The translations under genes and the position numbers were made by a program. Shown one piece after another: positions 1 to 64,000 of a stretch of DNA of 64,000 nucleotides; the stretch's first letter is position 1, and every line of letters begins with the position of its first letter. Under the pieces are notes generated by a model. It saw nothing but the letters and a program-made list of their open reading frames with translations. It searched no databases and had not been told where the DNA came from. The stretch is from a virus: IMG/VR virus record IMGVR_UViG_3300045988_095676, positions 26,969 through 90,968 of that record. One strand, 5' to 3'.

Positions 1-428
1 AAGTTACAGGATTTGATGGCAAGAAAAGCCTCGATTATTCAGCTCAAAACAACTTTACTTATCAGAAGATTACTGAATATTCAAACAGGTTCAATGCTTC
101 TATTAAAGACATCAGAGCCGGTATAATGGCTAAATTAGGTTTAGGAGGAAATACTCAGCAAGAGCCGGTAGCTCCTCAGACTTATACCCAGCAGCCGGCC
201 GCGCCTCAACAGGTTCAACAACCCAAGTCTGTTCCGAGTGCTATTCCGTATCAGAATTACCAACAGCCTGCTCAACAGCCTGCTCAGTATCAGGCCCCGG
301 CTCAGCCGGCTGCACCTGCCCCGGCACCTACTACAAGGAGCACCAAGCCTCAGCATCAGACGCAGCCACAGCCGCAAGCACAGATGCCGAACTTCCCTCC
401 TATGGAAGAAGATGACCTTCCATTTTAA
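1..428 (+). CDS. ssb: single-stranded DNA-binding protein, C-terminal part (ORF open to the window edge)
   Basis: Reading frame open from nt 3 with no stop. Q/P-rich flexible linker followed by an acidic tip ...MEEDDLPF, matching the SSB DDDIPF-type C-terminal tail. The OB fold would lie upstream of the window. Confidence 0.7.
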   Translation, partial: VTGFDGKKSLDYSAQNNFTYQKITEYSNRFNASIKDIRAGIMAKLGLGGNTQQEPVAPQTYTQQPAAPQQVQQPKSVPSAIPYQNYQQPAQQPAQYQAPAQPAAPAPAPTTRSTKPQHQTQPQPQAQMPNFPPMEEDDLPF

Positions 429-474
429 TATAAACATCAGCCCAGGAGAATAACATCTCTTGGGCTTTTAAAGA

Positions 475-732
475 TTGTGTAGAATGATGGTAGAAATAGT
501 TACAAGATTTCCCCTTATTAAACTTCGTAGGAAAGTGACAGAAGAAAGGATTATGGCGAAGCATGGGGATAAATTATGTATGATCTACTCAGAAACCAGA
601 GAAAAATATAAGCAAGGAGATGAGTGGGTCGATGATCCTAATGATGCAGACATAAGTACTTTTCGTGAGTGTTATGAATCAACGAAGGATATAAAAAAAG
701 AAGGTATTGTTTATTGTACTATAAAAATATAA
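475..732 (+). CDS. hypothetical protein (85 aa)
   Basis: ORF track; same strand as neighbours, ends 3 nt before the dUTPase start. Confidence 0.4.
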   Translation: MCRMMVEIVTRFPLIKLRRKVTEERIMAKHGDKLCMIYSETREKYKQGDEWVDDPNDADISTFRECYESTKDIKKEGIVYCTIKI

Positions 733-734
733 TT

Positions 735-1385
735 ATGGACAAGTTAGAAGATATTGAAAGACTTCTTTCTGAAAAAGAAGATAGCAAGAAGGATACTGTT
801 TCTGAAAAGAACAACAAACATAAAAAAGAAGATAAGGTTGTTAATAAAATACCTGAATCGTATTTGACTCCAGGTTATCAGAAGACTGTGCAGGTAGGTA
901 TTAAGAAGCTGTATCCCGATGTCGTGATACCTGAATACAAGCATGATGGTGATGCATGTTGTGATATTCGTGCATATAGAGTGGTGAAGATGGTGAATGA
1001 CATGGGAGTGGAAATAGATGTTCCTTCCGATTTTGAATCAATCACCTTATATCAAGGTTATTCTGTTAGAATCGGAACAGGATTCAAATTGAATATCCCA
1101 GAAGGATGGTGCGTGAATGTAGAAGGAAGATCAGGATTCTCTTTTGACGAGGGAGTGGTAGTTACTAACGCGCCCGGTAAATGCGAATTTACCTACAAAG
1201 GAGAGTATATGGTTAATCTTACTAAAATCAATAAAAAACCGACCGTAATCCATAAAAACGATCGAATAGCTCAGATGGAAATCGTTCCACAATACAAAAT
1301 GGTATTGGAAGAGGTGACAGATATTGAGGTAGAAGACGGAAATGAACGTGGAGAAAAAGGTCTTGGTAGTTCTGGAGTTAAGTAA
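735..1385 (+). CDS. dut: dUTP diphosphatase (dUTPase) with a K/E-rich N-terminal extension
   Basis: dUTPase motifs seen: RSGFSF (motif III RSG), GKCEFTYKGEYMVNL (GxIDxDYRG-like), DRIAQMEI, and C-terminal ERGEKGLGSSGV (RGxxGFGSTG-like). Start placed at the internal Met at 735 after the upstream stop; 714 is an alternative. Confidence 0.75.
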   Translation: MDKLEDIERLLSEKEDSKKDTVSEKNNKHKKEDKVVNKIPESYLTPGYQKTVQVGIKKLYPDVVIPEYKHDGDACCDIRAYRVVKMVNDMGVEIDVPSDFESITLYQGYSVRIGTGFKLNIPEGWCVNVEGRSGFSFDEGVVVTNAPGKCEFTYKGEYMVNLTKINKKPTVIHKNDRIAQMEIVPQYKMVLEEVTDIEVEDGNERGEKGLGSSGVK

Positions 1386-1397
1386 TGTTTAAATATT

Positions 1398-2138
1398 TTG
1401 AAAATGAGCATGTTAGGTTTTACATTCATCACAGACAGCAAGCTGTCAATGTACAGGGAGAAAGCTATTAAATCCGAAAATCTTGCAAAAGAAATTGAGG
1501 AAATGCAGGATAAGGCTGATTTTTACAAGGAAAGGCTTTCCGAACTTAAGTCAGATATCGCTTCAAAGGATAAAGAGATTTTATCTATTGGCAAAGATCT
1601 TTCTGAGTCTAAGGAAAAGATTGACGCCTTGAAGGAAAATCAGAAAAAGCTGATAAAAAGCGTCAAGAAGAAAACGGAAGAACTTGATGCGGCCAAGGCT
1701 GATCTTGACAAAGCTAAGTCTGATCTTGATGAGGCTAATTACAAAATCAGTAACTTGGAAGAAAAGAAAAACAGTATATCATTTGAATTAAAAAAGAAAT
1801 CAAATGCATTGATTGAAGCCAGGATCAGAATCGGAGATTTGGAAAACGAGGTTTCGGTTGGGTCCAAAACAATACAAGAGTTAGAATCGAAGCTGAAATT
1901 AATGCAAGTAGAATTAAGAGGCTACCAGATAGGTATAATCGGTAAAGACAAAAACGATTCCGCTGAGCCGGAATTGGATAAAGATGAGGAGTCAGATAAG
2001 GATGTGGCTGAGTCGGAGAAGTCTGATGTTGTTCCTGAGATGGATGTGATTCAGGAAGAAGCCGGTGATATTGTGGAGCCCGAAAACGAAGCTGAACGAG
2101 TAAAAGACACTAAAAAGAAGAAGAAAAAAAAGAAGTAG
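1398..2138 (+). CDS. coiled-coil protein with poly-lysine C-terminus
   Basis: 246-aa ORF, K/E/L-rich heptad-like text, ends ...KKKKKKKK. Confidence 0.5.
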   Translation: MKMSMLGFTFITDSKLSMYREKAIKSENLAKEIEEMQDKADFYKERLSELKSDIASKDKEILSIGKDLSESKEKIDALKENQKKLIKSVKKKTEELDAAKADLDKAKSDLDEANYKISNLEEKKNSISFELKKKSNALIEARIRIGDLENEVSVGSKTIQELESKLKLMQVELRGYQIGIIGKDKNDSAEPELDKDEESDKDVAESEKSDVVPEMDVIQEEAGDIVEPENEAERVKDTKKKKKKKK

Positions 2139-2282
2139 GTATTTTAATCCTTTTTATATTTTAATGTTTGCCATATTATGGGTTAGTACTTAACTTTGCG
2201 TTGAGAGAGTTTTTAGGATAATTATTGGTTAATATTTAGCTGTTATATGCAGGCGTCTGTTAAGGCTCCTGCATATTTTTAA

Positions 2283-2355
2283 GGTCCTGTAGCTTAGTGG
2301 TGAAAGCAGGCGGCTCATAACCGCAAGATCGTGGGTTCAAATCCCTCTGGGACCA
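2283..2355 (+). tRNA. tRNA-Met/Ile2 (anticodon CAT), no encoded CCA
   Basis: Manual fold: acceptor GGTCCTG/TGGGACC, D-arm GCTT..AAGC, anticodon stem GGCGG/CCGCA with loop CTCATAA, T-loop TTCAAAT. 1:72 is paired, so not a bacterial initiator. Confidence 0.7.
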
Positions 2356-2356
2356 C

Positions 2357-2427
2357 TGTCCAATGGTGTAGTGGTAGCACAACAGATTTTGGTTCTGTTA
2401 GCGGAGGTTCGAATCCTCCTTGGATAA
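2357..2427 (+). tRNA. tRNA-Gln (anticodon TTG), no encoded CCA
   Basis: Acceptor TGTCCAA/TTGGATA, anticodon stem ACAGA/TCTGT with loop TTTTGGT, T-arm GGAGG-TTCGAAT-CCTCC. Confidence 0.65.
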
Positions 2428-2497
2428 CGGTACATATTTTGTGTAAAGTGTTAATTATCTCGGTGTTTGCGGTGTGTGAACATAGCAAACATTAAAT

Positions 2498-2569
2498 AGC
2501 CTGGTAGTTAAACGGATATAACAAAAGTTTCCTAAACTTTAGTTCCGGGTTCGACTCCCGGTTGGGCTA
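2498..2569 (+). tRNA. tRNA-Arg (anticodon CCT), no encoded CCA
   Basis: 72-nt cloverleaf: D-stem GTTA/TAAC, anticodon stem AAAGT/ACTTT with loop TTCCTAA, T-arm CCGGG-TTCGACT-CCCGG. Acceptor stem has three G-U wobbles. Confidence 0.55.
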
Positions 2570-2572
2570 CAT

Positions 2573-2644
2573 GGCTTGTTGGATGAGTGGTTTAGTCAGG
2601 GATCTGCAAAATCTCGTAGGGCGGTTCGATTCCGCCACAAGCCT
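2573..2644 (+). tRNA. tRNA-Cys (anticodon GCA), no encoded CCA
   Basis: Perfect 7-bp acceptor GGCTTGT/ACAAGCC, anticodon stem GGGAT/ATCTC with loop CTGCAAA, T-arm GGCGG-TTCGATT-CCGCC. Confidence 0.65.
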
Positions 2645-2660
2645 CTAAAAAAGTAAGACA

Positions 2661-3353
2661 ATGAACTACCCAGAGCAACAAATGCTTAAGATCCTTAATA
2701 GGGATCTGCTAAGTAATCCGATGTATGTTATTAACAATCTCCATATATATGATTGGGAATCTGACTTCTTGGCCATAACAAGATCATTGTACGCTTATGA
2801 AGTAGAGGTCAAGATGTCTAAACAAGATTTCTTTAACGACTTCAAAAAGGATAAAAAACATAAGGTTCTTAAAGACGGCATTATTAAAGTAGGTGGTGTC
2901 ATAAGCTATCCTCCAAACTATTTCTACTACGCCTGTCCGCCTAATATGATTGACGTAAATGAAGTTCCGTCTTATGCCGGGCTGATTTATGTCGATGTTA
3001 GTAAAAATAGGAAGAACGTCGTTAAGGTCGCACCTTTAATTCATAGACAGAAGTTTGATGTAGTGGGTAGGAAACTGGTGGATAAGTTTTACTACAATAT
3101 GCTTACTTGGAAGAAAAGAGCTATTTCAAACGTGTATGCTGACCCAGCCAAGGAAAGAGAGAAAGGCGTGCGTGCCGGGGCTGAGGCTGTGAGGAAGTCG
3201 GCCTGGGATGCGTTCAGGGCGCAGTGCCCGCACATTGCTTTCCCCTATGGAAAAGAATTTCCGATGTGTGACGATCACGAACAAGATCATCCCATGAGAG
3301 ACTGCATACTTCAGTGTGAAAAAGGTGGAATATTTAAAAACAGATTGAAATGA
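2661..3353 (+). CDS. hypothetical protein, possible PD-(D/E)xK nuclease fold
   Basis: 230-aa ORF. The segment DWESDFLAITRSLYAYEVEVK gives a D..x(12)..E-V-K spacing typical of PD-(D/E)xK (MmcB-like) nucleases. Inference only. Confidence 0.35.
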   Translation: MNYPEQQMLKILNRDLLSNPMYVINNLHIYDWESDFLAITRSLYAYEVEVKMSKQDFFNDFKKDKKHKVLKDGIIKVGGVISYPPNYFYYACPPNMIDVNEVPSYAGLIYVDVSKNRKNVVKVAPLIHRQKFDVVGRKLVDKFYYNMLTWKKRAISNVYADPAKEREKGVRAGAEAVRKSAWDAFRAQCPHIAFPYGKEFPMCDDHEQDHPMRDCILQCEKGGIFKNRLK

Positions 3354-3619
3354 GCACCCCACGTGAATTAAGTAGAATAGCTAATAGGATAGCCGGTAAG
3401 ATGACTGATGATGGATGGGTTAGCCCCGGTAGAAAGAATCTCGTTTCCGATAAGAAGGTTATGGAGTTAATAGATTCGATTTTTAATGAAATTTGGAGAG
3501 AATTAGATGACGGGAAAAGAGTCCATATCAGGAAACAGATGATTTTCAAAAAGATTTTTGTCAGTAGGCAAAAAGATAAATACTATATACAATGCATAGA
3601 AAAAAGGGACGCCAAATAG
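3350..3619 (+). CDS. hypothetical protein (89 aa)
   Basis: ORF track; ATGA overlap with the upstream gene; followed by a terminator. Confidence 0.45.
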   Translation: MSTPRELSRIANRIAGKMTDDGWVSPGRKNLVSDKKVMELIDSIFNEIWRELDDGKRVHIRKQMIFKKIFVSRQKDKYYIQCIEKRDAK

Positions 3620-3637
3620 ACGTCCCTTTTTGTTTTT
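3605..3637. terminator. rho-independent terminator, bidirectional hairpin between convergent genes
   Basis: GGGACG-ccaaatag-CGTCCC stem-loop followed by TTTTTGTTTTTT and preceded by an A-run. Confidence 0.7.
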
Positions 3638-3666
3638 TATAAGCAATACAGACGTGAATAATCACA

Positions 3667-4323
3667 TCACTTCATTACTGTCCTTACCAACTTAGAAACA
3701 GCTTGTGTGATAGTCCACCTGATGTTAGCATTAACATTGATAGTCTGAGGAGTACCGTTTGCATCCAAGTTGATTACCTCCTTGTCTATTTCCAAGAACG
3801 GATCACCTGCTGTCTGGGTAATAACCGTATTAGCTGTCTGACCACCGGCGGCCGTCACCTTAAGAGTATTTACCAGATCATTTACATCAGCGTTTTCTGG
3901 AATACCGGAGAATACGATACTGAAAGCAAATCCCCCTGTTGCACCAGGGTCGTCGGCAATAACAGCACCGTTATTGGTAGCCTTGCCTGCTGCCTGATAG
4001 GAGGCTGGTATTTCCAGCGTCAGAGGATGAGACTCGTCTGGAGTTAAGGAGAACGTTAATTTAGTTGAGTTACTTGTGCCGTTGATTGTTACAGTACCAC
4101 CTTCTTTCCCTACAGATGCAGTAGGATCTATTTTTACGAACTCAGCTACCGGAGCTTGGTTTATGGTAGCACTTTTCTTAACATCCCCGGATTCGGCACC
4201 AAATTCTACTTGTAACGTACGCTGTACACGACCTTCGTATTTTTCACCTGATACGGTAACTGCCTGATCACCGTCACCTGATCCCGGATTGAAGGTTACA
4301 AAACCTATTTTCATTTCTGCCAT
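3667..4323 (-). CDS. hypothetical T/N/G-rich beta-type protein, possibly Ig-like virion or surface protein
   Basis: 218-aa minus-strand ORF isolated in a plus-strand block, with its own terminator and an AT-rich upstream region. Composition typical of Ig-like decoration or fibre proteins. Confidence 0.4.
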   Translation of the reverse strand: MAEMKIGFVTFNPGSGDGDQAVTVSGEKYEGRVQRTLQVEFGAESGDVKKSATINQAPVAEFVKIDPTASVGKEGGTVTINGTSNSTKLTFSLTPDESHPLTLEIPASYQAAGKATNNGAVIADDPGATGGFAFSIVFSGIPENADVNDLVNTLKVTAAGGQTANTVITQTAGDPFLEIDKEVINLDANGTPQTINVNANIRWTITQAVSKLVRTVMK

Positions 4324-4567
4324 GATATAAATGATTTTTTTAGTTAATTAATATCTTGACAAATATAGTTTTATTATACGGAAATCCTATTATTGATCTT
4401 CATAAATTAAAACTATCTTTATCCCAAAATAAGACAATTATGAGAAGAAGATTTTTTAACAAAATAGGGGGGGGTATTTACCTACTGATAATTTTATAGT
4501 TTTTGATAAATCTGTATCAGATCCGGCTAATATAACAATAAGCGAAGACAGTGATTTTTTAAATAGG

Positions 4568-5554
4568 TTGATTACAAGTGGCTTTTATAGAGTTCTTTGC
4601 AAGAGCGCTATGGGAGGAGGAGAGGTTTTTGTATGTAGGTTGAAGGAAGACAACAGCAATTTGTATCTTGATGGTAGTCAGGCTAATCTTACCGGACCAG
4701 AAGGTGATGTGATGGTCGTTTTCTTAGAATTTTGGTATAAATGGTATAAGGTGGATGATAATAGATTTCTTTATCATTTTGCTGATCATGATATTGACGG
4801 CACTTACATCCATGTCCCGGAATCTCTTGTTGGAGCATATAAAGGATATGTATCTTTGAATGGATTATATAGCTGGAGTGGTGTTAGTCCTACAACTTCA
4901 AAATCATTCAACGATTTTGAAGGTTATGCGAAAGCGCGTGGTACCGGGTTTCAGATGATAGATTTTCAACAACATTGCGTGATTGCTATGATGTTGTATG
5001 CTAAGTACAAAACACGTAATATTCAATCTGTATTAGGATTAGGTGGCGCAAATAATAATCCGGCTACAACAACGGGAAGCAGCAACGCAACCGGCGGTGC
5101 GGATACCAAAAACGAAAGTTCAAAGTACGTTTGCGGCTTAGGTTTGGAAGGGGTTTTTGGTGGTATCTATGAATGGGTTGAAGGTGTAGAAATCAACAAC
5201 CGAGTTTGGAAAATCACCGACCCAGACGGATCGACTCGCAATGTGAACGCCGGAACTTCCAATGGCTGGATAACGAATATCGCAGCGGAAAACGGTCCGT
5301 TTTTCGATGTGGTGCCGACAAATGTTGGCGGTAACGATTCCATGCATTATTCAGATTACTATAGTCAGACATCGAGCAACTCCATTGTTTTGGCGCGCTC
5401 CTATAGCGGCTCGGATACGAGTAGTGGCGTGGCGTATGCGTATGCGTCTCGCAACGCGTTGAGCGCGAGTTCGTACTTCGGTTCGCGTCTTGCTTTCCGT
5501 GGAATCATATCCGAGGTGGCTCCAGAGCAGTTCAAAAAATTACCTGTATTATAA
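4568..5554 (+). CDS. putative receptor-binding / tail-fibre-like protein
   Basis: 328 aa. The G/S/T/N-rich C-terminal half ends ...ASRNALSASSYFGSRLAFRG, reminiscent of the Fibrobacter-succinogenes-major-paralogous (FISUMP) domain. The C-terminal 200 nt are markedly GC-rich. Confidence 0.3.
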   Translation: MITSGFYRVLCKSAMGGGEVFVCRLKEDNSNLYLDGSQANLTGPEGDVMVVFLEFWYKWYKVDDNRFLYHFADHDIDGTYIHVPESLVGAYKGYVSLNGLYSWSGVSPTTSKSFNDFEGYAKARGTGFQMIDFQQHCVIAMMLYAKYKTRNIQSVLGLGGANNNPATTTGSSNATGGADTKNESSKYVCGLGLEGVFGGIYEWVEGVEINNRVWKITDPDGSTRNVNAGTSNGWITNIAAENGPFFDVVPTNVGGNDSMHYSDYYSQTSSNSIVLARSYSGSDTSSGVAYAYASRNALSASSYFGSRLAFRGIISEVAPEQFKKLPVL

Positions 5555-5633
5555 TATCATATTTTAATTGTTTTTAAATTGTATTGTTTATATTATTGCG
5601 TATATTTGCGATACAATTTAAAAACATTATATC

Positions 5634-6056
5634 ATGAAGATAAACTTTTTAAGCAGTAAAACCTATGTAGGTTCTAAGACAAAAGAAGCTAAAATCAGAA
5701 AGCTTTCTATTAGCAAAGATCGGATTATGACCATATCGGTGGACAATCTGAAATGGATGGGTATCGAAGATGCGGTTATTATTGGTATGGAAGAAGGAGC
5801 TGAGTTTAAAGGGGTGTTGGATTCTAATTTGTATATAGCTCCTTCTAAGGTAGAAGACGAGAGATCGTTTTTATTAAATAAACAAGGTGAGAAATATAGA
5901 CGTATTTACCTCCGTGATGTACTGTCTTCGTTAGGTTGGGATATCGGTGATAATCAGTATGCGGTTTATGATATTGTGAAGGTTAAGGACGAAGATGGTG
6001 TGTTCTGCCTGGTTCCGAGAGAGATTAAGAAAAGTAAGTTTGAGAAAGGAGAATGA
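5634..6056 (+). CDS. hypothetical protein (140 aa)
   Basis: ORF track; its stop abuts the start of the next gene. Confidence 0.45.
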   Translation: MKINFLSSKTYVGSKTKEAKIRKLSISKDRIMTISVDNLKWMGIEDAVIIGMEEGAEFKGVLDSNLYIAPSKVEDERSFLLNKQGEKYRRIYLRDVLSSLGWDIGDNQYAVYDIVKVKDEDGVFCLVPREIKKSKFEKGE

Positions 6057-6057
6057 T

Positions 6058-6936
6058 ATGGTACAAGATATTGATATAAAATCCAAACGAATATTATTGT
6101 TTGATTTTGATGGAACGCTTATAGAAACCGCTTCTGGGAATACGTTCGCTACAGACTTGACAGATATGAGGATTAAGATGGATGTGGTGAATAAGGCTCT
6201 TGACCTCATGCAGGAGAACGGTGTTAAGGTATTTGCTATCGTAAGCAATCAAGGAGGAGTAGAAGCTGGGTTTGTTTCTGGAGCTGATATTGAAGCTAAG
6301 ATAGAATACGTACTGAGGTCCGTACATGATCTGGCGGTAAAGAGAGGTATAAGAGGCGTCCTATATGAAAAAAGGTTGTGTTATTCAAATGACGAACAAA
6401 ATCCGATGAGGAAGCCTAATACGGGCATGATTGATGATATTCTTATGAAGTGTAAAGACACGGTAATGCGCGGTATGAACTTCAGTCAACTTAAGGGATG
6501 TTCGTTGATGGTCGGGGACGCCAGTGGTCTGCCAGGGCAGTTCTCTGATTCGGATAAGGTATGTGCCTATAATTCCGGTATTAACTATATGGATATTACT
6601 ACATTTTTGGATAAAGATCTTGATTTAGAATATGTATTGTCCAAAGAACATACAAGTGAAGGAATAGTTATTCTAAACAACGATCATATATATATCCTTG
6701 AAAATCCATATGGGGTTGGTCTTAATATAAAAATCACTTTAAAAGATTTTTATAAGATTGAAACCGATGATGGAAAAACTGCAACCGTAGATGATGTGCT
6801 GAATATAAGGATTGATAAAGATCAGAATTTTAATTCATATAGTGATGTTATAAAAATAGAAACATTAAAAGACGGTAGTATCAAATATACAAGCTTATAT
6901 CATGAAAGTAAAGAAAACAGCGATAGTTTATCATAA
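6058..6936 (+). CDS. HAD-superfamily (subfamily IIIA) phosphatase, polynucleotide 3'-phosphatase / GmhB-like
   Basis: Motif I LLFDFDGTLIET (DxDGT), motif II IVSNQGG, motif III RKPNTGM, motif IV MVGDASG..SDSD. Start moved to the ATG at 6058 immediately after the upstream stop. Confidence 0.7.
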   Translation: MVQDIDIKSKRILLFDFDGTLIETASGNTFATDLTDMRIKMDVVNKALDLMQENGVKVFAIVSNQGGVEAGFVSGADIEAKIEYVLRSVHDLAVKRGIRGVLYEKRLCYSNDEQNPMRKPNTGMIDDILMKCKDTVMRGMNFSQLKGCSLMVGDASGLPGQFSDSDKVCAYNSGINYMDITTFLDKDLDLEYVLSKEHTSEGIVILNNDHIYILENPYGVGLNIKITLKDFYKIETDDGKTATVDDVLNIRIDKDQNFNSYSDVIKIETLKDGSIKYTSLYHESKENSDSLS

Positions 6937-7858
6937 ATCGGATTTAGATGGCGTTGTATCGGCAGCCATCGCAACCATGTACGAAAACAGTAAAAACAAG
7001 GATGTTGTTTATATCCCGTATTCGTATGAAGATGATGTTAAGAAAGTTGTTGACCAAGTACGTGACTTAGATGTTGTTTATGTTCTTGACGTGTCTTTTG
7101 GAGCCGATTCTAAAACTGTTTTCAAAAAGTGGCTTGATGAAGGGAAGAGCCTGATGTGGATAGATCACCACAAGGGAATTATTGAGGACAGTAAGACATG
7201 GGGGTTCGTAGTTCCAGGGTTGAGGAGGGTCGGTGTCGGTGCGTGCGCTCTGGCTTCGGACCTGCTTATGGGGAAGGTGCCGGCGATCGTCCGATGCCTG
7301 TCAGACTACGATGTGTGGAATAAAGAATCTGGCTTAGGCTGGGATACGGTAGTAGCTGTCCAGTATGCCTTGAGATCAAAAATAAGACTCAATGTATTGA
7401 TTGCATTGTCGTATTTATATGATCACTTTAAAGAAAACATGAAAGACAATGAAATTGATCTTATTTTTTATGATCTTGCTAAAGAAGGACGTGCTATAAT
7501 TAATTACATGGCTTGTAAAAACGAAGATGAGGTAAGTAGGTACTCGTTCGAAGCTTACGTCGACGAGGTTAAGGTTATGGCTATGAATACCGCTGAATTT
7601 AGCTCTAAGGTATTTGATTCTCTTACACCGGACTGGTTAGACGGTAGAAAAATTAAAGCCCTGATGCCATTTTGTATCATGCCATGTGGAAAAGTTAGGT
7701 TCTCTCTTTACGAATGCGTAGAAGACAGCGTAGATTGCTGTGAGGTAAGTAAGAGATTCGGTGGTGGAGGACATGCTGGTGCTGCTGGATTCGTTATAGA
7801 CGTATCAAGTGACCAGTTTAAGGACTTCCTTGAAAGTAAAAAACTTTTATCGAAATGA
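6902..7858 (+). CDS. DHH/DHHA1-family phosphoesterase (NrnA-like nanoRNase / pAp phosphatase type)
   Basis: HKSDLDGVVSA (DxD motif), VLDVSFG, WIDHHKG (DHH motif), C-terminal GGGGHAGAAGF (DHHA1 GGGH motif). Confidence 0.7.
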   Translation: MKVKKTAIVYHKSDLDGVVSAAIATMYENSKNKDVVYIPYSYEDDVKKVVDQVRDLDVVYVLDVSFGADSKTVFKKWLDEGKSLMWIDHHKGIIEDSKTWGFVVPGLRRVGVGACALASDLLMGKVPAIVRCLSDYDVWNKESGLGWDTVVAVQYALRSKIRLNVLIALSYLYDHFKENMKDNEIDLIFYDLAKEGRAIINYMACKNEDEVSRYSFEAYVDEVKVMAMNTAEFSSKVFDSLTPDWLDGRKIKALMPFCIMPCGKVRFSLYECVEDSVDCCEVSKRFGGGGHAGAAGFVIDVSSDQFKDFLESKKLLSK

Positions 7859-8226
7859 AGCGTGAATTATATCAGTTCTATCCGGAAGTCTATCCTTTTA
7901 ATCTGTGGATATACGTAGGAAAAGATGTATCTGGCATGGTAGAATGTTTCAATAACGATTTTAGTTACGTAGATAATAGCAAGGCTGTAACTGTATCCGT
8001 TCCATACGGAGGGTGTAAATTAAATCCTAATACGGGATTTTTGATATGGTTTCTTAATAAGAAAATAATTGATTTTGAAACAGTTTGCCATGAAGCATCC
8101 CATGTTTCTACTGAAGCTTTTAATTTCTTAGGAGAAGAAGTAAAAAACTTCAGAACCATTCTCGTATCTCAATGGATGGATAGGGAGAAAGTGCGAGGAA
8201 GTAAAGATCGGAATAGCCGAAGATAA
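7855..8226 (+). CDS. hypothetical protein (123 aa)
   Basis: ORF track; ATGA overlap with the DHH gene. Confidence 0.45.
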   Translation: MKRELYQFYPEVYPFNLWIYVGKDVSGMVECFNNDFSYVDNSKAVTVSVPYGGCKLNPNTGFLIWFLNKKIIDFETVCHEASHVSTEAFNFLGEEVKNFRTILVSQWMDREKVRGSKDRNSRR

Positions 8227-8294
8227 ACTAATATGGGAAAGTAAATAATTACCGTCGTAAAATAAGTATGGGGAACTTTGGATAGGTTCCCCAT

Positions 8295-8385
8295 ATTTTT
8301 ATGTGATGAGGGAGAGGAATGGTGAAATGTTTATGTGATGGGAGAGATATGAGAAAGAGGTTTATGTGATGGGAGAGAGGGGGTA
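8295..8385 (+). repeat. three direct iteron-like repeats TTATGTGATGGGAGAGA spaced about 30 bp apart
   Basis: ttatgtgatgagggagagg / tttatgtgatgggagagat / tttatgtgatgggagagag read directly in the sequence. Confidence 0.8.
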
Positions 8386-8540
8386 CCTATCACGAACCTC
8401 CCGCCCCCGAAACGCGTTTTCTCCCCCGCACCCCCCTTCGCTGGAAAACCGGAAACGCGTTTTACCTCAAACCCACAAACTCTCTGATTATCAATCACTT
8501 ATTTAAATTATTGATAATCAATGTGTTATTATAACATATT
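8386..8540. promoter_or_regulatory. GC-rich island with C-tracts, two AACGCGTT palindromes and an 11-bp inverted repeat TGATTATCAAT..ATTGATAATCA
   Basis: cctcccgcccccgaaacgcgttttctcccccgcaccccccttcgctggaaaaccggaaacgcgtttta, then ctgattatcaatcacttatttaaattattgataatcaat. Ori-like or pac-like architecture; function is inferred. Confidence 0.45.
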
Positions 8541-8718
8541 GATTATAAGCCACTTAAATAAGCATATATCCTACATATTAATGTACGCGTATAACACTGC
8601 TCTCGTTCGTTTTATAACTTTCTGATAATCAGATAATATAATCGAAATTAATACAAATTAACAAAAAAAAGATATCATATATATTTGTAGTATTGATAAA
8701 TGTCGTATATTTGCGTCG

Positions 8719-8738
8719 TGATCGAGAGAGATCACGAG
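8719..8738. repeat. perfect palindrome CGTGATC-gagaga-GATCACG
   Basis: Seen directly; lies in the 8.2-8.86 kb non-coding region. Confidence 0.7.
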
Positions 8739-8858
8739 TTAACATAGTGAACCTATATAGTGTACCCGTTGGGCTAACTATATATGTATCTGTAATTGCC
8801 TGCGTTGTGGGTCATTAATTTGAATATCATTTGTTTAACAATTAAAATATATTGGGAT

Positions 8859-9398
8859 ATGATTACGAAAAAAAATGTAAACAAACTACAGAATGCCGTT
8901 ATCAAAGAAAATGCTGCAAATTTGGTAGGTGCTGTTAAACTGTACAACGCTCTATTTGCTAATGGAGCTGATCTAAAGGCTATTTGCAAGGCTTTGGAAA
9001 TACCGGCAGAATACGCCGTAAAGGTTGCAGCCCTCGCCAAGGATAAAAAACGCCTGGTAGCCGTGTGTAGCCAAATGTTACCGAAAGTTGATAATACCTT
9101 TGTTAAATTTGCTTTATACTCTAAAGTATATAAGGATACCAATGCGGACAAAGAAAAAGGAATTGAAGCTAAAACGGCTGATTGGTGCGCTGAGAATGTG
9201 GTTTACGGTAGCGAATATAAAGCATTTGGTTTTACTACTGCCGAATCATTGGAGAATAAAAAAAGTACTAAATGGTTGGTAAAAGAAACCGACGAGTACA
9301 AATCTACTTATGTGGCTGTTAAGATCAAATCTTATTCTATTCGCACTGTGGCAAAGTGTGTAAGTGAATACCTCGCACATGAAAGCAACCAGCAGTAA
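8859..9398 (+). CDS. hypothetical protein (180 aa)
   Basis: Start moved to the internal ATG at 8859, which is preceded by the conserved 19-mer TGTTTAACAATTAAAATAT. The annotated upstream extension would run through the palindrome region. Confidence 0.45.
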   Translation: MITKKNVNKLQNAVIKENAANLVGAVKLYNALFANGADLKAICKALEIPAEYAVKVAALAKDKKRLVAVCSQMLPKVDNTFVKFALYSKVYKDTNADKEKGIEAKTADWCAENVVYGSEYKAFGFTTAESLENKKSTKWLVKETDEYKSTYVAVKIKSYSIRTVAKCVSEYLAHESNQQ

Positions 9399-9983
9399 CA
9401 AGGCACGGAGAGCGCCGTTAAGCTCTCCAAAGGTTTGACGCGTACCGTTAAACGCGTCTGTACGCCGTTGTCAGTGGGTGCACGTCCCGCGTATGCTTTA
9501 GACTGAAGCTGACAAAACAGAGAGTTATTTTACATATTGGAGATAGATATACCGGTATCGAGGCCGTTGGCAATTAAAAATACGGTATTGCTGCATGAAC
9601 TGCACTAAATAAGTGTGGTTTATGTTAGGTATGTTAGTACAGTTTGGAAAACATACCGTTGTACGCGGTTTATCTCCAGACCGAAACGTGTCTTACTTGC
9701 CTACACGTAAAATAGGACAAGGCTGTAGATTAAATTACAGGGTATAAACATGTAGCCTACCATGTAGGAGCGTGATATATCAAAGCGCAAGGACACAATC
9801 GCCTTTATTTGTGGCTAAGTTGTGTAGCAGACGGAAAATATAATAACAACATAGTACGAGCCTGTACGCAAGAACTACGTACTAATTACGGGCTGTTGGT
9901 TGTAGCATAAAATCTCTATAGGATAGGAATGCGTGTCCGGTTCGATTCCGGAGCAACCTCTAAATTATAAATAATATAATAGC
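9399..9983 (+). ncRNA. 585-bp ORF-free, locally GC-rich structured region ending in a tRNA-like T-arm/acceptor minihelix (9897-9960)
   Basis: No ORF of 60 aa or more on either strand. 3' end has TCCGG-TTCGATT-CCGGA (T-loop identical to the tRNA-Cys T-loop) plus a 6-bp acceptor-like pairing GGTTGT/GCAACC. Only about 32 nt lie between the acceptor and the T-arm, so it is not a canonical tRNA. Confidence 0.4.
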
Positions 9984-10154
9984 ATGGAAAAGAAAGCAAT
10001 GATCAACGCTTTAATTGAAGCGTTCAATAAATCTAAAAACAGTTGCGTAAAAATAACATTGCGTAACTATATCGAGACGGTGGAAACATTGAGCGAAAGT
10101 GAGTACAAAGAGGCGGAAGGTTTCTATATCGAAGCACTTAACCGCTGGAGTTAA
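9984..10154 (+). CDS. hypothetical small protein (56 aa)
   Basis: ATG 24 nt after the tRNA-like minihelix; ORF translated by hand (MEKKAMINALIEAF...NRWS). Below the track cutoff. Confidence 0.35.
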   Translation: MEKKAMINALIEAFNKSKNSCVKITLRNYIETVETLSESEYKEAEGFYIEALNRWS

Positions 10155-10176
10155 TCATAATTAAAGCATAAAGAAA

Positions 10177-10383
10177 ATGGAAAGGAAATTTAAATCTTAT
10201 ATGGTAGACGTCCGCGGTCTGTCCAGGAAAGAAGCTAAAGAAAAGCGGAAAAGAGCGTATCGGGAATTTATGTTGTATCGTGATCTCAAAGAAGCGTATC
10301 ATGCCGATACAGGAAAGGACAAATGCAAACGTAAAGTCCATACATCACGAACATACGTGAAAGAAAACATAAACAGTATTTAA
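10177..10383 (+). CDS. small basic protein (68 aa)
   Basis: ORF track; K/R-rich; followed by a strong terminator. Confidence 0.45.
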   Translation: MERKFKSYMVDVRGLSRKEAKEKRKRAYREFMLYRDLKEAYHADTGKDKCKRKVHTSRTYVKENINSI

Positions 10384-10391
10384 ATAGGGAT

Positions 10392-10426
10392 AGGGTTGTT
10401 CCGAATATCGGAGCAGCCCTATTTTT
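10392..10426 (+). terminator. rho-independent terminator
   Basis: 12-bp stem AGGGTTGTTCCG / CGGAGCAGCCCT (includes G-U pairs), loop ATAT, then ATTTTTG. Confidence 0.65.
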
Positions 10427-10488
10427 GTATCCTACTCTTTCTATTTACGGGTAGGATATTCTGAGAGTGAACGGCGGATGTAAGCTAT

Positions 10489-10581
10489 ATTGGTCTAAAA
10501 CGAAACTAAAATATGAGAGTTTGGATACAATGCCGGTATTTTGTCTATATCATGTCGTTGAAATTGGTCTAAAACGAAACT
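10489..10581 (+). repeat. 19-bp direct repeat ATTGGTCTAAAACGAAACT, two copies 74 bp apart
   Basis: Identical copies at 10489-10507 and 10563-10581 in an 850-bp ORF-free region. Confidence 0.8.
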
Positions 10582-11086
10582 TTAGGCGGTTTTCTGACCC
10601 AAAATAGGGCGTCGGATGCCGCCTTTTTCGTCTCTATGGATTGAAAATTAGGCTTATTGTACTTTTCTTAAAAATAAGGTATGCTTGATTATCAATTAGT
10701 TAGGTTTTATGATACCCGTATTTTCGGACACACTTATTGTAAATTTTTTATTTTATGTGGTGGTTTTTATTAGTAGCTGACCTGTATTTTTTATCGGTTG
10801 GAGTAAGGTCTATGTTGGAGTACGGACCGGATCAGTATAATATTGTAATGGTCTTTTGCTTTTCTTTATTGGCTTTGATTATAGGCTTAAATATCTATCT
10901 TGATAGGAGGAGCAGGCGGTAGGGCGTGGGCTGAAGGCTCTCTATTCTCTCTATGGAATGATATTATCTCTAAATACCCCATACTTCATGCCAGAGTATA
11001 AGCTTGTAGCGCTCTCCGTATGCCGGTAGTGAGGCCGAGAGCGCAGGTTCTATGCGGAAAGCCGGAGGATTAGCCGGGGTTGGAGA

Positions 11087-11200
11087 GGGGGAGAGGGAGG
11101 GCACTCCCTACCAACAAAATTCAATAGATAAGCGTTTTAAAACAGTGTTCTGTAGATCATTTCCACAAAATTCAATATGATAAGGGTTTAAAACAGCATT
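11087..11200 (+). repeat. imperfect ~36-bp direct repeat ACAAAATTCAATAgATAAGcGTTTtAAAACAG, two copies
   Basis: ccaacaaaattcaatagataagcgttttaaaacagtgtt versus ccacaaaattcaatatgataagggtttaaaacagcatt. Preceded by the G-rich block GGAGAGGGGGAGAGGGAGGG. Confidence 0.7.
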
Positions 11201-11285
11201 ATATAGGTTCCTTCCAACAGATTAAGGGTTGAGGACTGCATTATGTGAGTATTTTTTTTTAAGCGGGATGTTTAACAATTAAAAT

Positions 11286-11555
11286 ATGGATGGTATGAAC
11301 GTATATGACTTTGCGCCTGACTTAGATTTGAGTAAGGAGGTAGAAGGTTCTATTTTCGGGGTAAAAGGAATAGAAGGCAGTGATGGAATAGTATATGCTA
11401 AGGTAGTTAGCTGTGTAGACGTTAAGGATTACAGTTGTGATAGGTGTATTTTTTATGATTGTTATAAGGATAAATGTTTATTATCGCGTAGTGATAGTTG
11501 TATAGATGGAGATTGGATTTGTAGGTACGAACAGGCTGCCATAGAGGGGGAGTAG
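11286..11555 (+). CDS. small Cys-rich protein (89 aa)
   Basis: ORF track; the conserved 19-mer TGTTTAACAATTAAAATAT ends at the ATG; eight Cys suggest metal binding. Confidence 0.45.
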   Translation: MDGMNVYDFAPDLDLSKEVEGSIFGVKGIEGSDGIVYAKVVSCVDVKDYSCDRCIFYDCYKDKCLLSRSDSCIDGDWICRYEQAAIEGE

Positions 11556-11663
11556 GCGGCGCCTTGGGCTAAGGCCTGCGGTTGTAGGTGGAACGTAGGT
11601 CGGAGCAGAGCCGGAACAGTTTATTGTGGAACTAAAAAAAAATAAAAAGGAGGAGATAGCGAT

Positions 11664-11744
11664 ATGAAAAAGGCATTTAAGATATTTTCTATTATGTTTG
11701 TCATAGAAATAGTGCTGATAGCTATTTTAGATGCTATGGCGTAA
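11664..11744 (+). CDS. 26-aa hydrophobic peptide MKKAFKIFSIMFVIEIVLIAILDAMA (leader or membrane peptide candidate)
   Basis: Strong SD AAAAGGAGG 7 nt upstream of the ATG; its stop codon abuts the 5' end of tRNA-like element A. Confidence 0.35.
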   Translation: MKKAFKIFSIMFVIEIVLIAILDAMA

Positions 11745-11869
11745 GTGAGAAAAATTTCTTCATTAATTTTCTTATGCTTTAGACAGAATGCTCCCATCTG
11801 CGAAGATCGGAGCATTTGCTTTATGGGATTCATGGTGCAGCAAGTCGGTTCGATTCCGGCGATCTCACA
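11745..11869 (+). ncRNA. tRNA-like structured element A (paralogue of element B)
   Basis: 5' GTGAGAA pairs with 3' ATCTCAC. T-arm TCGG-TTCGATT-CCGG. Internal 8-bp hairpin AATGCTCC..GGAGCATT enclosing an ATCT-GCGA-AGAT GNRA tetraloop. The tail ATCTCACAcAACAtTAAAA is shared with element B. Ends 22 nt before the next ATG. Confidence 0.45.
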
Positions 11870-11891
11870 CAACATTAAAATAGGGAAGAAC

Positions 11892-12296
11892 ATGTTAAAA
11901 GAAGAATTTGAAGAACTGATTAAAAGGGAGGTAAACGAAAATCAGTATAAAAACATAGAAACGGCATACGAGGCTTTGCCGGAGTATATGGATAAGATGT
12001 ATTTAGCAAGTGCTATTTCAAATGATATTGGGAAAGCTATTAATGTCTTATCGTTTTTAGGATCGCATATAAGCGAGTTAATGGGTTCGATAATAATCGA
12101 AAGGCAAAAGGTGGAATCATGTGCCTATGATTTAATAAACAAATCGCATGAGGAGGATGACTTGAAAGCAAGAGAGATTGCCGTGCGATTAATAGGAGAG
12201 AGGGAAACAGTGGCATACACAGTAAAAGAAGGGCTGCCATTGTGGGAACAAGATAAAAAGTTTATAATAGAATTAATAAAGGAGGATAGAAAATGA
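11892..12296 (+). CDS. hypothetical protein (134 aa)
   Basis: Start moved to the ATG at 11892. The track's GTG-start extension from 11745 would read through structured element A. Confidence 0.45.
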   Translation: MLKEEFEELIKREVNENQYKNIETAYEALPEYMDKMYLASAISNDIGKAINVLSFLGSHISELMGSIIIERQKVESCAYDLINKSHEEDDLKAREIAVRLIGERETVAYTVKEGLPLWEQDKKFIIELIKEDRK

Positions 12297-12622
12297 AAGA
12301 CGGTATTGTATTGCATCCAGAGCATGGGTTGAATCCATCCATAGAACTATGCATAGTATGCGGTGAAGAGATGGGGATTGCTTTATTAGGGAATAACATC
12401 AAAGGGCAGGCGCCGCATCATATATGCACGGGAGAAATATGTGACAATTGCAAAAAGATAATAGATGACGGAGGTTGTTTTATTATCGAAGTTGAGGATG
12501 GATCAGATCAAAAGAATCCGTATCGTACAGGGAGATATTGCGCGATAAAGAAAGAAGCAGCAAAGAAAATACTTGGACAGGAGCATAGTATTGTGTACAT
12601 GGAAAAGTCTGCGTACAGTTAA
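12293..12622 (+). CDS. hypothetical Cys-rich protein (109 aa)
   Basis: SD AAGGAGG before the ATG; CxxC..C..C pattern. Confidence 0.45.
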   Translation: MKDGIVLHPEHGLNPSIELCIVCGEEMGIALLGNNIKGQAPHHICTGEICDNCKKIIDDGGCFIIEVEDGSDQKNPYRTGRYCAIKKEAAKKILGQEHSIVYMEKSAYS

Positions 12623-12648
12623 ATAATACCACAAAAATAAAGAAAGAT

Positions 12649-12963
12649 ATGTTTGCAAAAGAAGAGCGATTATTCATATGGAAAAAGGTATATGAGATGA
12701 TTGATAGGTTAGAGGATGGGGAATACATATGTGTTGCGTTAAGAAATGTAGTGTTTATGTATTTCAAAACACATAAAAATATCTATGAGTTTCGTTCAGA
12801 CGAAATGGTGAGAATATATTTCCCGGAATTGGAAGAGAAGATAAGTATGGCCACAGAACCAGAGGAAACAAGAACGTTTTATGGGTGGTTTGGTTGTCTT
12901 AGTCCAGAAACGAAGGAGGTAAGGCTGAATATTGTGAAAGATATTATAAAAGAATTAGAATAG
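12649..12963 (+). CDS. hypothetical protein (104 aa)
   Basis: ORF track. Confidence 0.4.
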   Translation: MFAKEERLFIWKKVYEMIDRLEDGEYICVALRNVVFMYFKTHKNIYEFRSDEMVRIYFPELEEKISMATEPEETRTFYGWFGCLSPETKEVRLNIVKDIIKELE

Positions 12964-13022
12964 TATTTTTGTTAATCTATTTTATTCATCAAATTAAGTT
13001 TTGGGTTTTGGCATGTCGGTTC

Positions 13023-13118
13023 GTGAGGATAGGCATGCCTATTTCTGCATCATAGAGGGGATGACGCGGCGTGCCGGTGCGTATGTGCCGGTCCTGGTTC
13101 GATTCTGGGCATCTCACA
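13023..13118 (+). ncRNA. tRNA-like structured element B (paralogue of element A)
   Basis: 5' GTGAGGA pairs with 3' ATCTCAC. D-arm-like hairpin GATAGG-CATG-CCTATT. T-arm CCTGG-TTCGATT-CTGGG. Tail ATCTCACAaAACAaTAAAA. About 96 nt. Ends 20 nt before the next ATG. Confidence 0.45.
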
Positions 13119-13138
13119 AACAATAAAACAAAAAAGTT

Positions 13139-13372
13139 ATGAGAATATATAAGAATGATATTATAAAGGCGTCAGCAATAAGCACCGGAGCCGACAGAGG
13201 CGTGTTGCTGTGTTCAATAACAGATTCAGGCTTTACGTCTATAGCGGGCGTAATATCGGCTGTTAAGGATAGGTTACCAAACGAAGATCACAAGAAGATG
13301 GTTTTTGAAATCTTGAATGATACGAAAAAAGAGTACGGAAGATATAATAATTGCGGAACAAAAGTATTGTAA
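13139..13372 (+). CDS. hypothetical protein (77 aa)
   Basis: ORF track; lies immediately downstream of element B. Confidence 0.4.
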   Translation: MRIYKNDIIKASAISTGADRGVLLCSITDSGFTSIAGVISAVKDRLPNEDHKKMVFEILNDTKKEYGRYNNCGTKVL

Positions 13373-13491
13373 TAAAGAGTAGAAAACAATATGTTTATGT
13401 AATATTAGTTTTTTCATTTTTATTGAAAGGAGCGCCGGCCTGTGAAGGTATGCGCTCTTTGTATTTGTATAATGCATAAAACAATAATAAT

Positions 13492-13746
13492 ATGACAGAG
13501 AATAGTATATACGTAAATATCGTACCTGTAAAGAATGGTATGAAACGTGTTGTGGTATCATATTACCATTATTCACGCAAGGAGAAAGATCGCATGAGTT
13601 CCCAAACGGATTACGTTTGGGAAACAAAGAATGAAGAAATGTTTAAATACTTTGAGGCCAGGAGGACAAAAGTATTTTATAGTCAGATTCGTGCCATGTG
13701 TAGATTCTATGGCAAGAAAAATGTACGTAAATACAAAAAGTTATGA
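13492..13746 (+). CDS. hypothetical protein (84 aa)
   Basis: ORF track; ATGA overlap with the next gene. Confidence 0.4.
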   Translation: MTENSIYVNIVPVKNGMKRVVVSYYHYSRKEKDRMSSQTDYVWETKNEEMFKYFEARRTKVFYSQIRAMCRFYGKKNVRKYKKL

Positions 13747-14552
13747 TATTAAAAACGACAACCAACGAGTTTTGTTTCATTAACGTAAGTTTCTACGAAA
13801 CAATAGCAGATCCTCGTCATTTCTTTGAACAGGATTATGAAGAGATGCCAGAATATGAGGAGGAATCGGATTTTGATTTTGATTCTTATTACAATAAGTT
13901 TATTCCTTTTGTACAGGAATGGGCGAATGAGGTAAGTGAACGCCTTTACGGATATGGCGTGAATAGTATAAAGGTAACATCGGTCGGATATCCGAAAGAA
14001 TATAATTATGGTACTGATTGGATGAACGTAGAGGTAGAGTTTTGTGATGAATGGAGGCAAAAGATGTTATCTAACATTAGTAAGATTGTCAATGATGATA
14101 AATGCAAGAAGTATGCGGAGACTAATTACCGGTCGGTATCAGGATACATCTTTTTAGGACCTGAAGATTTAAAGGAATTTGAAAAGGAAATAATAGAAAG
14201 AAAGTCGGATTCCGGATATGATGTAACAATATTATTAAATATGTATCTAACTTTGGCTTTTGTAAAAGAATTTGGATTTAAAGCCGGAGAAGCATGGAGT
14301 GAAATAACAGAATATGCTTACGGATGTTTATCGTATTCCGATTTTGCAACAACAGAGATGCTTATACCGGAAGGTTCGGAGCATTTATTCAAAGACATTT
14401 ACACGGCAAAGGCCGACGAATTATATCATCATGTCCTGGATAAATTCGGATGGGCGTGGCGTGATCCGAAATATAAGTCAGAAACAGAATTATGCGCGAT
14501 GCTAAAGTGGGCAAAAGAAAAAGGCTTGACCATTGAAGAGTTAAGTATTTAA
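13743..14552 (+). CDS. hypothetical acidic protein (269 aa)
   Basis: ORF track; no motif recognised. Confidence 0.45.
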   Translation: MILKTTTNEFCFINVSFYETIADPRHFFEQDYEEMPEYEEESDFDFDSYYNKFIPFVQEWANEVSERLYGYGVNSIKVTSVGYPKEYNYGTDWMNVEVEFCDEWRQKMLSNISKIVNDDKCKKYAETNYRSVSGYIFLGPEDLKEFEKEIIERKSDSGYDVTILLNMYLTLAFVKEFGFKAGEAWSEITEYAYGCLSYSDFATTEMLIPEGSEHLFKDIYTAKADELYHHVLDKFGWAWRDPKYKSETELCAMLKWAKEKGLTIEELSI

Positions 14553-14579
14553 TTGTTAAACATAAGGCAGTAGTGGTGC

Positions 14580-14864
14580 GTGAGTATAGGTGCTGCCGTT
14601 AAAATATTTTATAAGATGAAAAAAGAAGAGATTCAAACTATTTTATACACAATCAAAGAAGGAGACAGTATTAAAATCAAAGTACAAGACAAAAGTGAAG
14701 AGATAAGACTGCGGGATCATGTAAGAAGAGTACAGAAATACGGATACAGGTTTTGTTTGTCTCATTTACATGATGGAATTTTCTATCTGGAGAAGTTGAA
14801 AGAAGGGGATAAGGATAAATACTATAGAGTAATAAACAGAGGAAATGGAAAGACCGGAGTATAA
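14580..14864 (+). CDS. hypothetical protein (94 aa)
   Basis: ORF track. Confidence 0.4.
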   Translation: MSIGAAVKIFYKMKKEEIQTILYTIKEGDSIKIKVQDKSEEIRLRDHVRRVQKYGYRFCLSHLHDGIFYLEKLKEGDKDKYYRVINRGNGKTGV

Positions 14865-15138
14865 TAAGCTACGCAAAATGGCTAAGACTACTCCAGGTCT
14901 GATAGTGGACGAGGTGCAAAACATGATGCGTGTATCGCTATACGATAATGGGGAACTTAAGAAGGTGGTAGTAGTAATGAAATGCGATTCTTTTTTACAG
15001 TCAAAAAGTAACATAGAAAAGATAATGTTATTATCATCTTCTATAGAAGATAGAAAAAACAAAGAAAAAAATAAAACAAAATCAGAAAATGAACAGAATA
15101 ACAAAAATAAGAGAAGAAATAGGAGGAAAACAGGTTGA
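14845..15138 (+). CDS. hypothetical protein with basic K/N/R-rich tail (97 aa)
   Basis: ORF track. Confidence 0.4.
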   Translation: MERPEYNKLRKMAKTTPGLIVDEVQNMMRVSLYDNGELKKVVVVMKCDSFLQSKSNIEKIMLLSSSIEDRKNKEKNKTKSENEQNNKNKRRNRRKTG

Positions 15139-15472
15139 TTTGACCTTTTACGGGCGCTTTTGCAGCCTTATCGAAGGTGATAGGAAGATAATACTAAGGG
15201 CAATAAAAAACGGTCGTAAAAAAGGCGTAATCGGGGCCATTCAGCCTGGGAGACATGACAGAATTTGGACCACATGGTCTATTGCTTTTGATGATCTGAG
15301 GGTAGGGGATACGGTAGAGTTCAGTACATCTGGAAAATACAATCCCGGATTTCATGCTACGGAAAAGTATGTAGGGTGTGTAGAATGGATAAGGGGATCG
15401 GAATGTGCGATAAAAACCGGCAATGGAATAGCAGTAGTATTAATTAAACATGTAGAAAGGGTGGTAAAATAA
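15089..15472 (+). CDS. hypothetical protein (127 aa)
   Basis: ORF track. Confidence 0.4.
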   Translation: MNRITKIREEIGGKQVDLTFYGRFCSLIEGDRKIILRAIKNGRKKGVIGAIQPGRHDRIWTTWSIAFDDLRVGDTVEFSTSGKYNPGFHATEKYVGCVEWIRGSECAIKTGNGIAVVLIKHVERVVK

Positions 15473-15753
15473 TGGATTTAAGGATGTTTATAGACCTATT
15501 TCAGGAGATTGAGGTAGAGAACTTGTTTAAAGCGTTAGATTTATGTATGGAATATGTAAGATTAGATTTACATGTGTTTAATGTAGGAGCTTATGTAACG
15601 TGTTCATACAGTAATGATCTTGAATCTCTTTCACAGGCAGAAGGTTGTAATGTGAATATGATAATAGAGGTACCCCACTTATTCGAAGCATTCATGGAAT
15701 ATGCTTCACCGGAAATGAAGTTGTATTATGAAAAACTAACAGAGATAGTATAA
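15472..15753 (+). CDS. hypothetical protein (93 aa)
   Basis: ORF track; start and stop overlap the neighbours. Confidence 0.4.
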   Translation: MDLRMFIDLFQEIEVENLFKALDLCMEYVRLDLHVFNVGAYVTCSYSNDLESLSQAEGCNVNMIIEVPHLFEAFMEYASPEMKLYYEKLTEIV

Positions 15754-15754
15754 T

Positions 15755-16228
15755 ATGAAAGAAGAAGTAGAACGGATAAAGAAGTTGGTAGGCATAGATC
15801 ATAACAGATGGGAGCAACCTTGTACATGTGATAAATGCAAGAACATGTGTAAGGTTCCTTGTATTGGTACGCCAAAAGACATAGAGGCTATCATAGATGC
15901 CGGATACGCTGACAGGTTAAAAGAAACAATGTGGATGGTAGGGTATCTTGCAGTGAAAGAAAAACCAATAGCGATGATCCAGCCAACAGAGAAAGACGGG
16001 TGGTGCGCATTCCGCCGGCCGGACGGTCTATGCGAGCTGCATGACCGTGGACTAAAGCCGACTGAAGGAGTTCTGGCTTCTTGTAAGGTGGTTAAAGAAG
16101 ACAATGTCCCAACATATGAAACGTCTGTACTTAGAGCAGTAGCTCATGAGTGGGTTAAGGTAGAGAACTTCGCAACTATAATGAGGGTCGTTTTTAAATT
16201 TTTGCATGAAAATGAACGTAGAAAATAA
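15755..16228 (+). CDS. hypothetical Cys-rich protein (157 aa)
   Basis: CTCDKCKNMCKVPC cluster plus further Cys; putative metal-binding. Confidence 0.45.
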   Translation: MKEEVERIKKLVGIDHNRWEQPCTCDKCKNMCKVPCIGTPKDIEAIIDAGYADRLKETMWMVGYLAVKEKPIAMIQPTEKDGWCAFRRPDGLCELHDRGLKPTEGVLASCKVVKEDNVPTYETSVLRAVAHEWVKVENFATIMRVVFKFLHENERRK

Positions 16229-16616
16229 ATTAGATAAAGTGGTTAATATCCTAAAAGAAAAAGGATTTGTAGTATATAGAAAGGGCGGGAAGGAGCCAGG
16301 TGTGTTTTACGCTAAAGAAGGTGACAGCCGGATAGGATTCGTTTATCCCAACAACGGATATATATATGATAGAATAAAAATGTGGTCTTTTTCAAGGATA
16401 TATAAACCACATAAGAAAACCGGGTCTTCGTGTTTAATGAGCGTCAGCGACGAATTTACGATAGAGAATGCGATTAAGAACATAGAGGATAGACTGTGGG
16501 TGAATTATATAAAAGATGGTAACAGAAAACGACCAGAAGAATATAAAAATATAAGAGAATTTGTTGGTAGCTTCACTAAATTCTACAGCTCTGTAGAATT
16601 AGTTGAGGTTAAGTAG
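16206..16616 (+). CDS. hypothetical protein (136 aa)
   Basis: ORF track; followed by a terminator. Confidence 0.45.
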   Translation: MKMNVENKLDKVVNILKEKGFVVYRKGGKEPGVFYAKEGDSRIGFVYPNNGYIYDRIKMWSFSRIYKPHKKTGSSCLMSVSDEFTIENAIKNIEDRLWVNYIKDGNRKRPEEYKNIREFVGSFTKFYSSVELVEVK

Positions 16617-16635
16617 TTTTCCATGTAAGTTAGTT

Positions 16636-16672
16636 ACCGGCACTGGTCTGCGAAGATAGGCGCCGTTTTTTT
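16636..16672 (+). terminator. rho-independent terminator
   Basis: CCGGCAC..GGCGCCG hairpin with a TCT-GCGA-AGA GNRA loop, then TTTTTTT. Confidence 0.65.
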
Positions 16673-16693
16673 ATTCAAGGAAGGAGGACAAAG

Positions 16694-16945
16694 ATGGGAA
16701 AAAGAGACAAGGAGATACCTTATGAGGTAGTCATACAGGAAAGAAAAAGAGTGGATTTATATGGTAACGTAGTGTATTATATCTATTGGTTTGATAAATA
16801 TGGGTACAATATCACAAACGAATGGAAATTCTGGAGCAAGGGTCCGAAAAAGAAATACGATAGAGTTAATCGTTATCTAACGGATAGTTGGCTGAAGGAA
16901 TACTGTGGGAATAACAATTTAAAGATAAGGAGAATAAAGGAATGA
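16694..16945 (+). CDS. hypothetical protein (83 aa)
   Basis: Strong SD GGAAGGAGG before the ATG. Confidence 0.5.
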   Translation: MGKRDKEIPYEVVIQERKRVDLYGNVVYYIYWFDKYGYNITNEWKFWSKGPKKKYDRVNRYLTDSWLKEYCGNNNLKIRRIKE

Positions 16946-17032
16946 AGCCGGGAAAGTATGTTATGGTAACAAACGAGTGCGGTGCTTTGGATATTATAAA
17001 AGAAAAATTTGACAATATAAATATAGTGGAAT

Positions 17033-17293
17033 ATGGATCTGAATGAATTGTACAAAGAAATAGAAAAAGCAGAGATTGATCTGAATGCAAAAAGATTAAA
17101 GTACATCAAAGAGGCATTAGTGGAGAATGGTGGAAGTATAAAGCTAAAATTTAAAAAATGGGGAGAAGATAATAATGCGTTTGACTTTGATGATCAGTTT
17201 CCGGTGATAATAGAAATTGCTGGGATTCCTATGTTTTTAACGGAGGTGTATGTCAAAAAAAAACGATTTTCGTATGGTTCTGCTGGACTATGA
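17033..17293 (+). CDS. hypothetical protein (86 aa)
   Basis: ORF track. Confidence 0.4.
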   Translation: MDLNELYKEIEKAEIDLNAKRLKYIKEALVENGGSIKLKFKKWGEDNNAFDFDDQFPVIIEIAGIPMFLTEVYVKKKRFSYGSAGL

Positions 17294-17379
17294 TGATATG
17301 ACTTTAGGTGATTTTGATAATACAGGGGAAAATGAACAGGTTGCTTATTTTATTAACTATTGCTTAAATCAAGACAAAG

Positions 17380-17568
17380 ATGGGAAAGAGTAGAAAAGAT
17401 TATGAGAAGTTTCTTAACTCCATATCTCCAGATAGAGACGATGAGGCATGGATCATTGGAGGAAAGAACAGGTATTGCGGTAGAGAGAATTATGGTACTA
17501 TGATCAAAAGGTATGATCCTATTGGTTTTAACGTAGGATACAGGGAGTGGGCAGAGCAGCCAGGGTAA
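17380..17568 (+). CDS. hypothetical protein (62 aa)
   Basis: ORF track; followed by a GC-rich hairpin-like block at 17570-17630. Confidence 0.35.
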   Translation: MGKSRKDYEKFLNSISPDRDDEAWIIGGKNRYCGRENYGTMIKRYDPIGFNVGYREWAEQPG

Positions 17569-17813
17569 GGAGGCGCCCGTCCTGCCATGAGGCCAGCCTG
17601 GCTGTTCGTGGCCAGGGCCATACATTAATCAGATAGTGAACGGCGAAAACAATACATAAAATGGGAAACGAATTAAAACTTAACAGCGCAGAAGAAGCAG
17701 AAGTAATTTTAAGAAATGGTGGCTGATTATAAAGGTCGCATATATGAATATTACGAGTTCAAGAGAGAGGTCATTGATAAGATAAGATAATTATATACCT
17801 AAAATAATAGTTT

Positions 17814-18128
17814 ATGACATTCAAAGAATTTATGAAAGAAGTGGGCTATAACCTACTGACTACCTTTTGGGAAGATTTTAGTATAGCCGACAAGTATGGT
17901 ATAGTAGGTGTCAAAGATACCTACAGACGTGCGTTCAATGAATGGAAAGACGATTATAAGTTCTTCACGGAATTAACGCTCGTATTGAATCATAAAATCT
18001 GGCAGCATTATGAAAGCAATCGTGAACTGGCTGCATTGTATGACCGGTTGTGGCGAGAAGCTGACGAGTATGCCATGAGCAACTTTAAGGGAGAAGAACT
18101 TGATTATTATTACAGAATAACCGATTAG
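17814..18128 (+). CDS. hypothetical protein (104 aa)
   Basis: ORF track. Confidence 0.4.
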   Translation: MTFKEFMKEVGYNLLTTFWEDFSIADKYGIVGVKDTYRRAFNEWKDDYKFFTELTLVLNHKIWQHYESNRELAALYDRLWREADEYAMSNFKGEELDYYYRITD

Positions 18129-18319
18129 CTATGTTATACCCGTTTTCATTGACGCTTGACTTATATATACAAGCCGAATCGTTTGAAGAAGCCAAGAAAT
18201 TAGCAGAAGCATACGTACAAGATGCTTCGTTAGATACAACTGACTATCCGGAAATAGTACAGGATGTGTTGGAAGTGGCAGAGTATGGAATAATTGATGT
18301 AGAATAATAAATTAATATT

Positions 18320-18595
18320 ATGACAGCAGCAGAAAAATTGCGTATGGAAATAGCGCAAGAAGCACCATTTAGTAAGGACGAATTTATTAGTAAAATCTCT
18401 CGTCTAATTAAGGCGTATGGATATGCAAGTTTTATTTGCGACAAGCATATTCGAGAAACCGATGTATCGCCTAACGGTAACACGATTCGTATGGTACATG
18501 AACAGATAGCAATTGATTTTGCTCGTTATGAGGGTTTCTTAGTATCATACAAACATAACAGTTATGGTGTTAGATATATAGTATTCACTCTTTGA
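18320..18595 (+). CDS. hypothetical protein (91 aa)
   Basis: ORF track. Confidence 0.4.
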   Translation: MTAAEKLRMEIAQEAPFSKDEFISKISRLIKAYGYASFICDKHIRETDVSPNGNTIRMVHEQIAIDFARYEGFLVSYKHNSYGVRYIVFTL

Positions 18596-18781
18596 CATAC
18601 TCCCATAGCTAAAGCAAACGGGATTAAAAGAATGTAGCAGGGAAGAGGCATTTGACATCATTCAAGGGTGGGCTAAAGAGTTTGCAGAGGAATATGGGAA
18701 TTGTGATTTTGATGGATCATACTATGATGAAATAGATGCATTTATCGAAGAAAAATTAAGAACTATTTAAAATATAAAGAC

Positions 18782-19591
18782 ATGGAAGACGATCTTATTA
18801 CAACAAAAGAAGTAGGCGATTATCGCATTAAAGTGTATTATTGCCGTGATTCAGAATGTCCTATAACTAATTGGGGTTTGTTTGGGTCATTCTTTTTTGA
18901 ATACTCAGATACACATCGATTACATGATGAATGCAATTGGAAAACTTTCTTCTACGATAACAAGCATGATCTTAGAGATGTTATTGATGCTATTGTAATG
19001 AAGCATATAGAACAGAAAGACATTGTAAAATATTTAAAGAAAGGGGAAGCGAATGGGATCTCATTCACATACAACAGAGGTGGCAATGTATGGGAGTTGA
19101 AACATAAGACAAGTCTATATATAGGTCAAGAGTTTTCACCAGGTGATTTGAAGGACTTTGATTGCAGAGGAGAATTAATAGAGGATCTGGATGATGAAGA
19201 CCTGTTAGATATCATATCCAAATATGGAAAAGATGTGGTAGCTATAGAGTGGTCGACAAGGGGTTATAATCAAGGTGATTATATAAAAGGGATAGCATAC
19301 GTTACAAAAGAAAAATATGATAATGAAGTCTGCAACAAAGAAGGAGACTGGAAAGAAGATTGTGCCAAAATTATAGATAATGAAGTAAAGTCCATAGGTA
19401 TGTGGATGTGGGGAGATGTAAAAGGGTACGTTCTTGAAAAGAAGGTAGCATTTACCAAGAAATACAAAGACGAATCAAGAGAGGATGAAGATTGCGAAGA
19501 ATGGGAAGAGGTTGATTCTTGCTGGGGATGTTACGAGGAGACAGATGAATTGATAAAGGAAGTCATGATAGAGAATGGCTTAGAAGAATAG
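18782..19591 (+). CDS. hypothetical acidic protein (269 aa)
   Basis: ORF track. Confidence 0.45.
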   Translation: MEDDLITTKEVGDYRIKVYYCRDSECPITNWGLFGSFFFEYSDTHRLHDECNWKTFFYDNKHDLRDVIDAIVMKHIEQKDIVKYLKKGEANGISFTYNRGGNVWELKHKTSLYIGQEFSPGDLKDFDCRGELIEDLDDEDLLDIISKYGKDVVAIEWSTRGYNQGDYIKGIAYVTKEKYDNEVCNKEGDWKEDCAKIIDNEVKSIGMWMWGDVKGYVLEKKVAFTKKYKDESREDEDCEEWEEVDSCWGCYEETDELIKEVMIENGLEE

Positions 19592-19735
19592 GTTGTAATG
19601 GCTGATAGTGACGGACGCCGCAGGAGACAGGTGGGTAAAGCGCGAAGAGTTCCGGTTCAGAGGAGACGCGGCCTGCTCTGCGTGGCGTAATGCTACAGTA
19701 GATGAAATTGTTGAACATTTTAAAAACAGATAATT

Positions 19736-20149
19736 ATGGGATATATATGTACAAGATGTGGTGGAACAAATGTTGCCTGTGAAGCCATAGTAAATCCGAA
19801 TACCGGAAAAATAATAGATTATTTTGATGGATCTTTCATGCATGCTATTTGCTCGAATTGTGAAAACGAGGTGATAATATCCAACATTGAAGAAGTCAAA
19901 CATGAAATTGATTTAAGATTTCATGAATTTGTAGAAAGAACAGGGAAGGAGCCTGAATACGTAGAATGTCAGATTGTACGGAAAGAGACAGGAGATGAAC
20001 AAAGAAAGACAATAAAACTATCATTGAGCATCAACGATGATGACAATGATGATGTTTTTTGTGATTGCAATGGGATAGAATCGTTTAAGCAACTTGCTGA
20101 ATACGGAGTGGGAGGATTTATCGTAACATTTTGTTGGAGTTTCTTTTAA
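19736..20149 (+). CDS. hypothetical zinc-ribbon protein (137 aa)
   Basis: CTRCGG..C(x14)..CSNC pattern near the N-terminus. Confidence 0.45.
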   Translation: MGYICTRCGGTNVACEAIVNPNTGKIIDYFDGSFMHAICSNCENEVIISNIEEVKHEIDLRFHEFVERTGKEPEYVECQIVRKETGDEQRKTIKLSLSINDDDNDDVFCDCNGIESFKQLAEYGVGGFIVTFCWSFF

Positions 20150-20162
20150 AACCTATACAGAT

Positions 20163-20528
20163 ATGAAAATAATAAAAATTCCTATTACAGAGCAAAACAG
20201 AGAAGTCTATTGGTCTAGAAACAAAGATAAGAAGGCTTGGGAGAAGTTAATGAGTGAGTGCCCATCCATGACATCAAAAGAGTTTTGGAATAATGAATGG
20301 GAAGAATTTGATAAAGAAGAGATTTCGACGCATTGGTATTTCATTGTTGGCAAACCGGAATCGATAATAGATGAGTTGATTAATTTGGAGATAGGGGACA
20401 CAAACGTATTCTATCCACATATAAAGGAGAATAGACCTTGGGATATTGAAGAAATGGACTGGTATGATCTTAGAGAACATGCCAATACCATGAGTGATTT
20501 TATTCAGAAGTTATATAACTACATTTAA
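20163..20528 (+). CDS. hypothetical protein (121 aa)
   Basis: ORF track. Confidence 0.4.
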   Translation: MKIIKIPITEQNREVYWSRNKDKKAWEKLMSECPSMTSKEFWNNEWEEFDKEEISTHWYFIVGKPESIIDELINLEIGDTNVFYPHIKENRPWDIEEMDWYDLREHANTMSDFIQKLYNYI

Positions 20529-20538
20529 AAAATGCTTT

Positions 20539-21012
20539 ATGAATGGAATAATATTTGAATTAGAAGAAAAGTCGAAATATACAGGGAGATACATGGATGG
20601 GGAAATCTCCTATAATAACACATCTATAGATTACACGAAAGAAATACGAGAATGTGACAGAAAGAGTGAGATCAAGGATTTATTAAATGACCCTTGTCTT
20701 GGTAAAATATTTGAAAAGGGGGAAGTTGATGATGAAATTATATATAATGGTAATATAGAAGATGTAAAAGAGGAATGGATGCGTGCTATACAAAATGGGG
20801 TAGATAAAATGAATGTTAACAAAGATATGAATGGGCATAATCTTATTTATGTAATAAAATATGGGATTTGCAGATACGCGTATCGTATTTGCATTGATTC
20901 ATATCCGGGATATGTTGTAAAAGATCCAATAACACTAATAGAATGGGTTCAAGGTTTAAAGCCTGGAACCGTCATTAAAATAAGAGGAATATTCATTTAT
21001 CATTTTTTATAA
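20539..21012 (+). CDS. hypothetical protein (157 aa)
   Basis: Start moved to the in-frame ATG at 20539, just after the upstream stop. Confidence 0.4.
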   Translation: MNGIIFELEEKSKYTGRYMDGEISYNNTSIDYTKEIRECDRKSEIKDLLNDPCLGKIFEKGEVDDEIIYNGNIEDVKEEWMRAIQNGVDKMNVNKDMNGHNLIYVIKYGICRYAYRICIDSYPGYVVKDPITLIEWVQGLKPGTVIKIRGIFIYHFL

Positions 21013-21020
21013 CATATTTT

Positions 21021-21413
21021 ATGAAAACACAAGAAGAATACGCACTTGAAATTGACGAAATTGTTCGCCGGGATGTGGAGAGTTGCCAGAATGACTGGTT
21101 TAGGATTGACAGGGAGATATTTATGCAACCGGAAAACAGGAATAAGATATTTATTCTTGGAACCCGGAAGACCGGATGTGATTTAATAATACTGGGTGGC
21201 ACTAATTGTAATGAAGGCAGTATGGATTGGCTTTTTGGGAGTCTTGGCAATGAAAATTTCTATGTATGTCAGCCGTTATCTTTCCAAAAATCATCGCAGG
21301 AAATCGAGAAAGTGAATCCCTTGTACGCTTTTAAGTTAGCTACTGCTTATTTCAGGGGACAGGGTATGGTTCCGGTATTTGAAGATTGTCATTGCAGACT
21401 GGTGAAACTATGA
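21021..21413 (+). CDS. hypothetical protein (130 aa)
   Basis: ORF track. Confidence 0.4.
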   Translation: MKTQEEYALEIDEIVRRDVESCQNDWFRIDREIFMQPENRNKIFILGTRKTGCDLIILGGTNCNEGSMDWLFGSLGNENFYVCQPLSFQKSSQEIEKVNPLYAFKLATAYFRGQGMVPVFEDCHCRLVKL

Positions 21414-21646
21414 GTGTAGAAGTGATAAGATATAGGCTTCCGGTTTATTGGGCTTGCGCTCTGATAAATGATGATTATACCGGACTGGAAGATAAAGAAT
21501 GCGAGAAAATAAAACGCTTCTTAGAAATAGCAGAAGGTTATCCGGTAGATGTAGATTGGGAAACACAAGGGTTTTACCATTGTAATGACGCAGGAACACT
21601 TCCCGGAGAGTGTGCAGATTTTATTTTTCATAAGTGTAATGATTAA
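21410..21646 (+). CDS. hypothetical protein (78 aa)
   Basis: Internal ATG forms an ATGA overlap with the upstream stop. Confidence 0.4.
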   Translation: MSVEVIRYRLPVYWACALINDDYTGLEDKECEKIKRFLEIAEGYPVDVDWETQGFYHCNDAGTLPGECADFIFHKCND

Positions 21647-21657
21647 ACTAAAATAAT

Positions 21658-22554
21658 ATGGAAACTACAAACAAACTGTTTTATTCAGGTACAAAATTCT
21701 TTACAGAAAATGAAGAAGATTATAGAATAACAGTTAGAATCTCTTTGGATGATGACTGCAAAAATAACATATGCGACTGGAGCATAACAGCCGACGTTGA
21801 CTGGAAAAACAAGCATGGAAAATATGAGGATTACTTAGGAGGCTGCTGCCATGATGAAGTTGCAAAACATTTTCCGGAATTGGCAAAATTCATATCGTTG
21901 CATCTTTGTAACCATTATGGTGCTCCTATGTATCCGGTGGAAAATGGCATATATCACGTTAGAAGAAGCGGTATGTCTGTGGCAATGGAGTATTTGCGTA
22001 TATCAGAACAAGAATGCGTAGAATTATATAAAGCCTCTGAGGATAAGTTGTATTTCAGGTATATGCTTTTCAATCTGGGGATCGTGGATAGATGGAAAAG
22101 AGAATCAGAAGAACTTATTGCGGAACTTGAAAAATTGTGTGGAAAGAAGTGGGTTAATCCATATAAGCCGGAAGAAGAAAGATTTGTTTTAACACTAACG
22201 GACGAGGAACGATCTCTTATTGAAGAGCGTATTAAAGCCGGGCATTATTCCTCAGAAAATATAGAGAAACGCAGAGTGGAAGCCCATAAAGCAAAGATGG
22301 CGGCAAAACGTGCTGAAATTTGTGAGCGATACGATAAAAAAATCAGACAAGCAGAAGCAGAAAAGAAGATAATACTCTGTGTGTTTGATTATGGATTGCC
22401 AATTAATAATGTTATATATTATCCTCACACGAACACTTTATCTTTCAACTGGAACGATTATGGAGGAAAAATCACACAGGAAGAGTTTGATGATTTTGTG
22501 AATAACGTAGACCGCTCTCAGTTGCCGGAAGGCATCAAGTTTGAACTTAAATAA
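21658..22554 (+). CDS. hypothetical protein (298 aa)
   Basis: ORF track. Confidence 0.45.
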   Translation: METTNKLFYSGTKFFTENEEDYRITVRISLDDDCKNNICDWSITADVDWKNKHGKYEDYLGGCCHDEVAKHFPELAKFISLHLCNHYGAPMYPVENGIYHVRRSGMSVAMEYLRISEQECVELYKASEDKLYFRYMLFNLGIVDRWKRESEELIAELEKLCGKKWVNPYKPEEERFVLTLTDEERSLIEERIKAGHYSSENIEKRRVEAHKAKMAAKRAEICERYDKKIRQAEAEKKIILCVFDYGLPINNVIYYPHTNTLSFNWNDYGGKITQEEFDDFVNNVDRSQLPEGIKFELK

Positions 22555-22562
22555 TACAGGAT

Positions 22563-22853
22563 ATGGAAAGGTTGGATTTTGAAACGTTACTTCGTGTCGT
22601 AATATGGGATTACAACCGTTGTTTTAAAGATGAATCGTTGGACAAGGATTTGTTCATAGAAAAATACGGGAAAGTTATGGGAGAACATTATTACAATAAG
22701 TTTGTCCATGAGTTTAACGGGAATATCCTGAAGATGATCGGTTACTTCAGAGGTTCCGAAAAAGATGGGCAAGTCTTCTGCGATATGATAATCGAACGTA
22801 TTGAAAAATACGAAAAAAGAATGTCATATGATAAAGGTAAGTTAAACAATTAA
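22563..22853 (+). CDS. hypothetical protein (96 aa)
   Basis: ORF track. Confidence 0.4.
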   Translation: MERLDFETLLRVVIWDYNRCFKDESLDKDLFIEKYGKVMGEHYYNKFVHEFNGNILKMIGYFRGSEKDGQVFCDMIIERIEKYEKRMSYDKGKLNN

Positions 22854-22865
22854 AAAGATATTTAT

Positions 22866-23930
22866 ATGAACAATTCAATGGTCGCTCACTTGTGGGCAAA
22901 CGAAAAGCAAGAATCTGCAAATGGTAGTAATTTCTATTTTGAAGGTGAAAGTATTTACTCCTATGGAAGACATTTTGAGGTCGGAAGAATCGTGCGAAAC
23001 AAGCGTGGAGAAAAGGCGTATTTGATTAATGATACATACTATTCTTCTACTACAAGCAAGCATCAATATTATGTTCGTGAAGCAATACCAACTGGCTCAA
23101 AGGTGTTCTATGTTGAATGTAATATATCATATTGTATCGGTAACATGCTCTTTGTTACCAATATGTTGGAATGTATTAAAGATGCTATTGAAAAATACAA
23201 GAAAGCCAGAACCGAATTGTCTTATCGGGATGTTTGGGGGAATTTTAAAAATCTGATGGATTATATTGAGTTCTTCGATATGGGGACTCCCCGGCGTCTT
23301 CTTAAAAAGAGCGCAAACGAATGGCTTGGAACTAACCATGAATTATCATGGAAATCAGATAAGATTAAACGTGAACATGTCCGTGAGTTGAAACGTGTTT
23401 TCCAGATATTATTGAATCATCAAGCACTGGAAGTCCTTGGAACCGTTATTGTGATTGTAGATGAAGTTTGTGGTGAAGGAACTTGGTTGAAATATCGGGA
23501 AAGAGTTGAAAAATATAGAATAAATATAGAAGCAAAACAGGAAAAAAAGCGAAGGGCAAGGGAAGAAGAATTAGACAAATTTCGTAAGGATTTTTATGAA
23601 AAATTAGAAAAATGGAAGTCGGGAGAACTTAATTTCTTGCATTCATATTATTTTATTGATTGTGCTGACGTAAATGCTTGGATGCGCATAAAAGGGGGAA
23701 TTATTGAAACGAGCAAACAAATAAAAATCGGGATAGAAGAAGCCAGAAGGATGTGGCAGATGGTGTCACTGTTGCACCGGGGAGGCCAGTTCCGGCATGG
23801 CCTGGTAGAGGACGTGGGTGGCAATAAGTGGAGCATAAACCGGTATGAAAACGATATACTGACAGCCGGATGTCATCGTATTGCGTATAGTGAGATGGAA
23901 AGTATTGCAAAGCAACTGGGATGGGCGTAA
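22866..23930 (+). CDS. hypothetical protein (354 aa)
   Basis: ORF track. Confidence 0.45.
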   Translation: MNNSMVAHLWANEKQESANGSNFYFEGESIYSYGRHFEVGRIVRNKRGEKAYLINDTYYSSTTSKHQYYVREAIPTGSKVFYVECNISYCIGNMLFVTNMLECIKDAIEKYKKARTELSYRDVWGNFKNLMDYIEFFDMGTPRRLLKKSANEWLGTNHELSWKSDKIKREHVRELKRVFQILLNHQALEVLGTVIVIVDEVCGEGTWLKYRERVEKYRINIEAKQEKKRRAREEELDKFRKDFYEKLEKWKSGELNFLHSYYFIDCADVNAWMRIKGGIIETSKQIKIGIEEARRMWQMVSLLHRGGQFRHGLVEDVGGNKWSINRYENDILTAGCHRIAYSEMESIAKQLGWA

Positions 23931-23971
23931 GTAACCCATCTTATTTTATAACAACTAAAAACAAGAAAAAT

Positions 23972-24712
23972 ATGGAAAATGCAATTATTATTCCGTTTGA
24001 TTTAAATACGGCGAGAAAAATTAAAAGCGGAGAAATAGAAGGTTCGGTATTAATTGATAATATTGAAATAGAATTTGTATATGAGTCGAAAGACTGTGCA
24101 GGTCCTTATAATTTGCTTTTTGTAAAAAAAGATGGATATGGGATAAGTGCTATATATGCCAACACGGAAGGTTGTATTATTGGCGGCACCACTCTGGAAT
24201 TGAGGGTAGAGGCTGGAGCGTATTTTAAGAAAGGAGATGTATTAACAAGCACTAAAGGATGTCAATTTATATATGATGGACTTATTACCAAAGGGGTAAT
24301 GGGAAGTATATGTGGAATGGTAACATCTGGAGATATTAAGTTTGATCATAGCGGATTATGGACTGATGTGTATGATGAAGATAAAAAACGGCATGTAAGA
24401 AAGGCTATAGAAGAAGAGAAGAAATTTTTAGCAGAAAAGATTATAAAAGCCGAAGACAGTAGAAAAATAGATATAATAAAACGATATTTAAGTGAATATG
24501 AGTATCTATTAGATGAGATGCCGAAACGTGACTTCAAACCATTTGAACGAGTGCTGGTGAGAAGAACTAACCAAGAGAGGTGGAAATTGCATCTATTTTC
24601 CAGAGAATCAGTAGGAGATAATAAATACGAATGCTTAGGAGGGGTAGGATTTAGTCAGTGTATCCCATACGAAGGGAACGAACATCTTTTAGGAACCAAT
24701 AAAAACAAATAA
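23972..24712 (+). CDS. hypothetical protein, paralogue 1 of a tandem pair
   Basis: N-terminus MENAIIIPFDLNTARKIKSGE and C-terminus KYECLGGVGFSQCIPYEGNEHLLGT parallel the next gene. Confidence 0.5.
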   Translation: MENAIIIPFDLNTARKIKSGEIEGSVLIDNIEIEFVYESKDCAGPYNLLFVKKDGYGISAIYANTEGCIIGGTTLELRVEAGAYFKKGDVLTSTKGCQFIYDGLITKGVMGSICGMVTSGDIKFDHSGLWTDVYDEDKKRHVRKAIEEEKKFLAEKIIKAEDSRKIDIIKRYLSEYEYLLDEMPKRDFKPFERVLVRRTNQERWKLHLFSRESVGDNKYECLGGVGFSQCIPYEGNEHLLGTNKNK

Positions 24713-24716
24713 GATT

Positions 24717-25451
24717 ATGGAATATAAAATGGTAACAATCCCGTTTGATTTAGAAACGGCGAAAAAAATAAACATAGGGGAAAGAGTAGGTCAGATTGTG
24801 ACAGAGAAAGGACGAAATAGAGCAGAAATAGTATATGAAGACAATTCGTCAATTTGTCCGTTATTGGTTGTAATTCATTCTATTTCTGTATCGGCAGATT
24901 GGTTTTCTGCTACAGGAAAAGCATTTAGCAGCGAAAATCGCCTCCTTCTTGAAGTCCCGGAATATACTACATTTAAAGATGGAGATGTGTTAAGCAGCAA
25001 AGATGGAAGTTATATTTTTATTTTAAATACGCATGGGAAATATTTAACATCTTTTTATGCGAGTCTTGCAGCGGGAAAAAGTCTTAATATATCGGATAAT
25101 TTGGCTGCACACGAAAACCACATAGAATGTTATAGACTTGCAACAGATTCGGAAAAACAGAAGATGATTAAAGCGTTAAAGAAAAGCAAAAATCCTAAAG
25201 CAAAAGAATATCTAAAACGCTTCTTCGGAATTGAAGAAAGGACGAAATATGAGTTTAAGCCGTTTGACAAAGTGTTAGCAAAATATTATGAGGACGATAA
25301 TTGGGAGGCCAGTTTATTCATAAGAACAATTACAGACGATCAGGATGGGGAGATTAAATATGAATGCTTGAATGGAACAGTGTATGTTTATTGCATTCCT
25401 TTTGAGGGCAATGAATATCTTTTAGGAACTGCTGAAAATCCAGAAAAATGA
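24717..25451 (+). CDS. hypothetical protein, paralogue 2 of a tandem pair
   Basis: VTIPFDLETAKKINIGE ... KYECLNGTVYVYCIPFEGNEYLLGT; shares N- and C-terminal motifs with 23972-24712. Confidence 0.5.
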   Translation: MEYKMVTIPFDLETAKKINIGERVGQIVTEKGRNRAEIVYEDNSSICPLLVVIHSISVSADWFSATGKAFSSENRLLLEVPEYTTFKDGDVLSSKDGSYIFILNTHGKYLTSFYASLAAGKSLNISDNLAAHENHIECYRLATDSEKQKMIKALKKSKNPKAKEYLKRFFGIEERTKYEFKPFDKVLAKYYEDDNWEASLFIRTITDDQDGEIKYECLNGTVYVYCIPFEGNEYLLGTAENPEK

Positions 25452-25642
25452 AAACGGTAAAATTATCTGATTTTTCTCCTTATGACAGAAACAAAGGAGG
25501 AATACAAGAATTGCATCATAAAATTGAGCCTAAAACACTTCAGTATTGGGGCGAAGATAGTGGTATTCTGATCGGCATCACTCCGATATATAAGAGACAT
25601 TTGTGGGGCGAAGAAGTAAATGTTATAAATGATAAACAATAA
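25448..25642 (+). CDS. hypothetical protein (64 aa)
   Basis: ORF track. Confidence 0.35.
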   Translation: MKTVKLSDFSPYDRNKGGIQELHHKIEPKTLQYWGEDSGILIGITPIYKRHLWGEEVNVINDKQ

Positions 25643-25644
25643 AT

Positions 25645-25944
25645 ATGAAAACAAGAACATACGAAGGGGTGCAGCATGGAGACTGGGTGAGATGTACTCA
25701 ATGTGGAGTACAAATGCTTCTTCCACGTGGAGCTGACCAATGTCCAGAATGTTATGGATACGACACGTTGGTGTGGGTAGATGAAGATAGGCAAGAAATG
25801 GACACTAAGCATCTGGATTGCCTTGCTCCAATGCGCAAATTGGAGCTACAAGAATATTTGTCTCAAGATGTTTTGGCGATAGAGCATAGCGAATATTATA
25901 AACAATTGATAGGGGAGGATGAATGGTGTGAAGAAGAAATATAA
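25645..25944 (+). CDS. hypothetical zinc-ribbon protein (99 aa)
   Basis: CTQCG...CPEC motif. Confidence 0.4.
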   Translation: MKTRTYEGVQHGDWVRCTQCGVQMLLPRGADQCPECYGYDTLVWVDEDRQEMDTKHLDCLAPMRKLELQEYLSQDVLAIEHSEYYKQLIGEDEWCEEEI

Positions 25945-25978
25945 TAAAGAGTATCATTATTAAAACAATAGAGAAATT

Positions 25979-26233
25979 ATGAACGAGGATATTTTAAGCA
26001 ATATGTTTGGGTGTGATACATATTGCATATGTGACAGTTCTTCAAATAGGTACTGTTTTATTGGGCCTATTGAATGTAACGGGAAGTTAATAGAAGAGTT
26101 TAGGAAGGGAATAATAGTAAAATTGAAACATGTGGAAAAGAGGGTTCTGGATACATTCAAAGAAAATGGGGTTGATCTGGATAACTATACCCACTGTGTT
26201 ATAGTAAAGCGGAATTTTTATCTCGCTTGGTGA
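25979..26233 (+). CDS. hypothetical protein (84 aa)
   Basis: ORF track. Confidence 0.4.
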   Translation: MNEDILSNMFGCDTYCICDSSSNRYCFIGPIECNGKLIEEFRKGIIVKLKHVEKRVLDTFKENGVDLDNYTHCVIVKRNFYLAW

Positions 26234-26251
26234 CAGTAAAATACAAACAAT

Positions 26252-26863
26252 ATGAACAATTTTATAATAGATACTCCAGATAATTTCTGGCAAATAAGAT
26301 GGCTTGACAAATATATGGAAGGTCACAAGGGGTTCATAGCTGGTGGATGTTTTAAGAATATCCTTTCCGGAGAAAAAGTAAAAGATATTGATATTTTCTT
26401 TGAAAGCGAAGACGATTTTCAGGAAGCTGTTGATTTGTTCAATGATGAAAAACATCAGAAAGAAGGATGGAAATTTAAGTACAGGAATGAGAAGGTATGT
26501 GCGTTCCATAAAGAGGGAGAAAGGGTATGGATAGAGTTCATAGAGTCAGAGTTCGGAAAGCCTGAAGAGATTCTCAGGAGCTTCGACTTTACTGTGGCAA
26601 AAATGGCTTACTACAAGGAGCCTAAATACGAAGAAGAGGAAGATGATTATTTTCCATTCTCATCTGCAAGTATAGTAGCATACGAGTACAAACTACTCTA
26701 CCATGAGAAATTCTTTGAACATCTTCATATGAAGAGGCTGGTCATTGATGAAAATATTCCTTTTCCAGTAAGCACATGGGAACGCTCATATCGGTATAAA
26801 GGATATGGTTACAATATGTGCCGGGAGACAAAGAAAAACTTCTACAGGCTCTTAAAGGTGTAA
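26252..26863 (+). CDS. minimal nucleotidyltransferase resembling the tRNA CCA-adding enzyme head domain
   Basis: FIAGGCFKNILSGEKVKDIDIFF matches GGxVRDxLLG..DxD (Pol-beta NTase motif A); RSFDFTVAKMA matches the RDFTINA motif B of class II CCA enzymes. Protein is 203 aa. Confidence 0.5.
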   Translation: MNNFIIDTPDNFWQIRWLDKYMEGHKGFIAGGCFKNILSGEKVKDIDIFFESEDDFQEAVDLFNDEKHQKEGWKFKYRNEKVCAFHKEGERVWIEFIESEFGKPEEILRSFDFTVAKMAYYKEPKYEEEEDDYFPFSSASIVAYEYKLLYHEKFFEHLHMKRLVIDENIPFPVSTWERSYRYKGYGYNMCRETKKNFYRLLKV

Positions 26864-26903
26864 ATGTAGAGGAGGAAGATGTTTCTTTGTATGCTACTGG
26901 AGG

Positions 26904-27371
26904 ATGGGATTAACCTATAAAACAAAATTGCTTATGAAAACATTAGAACAACTTAAAGAATTAACATCAAAATGTTTAGACGGTAGAGATTTTAACAGAC
27001 TGGCTAAATTTGTTCCATATAGCATGATAAAGGATTTCGGTATGGAGCCGAATGAAGAATATGACAACGAGGAAAAGTGGAACAGTACTGTAGTTGAATT
27101 TACCAGAGAAAATGTCCTGAAACAGCTTGAAGAAGACGTAAGATTCGGTTTTGAAAAGGCATTAAATCAGAGAGGAATATCAGCCAGTTTGATGTTTGAA
27201 TGTGTGATGATGTGGAACTACATTCTGGAAGAAGGTCTTGAAGGCTGGGGTGAGGATGATTATGCATTTTATGGACTCCCTCTATTTAAAGCTACGGCTG
27301 TAAAATATGGATGGGACAATCCGATAGGGGAAGACAGCGGGAGAGAAAGAAAATATGATTCACAATATTAA
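26904..27371 (+). CDS. hypothetical protein (155 aa)
   Basis: ORF track. Confidence 0.4.
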   Translation: MGLTYKTKLLMKTLEQLKELTSKCLDGRDFNRLAKFVPYSMIKDFGMEPNEEYDNEEKWNSTVVEFTRENVLKQLEEDVRFGFEKALNQRGISASLMFECVMMWNYILEEGLEGWGEDDYAFYGLPLFKATAVKYGWDNPIGEDSGRERKYDSQY

Positions 27372-27382
27372 ATCGGTATATT

Positions 27383-28237
27383 ATGAGCACAAGTAAAGAA
27401 TACAAGGCAGTAAGGAACTATATATTAAATGAACTTCACCTTACCAAAGAAGATATAATCAAAAACATAGAGCTGTTATTAGAGAAACACGTAAAACGGT
27501 ACATGGTTAATACATATGGAGGTGACAACCAGATAGAAAACTGGATCAGATGCATGGTGAATGATGAACTCAAACAAAGAGATCATGATTTTGTAAGAAG
27601 AGCATGCGAGAGCGTCATCAGGGATCATGTATTAAATGAGTTGAATATAATCGTAAGATCCAAAAGTGAGAAATGTACATGTGAAAACAGAGTACCATCC
27701 GAAGAGGATAAGAAAGAGTCAACTGACGGACTGTATATAATCTACAAAGATGGACATGCAGAGCCGTTTACCGGCGATAACTCCAAAGATTGTGTACGAT
27801 ACATTGGGTTGAAGCACAGATACATGTCATTTGCAATCTCACTGACGGAACATGATATCGTACAATTGCTTGACGATGATAGCCGTGAAGAATCCGGAAG
27901 TGGGACATATTACGAACGTGAATGTGATGCGCTGTTTGACATTGACGGACGCGGCAATACGGAACGCCTTGTAGCCAGAAATCCAAAATTGAGAAATCTG
28001 CTGGAAGATGGCGAGTATATACCATCTCTTGGTCAATTAAATTTAATGGCCCATTATATGGACGAACTAAACAAAGCATTCACTTATGTTTCGGCATCTC
28101 CCCTCTCCTCGACGTGGTATTGGTCCAGCACTGAGAGCAGCCAGGCCGTCGCGTGGTACGTGGTCTTCTCCAGTGGCCTCACGGGCACCGGCAACAAGCA
28201 CATCGGAGACATGGTTCGGACGGTAATTGATTTTTAA
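27383..28237 (+). CDS. hypothetical protein (284 aa)
   Basis: ORF track; the 3' end is GC-rich. Confidence 0.45.
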   Translation: MSTSKEYKAVRNYILNELHLTKEDIIKNIELLLEKHVKRYMVNTYGGDNQIENWIRCMVNDELKQRDHDFVRRACESVIRDHVLNELNIIVRSKSEKCTCENRVPSEEDKKESTDGLYIIYKDGHAEPFTGDNSKDCVRYIGLKHRYMSFAISLTEHDIVQLLDDDSREESGSGTYYERECDALFDIDGRGNTERLVARNPKLRNLLEDGEYIPSLGQLNLMAHYMDELNKAFTYVSASPLSSTWYWSSTESSQAVAWYVVFSSGLTGTGNKHIGDMVRTVIDF

Positions 28238-28248
28238 AAAGGATTACA

Positions 28249-29046
28249 ATGATAACATCAGTAAAAATAAAAGACAATACAAAAACTCCATTTGAATATG
28301 TTTCGGATATAGAAGCATTTGAAAATGGCAGAGAATTTATTTTCAAGTCAGGAGTGAATGTAATTATAGGTAAAAACGGTAGTGGAAAGTCAACTTTGCT
28401 TAACATCATATCAATGTATATGTTATGCGAGAAATCCATGTGCTCTGAAATGCCGACCGAGGCACTGGATTTTCCACCTATATTTGATGACGATGATAAG
28501 GTTTTTGATGGGATTGACATATCATCCGATTATGCAGGGAAAGTATTCCGTTTATTGCCATCGGCGGAGATGAATCGAGATAGCGTATTGAAAAACATCA
28601 GCAATTTCGATTTGTATGTGAATAATATTCGAAGATCTTATGGAGAGAAAGTGGTGTTATCATTGGAATCACTCTTCAATTTAATGTTCGGTCAAAAGGA
28701 TTATACATTTCCAATACAAGATCTTGTAGAATACAAGAAAAAATCAAATGCGTTTTGGATTAAAAGAATTGATAACCTGTTGAAGTATTATGGAAGAAAC
28801 CGCATAACATTAACAGAAAGCAGTTTTGAATACACGGTTCTCATGGATGAGCCAGATAGGAATCTTGACATTGACAACGTAATGCAAATTTATAATGTAT
28901 TGTCATTCCATAAACCACAAACGCAAATTATAGCCATAGTACACAATCCGGCATTGATTTACAAGTTAAGCAAATTAGATTGTGTGAATTTCATAGAGAT
29001 GACAGAAGGATATCTAAACAAAATTAGCATATTTGCATCTAATTAA
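28249..29046 (+). CDS. ABC-type ATPase (AAA_21/OLD-like ATPase core, no nuclease domain)
   Basis: Walker A GKNGSGKST; signature-like SYGEKV; Walker B VLMDEPDRNLD; H-loop IIAIVHNP. Confidence 0.6.
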   Translation: MITSVKIKDNTKTPFEYVSDIEAFENGREFIFKSGVNVIIGKNGSGKSTLLNIISMYMLCEKSMCSEMPTEALDFPPIFDDDDKVFDGIDISSDYAGKVFRLLPSAEMNRDSVLKNISNFDLYVNNIRRSYGEKVVLSLESLFNLMFGQKDYTFPIQDLVEYKKKSNAFWIKRIDNLLKYYGRNRITLTESSFEYTVLMDEPDRNLDIDNVMQIYNVLSFHKPQTQIIAIVHNPALIYKLSKLDCVNFIEMTEGYLNKISIFASN

Positions 29047-29087
29047 TTGAAGTAATTATATACCATTTTTTTTATAAACTTATCACA

Positions 29088-29471
29088 ATGAGCTATTTTA
29101 TATTAATGGGAAGAAGAATCCCCAAGCAAGCCATAACAGGCTTCAAATTTCAAAATGAAACAGATAACATTCGTCCTTTCTTGTCAATCAGGATAAGGGG
29201 AAAGGACGAAATTATACCTTTCAAAGATAAAAAGGAGATACAGTCTGTAAAAGCGCATCTGTGTTCTATCTTTTCTGGGTTTGTAAAAATAGGTGACTGG
29301 TATCTCAAGATGTCGGAAGTTAAGGAATATAAGCCGGTGACTGCCGAAGACATGAATCCTTACATCTTATTCAAGACATCTAAGTTCGGAAACATAAAAG
29401 TTCGTTTTCCGAAAGATGAAGATATGGATGCCGAATTATTGGTGTTAGATCAGCTTTTTGATGTAGAATAA
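29088..29471 (+). CDS. hypothetical protein (127 aa)
   Basis: ORF track. Confidence 0.4.
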   Translation: MSYFILMGRRIPKQAITGFKFQNETDNIRPFLSIRIRGKDEIIPFKDKKEIQSVKAHLCSIFSGFVKIGDWYLKMSEVKEYKPVTAEDMNPYILFKTSKFGNIKVRFPKDEDMDAELLVLDQLFDVE

Positions 29472-29486
29472 ACTATTAATCATCTT

Positions 29487-29747
29487 TTGAAAATCATGAC
29501 TTGGAAAGAATTGAAAGACAAAATATCTCTTATGACAGAAGAAGAGCAACGACAAGAAGTTGCAGTATGGGGAGAAAATATGAATCTAATGAAAGATTGT
29601 TCCTTGGAAAAAACAAACGAGGATATGTACTACAACTCTGAATGGGATTATACTCTTGAAGAGAGCGAATTGGAACCGGAAGACAAGAATGACCCTGATG
29701 TACATAAGGTATATGAAGCAGGAATGCATTATATTTATTCGAATTGA
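29487..29747 (+). CDS. hypothetical protein (86 aa)
   Basis: ORF track. Confidence 0.4.
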   Translation: MKIMTWKELKDKISLMTEEEQRQEVAVWGENMNLMKDCSLEKTNEDMYYNSEWDYTLEESELEPEDKNDPDVHKVYEAGMHYIYSN

Positions 29748-30079
29748 TATTAAAACAAACTAAAGATATGAAACCGATATTAAACATAGAAGACATCCAC
29801 AAATTGAAGATGGATGAAAAGTTAATTGAATGTATAGCAGGGAAAGTGAATTATTACAGATTCTTGTGTTTTCATCCGAGAAATTCCAATTTTGTGATTT
29901 TACTAAATCATTGTGAAGAACCTGTACGGTTTTATTATAATAGCCTGATAGACAGATTTTTTACGGATTATACGCAACGTGATATTATCACCTATCGTAA
30001 GGAATACGCCTTAAAGGAAATAAAGGAATTTGAACAAGTATTATCTGAATTAGAAGGTAAGGATAATTTAGAAGATTAA
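29744..30079 (+). CDS. hypothetical protein (111 aa)
   Basis: ORF track. Confidence 0.4.
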   Translation: MILKQTKDMKPILNIEDIHKLKMDEKLIECIAGKVNYYRFLCFHPRNSNFVILLNHCEEPVRFYYNSLIDRFFTDYTQRDIITYRKEYALKEIKEFEQVLSELEGKDNLED

Positions 30080-30103
30080 ATAACAACTAAAAAGAACTAA
30101 GTC

Positions 30104-30304
30104 ATGGATAACGAGTATGTCTACTACAATAAACTAATACCTAAAGAGCCTATTTTTGTGGATGAAATAGAAGCCAGCCTCCCGATGTGGGAAAATAGAC
30201 CGCCAGCATGTAAAGGTTCTTCTTGCAAATCCGGAAGAAGCGAAAAACAGATCAAGAAAGATCGTAAGAAGAAGAAAATGAATAAACGTAATCGTAAAAA
30301 ATAA
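30104..30304 (+). CDS. hypothetical protein with basic tail (66 aa)
   Basis: ORF track. Confidence 0.35.
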   Translation: MDNEYVYYNKLIPKEPIFVDEIEASLPMWENRPPACKGSSCKSGRSEKQIKKDRKKKKMNKRNRKK

Positions 30305-30756
30305 GTGAGCTATGACAGCCGAGAAGTTTAAATCTATTTGCAAAGAGAAAAGAGAAAGGAATAACTTGGAATGATCTTGTCCGCATTAGGGTTATCAAAC
30401 CAAAGAAATTTCTCGGATTCTTTAGGCAATTAACAGGTATAACAATCGAAGGTGCATTCAATAGATGTTCTGCTTGTGTTGAAATAATGACTGATGATGA
30501 CAACGGTGTTTCAATGATGCACTATATTGATTACGAAAATATTATAGGAGTTGAATTAATTAAAAATTAAAAATAATTGAGTGAACAGTTTGCAAAAATC
30601 AGTACGAATGCGTTGTTAGGATTATCAACATCCGCCACATAAGAACCATCTAATCCCGTAAATATCGTGATGCGTTGGTAGTATGTGTACAGATAGCAAG
30701 CAGGCGTTGGGATAAAGCATTTGGCAAACATTCACTCTAAATAAGAAATAGTAGAT

Positions 30757-31212
30757 ATGAATACAGAATTTGAAAACATGGCTTTGCTGAATATAGAAGA
30801 CTACAATGAGCTTAAAGCTAAAGCCGAAGCAACAGATGAGCAGATAAAGAAACAAGCCGAAGAAATGGCTAAGCCTGAAGTTGTCACATTGAAAGTGTGC
30901 TTTGACACATATGGATTATTATACAGGCCAAATACTTGTGTTGATGTTGAAATACCATTCTATGATGATGAAAAAATCAGAGATATGCTTAACAAAGCAA
31001 GTGCTGATATAATGAAATGGTGCGACAAAAATATGGTAAAATACAACAAAGAACTCAAAGAATCCAAATCTACAAAAAAACATTGCGAAGGACTAAGAAA
31101 GCATATCGCAAATCTCGAAAGGCGCCTCTTAAAGCATGCATTGGCAAACGTTATTTTATCTATTATATCAGTTGCGGCTATAATTGCTCTTTTCACATTA
31201 ATTCAAAACTAA
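30757..31212 (+). CDS. coiled-coil protein with C-terminal transmembrane anchor
   Basis: C-terminus ...ALANVILSIISVAAIIALFTLIQN. Confidence 0.45.
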   Translation: MNTEFENMALLNIEDYNELKAKAEATDEQIKKQAEEMAKPEVVTLKVCFDTYGLLYRPNTCVDVEIPFYDDEKIRDMLNKASADIMKWCDKNMVKYNKELKESKSTKKHCEGLRKHIANLERRLLKHALANVILSIISVAAIIALFTLIQN

Positions 31213-31218
31213 ATAGAC

Positions 31219-31479
31219 ATGGAACAAGAATATGCTATTCCTCTTTTTAAAGCTGGTGCAGAGTGGCGCATTAACAGCGTGTGGCATTCTATAACAGTAA
31301 TTCCAGATTGCCACCGTTTTATTGTGTTTCTCCCTAAGAAATCAACAATAGGATCAAAGAATCCAATTATGGGTATATTGGAAGAGAACAAAACTTTTAT
31401 ATCCAGCCGTCCAGGATGTATTTTATGCAGATTAGATGAAATGGAATCATGGGCTTATTTGGATGATCTATTACCTTAG
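31219..31479 (+). CDS. hypothetical protein (86 aa)
   Basis: ORF track. Confidence 0.4.
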   Translation: MEQEYAIPLFKAGAEWRINSVWHSITVIPDCHRFIVFLPKKSTIGSKNPIMGILEENKTFISSRPGCILCRLDEMESWAYLDDLLP

Positions 31480-31512
31480 GTAATTATATACTCAATTTTA
31501 AAAGTTAGAATT

Positions 31513-31761
31513 ATGAAAAAATATTTAACAGACAAAGAAAAAGAGGAAAGAATGAATTACCTTACCATTCATAAATGTAAAAACGAGGATGAACGTAAAG
31601 AGTTAAAAGAATTATGTGATTGGTATTTTAAGGATACTCCTGTGTTAACTATGTCTTTTTCTTTAACAGAAGAAGATCTTCGGGTAACAATGGAAAGGGA
31701 CGTGGAGTTGTCGGCGGTAGCCGGAGCGGTAAAGAATCAACACCATAAGAAGAAAATTTGA
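31513..31761 (+). CDS. hypothetical protein (82 aa)
   Basis: ORF track. Confidence 0.4.
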   Translation: MKKYLTDKEKEERMNYLTIHKCKNEDERKELKELCDWYFKDTPVLTMSFSLTEEDLRVTMERDVELSAVAGAVKNQHHKKKI

Positions 31762-31767
31762 AAGGTT

Positions 31768-31983
31768 ATGACCGACAGAGAACTTCTTGAAGAAAACAAT
31801 AAGATGTTAAAGGAAATTCTAAGTTTTGTGAGAAAAGTTGATTCTGCTGAATACAGGGATCATCAAGACTTTATGGAATTTCTTAGAAATGTAGCAGCCG
31901 ATATATGGGTGGAATATACGGAGCCCGAACAAAGAGGTAGATTGTTTAATTTAATGAATAAAAGAAATGAAAACAGTTTTTGA
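31768..31983 (+). CDS. hypothetical protein (71 aa)
   Basis: ORF track. Confidence 0.35.
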   Translation: MTDRELLEENNKMLKEILSFVRKVDSAEYRDHQDFMEFLRNVAADIWVEYTEPEQRGRLFNLMNKRNENSF

Positions 31984-32635
31984 TTTAAGCAGAGATGAGA
32001 TTGTGGCATTGACAGACGAAGAGATAAGTCTGTATATAGACAAAGAGCTTGCTGGTAAGGGTATTCCAATTGAAGCTAAAAATTGGAATATAAAGAACGA
32101 AAAGGAAGTTGTGTACCCGGATTGCGGGGTTCCGATATTTGTTATTAAAGACATAGGTGTAGGATTTAGAAAGATAGAGGACGCTACAGAGGTGGTGAAT
32201 TTACTGGTCAGGTCCAGGGCTTTTAAGGTGGGTTCAAAGTATTTAAACCGATCTTATGAGAGGTTAAACGTCATAAACGAGGGCGTCGTGCCGGCAGTAG
32301 AGGGTTGCGTAGGATACACCAATGAAGAATTTGAAAGAGTTAACAAAGAAAACAATGATCCTGAATCAGCAAAAATAGGATCATTTAATAAGACAGTAGA
32401 GGAAGCCAACAACATAAGAAGCCGAGTGTTGAAATACGTGGACAAGATAAAACAGGAGCGTGCGTACAACATCGACCTTTGCATGACTTTCGAGAGATAT
32501 ATTGAGATAGCAGATAAAGATGCGGAGCGGGCTATGGCTTTCTTGAAAGAAGCCTACCCGTTTAATGAAGAAACAGAAGTCTTTATCAGGAAAAGATACA
32601 ATATGTCTATCGATGTTAACCCAGAAGAAAATTAA
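31967..32635 (+). CDS. hypothetical protein (222 aa)
   Basis: ORF track. Confidence 0.45.
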   Translation: MKTVFDLSRDEIVALTDEEISLYIDKELAGKGIPIEAKNWNIKNEKEVVYPDCGVPIFVIKDIGVGFRKIEDATEVVNLLVRSRAFKVGSKYLNRSYERLNVINEGVVPAVEGCVGYTNEEFERVNKENNDPESAKIGSFNKTVEEANNIRSRVLKYVDKIKQERAYNIDLCMTFERYIEIADKDAERAMAFLKEAYPFNEETEVFIRKRYNMSIDVNPEEN

Positions 32636-32703
32636 TTTATATTAAATCATTTTGTTTCTTATTAAGCAACAAAAGACATATCTTTGTCCGAAAAATAAGA
32701 AAC

Positions 32704-32964
32704 ATGAAAGAGGAAGAAGAAAAGATTAAAGAGGCTATGACTGAAGCCCTGATACATTTAGAAGGTTGCAAATATTTTGTGGCCACGATAGTAAACGAAG
32801 AAGAATGTAGGTTTGATATGAGTCAGCGTATGTCTCCTCGTCAACTGGCTTTGGTTATAAAAGGTGTATTATCAAATAATAATATGATGATGATGGATGT
32901 ACTACAATGGTGCTCAGCCAGGCTTCAAACAGAAATAGAAAAAGGAAAGAAATCAACTAATTAA
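32704..32964 (+). CDS. hypothetical protein (86 aa)
   Basis: ORF track. Confidence 0.4.
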   Translation: MKEEEEKIKEAMTEALIHLEGCKYFVATIVNEEECRFDMSQRMSPRQLALVIKGVLSNNNMMMMDVLQWCSARLQTEIEKGKKSTN

Positions 32965-32975
32965 ATATTAATACA

Positions 32976-33446
32976 ATGAATCGCTGGTTTGAAATTACGG
33001 TAAAAGCCGAGATTGATAATATCGAGAACGGCAAAAAAAAGAAAGTAACTGAAAAGTATTTAGTGGATGCCTTGTCTTACACAGAGGCAGAATCAAGATC
33101 GTTGGAGATCTTCAAGGATTTGTACAATTCTTTCGAGGTTGTAAAAATTAATCCTATTAAAGTGTCGGAAATCTTCTTCAACGGAGAAGCTGAGTACTGG
33201 TATAAGTGTAAGGTGAATTACATTACACTGGATGAAAAGAAAGGTAAAGAAAAGAAAACTCCATGCTATATGTATATCCAGGCCGGAAATCCTAAGGATG
33301 CCGAAGCTGTGTTGACTAAAGGTATGCAGGGTACGTTAGGAGACTGGAATTGCGAGTCTATTGTGGAAACGAAAATCATTGAAGTGTTTAAATACGATCT
33401 TCAGAAGGGAGCTGAAAAATTAGGCGAGAAGAAGAGTGAAGAGTAA
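32976..33446 (+). CDS. hypothetical protein (156 aa)
   Basis: ORF track. Confidence 0.4.
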   Translation: MNRWFEITVKAEIDNIENGKKKKVTEKYLVDALSYTEAESRSLEIFKDLYNSFEVVKINPIKVSEIFFNGEAEYWYKCKVNYITLDEKKGKEKKTPCYMYIQAGNPKDAEAVLTKGMQGTLGDWNCESIVETKIIEVFKYDLQKGAEKLGEKKSEE

Positions 33447-33675
33447 GGCTGATGTAGTTTCCAACATAGCGCTTGTTGTGGCGATAATATCATTGCTTTC
33501 AGCAGGCGCTTTCCTTCTGATAGTGATTAAGACAGACGAGGTATCTAAATTATTAATGAACGTACCTTATCTACTGGCTTCAGCGGGATTGTTCTTTTCA
33601 ATAATATCATTATTATTCGAATGGAAAGCAAGGAAAAGAAGCTATACGTCTGCGAACGATGTGGACGAAAAGTGA
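33436..33675 (+). CDS. small two-TM membrane protein (79 aa)
   Basis: Two hydrophobic helices, VVSNIALVVAIISLLSAGAFLLIVI and LLASAGLFFSIISLLF. Confidence 0.4.
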   Translation: MKSKADVVSNIALVVAIISLLSAGAFLLIVIKTDEVSKLLMNVPYLLASAGLFFSIISLLFEWKARKRSYTSANDVDEK

Positions 33676-34145
33676 TGATAAGAAGTCATGGCTTATGCCA
33701 GGCTTGCAGGAGCAAAGAGTTGACTCCGAAGAAAAAAAACAGAATTACATCCATTAAAAACAGCAGCAAGAAGAAAAAGTTAGAGAACCCGGATTTATCC
33801 GGGTTTTTTCGTCTTATGTTGGAGGAGTTGAGTACTATTCGAATGTCTATGACTGGTAAAGCTATTCATTTTCCTACAGTATGTAACGTCTGTCACATAC
33901 TTCCGAAAAGGTTATATAAGTCGGTTGCCACTTGCAGGGATAATATAGTTTTCCTTCATGAATCAGAGCATACGGTATTCGACATGTATCTTGACCGGAT
34001 GGAATTTGATAAACTTGAAACAGAATTTCCTTTTGTGTGGAAGTATGCGGTAAAGAAGGTGCTGGATATGGAAAGCAGGGGAATGATTAAAGAAAGAGGT
34101 AGATTAATTATTGAAATAATTGACAGATATGAGAAAACTTTATAA
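33621..34145 (+). CDS. HNH-like endonuclease with N-terminal zinc ribbon
   Basis: CERCG..CQAC ribbon; VCNVCHILPKR...DNIVFLHESEH resembles the H-N-H spacing. Confidence 0.4.
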   Translation: MESKEKKLYVCERCGRKVMIRSHGLCQACRSKELTPKKKNRITSIKNSSKKKKLENPDLSGFFRLMLEELSTIRMSMTGKAIHFPTVCNVCHILPKRLYKSVATCRDNIVFLHESEHTVFDMYLDRMEFDKLETEFPFVWKYAVKKVLDMESRGMIKERGRLIIEIIDRYEKTL

Positions 34146-34305
34146 AATAAGAATAGAAGCTGACGATGAAACTATCTTTTATGCTCACATACAGAGAGAA
34201 AGTTATGGTAAGGATATAGCTATCGCAGTGAAAGATAGAGATAAAGATGAAGTGGAAACAGTGTTACATTGTATTAAAGAAGAATTGATTAGAGGAAGAT
34301 CATGA
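34120..34305 (+). CDS. hypothetical protein (61 aa)
   Basis: ORF track. Confidence 0.3.
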   Translation: MTDMRKLYKIRIEADDETIFYAHIQRESYGKDIAIAVKDRDKDEVETVLHCIKEELIRGRS

Positions 34306-35618
34306 AAGAGAAAATAAAAATATTGACAGATTTAGGATTTGTCCCTATGGTGGAAGGAGAAGGAAATACGTTGTTTAGAATGAACGATGTTGTGATGTCG
34401 GTGTCAGATCCTAACCAAACACCAGAGCAGTTGAAGAAGGAGGTTATGTCTTTAATAAAGAACAGAGACATAGCAGAAAGAGGCGGACAGGTTCCAGTAG
34501 TTGAAGAGCCGGCGCCTGAGACAGAGCAGGCCCAGAAGGAGGAACCGGAAGCTCCGGCGGAGGAAGCCGCTCCTAACCCTGGAGAAGAGGATTCGAATCC
34601 GTTTACAGAAAATCAGGAAACGTTAGAACCGTTTTATATCTGTGATGAGTTAAAGAAGATTGAGACTCCCAAATTCGTAAGATTGACATTAGACGACAAT
34701 CGTTTTTATGTAAGGAAGATGGATGATGGAACGGCCAAGATATATGCTTCGGTAACAACTTTAATCAAAGATGGGTATGTAGATGATAAGACCGCACTTC
34801 AGGAATGGAAGCAAGAGATGAAGATGCTTGGTCGCAATCCGGAAGAGGTGGCACAGTATGAAGCCGACAGGGGAACGATCATGCACTATCTGTACGGATT
34901 GTACCTAACAGGTAGAGATATGGTCTTAAATCGAAGCTTTGTAGTTAAGACAGTGCAAGAAGGCAAGCTGAAAATATCTAAGAAAAATCTTGATCGGTTT
35001 TTTAACAGTATTGATGATCTTGATGATATGATTGTCAGAATTATGAAGTTTGCCAAATTTTGTTCAGAGTATAAGGTTAAGCCGATGATGATTGAAAGAA
35101 TATTGTCATTAGAAGACTATTTAGTAGCTACGCCGATAGATGCGATGGTTAAAATGACATTCAAATACAAAGAAGAAGGTTATTTTGGAGCCGTGTATCA
35201 AAGGGCTACAGGGCAGTTTAAAAAAGGTGATCCGAAGAAGGAGGTAAGAGACGTGGAGAAGGAAGAAGTGGTTATTCTCGACTTTAAATCAGGGGGAATA
35301 TGGGAATCATACGCATTTCAATTAGAAGCTGAAAGAAGAATGGTTAAAGCATGGTATGGGATTGATGCACGTATTATGAACTTTTCTCCAAAAAGCACGA
35401 GCAGCAAAGGATATACGTTGAAAGAATGGACAGAAGACAGTATAGCACTTGAAAAGGCGGACTGCGTGTTCCAACAAGGTATGTTGAATCACCTTAGAAA
35501 AGATAAGAAGTTCAAAGTGAGAAAAGGAGTGCTGAATATCAATAAGCCGTACAATGAAGAGGATCATACGGTCGTGTATGATATTGCAGAGGAAATGTCT
35601 AAAAGATTCATAATATGA
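34302..35618 (+). CDS. PD-(D/E)xK exonuclease (YqaJ / lambda-Exo / Cas4-like core) with an acidic P/E-rich N-terminal linker
   Basis: ATPIDAMV, VVILDFKSGG (D-x-K) and YAFQLEAERR (QxxxY) motifs in the C-terminal half. Confidence 0.5.
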   Translation: MKEKIKILTDLGFVPMVEGEGNTLFRMNDVVMSVSDPNQTPEQLKKEVMSLIKNRDIAERGGQVPVVEEPAPETEQAQKEEPEAPAEEAAPNPGEEDSNPFTENQETLEPFYICDELKKIETPKFVRLTLDDNRFYVRKMDDGTAKIYASVTTLIKDGYVDDKTALQEWKQEMKMLGRNPEEVAQYEADRGTIMHYLYGLYLTGRDMVLNRSFVVKTVQEGKLKISKKNLDRFFNSIDDLDDMIVRIMKFAKFCSEYKVKPMMIERILSLEDYLVATPIDAMVKMTFKYKEEGYFGAVYQRATGQFKKGDPKKEVRDVEKEEVVILDFKSGGIWESYAFQLEAERRMVKAWYGIDARIMNFSPKSTSSKGYTLKEWTEDSIALEKADCVFQQGMLNHLRKDKKFKVRKGVLNINKPYNEEDHTVVYDIAEEMSKRFII

Positions 35619-35848
35619 ACGATATTGTTATTCCTGAAGGAGATTATATAGAAATCGTAAAACCGATATGCATCAATCCTTTTGGTGGTTATTTTATTAA
35701 CATCAAAAGGGGTTCGAGATTAAGATTATCGAAAGATTTGAAAATAGGAGATAAATATGCAATATGTGTACTTGCATCTCATAAGAAATATGGCAAGACC
35801 ATCGAAATAATAATGCCTATATTGGTCAGAAATACAAGAAGAGTATGA
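35615..35848 (+). CDS. hypothetical protein (77 aa)
   Basis: ORF track. Confidence 0.4.
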   Translation: MNDIVIPEGDYIEIVKPICINPFGGYFINIKRGSRLRLSKDLKIGDKYAICVLASHKKYGKTIEIIMPILVRNTRRV

Positions 35849-36195
35849 AAAGAAAAATTAGAAGAACAGGAGAGATAATAGACGTAATCACTTTCAGTAG
35901 CTCAACTACAAGAAGCGACCATGACAGAATACAGTTCTATGGTGATAATGGGAATGTGATAAGTGAGAGTTTAAATTTTTATCTCGATACCCTTCCTGTA
36001 AATGACGAAAACAAAGATGTAGACTGGGAGCAACGTAGATTCGATCTTATCAAGGCTTATTCTATTGAGTTTGTTAAAGCACAAAATAGAAAAGGTGAAA
36101 TAGATTGCGGAGTATATGTACCAGATGTGGTGTCATGGTCTATAACTATAGCAGATAGAATCATAGAGGCGATGAGAGGAGTTAAAAATGCTTGA
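35845..36195 (+). CDS. hypothetical protein (116 aa)
   Basis: ORF track. Confidence 0.4.
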   Translation: MKRKIRRTGEIIDVITFSSSTTRSDHDRIQFYGDNGNVISESLNFYLDTLPVNDENKDVDWEQRRFDLIKAYSIEFVKAQNRKGEIDCGVYVPDVVSWSITIADRIIEAMRGVKNA

Positions 36196-37201
36196 TTTTA
36201 GAAAATACGAAAACGTACCTCGGTTTCAACTTGACCGCAGGCCGGGCAGGAGCCGACTGAAGCTAACCTGCCCAGCTTGCGGGAAAAGCCGGTGCCTCAC
36301 TCCTTATATTGATGTGGCAACAGGTCAGGTTGTTGGCAACGAGTTCGGAAGATGCGATCATGAACGGACTTGCGGTTACGATAAACGACCTACCGGCAAG
36401 GATGTAGGTGACAAAGATCTTTGGATTTCGGGAAACAAGTGTATAAGAGCTTATCGTCCTCCTGTAAATCCTGACGTTGTAAATTACATACCTTTTAGCG
36501 AGTTTGAGAGGACTGTGGTTCCAGACGATAGAAACACCGTATTTAGATTTTTATCGTCTCTATGGGGAAAAGAAAGGGTATCTGATGTGTTCAGAAGGTA
36601 TCATGTCGGAACAATGGACTTATGGGGATGGAAAGGGTGTTGTATATTCTGGCAGATAGACAAAGATTTTGTATGCAGAACCGGCAAGATCATGGACTTT
36701 TGTATAAAGACCGACAGCCAGGGGAATGAGATTGATGTAAAAAGAGTGAAAGAAAAAGACGGTGACAATGAGCGGCCTCATGTTATGTTTTATCACTCGT
36801 TGCATGCAAGGGACTTCTTGTTTAGACAATGCCTGTTCGGGGAGCATCTTCTAAGCCAGTATCCGGATAAGGTGGTTAATCTGGTGGAATCAGAAAAGAC
36901 GGCTATTATATGCGCTGTGAATAAACCGGATGAGTTATTTGTAGCTACCGGTGGGTTGCAGAATCTAAGACCGGAAGTGATAGATGTTTTAAAAGATAGA
37001 AAGACTGTAGCTTTTCCGGACAAAGGACAAGCATTTGAGACATGGAGTAAAAAGATAGATGGGATGATGATGAAGTCAAGGATAAAAGTATCAGACTATC
37101 TTCAAAATGTTGAAAATGTAGGAGACGGAGATGATGTGGCAGATTTGATAATTAGTAACAAAGTAAAAGAGAAATATTATGAGCCTGGACGTTTATATTA
37201 A
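36188..37201 (+). CDS. DNA primase (zinc ribbon + TOPRIM-like)
   Basis: N-terminal CPACG...CDHERTC zinc ribbon; LVESEKTAIICA ... TVAFPDKGQAF resembles the TOPRIM E and DxD regions. Confidence 0.45.
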   Translation: MLDFRKYENVPRFQLDRRPGRSRLKLTCPACGKSRCLTPYIDVATGQVVGNEFGRCDHERTCGYDKRPTGKDVGDKDLWISGNKCIRAYRPPVNPDVVNYIPFSEFERTVVPDDRNTVFRFLSSLWGKERVSDVFRRYHVGTMDLWGWKGCCIFWQIDKDFVCRTGKIMDFCIKTDSQGNEIDVKRVKEKDGDNERPHVMFYHSLHARDFLFRQCLFGEHLLSQYPDKVVNLVESEKTAIICAVNKPDELFVATGGLQNLRPEVIDVLKDRKTVAFPDKGQAFETWSKKIDGMMMKSRIKVSDYLQNVENVGDGDDVADLIISNKVKEKYYEPGRLY

Positions 37202-37532
37202 GAGCAAGAAGAAAGAAGAGGATCGTAAATGGGTTGCAAACATCACCCACAACATGAACAAGATGGCACAAAAAATATTCGTATCAGAAAACAAAGAAAC
37301 ACTATACGATTATGTTTGGAGACCGGAAGAATTGGGCAGGGAAATAGATACTAAGGAGATGGTGAAGATACTCACAAAAGGTATATATATTATGATCTCC
37401 AAGAGAAAGAGTCTTTTGAGATACGAACCAGAAAACGGATGGGGGTCTTATGATTCATTTCTTAAGTTTCTTATCAAATACAAAGAGGCGTGTGAAGATC
37501 ATCCGGGTTATATAATTGAAGCAAGTAGATAA
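37179..37532 (+). CDS. hypothetical protein (117 aa)
   Basis: ORF track. Confidence 0.4.
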   Translation: MSLDVYIKSKKKEEDRKWVANITHNMNKMAQKIFVSENKETLYDYVWRPEELGREIDTKEMVKILTKGIYIMISKRKSLLRYEPENGWGSYDSFLKFLIKYKEACEDHPGYIIEASR

Positions 37533-37794
37533 CAACATGGAAAATTATAAAAATACTTTAAATGAGGTAGTGGTGATCGAATCGTCACCAGAAACGTATT
37601 TTGTTTACGCTATTCGTAATGCTATTCGTATCTCTAAATGTGCGTATCCGACAGCCAAGAAAGTAATTTTCAAAAGAGAGGACGTAGAGGTAGAGATCTC
37701 AGAAATGGAAACTGAAAGCAGTTTGTATGAAAAGTTTAAAGAAAAACAAAAGAATAGGGTATGGAACTTAATGAGCGCCAACAACGGGTTTTAA
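37516..37794 (+). CDS. hypothetical protein (92 aa)
   Basis: ORF track. Confidence 0.4.
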   Translation: MKQVDNNMENYKNTLNEVVVIESSPETYFVYAIRNAIRISKCAYPTAKKVIFKREDVEVEISEMETESSLYEKFKEKQKNRVWNLMSANNGF

Positions 37795-38327
37795 GAGGCG
37801 AAATTTGTCCTTATTGCGGAAGAGAAACTGAGCTGGTAAATGCCGATAAAATATATAGCAGAAAAGGCTTAGGGATGGTTATGATGTGCAAACCATGCAA
37901 CGCTTATGTCGGTGTTCATGAATCAGGGCCGAATAAGGGAAAAGCTAAAGGCCGGCTTGCGGGGCCATCACTGAGGTCTCTTAAGATAAGAGTCCATGCC
38001 GAACTTGACAGATTATGGTCTACGCCGGAGGAACGGGAAAGGATGTATAAAGATTTATCTGAATTTCTATCTATACCGGAAGAGTACACACATATAGGTA
38101 TGTTTGGCGAGAAGACGATGGGAAAAGTCTTTCAGTTCTGTCATGTAAACAAAGAACGATCAGGTTCGAGAATAGAATGGCATAAGCCTGGAGATAAGTG
38201 CCCTAATAAGAACAATCAAATAGTGTCAGGAAGTAGCGCATGTAGAGGATGTCCTGAGTATCTCCATGATGAGAAAGATGGGTATGTCTGGTGTGATCCT
38301 GATATGAGCTACGGCAGGTTGAAATAG
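37761..38327 (+). CDS. multi-zinc-ribbon protein (188 aa)
   Basis: CPYCG..CKPCN and CRGCPEY..C motifs. Confidence 0.45.
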   Translation: MELNERQQRVLRGEICPYCGRETELVNADKIYSRKGLGMVMMCKPCNAYVGVHESGPNKGKAKGRLAGPSLRSLKIRVHAELDRLWSTPEERERMYKDLSEFLSIPEEYTHIGMFGEKTMGKVFQFCHVNKERSGSRIEWHKPGDKCPNKNNQIVSGSSACRGCPEYLHDEKDGYVWCDPDMSYGRLK

Positions 38328-38379
38328 GGCGCGAATTGCCTATCTTTGTGCTATTATTAATCAAAAAAAATATAAGCAC

Positions 38380-38658
38380 ATGGGCAGATCAACAGAGTAC
38401 TACAGGACTCATCCAGAAGCCAGGAAGAAAAAGGCTAAAAAGGACAAGGAGATAAATGCCAGACCGGAACAGAAAGCCAAACGCCGGGAGCTTGGTCGTA
38501 AAAACTACGAAACGGACAAGAAGAAGGGCAAGGGCTGGAGGAAAGGCAAGGATTGTTCTCATACCAAGAACGGTCTTAGGTATAAATCAGTAAAAGCTAA
38601 TAGGGGATCCAAGTCGGATACGAAAGGTGACAAAAATGCAAGAGGAGATAGCAAATAG
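38380..38658 (+). CDS. highly basic K/R-rich small protein (92 aa)
   Basis: About 40% K+R; overlaps the start of the helicase gene by 32 nt. Confidence 0.4.
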   Translation: MGRSTEYYRTHPEARKKKAKKDKEINARPEQKAKRRELGRKNYETDKKKGKGWRKGKDCSHTKNGLRYKSVKANRGSKSDTKGDKNARGDSK

Positions 38659-39736
38659 GATAGATATAAGAAGGATATTCAAGACCTCTAAACAAGTTAT
38701 GGAAGAGGCGTATGAGAATATCTTGAAATACAGGCGGGGAGAGCTTATCCCCGCTAAAACCGGATACGATTATATTGATGAGGCTTTGCTTGGAGGTATT
38801 TTCCCTCAGCATGCTATTGCCATAGGAGCCCGGCCATCTGTAGGTAAATCGTATGTGGCCCAAAAGATATTGGAAAATGTGATGAATCCGATGATCAACC
38901 CGCAAGCAGAAGATTATTTTCTTGTTAATTGCGAGTTCGAAATGAATCCTCAAGATCTTCTTCTTCGTAGAATGAGCCAGGATATGAAAAAGCGGGCTCC
39001 TGAAATATTAAGAAGGCAAGATTCTAATACAGTAGAAGAGATGAGGATGTTTGAAATCCTTCAAGGTGAAATCAGAAATAATATAATATACATCGATGCT
39101 CCGTGTACGGTAAAAGAGTTTGAGGCGGCTGTGTATCATATAGCTACCAAACATAAAGACAAACGTCTTATAATATTTAAAGTCGATCATATTGCTTTGA
39201 TAAAAAGAATGGGATTAGATCCTAAGTCGGCTATAGATGATTTGGTGGCGGTTATGAATGAGGCTAAATTAGTATATAAAAACATATTTTTCCTCATCAT
39301 ATCCCAATTCAACAGAGAGATAGAAGGAAGGATAAAAAGTCCACAAGAGCAGCCTCCGCGTCTTTCTGATTTTTACCAATCTGATACACTGGGTCAGTTA
39401 TGTACGTTAATGATAGGTTTGCATAATCCTCGTCGGTACGGGCTGGATAAGTATATGATATTTGGGAAAGACTGGTATCAGACTCTTGATCGGTTTAAAA
39501 CTGAAAACAAAACATCATTCAGAACAGCCGGACTGGTGTTTCATCATATACTGAAAGTAAGGCAGGTTAGCATGGAAGAGCTTACTAACACAATCCACCC
39601 AGAGATTCTGCCAGGACATGGATGGATGTACGGGGAGGGCGGGACGAAGTTCGTGAATCCCAACCAGCCGCCGACGCCGCCCAAGCTCTATACTGTGGAA
39701 GACGTTACGGATAATCAAGAACAGTCAGTATATTAA
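38627..39736 (+). CDS. DnaB-family replicative helicase (RecA-like C-terminal domain)
   Basis: Walker A GARPSVGKSY; Walker B IIFKVDHIALI; ISQFNREIE ... RLSDFYQSDTLGQLCTLMIGLHNP matches DnaB SQLnR and SDLReSG...ADlv motifs. Confidence 0.65.
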   Translation: MTKMQEEIANRIDIRRIFKTSKQVMEEAYENILKYRRGELIPAKTGYDYIDEALLGGIFPQHAIAIGARPSVGKSYVAQKILENVMNPMINPQAEDYFLVNCEFEMNPQDLLLRRMSQDMKKRAPEILRRQDSNTVEEMRMFEILQGEIRNNIIYIDAPCTVKEFEAAVYHIATKHKDKRLIIFKVDHIALIKRMGLDPKSAIDDLVAVMNEAKLVYKNIFFLIISQFNREIEGRIKSPQEQPPRLSDFYQSDTLGQLCTLMIGLHNPRRYGLDKYMIFGKDWYQTLDRFKTENKTSFRTAGLVFHHILKVRQVSMEELTNTIHPEILPGHGWMYGEGGTKFVNPNQPPTPPKLYTVEDVTDNQEQSVY

Positions 39737-39774
39737 AAAGGTAATAAAATTGAAATTTCAAATAGTAAAATTGA

Positions 39775-40968
39775 TTGATGAGATTGGTTGAAAAACATAT
39801 TATTAAAGATAACAGATTTGAAGATATTTGCCTCAAATCAGGATTGCTATATAATTATGTCTTGTATAATGCGCGTAAAGGTATCTTCAATAAAGAATAT
39901 CTGAATGAATATGAATTTTCAACCAAACTTTGTAGAGAAAATCAATTTGATTTCAGGAATTTGCCCACTTCTGTTTCTCAACAAGTAGTTGGCCAAGTTT
40001 TTAAAAATATAAAATCATGGATTAGACTCAAGAAGGATTTTGAAAACAATCCTTCCAAATACGATAATTGTTGTCCTCATCTACCTTCGTACAAGAAAGG
40101 CAAGAAACAGAACATGGTTGTGTTCACAACTTCTGCTTGTAGGCTAAAGAAGGATGGTTGTATTCATTTTGTTAAAAATATAATTCAACCAATTAAAACT
40201 GAAATAGGAGATAGTAAATTATGTCAGGTTAGAATCATTCCACAATCTACATGCTATGTGGTTGAAGTAATTTATGAAAAGAAAGAACATAATCTAAGTC
40301 TTGATAAGGATAATGTTCTTTCGATTGATTTAGGATTGAATAATTTATGTTCATGTATCAGCAATGCCGGATTGGTTCCTTTCATTGTAAACGGGCGGAT
40401 TATGAAATCTTTTAATCAGTGGTACAATAAGAGGAAAGCTAAGTTAATGTCTTATGTTGGAGGTAAGGGTACTTCTGAAAGACTTAGACAGCTAAATAAT
40501 TATAGGAATTTTTGGATAGAAGACTACATCCACAAGGTTAGTCGATATATTGTCAATTATTGTATTACTAACAACATTGGTAGTATCGTAATAGGTTTAA
40601 ATAAAGGATGGAAACAAAAGATTAATCTTGGAAAGAAGATTAATCAAAAGTTTGTTGAAATACCTTTTTCAAGACTTATAGACAAAATATCCTATAAATG
40701 TAAGTTGGTAGGTATCAGCTTTCAAATTAATGAAGAATCCTATACATCAAAGGTTGATCATTTAGCTTTTGAGAAATTAGGGAAGCATGATGTTTACTTA
40801 GGCAAAAGAAAGAAACGTGGATTATTCCAAAGCTCAGTTGGAAAGTTGTTAAATGCGGATATCAATGGAGCTATTGGGATAGGTAGAAAAGTATTCGGTG
40901 ATTCATTTGTAAACATGATAATCGATAGTGGGTTTGCGTTTAACCCGATTAGAGTAAACATTTTGTAA
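39775..40968 (+). CDS. TnpB-like (IS200/IS605 OrfB, Cas12 ancestor) protein with degenerate zinc finger and RuvC-II; nuclease-dead candidate
   Basis: RuvC-I VLSIDLGLNN, RuvC-III NADINGAIGIG and YTSK present. RuvC-II reads IVIG-LNKGW (Glu replaced by Gly, one residue shorter). The zinc-finger segment TSKVDHLAFEKLGKHDVYLGKRKKRGLFQSSVGK has no Cys. No TnpA nearby. Confidence 0.7.
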   Translation: MMRLVEKHIIKDNRFEDICLKSGLLYNYVLYNARKGIFNKEYLNEYEFSTKLCRENQFDFRNLPTSVSQQVVGQVFKNIKSWIRLKKDFENNPSKYDNCCPHLPSYKKGKKQNMVVFTTSACRLKKDGCIHFVKNIIQPIKTEIGDSKLCQVRIIPQSTCYVVEVIYEKKEHNLSLDKDNVLSIDLGLNNLCSCISNAGLVPFIVNGRIMKSFNQWYNKRKAKLMSYVGGKGTSERLRQLNNYRNFWIEDYIHKVSRYIVNYCITNNIGSIVIGLNKGWKQKINLGKKINQKFVEIPFSRLIDKISYKCKLVGISFQINEESYTSKVDHLAFEKLGKHDVYLGKRKKRGLFQSSVGKLLNADINGAIGIGRKVFGDSFVNMIIDSGFAFNPIRVNIL

Positions 40969-41011
40969 TATAGATGTGAATTTAATGAATAAAATTTAAA
41001 ATTTTAATAAC

Positions 41012-41614
41012 GTGAGACTTACAGTAGAAGAAAACGAATACCTGATAAGTAAGTTCCTTTTGGTTCTTACTGAGTTTGCAGGGGATGAAAGAGAGATGTT
41101 TTTAATCAACTCCATACATGATAAGGCGGTGGCGGATATGAATTATCGTCTTCCGTCTTTAATAAGCAGAGAACGTAAAAGACGAGTTATTGAACTCCTT
41201 AAAGAAGGAACCAGAATAATCAAGGACTTTTCCGGCTATGCAGGTGATATGGGTATGATTAACGAATACGATCGCCTAAAGAAAGAAATAGGAACCGTCC
41301 AAGATCAGCTTGGCGACGTAGAAGGTCAACTTCGGGCAGCAGGAGAAGTCATAAAAAAAGAACTTGATATGATTGCTGACCGAATCAAAGAAGATCTTCT
41401 TGACCGAGAGCTGGCTAAGAGTAATGCCGAGGCCGAAAGAAAAGCCAAAGTAGATCCGAGATATGAAGTAGCTTTAGGTGATTACAAGGAGATGCTGGAA
41501 GTGATTTTTACAACCAGAAACAAGTATTCTACGGTAGATTCTGTACATGACGATCTTCGACAGTCGGTATCTACCGGTAGAAATTCGATTATCAAAGAAG
41601 GGTACAACAGTTAA
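41012..41614 (+). CDS. hypothetical coiled-coil protein (200 aa)
   Basis: ORF track; non-ATG start. Confidence 0.4.
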   Translation: MRLTVEENEYLISKFLLVLTEFAGDEREMFLINSIHDKAVADMNYRLPSLISRERKRRVIELLKEGTRIIKDFSGYAGDMGMINEYDRLKKEIGTVQDQLGDVEGQLRAAGEVIKKELDMIADRIKEDLLDRELAKSNAEAERKAKVDPRYEVALGDYKEMLEVIFTTRNKYSTVDSVHDDLRQSVSTGRNSIIKEGYNS

Positions 41615-41629
41615 AAACAAGGAGGAAAT

Positions 41630-41839
41630 ATGGAAAAGAAGGAATTTAAAGTAGGAGAAGTGTTTGATGCCGGACTTGTGAGATTAAAATGTGTGGATGC
41701 TCCAGAGCCAGACTTAGGATGTGAAGGATGTATATTTAATGACCACATTACATGCGGGTCGGTAGATGTAGTCGCAGGCCCGTGTAATCACGTAGAGAGG
41801 GAGGATGGTAAGGATGTTATTTTTATTAAAGCTGATTAG
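41630..41839 (+). CDS. hypothetical protein (69 aa)
   Basis: SD AAGGAGG before the ATG. Confidence 0.45.
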   Translation: MEKKEFKVGEVFDAGLVRLKCVDAPEPDLGCEGCIFNDHITCGSVDVVAGPCNHVEREDGKDVIFIKAD

Positions 41840-41841
41840 GC

Positions 41842-42555
41842 ATGTACATCAATTTCAGACAACTTGCAGCATCAGACATGACTCCTAATGATCTGGCTAA
41901 TCTTCTTGCTATAAGACAGAAGGATACGGTTATGATCGAAGCCATGCTGGAAAAAGATGCTGGGAGGTATATAGAGCTTGGCCTGGTTGAGAAATTAAAA
42001 TCAGGCGTGATGAGATTGACCAACAAAGGAACGTCTTTTGTGAATTATATAGAGACACCGGAGATGACAGACGAGGTTCTGGAAACGTTGAAGATTATGA
42101 TAGGAATGTACGAATCGTATTCAAAAGACATAGGTGTCAGCAGAAAAGAAGCGGAATCCAGGTTGTGTTGGTTTATGGGTAACACCTCATTCAAGAAAGA
42201 GGTCATACTTCAGGTAACGGAATCTTATATAGCAGAGTCAGGAGATTATACAATGAGCTTATGTAACTTCATATGGAAACCGCCTTCTCAGGCCTTTTCG
42301 GTCCATATGAACCTTAAAAATTCAAAGCTCTTTGACTTAATAGCTGAAAAATTTAAGATCGCTACCGAGCCTTATTTGGAGTCTAAGAAGAATAAGGAAA
42401 TGGATTGGTTGTTTGCCGTATCTAAATTGCCTACGCCGCCGGCTAAAGGCAATCCGGATTATTTGTTTACCGGAAGTTCTGAAACAGACAAAGAGCGATT
42501 GAAAAACATAAAAACGTATTTATTTAACAAAATTAGAAAGCAATGGAAAAAGTAA
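41842..42555 (+). CDS. hypothetical protein (237 aa)
   Basis: ORF track. Confidence 0.45.
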   Translation: MYINFRQLAASDMTPNDLANLLAIRQKDTVMIEAMLEKDAGRYIELGLVEKLKSGVMRLTNKGTSFVNYIETPEMTDEVLETLKIMIGMYESYSKDIGVSRKEAESRLCWFMGNTSFKKEVILQVTESYIAESGDYTMSLCNFIWKPPSQAFSVHMNLKNSKLFDLIAEKFKIATEPYLESKKNKEMDWLFAVSKLPTPPAKGNPDYLFTGSSETDKERLKNIKTYLFNKIRKQWKK

Positions 42556-42794
42556 GAATCAGAAAGATAATAGAGGATATAATTATTACTCAGTTTCTTA
42601 ATTCGGAAATAGATATAGTTCATGAAGAAGATGTGACGTTTAAAGAACTTGGATTAGATTCTATCGATCAAATTGAACTGGAAGTGATGGTGGAACAAAA
42701 ATTCAATATTGTTATTAATGATTATGATATGGAGACCATCAAAGATATGACTGATCTTGTTTACAAAATAATAACAGAAGGATATGGGAAGTGA
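42543..42794 (+). CDS. acyl carrier protein-like (PP-binding) protein
   Basis: ELGLDSIDQIELEVMVEQKF matches the ACP LGxDSL phosphopantetheine-attachment motif; 83 aa, acidic. Confidence 0.55.
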   Translation: MEKVRIRKIIEDIIITQFLNSEIDIVHEEDVTFKELGLDSIDQIELEVMVEQKFNIVINDYDMETIKDMTDLVYKIITEGYGK

Positions 42795-43278
42795 CATAAT
42801 TTTATGCATGGCTTTAATAGCGTCATTTGCTTTTGTTATACAGTTTTTGTTGTCGATATTAGGATCTGATCTGGATACGGATATTGATATTGATGATGCT
42901 TCTGATTTAAGTATGTCTTTGTCGGACATCATATCATTCAAGGGCATAACACATTTTATTCTTGGATATAGCTGGACTACCTACTTTTCGGGTTCCCATT
43001 TAGTAGGGGTTGTGATAGGGTCGTTTTTCTTTATCGTTTTGTTTTACGTATATAAGTTACTTCTTAAGTTAAAGCAAGAAATGGTGTACGAATGTCCGGA
43101 AGATTTAAATGGCAGAGAGGTGGAGATAGTGTTTAGATCAGGGAAGAATCATTATATGGTAAATATTTCGAAAAATGGAAGACAGGAGCAAATGAGAGTA
43201 AGATGCTTGTCTGGAAAAACTTACAAAAACGGTGACAAGGTGAATATAAAATACGAAGAAGGAGAATTAATTATCTAA
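42784..43278 (+). CDS. NfeD-like membrane protein (short form)
   Basis: N-terminal hydrophobic helices plus a C-terminal beta-rich OB-like domain (REVEIVFRSGKNHYMVNI...GDKVNIKYEEGELII). Immediately precedes an SPFH/flotillin gene, as in bacterial NfeD-flotillin operons. Confidence 0.5.
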   Translation: MGSDIILCMALIASFAFVIQFLLSILGSDLDTDIDIDDASDLSMSLSDIISFKGITHFILGYSWTTYFSGSHLVGVVIGSFFFIVLFYVYKLLLKLKQEMVYECPEDLNGREVEIVFRSGKNHYMVNISKNGRQEQMRVRCLSGKTYKNGDKVNIKYEEGELII

Positions 43279-43309
43279 TTTTTTTATCAACAATTAAATT
43301 TTAAAAGTT

Positions 43310-45010
43310 ATGACAACAATTATGTACGTGTCAGCCATCTTAGCTGTAGTGATTATTTTGACAATCATCGGAGTCTTATCAAGGTATCGTAGATGTAAGC
43401 CTAATCAGGTCTTGGTCGTTTACGGTAAGACAGGTGGGGAAAAGAAGTCGGCAAAATTATATCATGGTGGAGCGGCATTTGTCTTGCCTATTATTCAAAG
43501 CTATGATGTTTTGTCTATGGAGCCTATGCAAATAGATTGTAGGCTTACCGGTGCTTTGTCATCTCAGAATATTAGAGTAGATGTGCCTACAACTATTACA
43601 GTAGCTATCAGTACAAATCCTGAAATCATGCAAAATGCAGCAGAAAGACTTTTGGGGATGGATACCGAATCTACTGAAAATCTTATTACAGACATCGTTT
43701 ACGGTCAGATGCGTTTGATTATTGCCGAAATGACAATCGAAAAACTTAATTCTGATAGGGATGAGTTTTTGGATAAGGCAAGAAAAAACATTGATAACGA
43801 ACTTAATAAATTGGGTCTTTATCTTTTGAACATTAACATCAGTGACATCAGAGATGAAGCCGGCTACATCATGAATCTTGGTAAAGAGGCTGAAAGCAAG
43901 GCTCTGAACGAAGCACAGGCTAATATCGAAGAACAGGAAAAGCTGGGTGCTATTAAGATTGCTGTACAACAGAAGGAAAAAGAAACGGCTGTAGCTAATA
44001 CCCAAAAAGAGCAAGAGATTCAAATTGCCTATACTGAAAAAGAAAAAGAAACGGTAGTAGCTGAAACAAAGAAAGAAAAAGAAGTAGCTTTGGCTTTAAC
44101 CGATAAAGAAAAACAGATCGGTGTAGCTCAAGCCGATAGAGATAGGGCTGCGGCTATAGCAAAGACTTTGGCTGACAAGGAATCAGCGATTGCAAGATCT
44201 AAGGCGGAACTTGAAGTAAACAAAGCTGAAGCCGAAAGAATGGAAGAAGTTGGAAAGAATAAAGCTGAAGCTGACAAACAAGCAGCTATAGCAATACAAG
44301 ACTCTGAAGCTCAGATTAAGAAAGCTGAGGCTGAGAAAAATGCTTCTGTAGGCTACAACAATGCCCAGAAAGAGGTTGCTGTATCAGAATCAGAATTGCA
44401 GGTTATCAAAGCTCAATCAGAAAAGAAAGCCGGAGAAGAGAAAGTTAAATCGGAAGCGGCTGTGAAAACGGCAAAAGAGCTTGCTGATAAAGAAGTGGAA
44501 GAAGCTAAAGCTAAGAAGGTTCAAGCTGCGCTTAAAGCTGAAAAGATTGTGCCGGCTGAAATTCAGAAGCAGGAGGCTATGTTGCAAGCTGATGCCGAGG
44601 CCGAGAAGATCAAACGCCGGGCCGATGCTGAAGCAGCAGCACATTTGGCAAAAGCAGAGGCGGAAGCAAAAGCTATTCAGATGAAGCTGGAAGCGGAAGC
44701 CGAAGGTAAGAAAAAGTCGTTGATGGCAGAAGCCGACGGATTTAAGGCTATGGTGGAAGCAGCAGAATCCAATCCTCAGATCGCCATCCAGTACAAGATG
44801 GTTAATCAGTGGAAAGAAATTGCCGGAGAACAGGTTAAGGCATTTGAGCACATTAACCTCGGAAATATCACGGTATTTGACGGCGGTCAGAACAGTACCG
44901 GTAATTTCCTTAACAATGTTGTTAAGACCGTCGCTCCGGCATTGGGAGTCATTGATCAGCTTCCGATTGCAGATACTTTAAAGAAGCTAAAAGGAGATGA
45001 CAAAAAATAA
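43310..45010 (+). CDS. flotillin-like SPFH/Band-7 protein (FloT/YqiK type)
   Basis: N-terminal TM helix; PNQVLVVYGKTGG...AAFVLPIIQSYDVLSMEP...IRVDV SPFH core; long Ala/Glu/Lys-rich coiled coil (AEAEKIKRRADAEAAAHLAKAEAEAK) typical of the flotillin C-terminus. Confidence 0.7.
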   Translation: MTTIMYVSAILAVVIILTIIGVLSRYRRCKPNQVLVVYGKTGGEKKSAKLYHGGAAFVLPIIQSYDVLSMEPMQIDCRLTGALSSQNIRVDVPTTITVAISTNPEIMQNAAERLLGMDTESTENLITDIVYGQMRLIIAEMTIEKLNSDRDEFLDKARKNIDNELNKLGLYLLNINISDIRDEAGYIMNLGKEAESKALNEAQANIEEQEKLGAIKIAVQQKEKETAVANTQKEQEIQIAYTEKEKETVVAETKKEKEVALALTDKEKQIGVAQADRDRAAAIAKTLADKESAIARSKAELEVNKAEAERMEEVGKNKAEADKQAAIAIQDSEAQIKKAEAEKNASVGYNNAQKEVAVSESELQVIKAQSEKKAGEEKVKSEAAVKTAKELADKEVEEAKAKKVQAALKAEKIVPAEIQKQEAMLQADAEAEKIKRRADAEAAAHLAKAEAEAKAIQMKLEAEAEGKKKSLMAEADGFKAMVEAAESNPQIAIQYKMVNQWKEIAGEQVKAFEHINLGNITVFDGGQNSTGNFLNNVVKTVAPALGVIDQLPIADTLKKLKGDDKK

Positions 45011-45163
45011 ATACAATGGCCCAGGGTTACACTTGGGCCTAATTGAAGAAATAAAAGCAGCATTCATAGATTTCCTGCCGGCAGGAACAGTGCTTTACTA
45101 ATTACGATATTTTTAACATGGATTTTGGACAAGATTTAGAACCAGAAGAACTGACCAAGCATT

Positions 45164-45523
45164 ATGATCAGTATTATGGAATTGATTTTGAAACAGAAGA
45201 AGAGGAGGATGAAGAGTATGACTGACGAGGAATTTGTATTGGATAATAAGAAAAGGGTTGTTGTAAGAAAAAGAATATCTTATTTAAGCAAAGGGGATAA
45301 AGTGTGGATTGTGTCTTCCGACGGGTATCTGCTACACACGGACGTGGTTAGAGCCGACCGCGGCCGATCTTATGTGGATATAGACGGTATCCTGTATTGG
45401 AAACGAGGATTGGATGGCAAGCATCGTAATCGTAATAACTACATGCAGTTTGCCATGACACCAGAAGACGGTAAGAAGTATGTCGTATATTACCCGGAAG
45501 GATTTAAAGACAATGACTTATGA
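45164..45523 (+). CDS. hypothetical protein (119 aa)
   Basis: ORF track. Confidence 0.4.
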   Translation: MISIMELILKQKKRRMKSMTDEEFVLDNKKRVVVRKRISYLSKGDKVWIVSSDGYLLHTDVVRADRGRSYVDIDGILYWKRGLDGKHRNRNNYMQFAMTPEDGKKYVVYYPEGFKDNDL

Positions 45524-46539
45524 TGGTCCCGGAAACGCATTTGCTATATAAGGAGTTTAATGGTGTGAAACGTCTTGCCATATCTTATTCCCAGATAGAT
45601 ACGTTTCTTACTTGTCCAATGAAATGGTATAAAACTTACGTGGAGGGCAAAAGGTCTACGGAAAAACAAGAAGCTACGTCTTATGGTACGGTTATTCATA
45701 AGACACTGGAATACTTCTTCAAGAACGGAAGACAGCCTTCTGGCAAAGACCTGGGGGAAGCTATAAGTTACTATGCTTACCAAGAAGACATACCTTGGCA
45801 ATCACCGGAAAATATGATGATAGCCATGAAGCAATCTGGAGAGCTTCTTGCTTGGATTGTGGATCTGTTCAAAAAAGACGGCAATAGGTTTATGATAGCT
45901 GATAGTGATCTTAATCCCTGCGAGAAACTTATCAGACACGGCGCTATAGTTGGAGTCGAAGAAGATTTTGTGCTGCCGTACCGTCTTCCTAAGCCTGTTA
46001 ACATAAATGGAGTAATTCATACTCATGTGTACATAGTAGGATCGGTAGACCTTCATCTGGCTATAAAAAGCAAGAACGTAGTTCACCATTATGTCATAGA
46101 TTGGAAATCAGGTAATAAGGTTTTTGATTCTAAGAAGTTGGAAACGAATTTACAGCATCCTATATATTCGTTTTACATCTATAGAAAATATGGTGGAGTT
46201 CTGCCAGATATGAACATCTATTTCTTTACCAGGACCAGACAATACCAAAAGGTTAAGGTGGATGAGGAACGTAAAACAAAATCTATAGAGATGCTAAATG
46301 ACACTTTGTCTAAAATGTATGATTTTGAAGATAATAGTGTAAAAACATTTCAGGCATACATCCAGGGAGCAGAAGGAGCCAGGTATAGCAAGCGGCGTGC
46401 CACCCTAAGCCAGCCTGTTCCGCAAAACAAGCTACCCTGCCCGTCAGCACTGTGTTACTATTGTGACTTTGGATTACATAACAAAAACGAATGCCCTTTC
46501 TCTTCGGATTGGGATCCGTCTAAAAAGATAAAACGATGA
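45520..46539 (+). CDS. Cas4-like PD-(D/E)xK nuclease with Fe-S cysteines
   Basis: SYSQIDTFLTCPMKWY; GTVIHKTLE; VIDWKSG; QHPIYSFYIY; C-terminal CPSALCYYCDFG...C gives 4 Cys (one N-terminal, three C-terminal) as in Cas4/AddB. Confidence 0.6.
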   Translation: MMVPETHLLYKEFNGVKRLAISYSQIDTFLTCPMKWYKTYVEGKRSTEKQEATSYGTVIHKTLEYFFKNGRQPSGKDLGEAISYYAYQEDIPWQSPENMMIAMKQSGELLAWIVDLFKKDGNRFMIADSDLNPCEKLIRHGAIVGVEEDFVLPYRLPKPVNINGVIHTHVYIVGSVDLHLAIKSKNVVHHYVIDWKSGNKVFDSKKLETNLQHPIYSFYIYRKYGGVLPDMNIYFFTRTRQYQKVKVDEERKTKSIEMLNDTLSKMYDFEDNSVKTFQAYIQGAEGARYSKRRATLSQPVPQNKLPCPSALCYYCDFGLHNKNECPFSSDWDPSKKIKR

Positions 46540-46705
46540 AATACGAGGACGTTCAAAAGTTAAGAACAAAATACCGGCAAGATCCGGAAGTTATAAACGT
46601 AGAATACATGAGAGACGTTGCTGTAAGATGTGGGAATTTCAAGAAAGCATTTGAACTTCAGGAGAAGCTGGAGGATATATGGTTTAACTACTTAAAGGGA
46701 GTCCA

Positions 46706-47035
46706 ATGAAAGAAGATCTAATATGTGGAGTAGCGATCCTTTTGTATTTAGTTTTATTATACTTGCTCACGACAGCTTTCATAAAAACAGGTAGAGCAGT
46801 AGATCGTTATAAGATGAAGAAGAAAACTGACAAAATCAAAGTAGGTCAAAGATACGAACATAAGAACTACTTTGAGGATCCATTTGAAAGAGGCAAGCAT
46901 GTGATTAAGATATTAGACATAAAAGAAGGGTACGTTCTATATGAGTACGAAGAAAAACCATATATACGTTCTTCTGTGAGTCTTGAAGATATTGTTAAAA
47001 AATACATTTTAATTACTGATGTTAAACACAAGTAA
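46706..47035 (+). CDS. hypothetical protein with N-terminal TM segment (109 aa)
   Basis: ORF track. Confidence 0.4.
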   Translation: MKEDLICGVAILLYLVLLYLLTTAFIKTGRAVDRYKMKKKTDKIKVGQRYEHKNYFEDPFERGKHVIKILDIKEGYVLYEYEEKPYIRSSVSLEDIVKKYILITDVKHK

Positions 47036-47038
47036 GTC

Positions 47039-47416
47039 ATGAAAAAAGAAGTCACAATCAAGGAAGATATGGCTGTGTTTTATAAAAATACAGGAAAAGA
47101 ACTATGGATTTATAACGGACTTTTCAGAAACAAGGTGTTGTCTATAAAAAAAGATAAAGCCATTATCATGTGTGAAACTGATGCTGAATATGCTGTACTG
47201 ATAGAAGATAATCAGTTTATTGCCGTAGCAAAAAACATGGATTATGATTACTGCTGCGCATTCACATTAGGTAATGCCGAGGCTTATGGGGATCGTATGG
47301 GCATATCGTGCAGTGTATGCTTGCTTGAAGATAACGAAGATAAAGCAAGGGAGATGTTGAAAGAGGCGATAATAGAACTTTCAAAAAACAGTAAAATAGA
47401 TTGCGATGGGCTTTGA
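47039..47416 (+). CDS. hypothetical protein (125 aa)
   Basis: ORF track. Confidence 0.4.
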   Translation: MKKEVTIKEDMAVFYKNTGKELWIYNGLFRNKVLSIKKDKAIIMCETDAEYAVLIEDNQFIAVAKNMDYDYCCAFTLGNAEAYGDRMGISCSVCLLEDNEDKAREMLKEAIIELSKNSKIDCDGL

Positions 47417-48827
47417 ACTTAGACCTTACCAAAAAGAGGCAGTAGATGCCGGGCTTAAGTTCCTTACAGGAAGATCTAAGAAGCCTGGCATAGAAGTCTT
47501 GCCGTGTGCAGCGGGGAAGTCTTTGATAATTAGCAAGATAGCTCATGAATTAAAAAGACCTATCCTTGTATTACAGCCATCTAAAGAGATTCTGGAGCAG
47601 AATTATGCGAAGGCTGTATCATTCGGTTCTAAACCTACCATATATTCTGCTTCATGTAAAAAAAAAGAGTTATCGGCTATGACTTATGCTACACTTAAAA
47701 GCATAAAGAAAGACGTAGCAAGGTTGAAAGATATAGGGATAGACACATTATTGATAGATGAGGTGCATAGCGGGTATTCTCCTGAAGAAGGTTCTGAATT
47801 TATGGAGTTTATGAACAGGTTCCCAGAGGCGAAGGTGCTGGGCTTCACCGCCACGCCCTGCCGCCTCCGGACCTACAGCTCCATGCTGGAAGGAAACTAC
47901 AGCAAACTTAATATGCTGACGAAAGACGAGCATAATTTCTTTAAGAAGATAGTTCATGTGACTCAAATACAAGAGCTAACTTCTCAGGGATTTTGGTGCC
48001 CTCTTAAGTACGAACGATGGTCGTTTGATGAATCGGCTCTGATATTAAACAGTACCGGAGCCGAATATACCAACGAATCTATTAAAGAAAGCATCGTACG
48101 AAACGGCTTAAACAACTCTATCTACAAGCGCCTTCTTCAACTTATGAACGAGCGTAAAGCTATTTTGGTTTGCATGGATTCTATCGAATCATGTAATAGA
48201 ATATCAGAGTTCATGAATGCCAGGATGGGAGCCATAACCGGTGTCGTAACATCGCTAACAACCAAAAAGAAAAGAGAGCAAATCATATCCGATTTCAAAG
48301 AAGGTAAGTTGAAGGTGGTTTTTAATTATTCAACGCTTGCTACCGGATTTGATTTTCCCGAACTTGATTGTGTGATGTTTGGACGACCAACATTCTCATA
48401 TTCAACATATTACCAGGTGCTCGGCAGGTGCGTCCGCATCCATCCTGACAAGAAAGAGGCGCTGATAGTTGACTGCTGCGACAACATGAGGCGCTTTGGT
48501 CGGATAGAAGACCTGACAATCGAGCAATTCCCTTCTAAGGGCTGGTGTATGTTTGCCGGCGATCAACTTCTGTCTAATATAAGGATGGGTGATATTATTA
48601 CCAAAGACGAGATCCTTCGTCGGGCAGCCTCGATTAAATCTGTGAATGGAGATGGTAGGAGAGAAGACGATCTTGACAGTATAATAATGTGGTTTGGAAA
48701 ATATGAAGGAATTAGATTCAAGGACATACCGGTGTCGTATTTTAGGTTCTTGGCTGAGAATATGGCGGTAAAACCGGGAGATAGGAAAGAAAAGATTATC
48801 GAATATTATAATAGGATAAAAGCATGA
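47406..48827 (+). CDS. SF2 DEAD/DEAH-box-type helicase
   Basis: Motif I PCAAGKS; motif II LIDEVHSG; motif III FTATP; motif VI QVLGRCVRI. Confidence 0.65.
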   Translation: MGFELRPYQKEAVDAGLKFLTGRSKKPGIEVLPCAAGKSLIISKIAHELKRPILVLQPSKEILEQNYAKAVSFGSKPTIYSASCKKKELSAMTYATLKSIKKDVARLKDIGIDTLLIDEVHSGYSPEEGSEFMEFMNRFPEAKVLGFTATPCRLRTYSSMLEGNYSKLNMLTKDEHNFFKKIVHVTQIQELTSQGFWCPLKYERWSFDESALILNSTGAEYTNESIKESIVRNGLNNSIYKRLLQLMNERKAILVCMDSIESCNRISEFMNARMGAITGVVTSLTTKKKREQIISDFKEGKLKVVFNYSTLATGFDFPELDCVMFGRPTFSYSTYYQVLGRCVRIHPDKKEALIVDCCDNMRRFGRIEDLTIEQFPSKGWCMFAGDQLLSNIRMGDIITKDEILRRAASIKSVNGDGRREDDLDSIIMWFGKYEGIRFKDIPVSYFRFLAENMAVKPGDRKEKIIEYYNRIKA

Positions 48828-49186
48828 ACAGCAAAAGACGTAAGAAAATAGAGGATATTATTTCCAATTTGGAAAAGCATAAAACAGATCTTGAGTTTAT
48901 CAAATCAAAGCTGTTAGAGGTCAGGCATAATTTGGATTCAGCCAAGGATGATGTTGATATGATTTTAGACGAGGAGACAGAAGCAAGAGACAATATGCCG
49001 GAGTCATTACAAGATACAGAAAGATATTATCAATCAGATGAGGCTGTAGCTAATATGGAGGCGGTTGTTGATGATATGGAAAGTATTGTAGGGGATTTAG
49101 AGAATGCGGTTTCAACCATTGATGATAAAATCGATGACATAGAAACTGGTATTATAGGGAATTTAGAGGCAGCGATAGGCGCATAG
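48824..49186 (+). CDS. hypothetical acidic coiled-coil protein (120 aa)
   Basis: ORF track. Confidence 0.4.
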   Translation: MNSKRRKKIEDIISNLEKHKTDLEFIKSKLLEVRHNLDSAKDDVDMILDEETEARDNMPESLQDTERYYQSDEAVANMEAVVDDMESIVGDLENAVSTIDDKIDDIETGIIGNLEAAIGA

Positions 49187-49235
49187 TATAAAAAATACAA
49201 TAATAAAATTTAACACAGTATATTTGTATAAGTAT

Positions 49236-49270
49236 AATACGATACATATTTTTGTATCGTATTATTTTTT
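49236..49270 (+). terminator. rho-independent terminator
   Basis: 11-bp stem AATACGATACA / TGTATCGTATT followed by TTTTTT. Confidence 0.65.
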
Positions 49271-49284
49271 ATGTGTTATATTTT

Positions 49285-50019
49285 ATGAAAACAAATGTTA
49301 CAATGGTATCAAAAGACCGAGAATTATTTGGCGTAATAATTAAGCAGGACACTAAAACTTCGTTTATGTCCTTAACAGACCTTCAGGAAGCCTATACGAA
49401 GAAGAGGGTTGAGATGGGGTGGAATGAAAAGAGAATAGAGAATATCCTATCTAATAAGGAGAGTGCGGAACGTGTTTACTATATCCTTGAAAAACAAGGA
49501 TATAAGATAGAATCAGGATTTCCTGGTTTTATACAATCTGTTGAAAAAGAGTCACTTATAAAAGTGATGAAAAAAATGGGAGCTTATAAGACAATGGGTA
49601 GAGGAGAGAATAGGAGAACTATGTGTAATCCATATATATGGGTGCTTGTAGCTATGGAACTAAACCCTATGTTGTATGCTGAGGTTGTTACGTGGTTAAC
49701 AGATAAGCTTATCTTAAACCGAATAGAGGCAGGTGATAAATACAATGTCCTATCAAGAGCTATATCAAGATTTCCGGATGCCGATTACTCCAAGATGGCT
49801 AAAGGCTTAAATTGGATTGTATTTAATGAGCATGAAAGCATGATAAGAAATAGGGCTACACAGGAGCAGTTGAAAGAACTTGAAACCCTACAGTCTAATC
49901 TTGCATTCTGCATAGAGATGGGAACCATCTCTTCTTTCTCTAATTTAATGAACATGATGAGATCTATATATGTAAAGAAATGGGGAGAAGAGGCTGTAAC
50001 TTCTAAAAACGTAAAATAA
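49285..50019 (+). CDS. KilA-N domain DNA-binding protein
   Basis: RRTMCNPYIWVLVAMELNPMLYAEVVTWL resembles the KilA-N C-terminal signature. Start moved to the internal ATG at 49285 because the track start lies inside the terminator hairpin. Confidence 0.45.
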   Translation: MKTNVTMVSKDRELFGVIIKQDTKTSFMSLTDLQEAYTKKRVEMGWNEKRIENILSNKESAERVYYILEKQGYKIESGFPGFIQSVEKESLIKVMKKMGAYKTMGRGENRRTMCNPYIWVLVAMELNPMLYAEVVTWLTDKLILNRIEAGDKYNVLSRAISRFPDADYSKMAKGLNWIVFNEHESMIRNRATQEQLKELETLQSNLAFCIEMGTISSFSNLMNMMRSIYVKKWGEEAVTSKNVK

Positions 50020-50020
50020 T

Positions 50021-50308
50021 ATGGGAGTAAAAGAAATAAGAGAACTACTTAGACTCTACAATCTCGAACATAGTGTCGTCCAGAACAAAAACTCTGGGCG
50101 GTATTCTATTATTCTCCATAACAACATCATAGGAACGAACGTAGATGGAGAGAAGGTAGTTGTGTTCAGAACCATTCCGGATGGAAGCAATACGTTCTCT
50201 ATGGAGCGAAATAGATTCTATGAGGGGTTTGTAGAGGCTTTTGATGACGATAAGGCGATTGAAGCCGTAAAACAGTATTTTGAGAAAAACAGAAATGATA
50301 GGGTATAA
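50021..50308 (+). CDS. hypothetical protein (95 aa)
   Basis: ORF track. Confidence 0.4.
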   Translation: MGVKEIRELLRLYNLEHSVVQNKNSGRYSIILHNNIIGTNVDGEKVVVFRTIPDGSNTFSMERNRFYEGFVEAFDDDKAIEAVKQYFEKNRNDRV

Positions 50309-50360
50309 GACGAAGATGGATTATATTGCTATCGAAATGAGGTAAAACAACGATAAAGCA

Positions 50361-50918
50361 ATGGAAAAGATGGATGATAATACTAAAAATATCCTTTATC
50401 CAAAAGGATCTATTTTTCGCATATTAAAAGATGATATAATCAGTGCCGAATTTAAAATCGTCAAAGGAGCTATAGCGGAGGCAGTATCAGACATAGAAGT
50501 AAATGATAAATATGCTGAGGTTTGTTGCAATGGGGAGACGTTCGTCATAGAAACGGATATTATGGATATTATTCTTACCAAAGACCCCATAGAAAACAAA
50601 TCGGTGAAAAATGACATCATTGACGACAAACTACGATGGGATTTGCTTCCAATGAAAGAGATTGAGGATATTGTAAGAGTCTATCATGCTGGTGCAAAGA
50701 AGTACGGACCCAATAAATGGCAGAACCTTGACAACGGGTTTGAACGGTATCGTGCTGCGGCTGCCAGACACCTAATGGAATACATGAAAGGGGAAAGAGT
50801 GGATTCCGATACAGGATGTTTTCATCTTGCACAATGTGCATGGAACTGTATAGCTATGCTGTGGTATGATAAGCATGGAAAAGGGTTGATACCATTAAAC
50901 AAGGAGGAAAAGAAATGA
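50361..50918 (+). CDS. putative dATP/dGTP diphosphohydrolase-domain protein
   Basis: KKYGPNKWQN...RYRAAAARHLMEY...DSDTGCFHLAQCAWN resembles the phage dGTP-diphosphohydrolase N-terminal domain. Recognised from memory only. Confidence 0.35.
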   Translation: MEKMDDNTKNILYPKGSIFRILKDDIISAEFKIVKGAIAEAVSDIEVNDKYAEVCCNGETFVIETDIMDIILTKDPIENKSVKNDIIDDKLRWDLLPMKEIEDIVRVYHAGAKKYGPNKWQNLDNGFERYRAAAARHLMEYMKGERVDSDTGCFHLAQCAWNCIAMLWYDKHGKGLIPLNKEEKK

Positions 50919-51223
50919 CAATAGAACAACTAAATTATTTATTAAGAAACGAGCTTTATGCTATAAAAAATCATAAAGACAATATTGATAGAATCAAAAA
51001 AGAATACTTTGATTCCAATTATGGGTTAAAAGAAGGAGATAAGATCCGTATTTTACACGAAACAGGAGATGAAATGATAGGCTTCTTGAAAAAAGTTGAA
51101 GTATGTGAAGACGGAGATCTGTACTTGACAATCCAAAAACAAAACGAAAAAGGTGACAGAGGCAGAGGAAAATGGAATATGTATCTATCATCAAAATCAA
51201 TTAAAATTGAAAAATGTGTATAA
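50915..51223 (+). CDS. hypothetical protein (102 aa)
   Basis: SD AAGGAGG before the ATG. Confidence 0.45.
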   Translation: MTIEQLNYLLRNELYAIKNHKDNIDRIKKEYFDSNYGLKEGDKIRILHETGDEMIGFLKKVEVCEDGDLYLTIQKQNEKGDRGRGKWNMYLSSKSIKIEKCV

Positions 51224-51227
51224 TGCC

Positions 51228-52304
51228 ATGAGAGTGTTAAGTTTATTTGACGGAATGTCATGTGGTCAAATAGCGCTAAAAGAAATAGGGATCACACCTG
51301 AAGTATATTATGCTTCCGAGATAGACAAGTTTGCTATTAAACAAACTCAACTAAATTTCCCGAATACAATACAGGTGGGAGATGTTAGGAAAGTAAATGT
51401 ATTGGATTTACAACCCATTGATTTATTAATAGGAGGGTCGCCATGTACCAACCTATCTTCCATAGGGTCAAGAAAAGGTCTTTGCACAAAAGAAAATATT
51501 GAAATCCTATCGCTCGATCAATACATTGAACTAAAAGAACAAGGCTTTGAATTTGAAGGGCAATCCTATTTATTTTGGGAGTACATGAGAATACTTACAG
51601 AAATAAGAGAATACAACCCCAATATATTGTTTCTATTGGAAAATGTAGAAATGGGAAAGAAATGGGAGTCTGTTTTTAATAAAGCCATTGGAACGCAAGG
51701 AATCCATATTAATTCATCTCTTGTATCTGCTCAAAGCAGGAAAAGGATATATTGGACGAACATAAATGGCGGAAACATTCCGCAACCTAAAGATGAAGGA
51801 TTGTTTTTAAGAGATATATTGGAAGATGAAGTGGATGAACACTTCTTTCTTTCTGAAAAGGCTCTTAAAGGGATCGAACTTCACAAAGAAAGAAACAAAG
51901 AAAAGAAAAACGGGTTCGGTGCAGACATAAGAAAACCTTCTGACAAATTCCAAACCATACGAGTAGGTGGAAAAGGCGTATATGATTTGGTAAGTATTCC
52001 TTCAAGAAAAGTAATCCAGTTGAACAAAACAAATGAATTTGGGAAACAACCAAGACAACAGAACAGGATATATGATCCACAAGGAATATCCCCTGCGGTT
52101 TTGGCAAACATGAGTTGCGGAAGCCATGCTATATTAGATAATTTCCGCATACGAAGACTTACTCCTACTGAATGTGCAAAATTGCAAACCATTCCTGAGT
52201 GGTACAAATGGCAATGCAGCAACACTCAACAGTACAAGATGTTGGGAAACGGGTGGACTATTAAAGTGATTGAACATATACTTAAAAGAATAAAAGAATC
52301 ATGA
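51228..52304 (+). CDS. DNA (cytosine-5)-methyltransferase
   Basis: Motif I LFDGMSCG; motif IV GGSPCTNLS; motif VI LLENV; motif VIII QSRKRIYW; motif X GNGW. Start at the ATG at 51228. Confidence 0.7.
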   Translation: MRVLSLFDGMSCGQIALKEIGITPEVYYASEIDKFAIKQTQLNFPNTIQVGDVRKVNVLDLQPIDLLIGGSPCTNLSSIGSRKGLCTKENIEILSLDQYIELKEQGFEFEGQSYLFWEYMRILTEIREYNPNILFLLENVEMGKKWESVFNKAIGTQGIHINSSLVSAQSRKRIYWTNINGGNIPQPKDEGLFLRDILEDEVDEHFFLSEKALKGIELHKERNKEKKNGFGADIRKPSDKFQTIRVGGKGVYDLVSIPSRKVIQLNKTNEFGKQPRQQNRIYDPQGISPAVLANMSCGSHAILDNFRIRRLTPTECAKLQTIPEWYKWQCSNTQQYKMLGNGWTIKVIEHILKRIKES

Positions 52305-52843
52305 TTAAAGCAAGATTTTACATTAAAAAATCCGATTGCGGTAACGACTACCGTCCAGTCAAATGGCCTATAAAATATCCATATTGGTGTAGTGGTGAAT
52401 CCGATGATTCATTCATACTTGTAGTGTATGCCGAAGACGAAGACAGCATAAAAGAGCTGTGGCCGGAAGCATACGATATTAATGTCTTAGAAAAAGATAC
52501 TGAGGTTAAATTCACATTAAGATTTCCTAAGCCTAAATGGTATGAATTGCAAGAAGAGAGATTAGAAGAGTATGATAAATTATATGGTAAATTCGTATGG
52601 GTTACGGACATGTGTCTAAAAGATGGGAAAATAAGAAAGGTAAAAGCCAGAATAGAAGATTGTGGTGGTCTTTTATTAGCCGACACTCCTGGTCGTTACA
52701 CCCCTTATCAGATAGGGGATTGTGCTTTTGAAAGCAAGGAAGAGGCTTTAAAACATGCAGAGGAACAGAGAACGGATTTAATTAAGTCTCTTAGGTTACA
52801 AATACTCGAACTTGAAAATCTAAAATTTGAATGCGATGATTAA
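52301..52843 (+). CDS. hypothetical protein (180 aa)
   Basis: ORF track. Confidence 0.4.
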   Translation: MIKARFYIKKSDCGNDYRPVKWPIKYPYWCSGESDDSFILVVYAEDEDSIKELWPEAYDINVLEKDTEVKFTLRFPKPKWYELQEERLEEYDKLYGKFVWVTDMCLKDGKIRKVKARIEDCGGLLLADTPGRYTPYQIGDCAFESKEEALKHAEEQRTDLIKSLRLQILELENLKFECDD

Positions 52844-53549
52844 TTACGCGGCAAAAGCCAGAAAAGCTTATTTGATAAACAATTTCGATAAGATTCTTAA
52901 CAGTCTTAACACGCTTCATTCAACGGTTGAGACCATGACGTTGTTCGTAAACGACCAGGCTTATAATTACATTCTTAAGCTAAAGGAAGTAATTAAAACC
53001 AGTCCTATGTATAAGCACAATATCAAGCGTCTTTTAAATGACATGGACAAAGAGATAAAGAGGTACAATGCTTCTATCTACTACATAAATAAAGAGCGTA
53101 GTGAGGTTATAGCTGATATAACACAAGCGATGGAGGATTGCCTCATGCCATACATAGACGACCTGGCCGGCGCTATAAGGGCAGCCGTGTGGTCGAGGGG
53201 TGTGTCCGAGGAGCGGACGGAAGCGGCGGTACTGTCCCTAATCGTATCCTCCTTGGCCACGACATCAGGCAGACTTATCTCAGGTGGATATCAGATCATG
53301 AAAGAAATGGGTGGTGGCTGGGGTGGTAATCCATTTACGTTTATGAGCATTGATAAGATAAGACACTTATCTACATCATTATCTGATGCTATTACCGGTG
53401 GGGAAATAGCTCTTGAAGAAAAAGAAGCCAATGATATAACTAAGGCAATGGATGTTTTTATTGAGAAAATGTCTGATTCGGATATTGTCGATAAGGTAAT
53501 TAGCATACTCGAAGAGGCAGAATCTAAAAATAAGGAGGAACGATCATGA
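52827..53549 (+). CDS. hypothetical protein (240 aa)
   Basis: ORF track. Confidence 0.4.
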   Translation: MNAMINYAAKARKAYLINNFDKILNSLNTLHSTVETMTLFVNDQAYNYILKLKEVIKTSPMYKHNIKRLLNDMDKEIKRYNASIYYINKERSEVIADITQAMEDCLMPYIDDLAGAIRAAVWSRGVSEERTEAAVLSLIVSSLATTSGRLISGGYQIMKEMGGGWGGNPFTFMSIDKIRHLSTSLSDAITGGEIALEEKEANDITKAMDVFIEKMSDSDIVDKVISILEEAESKNKEERS

Positions 53550-53737
53550 ATTACTTAGATGGGTACGTAGAAGAGGTTCTTTCCGAGCCGTACTATGATG
53601 ATTACGGTTCTGGTATTTTTAGGTGGTGGGTGAAAGTGTCTTACATTTGCGAAGGCATAGGAGCTGTCACTACCTTAATGTTTGATACGAGAGAAGAAGC
53701 AGAGGCAGTAAAACCAGGTTACAAATTTTTATGTTGA
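53546..53737 (+). CDS. hypothetical protein (63 aa)
   Basis: SD AAGGAGG before the ATG. Confidence 0.4.
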   Translation: MNYLDGYVEEVLSEPYYDDYGSGIFRWWVKVSYICEGIGAVTTLMFDTREEAEAVKPGYKFLC

Positions 53738-53744
53738 AAATAAT

Positions 53745-53978
53745 ATGAAGTATTTTATTTTATTGATGACATTAGTATTATCATCATGTTCAAATAATCA
53801 TCAGGTTAATGACGGATGGGTTATATATGATCTACGTCCTTTACAGGGTGGACGTGTGATGTATTATGCTGAAGACGAAAGAATTTCAATATTTAAACAT
53901 AATAGAATCATAAAATTCGTTGGATACCAAGGAGAATACAATATCGGAGATTCTATTAAGATCGTAAAAGTTAAATAA
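53745..53978 (+). CDS. small lipoprotein
   Basis: Signal peptide MKYFILLMTLVLSSC with lipobox L-S-S-C. Confidence 0.5.
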   Translation: MKYFILLMTLVLSSCSNNHQVNDGWVIYDLRPLQGGRVMYYAEDERISIFKHNRIIKFVGYQGEYNIGDSIKIVKVK

Positions 53979-53979
53979 T

Positions 53980-54468
53980 ATGGAAAAGAATTTAAAACTC
54001 ATATGTCCAAAATGTGGCACCCCTCACCAGCCTCATTCTCCGCACACGATGGATGCAGATGGATTTGAAAGGAGTGAGATAAGAACTGTCATGGAAGACA
54101 GGGGATGGTGCTACGAATGCTCTTTTTGGCAAAACTTGTACGACAAGCACAAAGACGATCCTGGATGGGTTAGGATAGACGGTGTAAGCTGGGTGCTTAA
54201 GCCTATGGTGGAAAACGTACCGAGCGGATGGAACAGCCTTGGATGTGGTGGAAGAAAAATGTATATCAATATCGAAGGGAAAGGCATTGTTACATCAAAT
54301 AACTGCTGGTGTCAAGGTGATGTTTCGGGCGCATTCAAGGATCTTATGCCTGATAATGCTACTTGGGCTACGAAGGAGGAATTTGACAAAGCTCCTGTAG
54401 TAGGACATATCATAGAAGGTATTGGTTTAGTTTTCACAGATAGGGGAGGTCATGAAGTTAATGCTTAG
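53980..54468 (+). CDS. hypothetical Cys/His-rich protein (162 aa)
   Basis: CPKCG...H..H..C pattern; last plus-strand gene before the strand switch. Confidence 0.4.
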   Translation: MEKNLKLICPKCGTPHQPHSPHTMDADGFERSEIRTVMEDRGWCYECSFWQNLYDKHKDDPGWVRIDGVSWVLKPMVENVPSGWNSLGCGGRKMYINIEGKGIVTSNNCWCQGDVSGAFKDLMPDNATWATKEEFDKAPVVGHIIEGIGLVFTDRGGHEVNA

Positions 54469-54511
54469 AAACTTATTTCATGTTCTGCTTATACAAGAAA
54501 AGATGGTAACT

Positions 54512-54558
54512 ACAACAATCCCCAACCATACAATAGGCGTACGGTTGGGGATTGTTGT
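54512..54558. terminator. perfect 15-bp hairpin at the strand switch (bidirectional terminator candidate)
   Basis: ACAACAATCCCCAACC-atacaataggcgtac-GGTTGGGGATTGTTGT between convergent genes. No clean T-run. Confidence 0.5.
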
Positions 54559-55115
54559 CATATCGTAAAATTAAGTGTTTTTTCTAATATCAGATATTCA
54601 GTATGAACTTTACTTCCGCCATCATTTATCAAGTCCAAATTAATATAAGCTGTATATGATACATGATGATCACCAGGAGCAAGACGTTTCATATCTGATA
54701 AGAACATAGAATTTAAACCTTGGCCAGACCATGATTCTGGATATGGCAAAGGTTTAAAGTCGGCGTCTGTACATCTTACAACCCAAGTAAGATTAGGATC
54801 TGCCCTAACTATTCTATCATGAGGTCCATCAATTACAAGATCTGGCATCTCATATTGGTAACTATCATAATTAAGGACAATAGGATCACCAAAGTTTACA
54901 CCGTATATAGCAGCAGGTGGAGTAAAGCTTGTTATTAAAAAGGTTCTATTAATCCTATTGGTTGTTCTTAGCGTAAACTCATCAGGTGCTATCACACTTA
55001 CTCTAAATCCATAATAAGGAGAGGTTGTTAAAGCAATAGCAAGAACCACCGAATCCTGTTCAAGCAATTCCTCTGTCGTATCAACCTGACTATCGATCTC
55101 TTGCCTATCTTCCAT
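54558..55115 (-). CDS. hypothetical protein. Its 5' part is probably separated by a frameshift at the C8/G8 tract and extends to an ATG at 55293
   Basis: 185-aa ORF. Removing one G from the G8 run at 55223-55230 fuses MRRRFENNAKLYEYKIVSDCIGG... in frame to MEDRQEID... Confidence 0.4.
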   Translation of the reverse strand: MEDRQEIDSQVDTTEELLEQDSVVLAIALTTSPYYGFRVSVIAPDEFTLRTTNRINRTFLITSFTPPAAIYGVNFGDPIVLNYDSYQYEMPDLVIDGPHDRIVRADPNLTWVVRCTDADFKPLPYPESWSGQGLNSMFLSDMKRLAPGDHHVSYTAYINLDLINDGGSKVHTEYLILEKTLNFTI

Positions 55116-55297
55116 TGGAACACCGCCTTGGACACTTATGGAATCCAGCCGTTCTTTTTTAGACAGAAAGATAAATTGCCCGCCCTGTGGAATGGTGCCT
55201 ACTTTCTTTCCTTCTACGATTACCCCCCCCTATACAATCGCTAACTATCTTATACTCATATAGTTTAGCATTATTTTCAAATCTTCTTCTCATAATT

Positions 55298-55525
55298 TCA
55301 TAAAATTAATTCGGTAAAGGGGCGGACATAACGTGGATTACTCCTTGTACTTGTATCCAAATGATCTCCTTGGATGTTTATATCATAATACCACGAATAG
55401 GTAAATTGTGTAGATTGAGTGGATGTCCACATTTTATTACTCATTATCGTACCTCCTACCATTAAAAGGCATTCGTTTATTTCATTCGCATACAATGATA
55501 TCAAAAAAAAACTCTCCGGCGCCAC
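55298..55525 (-). CDS. hypothetical protein (75 aa). Its 5' end overlaps the upstream gene across a T9 tract
   Basis: ORF track; overlaps 55482-56003 by 44 nt in another frame. Confidence 0.35.
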   Translation of the reverse strand: MAPESFFLISLYANEINECLLMVGGTIMSNKMWTSTQSTQFTYSWYYDINIQGDHLDTSTRSNPRYVRPFTELIL

Positions 55526-56003
55526 CTACATATCCATTTTGACCATTTTTAAATAAATAGCTATTAGCTTTATTAAAAGCGTAATTTTCATTACTGGTAT
55601 CATATTCAAGATACGCATTCTGATTTTCACGCCCCCAATAATCCTTTTTAACGGTCTTCATATAAGAACTATTTTGTGCAAATACATTGTCTACTCTTCC
55701 ATCCTTACCCCAACTAAATGTGCCAATATATTCGGTGGCTATAACAAAACACACTTTATCTACAAGAGCTATTCCATTGCATAGATCATTGGAATATCCT
55801 TTATTAGACCAATTTTCTTTTGTATATAATCCTCCATCTACATGTTGGATGTATATGCCTTTATTGATTATAAGCGAGGGATTTACCCCCATCCCTATTT
55901 GAAATCTTCGTCTCATGATTTTTGTTTGCAAGATAGCAATAATTGACAACATAAAAGAAACCGGTTCTCTATCATCTCTGACTGAGAACCGGTAAGAAAA
56001 CAA
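55482..56003 (-). CDS. hypothetical N/G/Y-rich protein (173 aa), structural or fibre-like composition
   Basis: ORF track; first gene downstream of the giant minus-strand gene. Confidence 0.4.
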   Translation of the reverse strand: MFSYRFSVRDDREPVSFMLSIIAILQTKIMRRRFQIGMGVNPSLIINKGIYIQHVDGGLYTKENWSNKGYSNDLCNGIALVDKVCFVIATEYIGTFSWGKDGRVDNVFAQNSSYMKTVKKDYWGRENQNAYLEYDTSNENYAFNKANSYLFKNGQNGYVGGAGEFFFDIIVCE

Positions 56004-56130
56004 TTTCAGAAAAAATTAAACCTACATAATCTTTCAAGTAAGAACAAAAAAACGTACAATCTACTCTTTGACGATGCTAATATAACATATTGGAATCATA
56101 CAAAAACAATGCAAGTCCGATATTCTTCGT

Positions 56131-59100
56131 CTATTTGTAACTAACGTCATCGTCTCCTTCCGAATCAGGAGTAGCGCCGATGAAGAACATCATTGACTTG
56201 TTGTTCGTCTGCTGCCACCAATTATAGGCGCGCGCTACGTCTTCCGGCGTCTTGATATTATACCATTGTTTGATAAACGTCTGTTTGGCGAGTTGCCTAA
56301 ATAACTTAGACTCTCCCTTGTATGTACCGGATGTTACTTTATCAAGTGAATAATTCCTAAGATCGGTAAGATCCTTCAGTTTTCGCCCCATAACAAACGG
56401 ATCGTTAATGATATCTACCACGTTAAGCTCCATAATAAACGGCATCTGTGAAGCTATTTCGTTTATGGTTCTGAATCCGACATAGGATCCAAATTGAGTA
56501 AGCCAACTTTCTTCGTTTTCATCATCATCACGCCATCCGGCAAGAAGCATAGATACGGCCTGCATGATAAGGAACGTGCCGGCATAGACACTGAGGCGTT
56601 TGAGATTAGTTTTTTCTACCTCATTCATATTGTCTTTATTTTCGTTCCAGGCATCTATGATGTTTTTCATACCAGACTCGGAAGCCAGGCTAAATGTTTT
56701 GGCTATCATATTCTTTAACGTAATTGACAACCCTTCCTCTTCTTGCATTGTCTGGAAATTGAAGCCACGTCTTTTCCACAGACGTTGAGCTGCCAGCACC
56801 AGCCAGCCTCGGTGGGCGGTCATGAACCTGGCTATCCAGTTGCGCGATGCGGCAGTTCGGTTTTCTTCATTCAAAGATCCGTTACATATCTGCGACAAGC
56901 TACGGACTTGATTCCTGGTTATAGCCATCTGGGTTTCAACTTCCTCAACAGTAACACCCGATCCCGGCTTTACAACCACCTTTCCATCCACGACGTCTAC
57001 CATACTCCATAAAGTACGATCTTTTAATGCGTTCCATTCTCTTTTTATGGTACTCTGTTCTTTATTGCGTTCTTTTTCCATCTTGAAATCTTGGAACGTG
57101 TAGAACCGGCCTTTGTAATAACGAACATTGTCCATAGTAGCAATCATAACCTGCGGATCAAGAGGGTAGTTCAGGATTTCCATAAAAGCATACATAGGCG
57201 AACGCATTAAGGTCCTGGCCGCTCTATTGTATCCGGCACCATACATACGATTTCGGATATTGAATATCCCCATTCTCTCACCTATGACATATAATTTGCT
57301 TTTCCTATCTATGTCTCCGGTTTCTGCTATACAAGATGGCGCAAGACGGGAAAACTCAGCCGATGCGTATTTAAGGGAATCTTTGCTTATATACTGTCCT
57401 ACGGCTGATTCCATGATGAGGTTGATATGGCCTGTCAGGGCGCCGGTAGCTGCCACAAACGGAGACAGTGCCAAGTTCATAACCGACATAAATCTTTCAA
57501 CAGCCATCATAATTCTTGTAAGGTCTACCGTATATCCTCCGATGTTCACCGTAAGTTTTTTGGTGTTCATCCTAATGCCATAATAATGATCGTTGAAGAA
57601 GTCCCTGAACATCTGATATGCTTGGGTTGCTTCAGCCTTTTTACCACCTTCAAATTGTTTATTTAGTAACATCTGCTCCAGTCCTTGGGCAAGCTCTATA
57701 GACTTCTGCTTTTCGTTGTATAACGATGATTGCATCATAAGCATCGAATAAGAGTAGCCAAAATCGTGAGATACATCATCTTGGTTCTCCAATTCATATA
57801 TGTAGTATTTAGGTATAGACCTAAGCCTGTCTTCTGGATCATACACTTCTCCTTGCCTGGTCTTACCATATAGAGAATCGTCTACTCTGTCCAGGCACAG
57901 ATCTGATACAAAATTACGAACCGTATTTTTGAAGTTAATACCCAATCCTTCTACACGTTCTATATCTTGTTTGGATATCTGTGGAATAGCATACAGGTTC
58001 GGGCTCTGCTCTTTGTATAGATCAAGGGATTGTCTTTTTATTTCCTTGAGTTTTTGAATCATATTCCACTGCTCTACGTTTTTAGTAGCAACCTCATTAC
58101 CGTCAGCATCATACTTGATACCAAAGTCATTGAAATACGATTCGTCACGATACAGGCTTTTCTTAGGCATTCGATGACCATACCCATGATCTTTTACATA
58201 ATCAGGATTACGACCGCTATTTTCGGCTTCAGATTCAGCCACCCATGCCCTTGCAGGGTCGAAAGACAAGTACGATATGTCCATGCCATAATCTTGGGTG
58301 GATGTACCGTTTTGTACGTCCTTAACCATTTGCGCCACATCTATCTCACCTCGACCGATTTTGTCGATCATAGCTGCATATCCGGTAGGCGCCATGCGTT
58401 TATAGTACGAAAAAACCTGGCTTCTGGCAAATTCATTAACAATAGCATTAGCTTCTTCTACGCCCTCTTCTCTTGTATTATTTAAAAATAAGCTGGCCAT
58501 CTTAGCATTAACAGCATTCCTGAAATCTCTACCGTCTAATTCTTTGCTTATACCAAGCTTTTCTGACAGGTAGTTGGTTTCAGATACGGTAAACAGATAT
58601 CGGTTATCAGCAGCCTTAAACAGCTTATCCCTTAAAGCCTGAATCCTTTTTGCTTTCTTCGCCGTAGTATGACGTTGTACGAACTTCCATTCCACTTCCT
58701 TGGAGTCAGCAAGAGCATTTAAATAAGACTGATTTACTTCGTTTTCAGCCTTACTGCTTTTAGTAAGGTACTTATCAATATCTTCAAGACCCACCATCTT
58801 AGCATAATCTATCAAAATAGCGTAATCGGCTTCAATAGCTTCAGATGCGGCCCTAAAAGCATCTCTTTCGGATGAGGTAAATGTCGCTTCGTTAATTTCT
58901 CCGATATCAGCCACATCGCGATTGTTTCCGATTATTTCCTTGATAATAGCCTTATTTTTTTCTATATCTTTCACAATAGAATCCACGTCAGTCGCATCTC
59001 TATCACTTGTCGTAGAACTAATGATATCATGCGCCATTTTAAGATACGAAGCCTTGTTATTTGATTCGGTACGTGCCGACTGTTCTGATTCTACATCATT

Positions 59101-62100
59101 CCAAAACCGATCGTTGAATGACAGGTGACCTCCCAACATAAGTGTCTTCAGCGCAGCTTCTCCTCCAGACTCGCTCTGAATCGTTCTTAATTTTTGCAAA
59201 AACGATTCTGATACGGCATTAGTGGCATTATTTGATTCCTTTCTCCAAACTTCATTTATAGCTTGTATTTCTTTGGCCATCTTAAGTTGGTCGCCGGTTT
59301 TTTCCACTCTCCTGGTTCCTACATATATGTATTCTGAAGCTGCTTCCTTACGTTGTTTACGAAGCAGTCCTTCTTCTTCGTAATTGCTGCTTTTAAAATA
59401 GGCAACCTCATCAAAATTACCACCGCTATCAATAAAAGGCTGCCTCAATATCCGTTTTTGCCGGGATAGGGCATTAAGATATTCTTTGGTTGTTTGAGAA
59501 ACCGGATACCCTAATTCTTCTTCAGCCTTTTTGTATATGGATTCCATTCTTGTGGCATAACTTTCGCTAAATTCCAATTCCGAATTTTCAGCATCCCACT
59601 TTTCCATCTGCTCTGTATAGATCTTTTCCTGCTCGATGGTAAAAATATCGGTATTAACCCTATCAGACGATGGTTTGAATTTAGCGTTTTCAGTAACCGT
59701 ATTTCCATCCTTGTCAACTACTTCTCTTTTAAATACGTAATTACGGTTATTGTCAACCACATCACCAATTTCTTCTTCTGATATCTCTATGTTCATGGCA
59801 GTCGCAAACGCTCGCATCTGCGCCAGCTTCTTATTACGATCGTATTTAGCCATATCAAGAGCACTACGAAGGTAATTAGAAGTTTTGCCGTCTACTTTCT
59901 GAAGCAGTTTTTCAAATTCAGATTTGTTAAAACCATGCTTTTTCGCATATGCCAGGAAATCGGATATGGCGGGCTGGGCATTCACCATCGCATTGTAATT
60001 GTCTTTGGCAATCATAGCTCCAAGAGCGTTATTGAACGGACTGGAAGAATGCTCTAATATACCGAACCACCTACTTATCCAAGAAACATCGTGTTGAACC
60101 TTGTCGAAAAATTCTTTTACTCTCTTTACCTTATCTGCCGGCACATGAAGTTCGTTCATTAACTTATCAAGCAACGTACTTTCATCAAGGTCTTGTACTG
60201 ATTTAATATCAGACTGAATACCATTGATGTCGGCAATGACGGTATTGATCCTATTTGTATAATCCTGCTTTTCACGTTCATCAAATTCGGTACTTCTGTT
60301 ACGGATATATCCTCGAAGATCGTTCATGATCGGAAGAACCTGATTGTTGATAATATCTACGTTCTTTCGATCATTGGTATTGAAGTGAAGCTTACCGTCT
60401 TTGGTATCACCATGAAGGATGGTGTTCACCACATTGCTTAAGTATCTGACCTGAGCTTCGGCTGTAGAGATCATGCTGTTCATGGCAGCCGCCATCTCAT
60501 TCTTGTCTATTTCGGTCTCTACCTTATTTATCTTATCTTCTATGGTCTTAAGCTGAGCAAGGGTCATAGACGTAGTTACAGCCCTATCAGAGCTTATCTG
60601 ACGTAAGTCTCTTAATGTTTTCCTTAATGCCAGGATCTTAGACTCAAGAAACTTGTTCTTGTTCATAGAAGAAAGGGAGTATAATGTAAAGTCATTATCC
60701 TTTAACAGAGAGGTGTCAAATCCTTTATCTATGTCAGTAATGGCAAGATCACGAATGTTTTTAATAACGTTATTCAAATCTTGTCTTTGGGTTGATAAAG
60801 CTGATTTAAGCCAGCTTACGATTCCAGAGAAAAGCTGCCGGACGCGCCCCAGGAAGGAGGTGGGCTCTACCGGCGCCTGTGCTGTGCCGGTCTGCATCTC
60901 CCTGGCGAGGATCTTTCCAAGAATTTCTCTCCTAACAGCATTATCAAGCTCAGCTCCTTCATATACTTTACCGTATGTATTATAATACTGACCTGCATAT
61001 TGGTTCCACTCTTCCGTACCTTCCACATCTTGCAGAACAGCCTCAACAGCATTCTGATCTCTGTATGCCTCTACAAGGAAGTGGGCTGTTTCTTCTACTA
61101 AATCAGATAAAGTAGCATCTTCACCAACTGCTATTACGTTATTGGCAATATCCGCCAATGCCTTAGCAGAAGGTTCGTGCCCGTATTTGGTTTGGTACTT
61201 CTCTATATAATCGGTCATACCTATGACACTAACGCCAAGAGTTTTCAGTATCTCGACAATAGAATTTCGTTGGTCACGTTCCTGCCTGCTATAATCTGAT
61301 ACGATCTTAGCTTTAGTATCAGCATAAAGATCGTTGTCTTCTAATATGAATGAAACTACAAGCGCATCAAAATGATCGTACTTGGCGTCCAATTCATTGT
61401 ATCTTCCTGACTTGAGATCGTTCTTTATCTGTTCCCTACTAATCCTTTCCGTTCCTCCGGTGGCGAGTCTCATAGTTACCTTACTGTTATCCAACGAGCT
61501 TATGGTTATCATACCTTGGTCGTTCATGGAAACATCGGAACCAAAATGATTACGGAGCTCGGTGTAGGATAAGGCTGAATTGAAAAGTCTAATTTGTCCT
61601 GTATGACCTTCTCCTGTAAGATAATAGCTTCTTGTTTCAGGATCGAATATCTTAGATCCGGACAAAAGACCTTTCTTTATAAGGTAGTTAATTATACCAC
61701 CTTTTGTTGATAAAGAAGTAGAAGCAGAAGCGGTCATGACCGGTATAAAAGATTTGGGATTATTAAGAACATACTTTCCAGCCTTGTAAGTAATGTCTGC
61801 CACGCCATCCACGGCAGATTCTTGAACGGTGCCGGATAAGAATCCTATTCTAATATCATTCCCGCCAGAGCGAAGAGCTTCTCCGTAATCTTCAAATAAT
61901 TGATTACGATCATTCATGAAAAACAAACGAGGCTCTCCGGTCTGATACGTTACACCCACAGGATTAGAATCTGTCTGTGGTAACTCCTCTGGGCTAAATA
62001 TCTTAAGACCGTCTTTTATAACCATATAATTAACACCCTTATCCTGTACCATAGATACGGGAGTAAAGTCCGAAGATATAGCATCTTGTAGATACTGCCC

Positions 62101-62553
62101 GGCGTCTATTCCCGGTCCTTCCGGTACGGAAATACTTGACGGGACCATAGCATCTACCAACATAATATTATCACCCAGATCTTGGCTGTAGAATCCAAAG
62201 CCTGATTCTTGGATTTCATAAGGTGCATCTGATTTTGACACAAGAACAGGGTTACTCATCTTAGAAGCCTTATCCAGCACCCTTTCTCTATAGGCTTCCG
62301 GAATAAGATCGATGTTGGATTTCACCTTATTGTAGGCCGGTTTATTAACAGGTACATTCCTTCTCCAGTCGCCAAAAGCCTTCAAGAACTTATTAGAAAA
62401 TACGGTTTTAAAAACAGTAGTAGCCCGTTCCCTGTTCTCCATAAGAGGAATAGATGCTATCTTATCAAACAACATAGACCTGTCCCCTGATCTGGTAGAG
62501 ACAGAAACAACTTTCTTTTTATTATCTCTTTTAATAATACACGTTGATGTCAT
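56131..62553 (-). CDS. giant 2140-aa virion-associated protein (tape-measure-like or ejected/polyvalent protein; function unknown)
   Basis: Uninterrupted 6.4-kb ORF. Largely alpha-helical, charge-rich composition with hydrophobic segments near the C-terminus (AVSMLLAGW, LALSPFVAATGAL). Flanked upstream by small minus-strand genes and downstream by small N/G-rich genes. Confidence 0.4.
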   Translation of the reverse strand: MTSTCIIKRDNKKKVVSVSTRSGDRSMLFDKIASIPLMENRERATTVFKTVFSNKFLKAFGDWRRNVPVNKPAYNKVKSNIDLIPEAYRERVLDKASKMSNPVLVSKSDAPYEIQESGFGFYSQDLGDNIMLVDAMVPSSISVPEGPGIDAGQYLQDAISSDFTPVSMVQDKGVNYMVIKDGLKIFSPEELPQTDSNPVGVTYQTGEPRLFFMNDRNQLFEDYGEALRSGGNDIRIGFLSGTVQESAVDGVADITYKAGKYVLNNPKSFIPVMTASASTSLSTKGGIINYLIKKGLLSGSKIFDPETRSYYLTGEGHTGQIRLFNSALSYTELRNHFGSDVSMNDQGMITISSLDNSKVTMRLATGGTERISREQIKNDLKSGRYNELDAKYDHFDALVVSFILEDNDLYADTKAKIVSDYSRQERDQRNSIVEILKTLGVSVIGMTDYIEKYQTKYGHEPSAKALADIANNVIAVGEDATLSDLVEETAHFLVEAYRDQNAVEAVLQDVEGTEEWNQYAGQYYNTYGKVYEGAELDNAVRREILGKILAREMQTGTAQAPVEPTSFLGRVRQLFSGIVSWLKSALSTQRQDLNNVIKNIRDLAITDIDKGFDTSLLKDNDFTLYSLSSMNKNKFLESKILALRKTLRDLRQISSDRAVTTSMTLAQLKTIEDKINKVETEIDKNEMAAAMNSMISTAEAQVRYLSNVVNTILHGDTKDGKLHFNTNDRKNVDIINNQVLPIMNDLRGYIRNRSTEFDEREKQDYTNRINTVIADINGIQSDIKSVQDLDESTLLDKLMNELHVPADKVKRVKEFFDKVQHDVSWISRWFGILEHSSSPFNNALGAMIAKDNYNAMVNAQPAISDFLAYAKKHGFNKSEFEKLLQKVDGKTSNYLRSALDMAKYDRNKKLAQMRAFATAMNIEISEEEIGDVVDNNRNYVFKREVVDKDGNTVTENAKFKPSSDRVNTDIFTIEQEKIYTEQMEKWDAENSELEFSESYATRMESIYKKAEEELGYPVSQTTKEYLNALSRQKRILRQPFIDSGGNFDEVAYFKSSNYEEEGLLRKQRKEAASEYIYVGTRRVEKTGDQLKMAKEIQAINEVWRKESNNATNAVSESFLQKLRTIQSESGGEAALKTLMLGGHLSFNDRFWNDVESEQSARTESNNKASYLKMAHDIISSTTSDRDATDVDSIVKDIEKNKAIIKEIIGNNRDVADIGEINEATFTSSERDAFRAASEAIEADYAILIDYAKMVGLEDIDKYLTKSSKAENEVNQSYLNALADSKEVEWKFVQRHTTAKKAKRIQALRDKLFKAADNRYLFTVSETNYLSEKLGISKELDGRDFRNAVNAKMASLFLNNTREEGVEEANAIVNEFARSQVFSYYKRMAPTGYAAMIDKIGRGEIDVAQMVKDVQNGTSTQDYGMDISYLSFDPARAWVAESEAENSGRNPDYVKDHGYGHRMPKKSLYRDESYFNDFGIKYDADGNEVATKNVEQWNMIQKLKEIKRQSLDLYKEQSPNLYAIPQISKQDIERVEGLGINFKNTVRNFVSDLCLDRVDDSLYGKTRQGEVYDPEDRLRSIPKYYIYELENQDDVSHDFGYSYSMLMMQSSLYNEKQKSIELAQGLEQMLLNKQFEGGKKAEATQAYQMFRDFFNDHYYGIRMNTKKLTVNIGGYTVDLTRIMMAVERFMSVMNLALSPFVAATGALTGHINLIMESAVGQYISKDSLKYASAEFSRLAPSCIAETGDIDRKSKLYVIGERMGIFNIRNRMYGAGYNRAARTLMRSPMYAFMEILNYPLDPQVMIATMDNVRYYKGRFYTFQDFKMEKERNKEQSTIKREWNALKDRTLWSMVDVVDGKVVVKPGSGVTVEEVETQMAITRNQVRSLSQICNGSLNEENRTAASRNWIARFMTAHRGWLVLAAQRLWKRRGFNFQTMQEEEGLSITLKNMIAKTFSLASESGMKNIIDAWNENKDNMNEVEKTNLKRLSVYAGTFLIMQAVSMLLAGWRDDDENEESWLTQFGSYVGFRTINEIASQMPFIMELNVVDIINDPFVMGRKLKDLTDLRNYSLDKVTSGTYKGESKLFRQLAKQTFIKQWYNIKTPEDVARAYNWWQQTNNKSMMFFIGATPDSEGDDDVSYK

Positions 62554-62613
62554 AGTAAAACATTTTTGTTATGAGACAAAGGTAGTTAAAAATCAAGCAT
62601 ATCATAGAAAATA

Positions 62614-62643
62614 AAGCCATCTAACTTCTCAGTCTGATGGCTT
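62614..62643 (-). terminator. hairpin terminator for the upstream minus-strand gene
   Basis: AAGCCATC..GATGGCTT stem, followed on the minus strand by TATTTTC. Confidence 0.4.
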
Positions 62644-62695
62644 AAAAATAATATGAAAAAAAATTATAATCTGACGAAAAATCGTCAAGTTCAGC

Positions 62696-63023
62696 TTATA
62701 TGTAATGCATGTACCCATCTCGGTGTATAAACCTTCCCGATTCAAAGCGCTCAATATCTTCAGGGCAAATAGAGCCTGAATCTTCTCTCCTGGCTTCAAA
62801 CCAAAGCCCTGGCTTGCGAAGTCGGCAAGTTATGATATAATTGAAGCAATTGTGCGTAAAATGGAAAACAGATCCTACAGGGAAATACCTATCAGCTTGA
62901 AATACGATTCTTTTTCGTTTAGTATCAAACGTGATATCCCCTACTATCTTAGCCACGTAATAGCTTCTGCCATTTAACGTTTCATCTGTTTGTGGTATCC
63001 AATAATAACCTCTTGCCATGCCA
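62696..63023 (-). CDS. hypothetical protein (about 109 aa)
   Basis: Start moved to the internal Met (MARGYYWIP...). The track's N-terminal extension would cover a terminator hairpin. Confidence 0.4.
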
Positions 63024-63032
63024 CAAATATAT

Positions 63033-63070
63033 AAAAAAAAGTCGGACAAGATACATGTCCGACTTTTTTT
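63033..63070 (-). terminator. rho-independent terminator, bidirectional (A-run / hairpin / T-run)
   Basis: AAAAAAAA-GTCGGACA-agatacatg-TGTCCGAC-TTTTTTT. Confidence 0.65.
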
Positions 63071-63239
63071 ACTTTGATTCGTTTTCAAACCGCTTTATAA
63101 GAGAAGCAATATCATCACCACAAACAAACATCATTCGACGTTCTTCTTTTGGTTTATGAGACACTGGGATGGTTTTGTTTATCTTAATCTGATTCGCCAG
63201 ACCTCTGCCTAAACGAATATCAACTTTTTTACCTTTCAT
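63069..63239 (-). CDS. hypothetical small basic protein (56 aa)
   Basis: Hand-translated MKGKKVDIRLGRGLANQIK...; start overlaps the upstream stop; below the track cutoff. Confidence 0.3.
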   Translation of the reverse strand: MKGKKVDIRLGRGLANQIKINKTIPVSHKPKEERRMMFVCGDDIASLIKRFENESK

Positions 63240-63546
63240 GAATTATTTGTTTAAAAAGACCAATTCCATCTATTATAATATGACCGCTTTGCATACGACC
63301 ATTATTAGGATTGTGTAGAAAATTGAAACCACTTTCTTTTTCCTGTCTTTCAAAAGAACTGATATCCTTTCCTCTACGGGCTCTTTCAAAAGCTTTCTTG
63401 AACAACTTGCCTCTAAAGGTCTTGACGAGGATCTTGGTAGCGTTATTGCCGACTCTTACTATTGCTTTCCTTGCCTGGTCCTCCGAGACAAAACTGCTTC
63501 GGAAAATATACGATGCTGCTGCTTGTATATCTTGTTTAGTAATCAT
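63229..63546 (-). CDS. hypothetical protein (105 aa)
   Basis: ORF track. Confidence 0.4.
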   Translation of the reverse strand: MITKQDIQAAASYIFRSSFVSEDQARKAIVRVGNNATKILVKTFRGKLFKKAFERARRGKDISSFERQEKESGFNFLHNPNNGRMQSGHIIIDGIGLFKQIIHER

Positions 63547-63893
63547 ATGACAAACATTTCTTTCAAGATACTATTTTGTATGCTATATATCAATTTCATC
63601 CCATCTCTATCATATACGTCAAAAAAGGATTCACTTAAGTTCTTTGGATTTACATTCAGTTGAATTATGCAATTACCGGTATAAACCTTAATTCCGTAAT
63701 TATCAGAGTATATATCTTGCATAGTCTCAAATGTCTCAATTAAATTTTCAACAAGGACTCTGTTAAATGAAAAAGGTTCTTTACCATTACCTTTAAATGT
63801 GATATGATCTAAATTTATGTTGTCAAATTCATACTCTAACTGATTGCCGTCCATCATATTATAAATGATTGACTTTCTGATTATAAATCCCAT
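63543..63893 (-). CDS. hypothetical protein (116 aa)
   Basis: ORF track; ATGA-type overlap with the next gene. Confidence 0.4.
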   Translation of the reverse strand: MGFIIRKSIIYNMMDGNQLEYEFDNINLDHITFKGNGKEPFSFNRVLVENLIETFETMQDIYSDNYGIKVYTGNCIIQLNVNPKNLSESFFDVYDRDGMKLIYSIQNSILKEMFVI

Positions 63894-64000
63894 ATTGTTT
63901 TATTTTTTAGTTAATACAAATCTTCTGAATACAACTGTTCTCTAATGGCATTCCTATCTACCACCATCTCCTGATTATTGTTTCTAACAAGTTCAGACGC

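Follow-up and report, generated by a model that had tools for sequence, protein, structure and literature searches.

Poly-G tracts behind a common MRRRF leader as probable contingency loci in an epsilon crAss-like phage of the human gut

Results

Genome context

The window analyzed here is the whole 64-kb stretch of DNA from a human-gut epsilon crAss-like phage. Its GC content was computed as 37.7%, in place of the ~35% given for the genome in the initial annotation. The sequence matches crAssE-Sib (OR575929) at 96% identity over the matched parts, and this near-identity, together with synteny in which the gene order is the same on both sides, assigns the phage to the epsilon crAss-like group and the proposed genus Epsilonunovirus (genus name and taxonomy as proposed in PMC11054128). 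Tract lengths were compared using consensus contigs from two independent collections, IMG/VR and ENA metagenomes; most of the IMG/VR contigs share a single dataset identifier, 3300045988. Contig scans of species-representative bacterial genomes revealed no prophage copy, and these genomes gave no clue to the host.

The genes considered here are designated A, B, and C. Directly upstream of gene A, and of interest as context only, is a giant gene of 2140 aa (56131..62553, minus strand) that matches phrog_37651, 'virion structural protein' (E 5e-76), and is annotated as 'structural protein' in crAssE-Sib. Recoding of stop codons was considered and rejected, as the breaks described below are changes of frame with no in-frame stops and the 2140-aa neighbor is open in the standard code. 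At the other end of the locus, an inverted repeat with 20-nt arms (54512..54558) lies between convergent genes, right next to the gene B stop codon, and is kept in crAssE-Sib with base changes on both arms. This repeat may be a terminator hairpin, though without a T tail, and a consensus terminator scan did not call it. A scan for sigma-70 promoters and terminators found fewer promoter-like sites than in shuffled sequences and no terminators.

Gene A

Gene A (55298..55916, minus strand) begins with an MRRRFQI leader and encodes 205 aa when in frame; its intact ortholog in crAssE-Sib is WOZ57324. In the window the gene is broken by a T9 run (55503..55511, minus strand; plus-strand A9), leaving a product of 144 aa and an orphaned 3′ portion; the run covers the codons F-F-L, lies inside the ORF 405 nt from the ATG, and has T8 as its in-frame state. 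The initial annotation correctly placed this junction between ORFs 55482-56003 and 55298-55525, which overlap by 44 nt, and correctly predicted that one T fewer would join them: the resulting continuous product of 205 aa (...GAGEFFLISLYANEINE...) is the sequence of WOZ57324, which has T8. The start of the first ORF has been revised, the true start being the ATG at 55916 (MRRRF...) and not the TTG at 56003. Among 102 sequences, window included, the run is T8 in 83, T7 in 10, and T9 in 9. The T8 form is found in 82% of related contigs and in the intact 205-aa ortholog of crAssE-Sib, and full-length gene A is present in 57/85 related contigs. The variability of the run is significant (Fisher p=0.012) when set against the A9 control of the helicase gene, which has a single length in 28/28 contigs. 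Diverged gene A homologs have no T run and read EFSL, EFLL, or EFQL at this point. The T9 of the window is read as a +1 slippage in a T8 run, at a slippage site that is real and recurrent but young in evolutionary terms, and the break would act as a secondary switch at most.

Gene A contains two further runs of interest. Codons 8–10 read GGGATGGGGG (55886..55895, minus strand), an interrupted, in-frame version of the same 10-nt G tract that is found in gene B, which had been overlooked. The window has GGGATG followed by 5 G's at this position, and its relatives have GGGATG followed by 4, 6, 8, or 9 G's, a pure G10, or GGGAGGGGGG; the gene A-type database protein P0123 reads MRRRFQIGGGV. A G5 run inside the gene (55632..55636, minus strand) is occasionally length-variant, with 4 G's in two sequences, 5 in 95, 6 in one, and 8 in one, and the database products P0156 and P0125 are frame-shifted there. 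Many deletion and truncation variants of gene A are present in the protein database.

Gene B

Gene B (54558..55293, minus strand) consists of a MRRRFENNAKLYEYKIVSDC leader, a G tract, and a downstream frame of 223 codons open from 55229 to the stop at 54558. The tract (55223..55230, minus strand), which was located correctly in the initial annotation as a plus-strand C8 63 nt past the ATG at 55293, encodes the conserved Gly-Gly-Gly of '...C-I-G-G-G-V...'. At G8, its length in the window, the gene is out of frame (OFF), and the sole product of the ATG frame is a leader ORF of 44 codons (55159..55293, minus strand); the same OFF-type peptide is also found in the protein database (P0215). The expectation that one G fewer restores the gene holds by computation, with products of 244 aa at G7 and 245 aa at G10, but among natural alleles the frame is restored by G10 or by an interrupted 10-mer (GGGGGAGGGG, for instance), and no pure G7 was seen.

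Comparison of tract lengths among relatives, a check proposed at the outset, reveals that they vary in 1-nt steps between near-identical genomes. IMG/VR alleles with the exact flank of the window comprise three G8, 11 G9, and 10 G10, and the ENA metagenomes contain three G8, seven G9, four 10-mers, and two 12-mers; in the two collections together ∼19/52 alleles are in frame. Contigs L075 (G8) and L092 (G10) have identical 812-nt flanks, which argues for very fast change in both directions, and tract length is unlike in most pairs with ≤2 differences across these 812 nt. Tract length therefore appears to be uncoupled from phylogeny and flank divergence. The downstream frame remains open over 218–229 codons in every OFF allele with enough sequence, and the same 221-codon body is present without a nonsense mutation in 33/35 collected alleles, an absence that is weakly significant (P ∼0.04). 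The gene B slot holds an alternative cassette in ∼35/84 contigs. Distant homologs have the same GG[GST], in mixed codons, within a single continuous ORF. In the structural model, an N-terminal beta domain is predicted with confidence, and its first strand consists of residues 12–17, which precede the tract. Both observations point to the in-frame (ON) form as the ancestral protein.

Gene C

A third gene of the same design (4440..5554, plus strand), overlooked initially, has an MRRRF leader (MRRRFFNKIGGG...) and is likewise out of frame in the window. Its poly-G tract (4467..4474, plus strand) is G8, an OFF length; the ON lengths are G9, which gives 371 aa, and G6. Alleles of this tract, window included, comprise one G6, two G7, 11 G8, three G9, three G10, and one G11. 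The 359-codon ORF is kept in 18/22 alleles, and the downstream ORF has a dN/dS of 0.35 at a mean dS of 0.20, though most alleles are OFF. Gene C is absent from crAssE-Sib. Its sequence matches TaqVP (5VF4, E 6.4e-5), and tblastn retrieves tail and tail-collar-fibre proteins of Bacteroides phages as well as a gene of Bacteroides phage p00 with an annotated DGR variable repeat. The 64-kb window contains no repeat of the 3′ end of gene C and no convincing RT motif, so that gene C is not classed as a DGR target.

Predicted protein functions

Genes A and B have no matches in Pfam, PHROG, or NCBIfam. For gene A, neither a PDB sequence search nor a profile search had a match, and an AF2 model built with only 5 homologs has a pLDDT of 31.5 and no usable fold; its C-terminus (WTSTQ...YVRPF) was presumed by us to resemble DUF1566 or lectin-type domains, an idea since dropped. 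The predicted structure of gene B matches generic Ig/FN3 folds only (Ig/FN3-like beta-sandwiches). With CLec-type and tail homologs for gene C, a predicted Ig/FN3-like fold for gene B, and no family for gene A, a virion-surface or adhesin role for the three proteins is putative, and so is the identity of genes A and B as virion (tail or receptor-binding) genes suggested in the initial annotation.

Shared leader and tract design

Genes A, B, and C share a 5′ design in which ATG-AGA-AGA-AGA-TTT (MRRRF) is followed by a short leader, ATA, and ∼9–10 G's encoding Gly-Gly-Gly. The same ATA codon precedes the two G8 runs, located 27 and 63 nt past the start codon of an MRRRF leader, and in an hhalign comparison of genes A and C only the 14-residue leader aligns. 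The description of the G8/C8 tract as very unusual has to be qualified: by count it is only mildly so, with two G/C runs ≥8 in 64 kb as compared with a mean of 0.44 in first-order Markov simulation (P(≥2)=0.08), whereas placement after an MRRRF start exceeds chance. GGG accounts for only 16% of Gly codons in the window genome. The design recurs in L153, at 40% protein identity, with G10 in the gene B homolog and GGGGGAGGGG in the gene A homolog, and in L154, a different crAss-like phage at ∼35% protein identity, which has G11, G10, and G9 tracts, the first two of which follow RRF-type leaders and are both out of frame. The two junctions, placed on the same footing in the initial annotation, thus differ, the G tract being an old and conserved design and the T8 run being confined to this sublineage.

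A census of the MRRR-leader genes of the retrieved loci (162 unique genes) reveals that 70/97 genes with an uninterrupted G run of at least 6 are OFF, as compared with 6/65 without such a run (Fisher p=3e-16). Interrupted in-frame alleles take the forms GGGGGAGGGG, GGGGGTGGGG, GGGGGGGAGG, and GGGATGGGGG; a sequence such as GGAGGTGGAG would be a locked-ON form. The ON fraction of tract-bearing genes, 27/97, is no different from a random-frame expectation of 1/3 (binomial p=0.28), and for this reason selection for the ON state is not visible in the consensus data. The dN/dS ratios of genes A and B are ∼0.8–1.1 within the shallow clade.

Control homopolymers

The A9 run of the helicase gene (47658-47666) is invariant in 28/28 contigs. 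Runs of G4 are non-modal in 1/561 cases and A/T5 runs in ∼1%, and coding A8/A9 runs elsewhere in the window all lie in open frames. The G5 run in the leader of gene A varies in 21% of contigs, as compared with 4% for the internal G5 of the same gene. OFF alleles are present in SPAdes contigs at 13–150x coverage. Because the A9 control is invariant and G4 runs vary so rarely, sequencing or assembly error is unlikely as a general cause of the breaks, though it may still account for those of this one window.

Discussion

The G8 junction of gene B is probably a hypermutable poly-G contingency tract, one of three in the window with a common 5′ design, a reading to which we assign a probability of about two in three. 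The three MRRRF genes are most likely reversible on/off switches of the kind described in Campylobacter phages. The homopolymers, two G8 and one T9, lie inside ORFs at 27–405 nt from the ATG and are polymorphic by single units among near-identical genomes; one length class gives a full-length protein, and the downstream ORF is kept in out-of-frame alleles. Slipped-strand phase variation, one of the options listed initially, fits these comparative data (1-nt length steps, open downstream ORFs, interrupted in-frame alleles), with replication slippage and reversibility as the parts that we infer. Single G's would be gained or lost by slipped-strand mispairing in replication. Phages of the epsilon group lack a DNA polymerase gene (PMC11054128), so that the tracts are presumably copied by the host replisome. 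One length class (G10 in genes A and B, G9 in gene C) would join the leader to the protein body, and each gene would thus flip between ON, giving the full-length protein, and OFF, giving a peptide of 15–45 aa. Up to 2^3 expression states would thereby coexist in a phage population, possibly as adaptive bet-hedging; in the window genes A, B, and C are all OFF.

The alternative that comes closest to these observations, though we consider it unlikely, is decay of dispensable accessory genes, in which frameshifts accumulate at the most mutable sites under relaxed selection with no adaptive reversible switching. Shallow-clade dN/dS values of ∼1 in genes A and B and the ON fraction of ∼1/3 are as expected for decay, and the deletions and truncations of gene A in databases fit relaxed constraint as well as they fit switching; the absence of gene C from crAssE-Sib and the alternative cassette in the gene B slot also point to dispensability. 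However, the downstream ORFs are essentially free of other disabling lesions (33/35 for gene B; 18/22 for gene C, with its dN/dS of 0.35), the tract and leader design persists both in a relative with 40% protein identity and in another crAss-like phage, GGG-GGG-GGG codons are maintained against codon bias, and G8 and G10 occur on identical flanks.

Two further explanations would leave the genes functional despite the breaks. Homopolymer miscalls in sequencing or assembly, with the real genomes all in frame, might be suspected from the loss of frame in each of the three MRRRF genes of a single window, from the lack of a same-length control for poly-G 8–10 elsewhere in these genomes, and from coverage as low as 1–3x in some comparison contigs. 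Nevertheless, the identity of the helicase A9, the stability of G4 and A/T5–6 runs, the intact frame at every other coding A8/A9 run in the window, and the difference between the two G5 runs of gene A all speak against miscalls, which would moreover require errors of −1 and −2 in ∼60–75% of assemblies from two independent collections, contigs at 13–150x included; we regard this option, raised in the initial annotation, as the least probable of those considered. Programmed recoding, also raised there, is nearly as improbable. It would entail ribosomal frameshifting or RNA polymerase slippage on genomes that only seem out of frame, giving short and long isoforms as for the tail chaperones G/GT. 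Runs of at least 9 A/T are known transcriptional slippage sites in bacteria, so that RNA polymerase slipping on the U9 of gene A could partly rescue that gene, and the sequences of the short leader products are conserved. However, slippery length and frame relation are not constant: with tract lengths of 6–12 the same gene needs a shift of +1, −1, or 0 depending on the genome, in-frame and interrupted in-frame alleles are common, and in distant homologs the gene is a single unbroken ORF. A search for a stimulatory RNA structure in the 100 nt past each tract found folding no better than that of shuffled sequences (z −1.72, −0.24, and −0.26).

If the three genes are phase-variable, a stochastic on/off switch on accessory proteins would be a simple account of stable coexistence and of mixed or shifting host range in crAss-like phages, which rank with the commonest viruses of the human gut and are maintained for years beside hosts with phase-variable surfaces. 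A broader proposal, which we offer tentatively as possible but short of probable, is a dedicated 'phasome' in the epsilon group and in at least one crAss-like phage that is more distantly related, in which accessory virion-surface or adhesin genes carry a portable MRRRF/poly-G on/off cassette, independent switching yields combinatorial virions that track the phase-variable capsules of Bacteroidales, and at least one member has a lectin-type fold that other gut phages diversify by DGRs. Automated annotation splits or truncates these genes into fragments of 45 aa, 140 aa, and 221–227 aa, many of which are in databases. Frameshifts of this kind in gut viromes should for that reason be neither 'corrected' nor set aside as errors.

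Comparison with known systems

The words 'frameshift' and 'homopolymer' are absent from the paper on the epsilon group (PMC11054128), and in the literature searched no paper joins 'crAss-like' with 'homopolymeric' or links crAss-like phages to such tracts. The best reading is that poly-G contingency loci are newly seen here in crAss-like phages but are of a kind known from Campylobacter phages.

Coliphages T2/T4 and others have homopolymer SSR contingency loci that are proposed to provide bet-hedging by reversible frameshifts (Gomez, Barrick and Waters 2025, bioRxiv; PMC12633550). Among the runs described here, the T8/T9 of gene A is similar to their A/T-type SSRs (≥6 nt), but coliphage SSRs are mostly short A/T runs found in many gene classes and under-represented in tail fibres (PMC12633550), whereas the present G tracts are long, stand in an AT-rich genome, and occur only in a single gene family defined by its leader. 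The polyG/polyC loci of Campylobacter, Neisseria, and Haemophilus are similar in having 5′-proximal tracts, ON/OFF frames, interrupted 'locked' alleles, and no link to phylogeny; unlike these bacterial phase-variable genes, the present loci are virus-encoded and are described here from consensus contigs.

Gene C, in its matches to TaqVP (5VF4), tail proteins, and the p00 gene, is like the DGR-variable, C-type-lectin-fold proteins of Bacteroides phages, and crAssE-Sib itself has a DGR-target RBP (PMC11054128). Genes A and B have no similarity to such proteins, and diversification here would proceed by frame switching rather than by mutagenic retrohoming, for which neither a template repeat nor an RT was found in the 64-kb window.

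The closest parallel is with the Fletchervirus phages of Campylobacter, whose receptor-binding protein genes contain tracts of 7–11 G's (Sorensen et al. 2021, Cell Rep 35:109214, as cited in PMC12633550 and PMC12823448). As far as those citing papers describe them, they have in common with the present phage runs of 7–11 G's inside phage genes, frame switching by a single G, several such genes per genome, and an expectation of mixed populations. They differ in that the receptor-binding role and the switching are experimentally demonstrated for Fletchervirus and are deduced from sequence here. On the same accounts, the present phage is distinguished as an epsilon crAss-like phage of the human gut, with presumably Bacteroidales hosts and other replication machinery, whose tracts occupy a fixed site after a common MRRRF leader in three otherwise unrelated proteins.

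The three MRRRF-leader genes

Exactly three genes in the window start with MRRRF, and their 5′ design is common to all, although genes A and C have no detectable relation beyond the leader. Gene A (55298–55916, minus strand) begins at ATG 55916, reads MRRRFQIGMGVNPS..., enters a T9 run (55503–55511, minus strand; plus-strand A9), and stops at 55482 after 144 aa; its continuation frame, with its stop at 55298, overlaps the 144-aa frame by 44 nt. Gene B (54558–55293, minus strand) begins at ATG 55293, reads MRRRFENNAKLYEYKIVSDCIGG, reaches a G8 run (55223–55230, minus strand; plus-strand C8), and stops after 44 aa, while the downstream frame runs open through 223 codons (55229 to its stop at 54558). 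Gene C (4440–5554, plus strand) begins at ATG 4440, reads MRRRFFNKIGGG, and is out of frame at its own G8 run (4467–4474, plus strand), where G9 would give a continuous protein of 371 aa. Gene A also carries a disguised tract, an interrupted 10-mer at 55886–55895 (minus strand) whose codons 8–10 are GGGATGGGGG, in frame. The initial annotation described the two minus-strand junctions and their overlap correctly but began gene A at 56003, a TTG, instead of at ATG 55916, and it missed the wider three-gene pattern.

The window region is 96% identical to crAssE-Sib (OR575929), with synteny on both sides. CrAssE-Sib is an epsilon crAss-like phage from the human gut; such phages do not encode a DNA polymerase, and the words "frameshift" and "homopolymer" are absent from its description (Babkin et al., 2024, PMC11054128). 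Window GC is 37.7%, above the roughly 35% first claimed. Upstream of genes A and B lies a giant gene (56131–62553, minus strand) of 2140 aa that matches phrog_37651, "virion structural protein". This single ORF is annotated as two overlapping CDS in crAssE-Sib (16368–16468 of that record), which lacks 20 nt present in the window (about 61725–61744); this deletion, the cause of the split, is not at a homopolymer. An inverted repeat at 54512–54558 (20-nt arms, 95% complementary, 7-nt loop, no T tail) adjoins the gene-B stop codon between convergent genes, and is retained in crAssE-Sib with base changes on both arms.

Tract lengths among related genomes

The comparison of tract lengths among relatives proposed in the initial annotation reveals variation at both junctions. 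In 102 same-flank sequences (window plus IMG/VR contigs) the gene-A run is T8 in 83, T7 in 10, and T9 in 9. As anticipated, one T fewer joins the frames: the crAssE-Sib version of gene A, WOZ57324, is an unbroken CDS of 205 aa, and T8 for T9 is the sole indel relative to the window. Full-length gene A is nevertheless encoded in only 57 of 85 related contigs. The T run is evolutionarily young: diverged homologs have EFSL, EFLL or EFQL in place of EFFL. At the leader tract, relatives carry GGGATG followed by 4, 6, 8 or 9 G's (21% of relatives depart in this way from the G5 part of GGGATGGGGG), pure G10 (MRRRFQIGGGV), or GGGAGGGGGG. A second G5 in mid-gene (55632–55636, minus strand) varies in 4%, and database protein P0125 has two compensating frameshifts, near this G5 and at the T run. 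Gene A has neither a family nor a usable structure model.

The same gene-B leader is followed by G8, G9 or G10 in contigs, and 12-nt versions also occur in ENA assemblies. Removal of one G, as first proposed, is arithmetically valid for joining gene B, but pure G7 was not seen among the compared alleles; the only in-frame (ON, full-length) alleles are G10 (245 aa, ...CIGGGVIVEG...) and the interrupted 10-mers GGGGGAGGGG, GGGGGTGGGG and GGGGGGGAGG, amounting to about 19/52 IMG/VR and 4/16 ENA alleles. Tract length does not follow the divergence of the flanks: two contigs with G8 and G10 (L075 and L092) are identical over the 812-nt flank, and pairs differing at ≤2 of the 812 positions mostly have unequal tracts. 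Out-of-frame (OFF) alleles, which encode only the short leader peptide, are present in contigs of 13–150x coverage, and in every one with enough sequence the downstream frame is open for 218–229 codons. Gene-C relatives range from G6 to G11, the commonest being G8 (OFF).

Across unique MRRR-leader genes from all fetched loci, 70/97 with an uninterrupted run of at least six G's are out of frame, compared with 6/65 lacking such a run (p = 3e-16). A more distant locus, L153, has a gene-B homolog (40% protein identity) that occupies the corresponding place behind a gene of 2138 aa, with G10 in frame, adjoined by a gene-A homolog that carries GGGGGAGGGG. A Logan contig (SRR33454295, L154) from a different, more distant crAss-like phage, with a CrAss_Ring_2 gene nearby and a TnpB-like gene adjacent, has tracts of G11, G10 and G9 (C11 2894–2904, C10 6063–6072, C9 6656–6664). 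Its G11 and G10, each out of frame, follow RRF-type leaders (MRRRF/MAVRRF), and the leader-plus-tract design therefore extends beyond the Epsilonunovirus group.

Several intergenic A/T runs (56046–56052, 56010–56015, 55919–55923, 4335–4341, 62656–62663) are also length-polymorphic among relatives. These few variable A/T runs of the compared contigs lie just 5′ of the MRRRF genes and the giant gene; the run at 56046 is A6 in 45 and A7 in 30 relatives, and the run directly 5′ of the gene-A ATG is either A5 or A6. Such changes might affect the spacing of promoter elements or which start codon is used. P0121, an abundant database product, begins in a different frame from an ATG further upstream.

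Predicted proteins

Gene B is predicted to be all-beta, matches only generic Ig/FN3-type sandwiches, and belongs to a tiny family (32 representatives among 1.84 billion proteins). Its distant homologs read ...SNC-x-G-G-[GST]-V... in mixed codons as plain continuous ORFs, and the stretch before the tract supplies the first strand of an N-terminal beta domain that is modelled with confidence (pLDDT 92), for which reasons the joined protein is probably the ancestral, functional form. Of the Gly codons in the genome, only 16% are GGG, and the G tract is a codon-level overlay on conserved glycines. Both ends of the protein are repeat-type beta modules: among database proteins (P0209, P0201, P0203), two tandem copies of the N-terminal module (xYxYxVxSNCxGGxVxVDGxxxGT...GGVP) are present in one of 405 aa, and the roughly 50-aa C-terminal segment matches 10–13 repeats in 1495-aa and 2498-aa proteins.

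Gene C resembles TaqVP (5VF4; E 6.4e-5), a variable protein of a diversity-generating retroelement (DGR). Bacteroides phages also provide matches: to tail and tail-collar-fibre proteins, and to the gene of phage p00 whose annotation includes a DGR variable repeat; no template repeat or reverse transcriptase was found within the 64-kb window. CrAssE-Sib lacks gene C. The neighboring gene (3667–4323, minus strand) weakly matches a BACON domain, and the crAssE-Sib record labels the ortholog "glycosyl hydrolase family 5 protein"; this gene may encode a further glycan-binding accessory protein. From position and fold, a virion-surface or adhesin role of the MRRRF-gene proteins is plausible.

Selection and alternative explanations

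The likeliest mechanism is slipped-strand mispairing at the G tracts; each gene would alternate between full-length protein and short leader peptide, with the gene-A T run as an additional, younger slip site. The interpretation in the initial annotation is partly supported, phase variation being the best of its three options. Homopolymer error in sequencing or assembly is disfavored as the source of the length variants: a control A9 run in the helicase gene (47658–47666) is A9 in 28/28 contigs, compared with variation in 18/100 at the T run (Fisher p = 0.012), and the remaining coding A8/A9 runs of the window all lie within open frames, which indicates that the T7 and T9 alleles are real, recurrent, tolerated slippage mutants. 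Shorter runs in the same contigs are likewise stable, with non-modal lengths in 1/561 for G4, about 1% for A/T5, and about 2.5% for A/T6. Programmed frameshifting as the route to full-length protein is also disfavored, since genomes would need different shifts, alleles already in frame are common, and RNA structure was not found downstream of the tracts, although some full-length gene-A product may arise when RNA polymerase slips on U9.

For genes A and B, whose dN/dS is about 0.8–1.1, the chief competing explanation is decay of dispensable genes. Nonsense mutations are absent from gene B, which is only weakly significant (P about 0.04), and the overall ON fraction of 28% does not differ from the chance value of 1/3. 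Synonymous diversity in gene B is 0.017, about 10-fold below the 0.13–0.43 of neighboring genes (dN/dS 0.03–0.14), which suggests that the G-tract cassette spread recently by recombination; the figures for both genes suggest relaxed or diversifying selection on a cassette that spread recently. Two unrelated cassettes, with the first seven codons (MRRRFEN) in common, alternate in the slot after gene A (window 54558–55293; crAssE-Sib record 9525–9974), one with the G tract, as in the window (about 49 contigs), and one of 149 aa without it (MRRRFENI[NK]TVAG...; about 35 contigs, crAssE-Sib among them). In gene C the body has a dN/dS of 0.35 (mean dS 0.20), and the 359-codon ORF is kept in 18/22 alleles, most of them OFF. 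A gene in use yet mostly OFF in consensus is the prediction of phase variation.

Comparison with known systems

No paper in the searchable literature library contains "crAss-like" together with "homopolymeric", and none found there links crAss-like phages to such tracts. The window tracts resemble the contingency loci that Gomez et al. (2025, PMC12633550) proposed for phages. Campylobacter Fletchervirus phages have tracts of 7–11 G's in receptor-binding protein genes (Sorensen, 2021, as cited in PMC12633550), and the window G tracts are a device of that kind. The novel elements are the phage group and the leader-plus-tract cassette that three unrelated proteins have in common.
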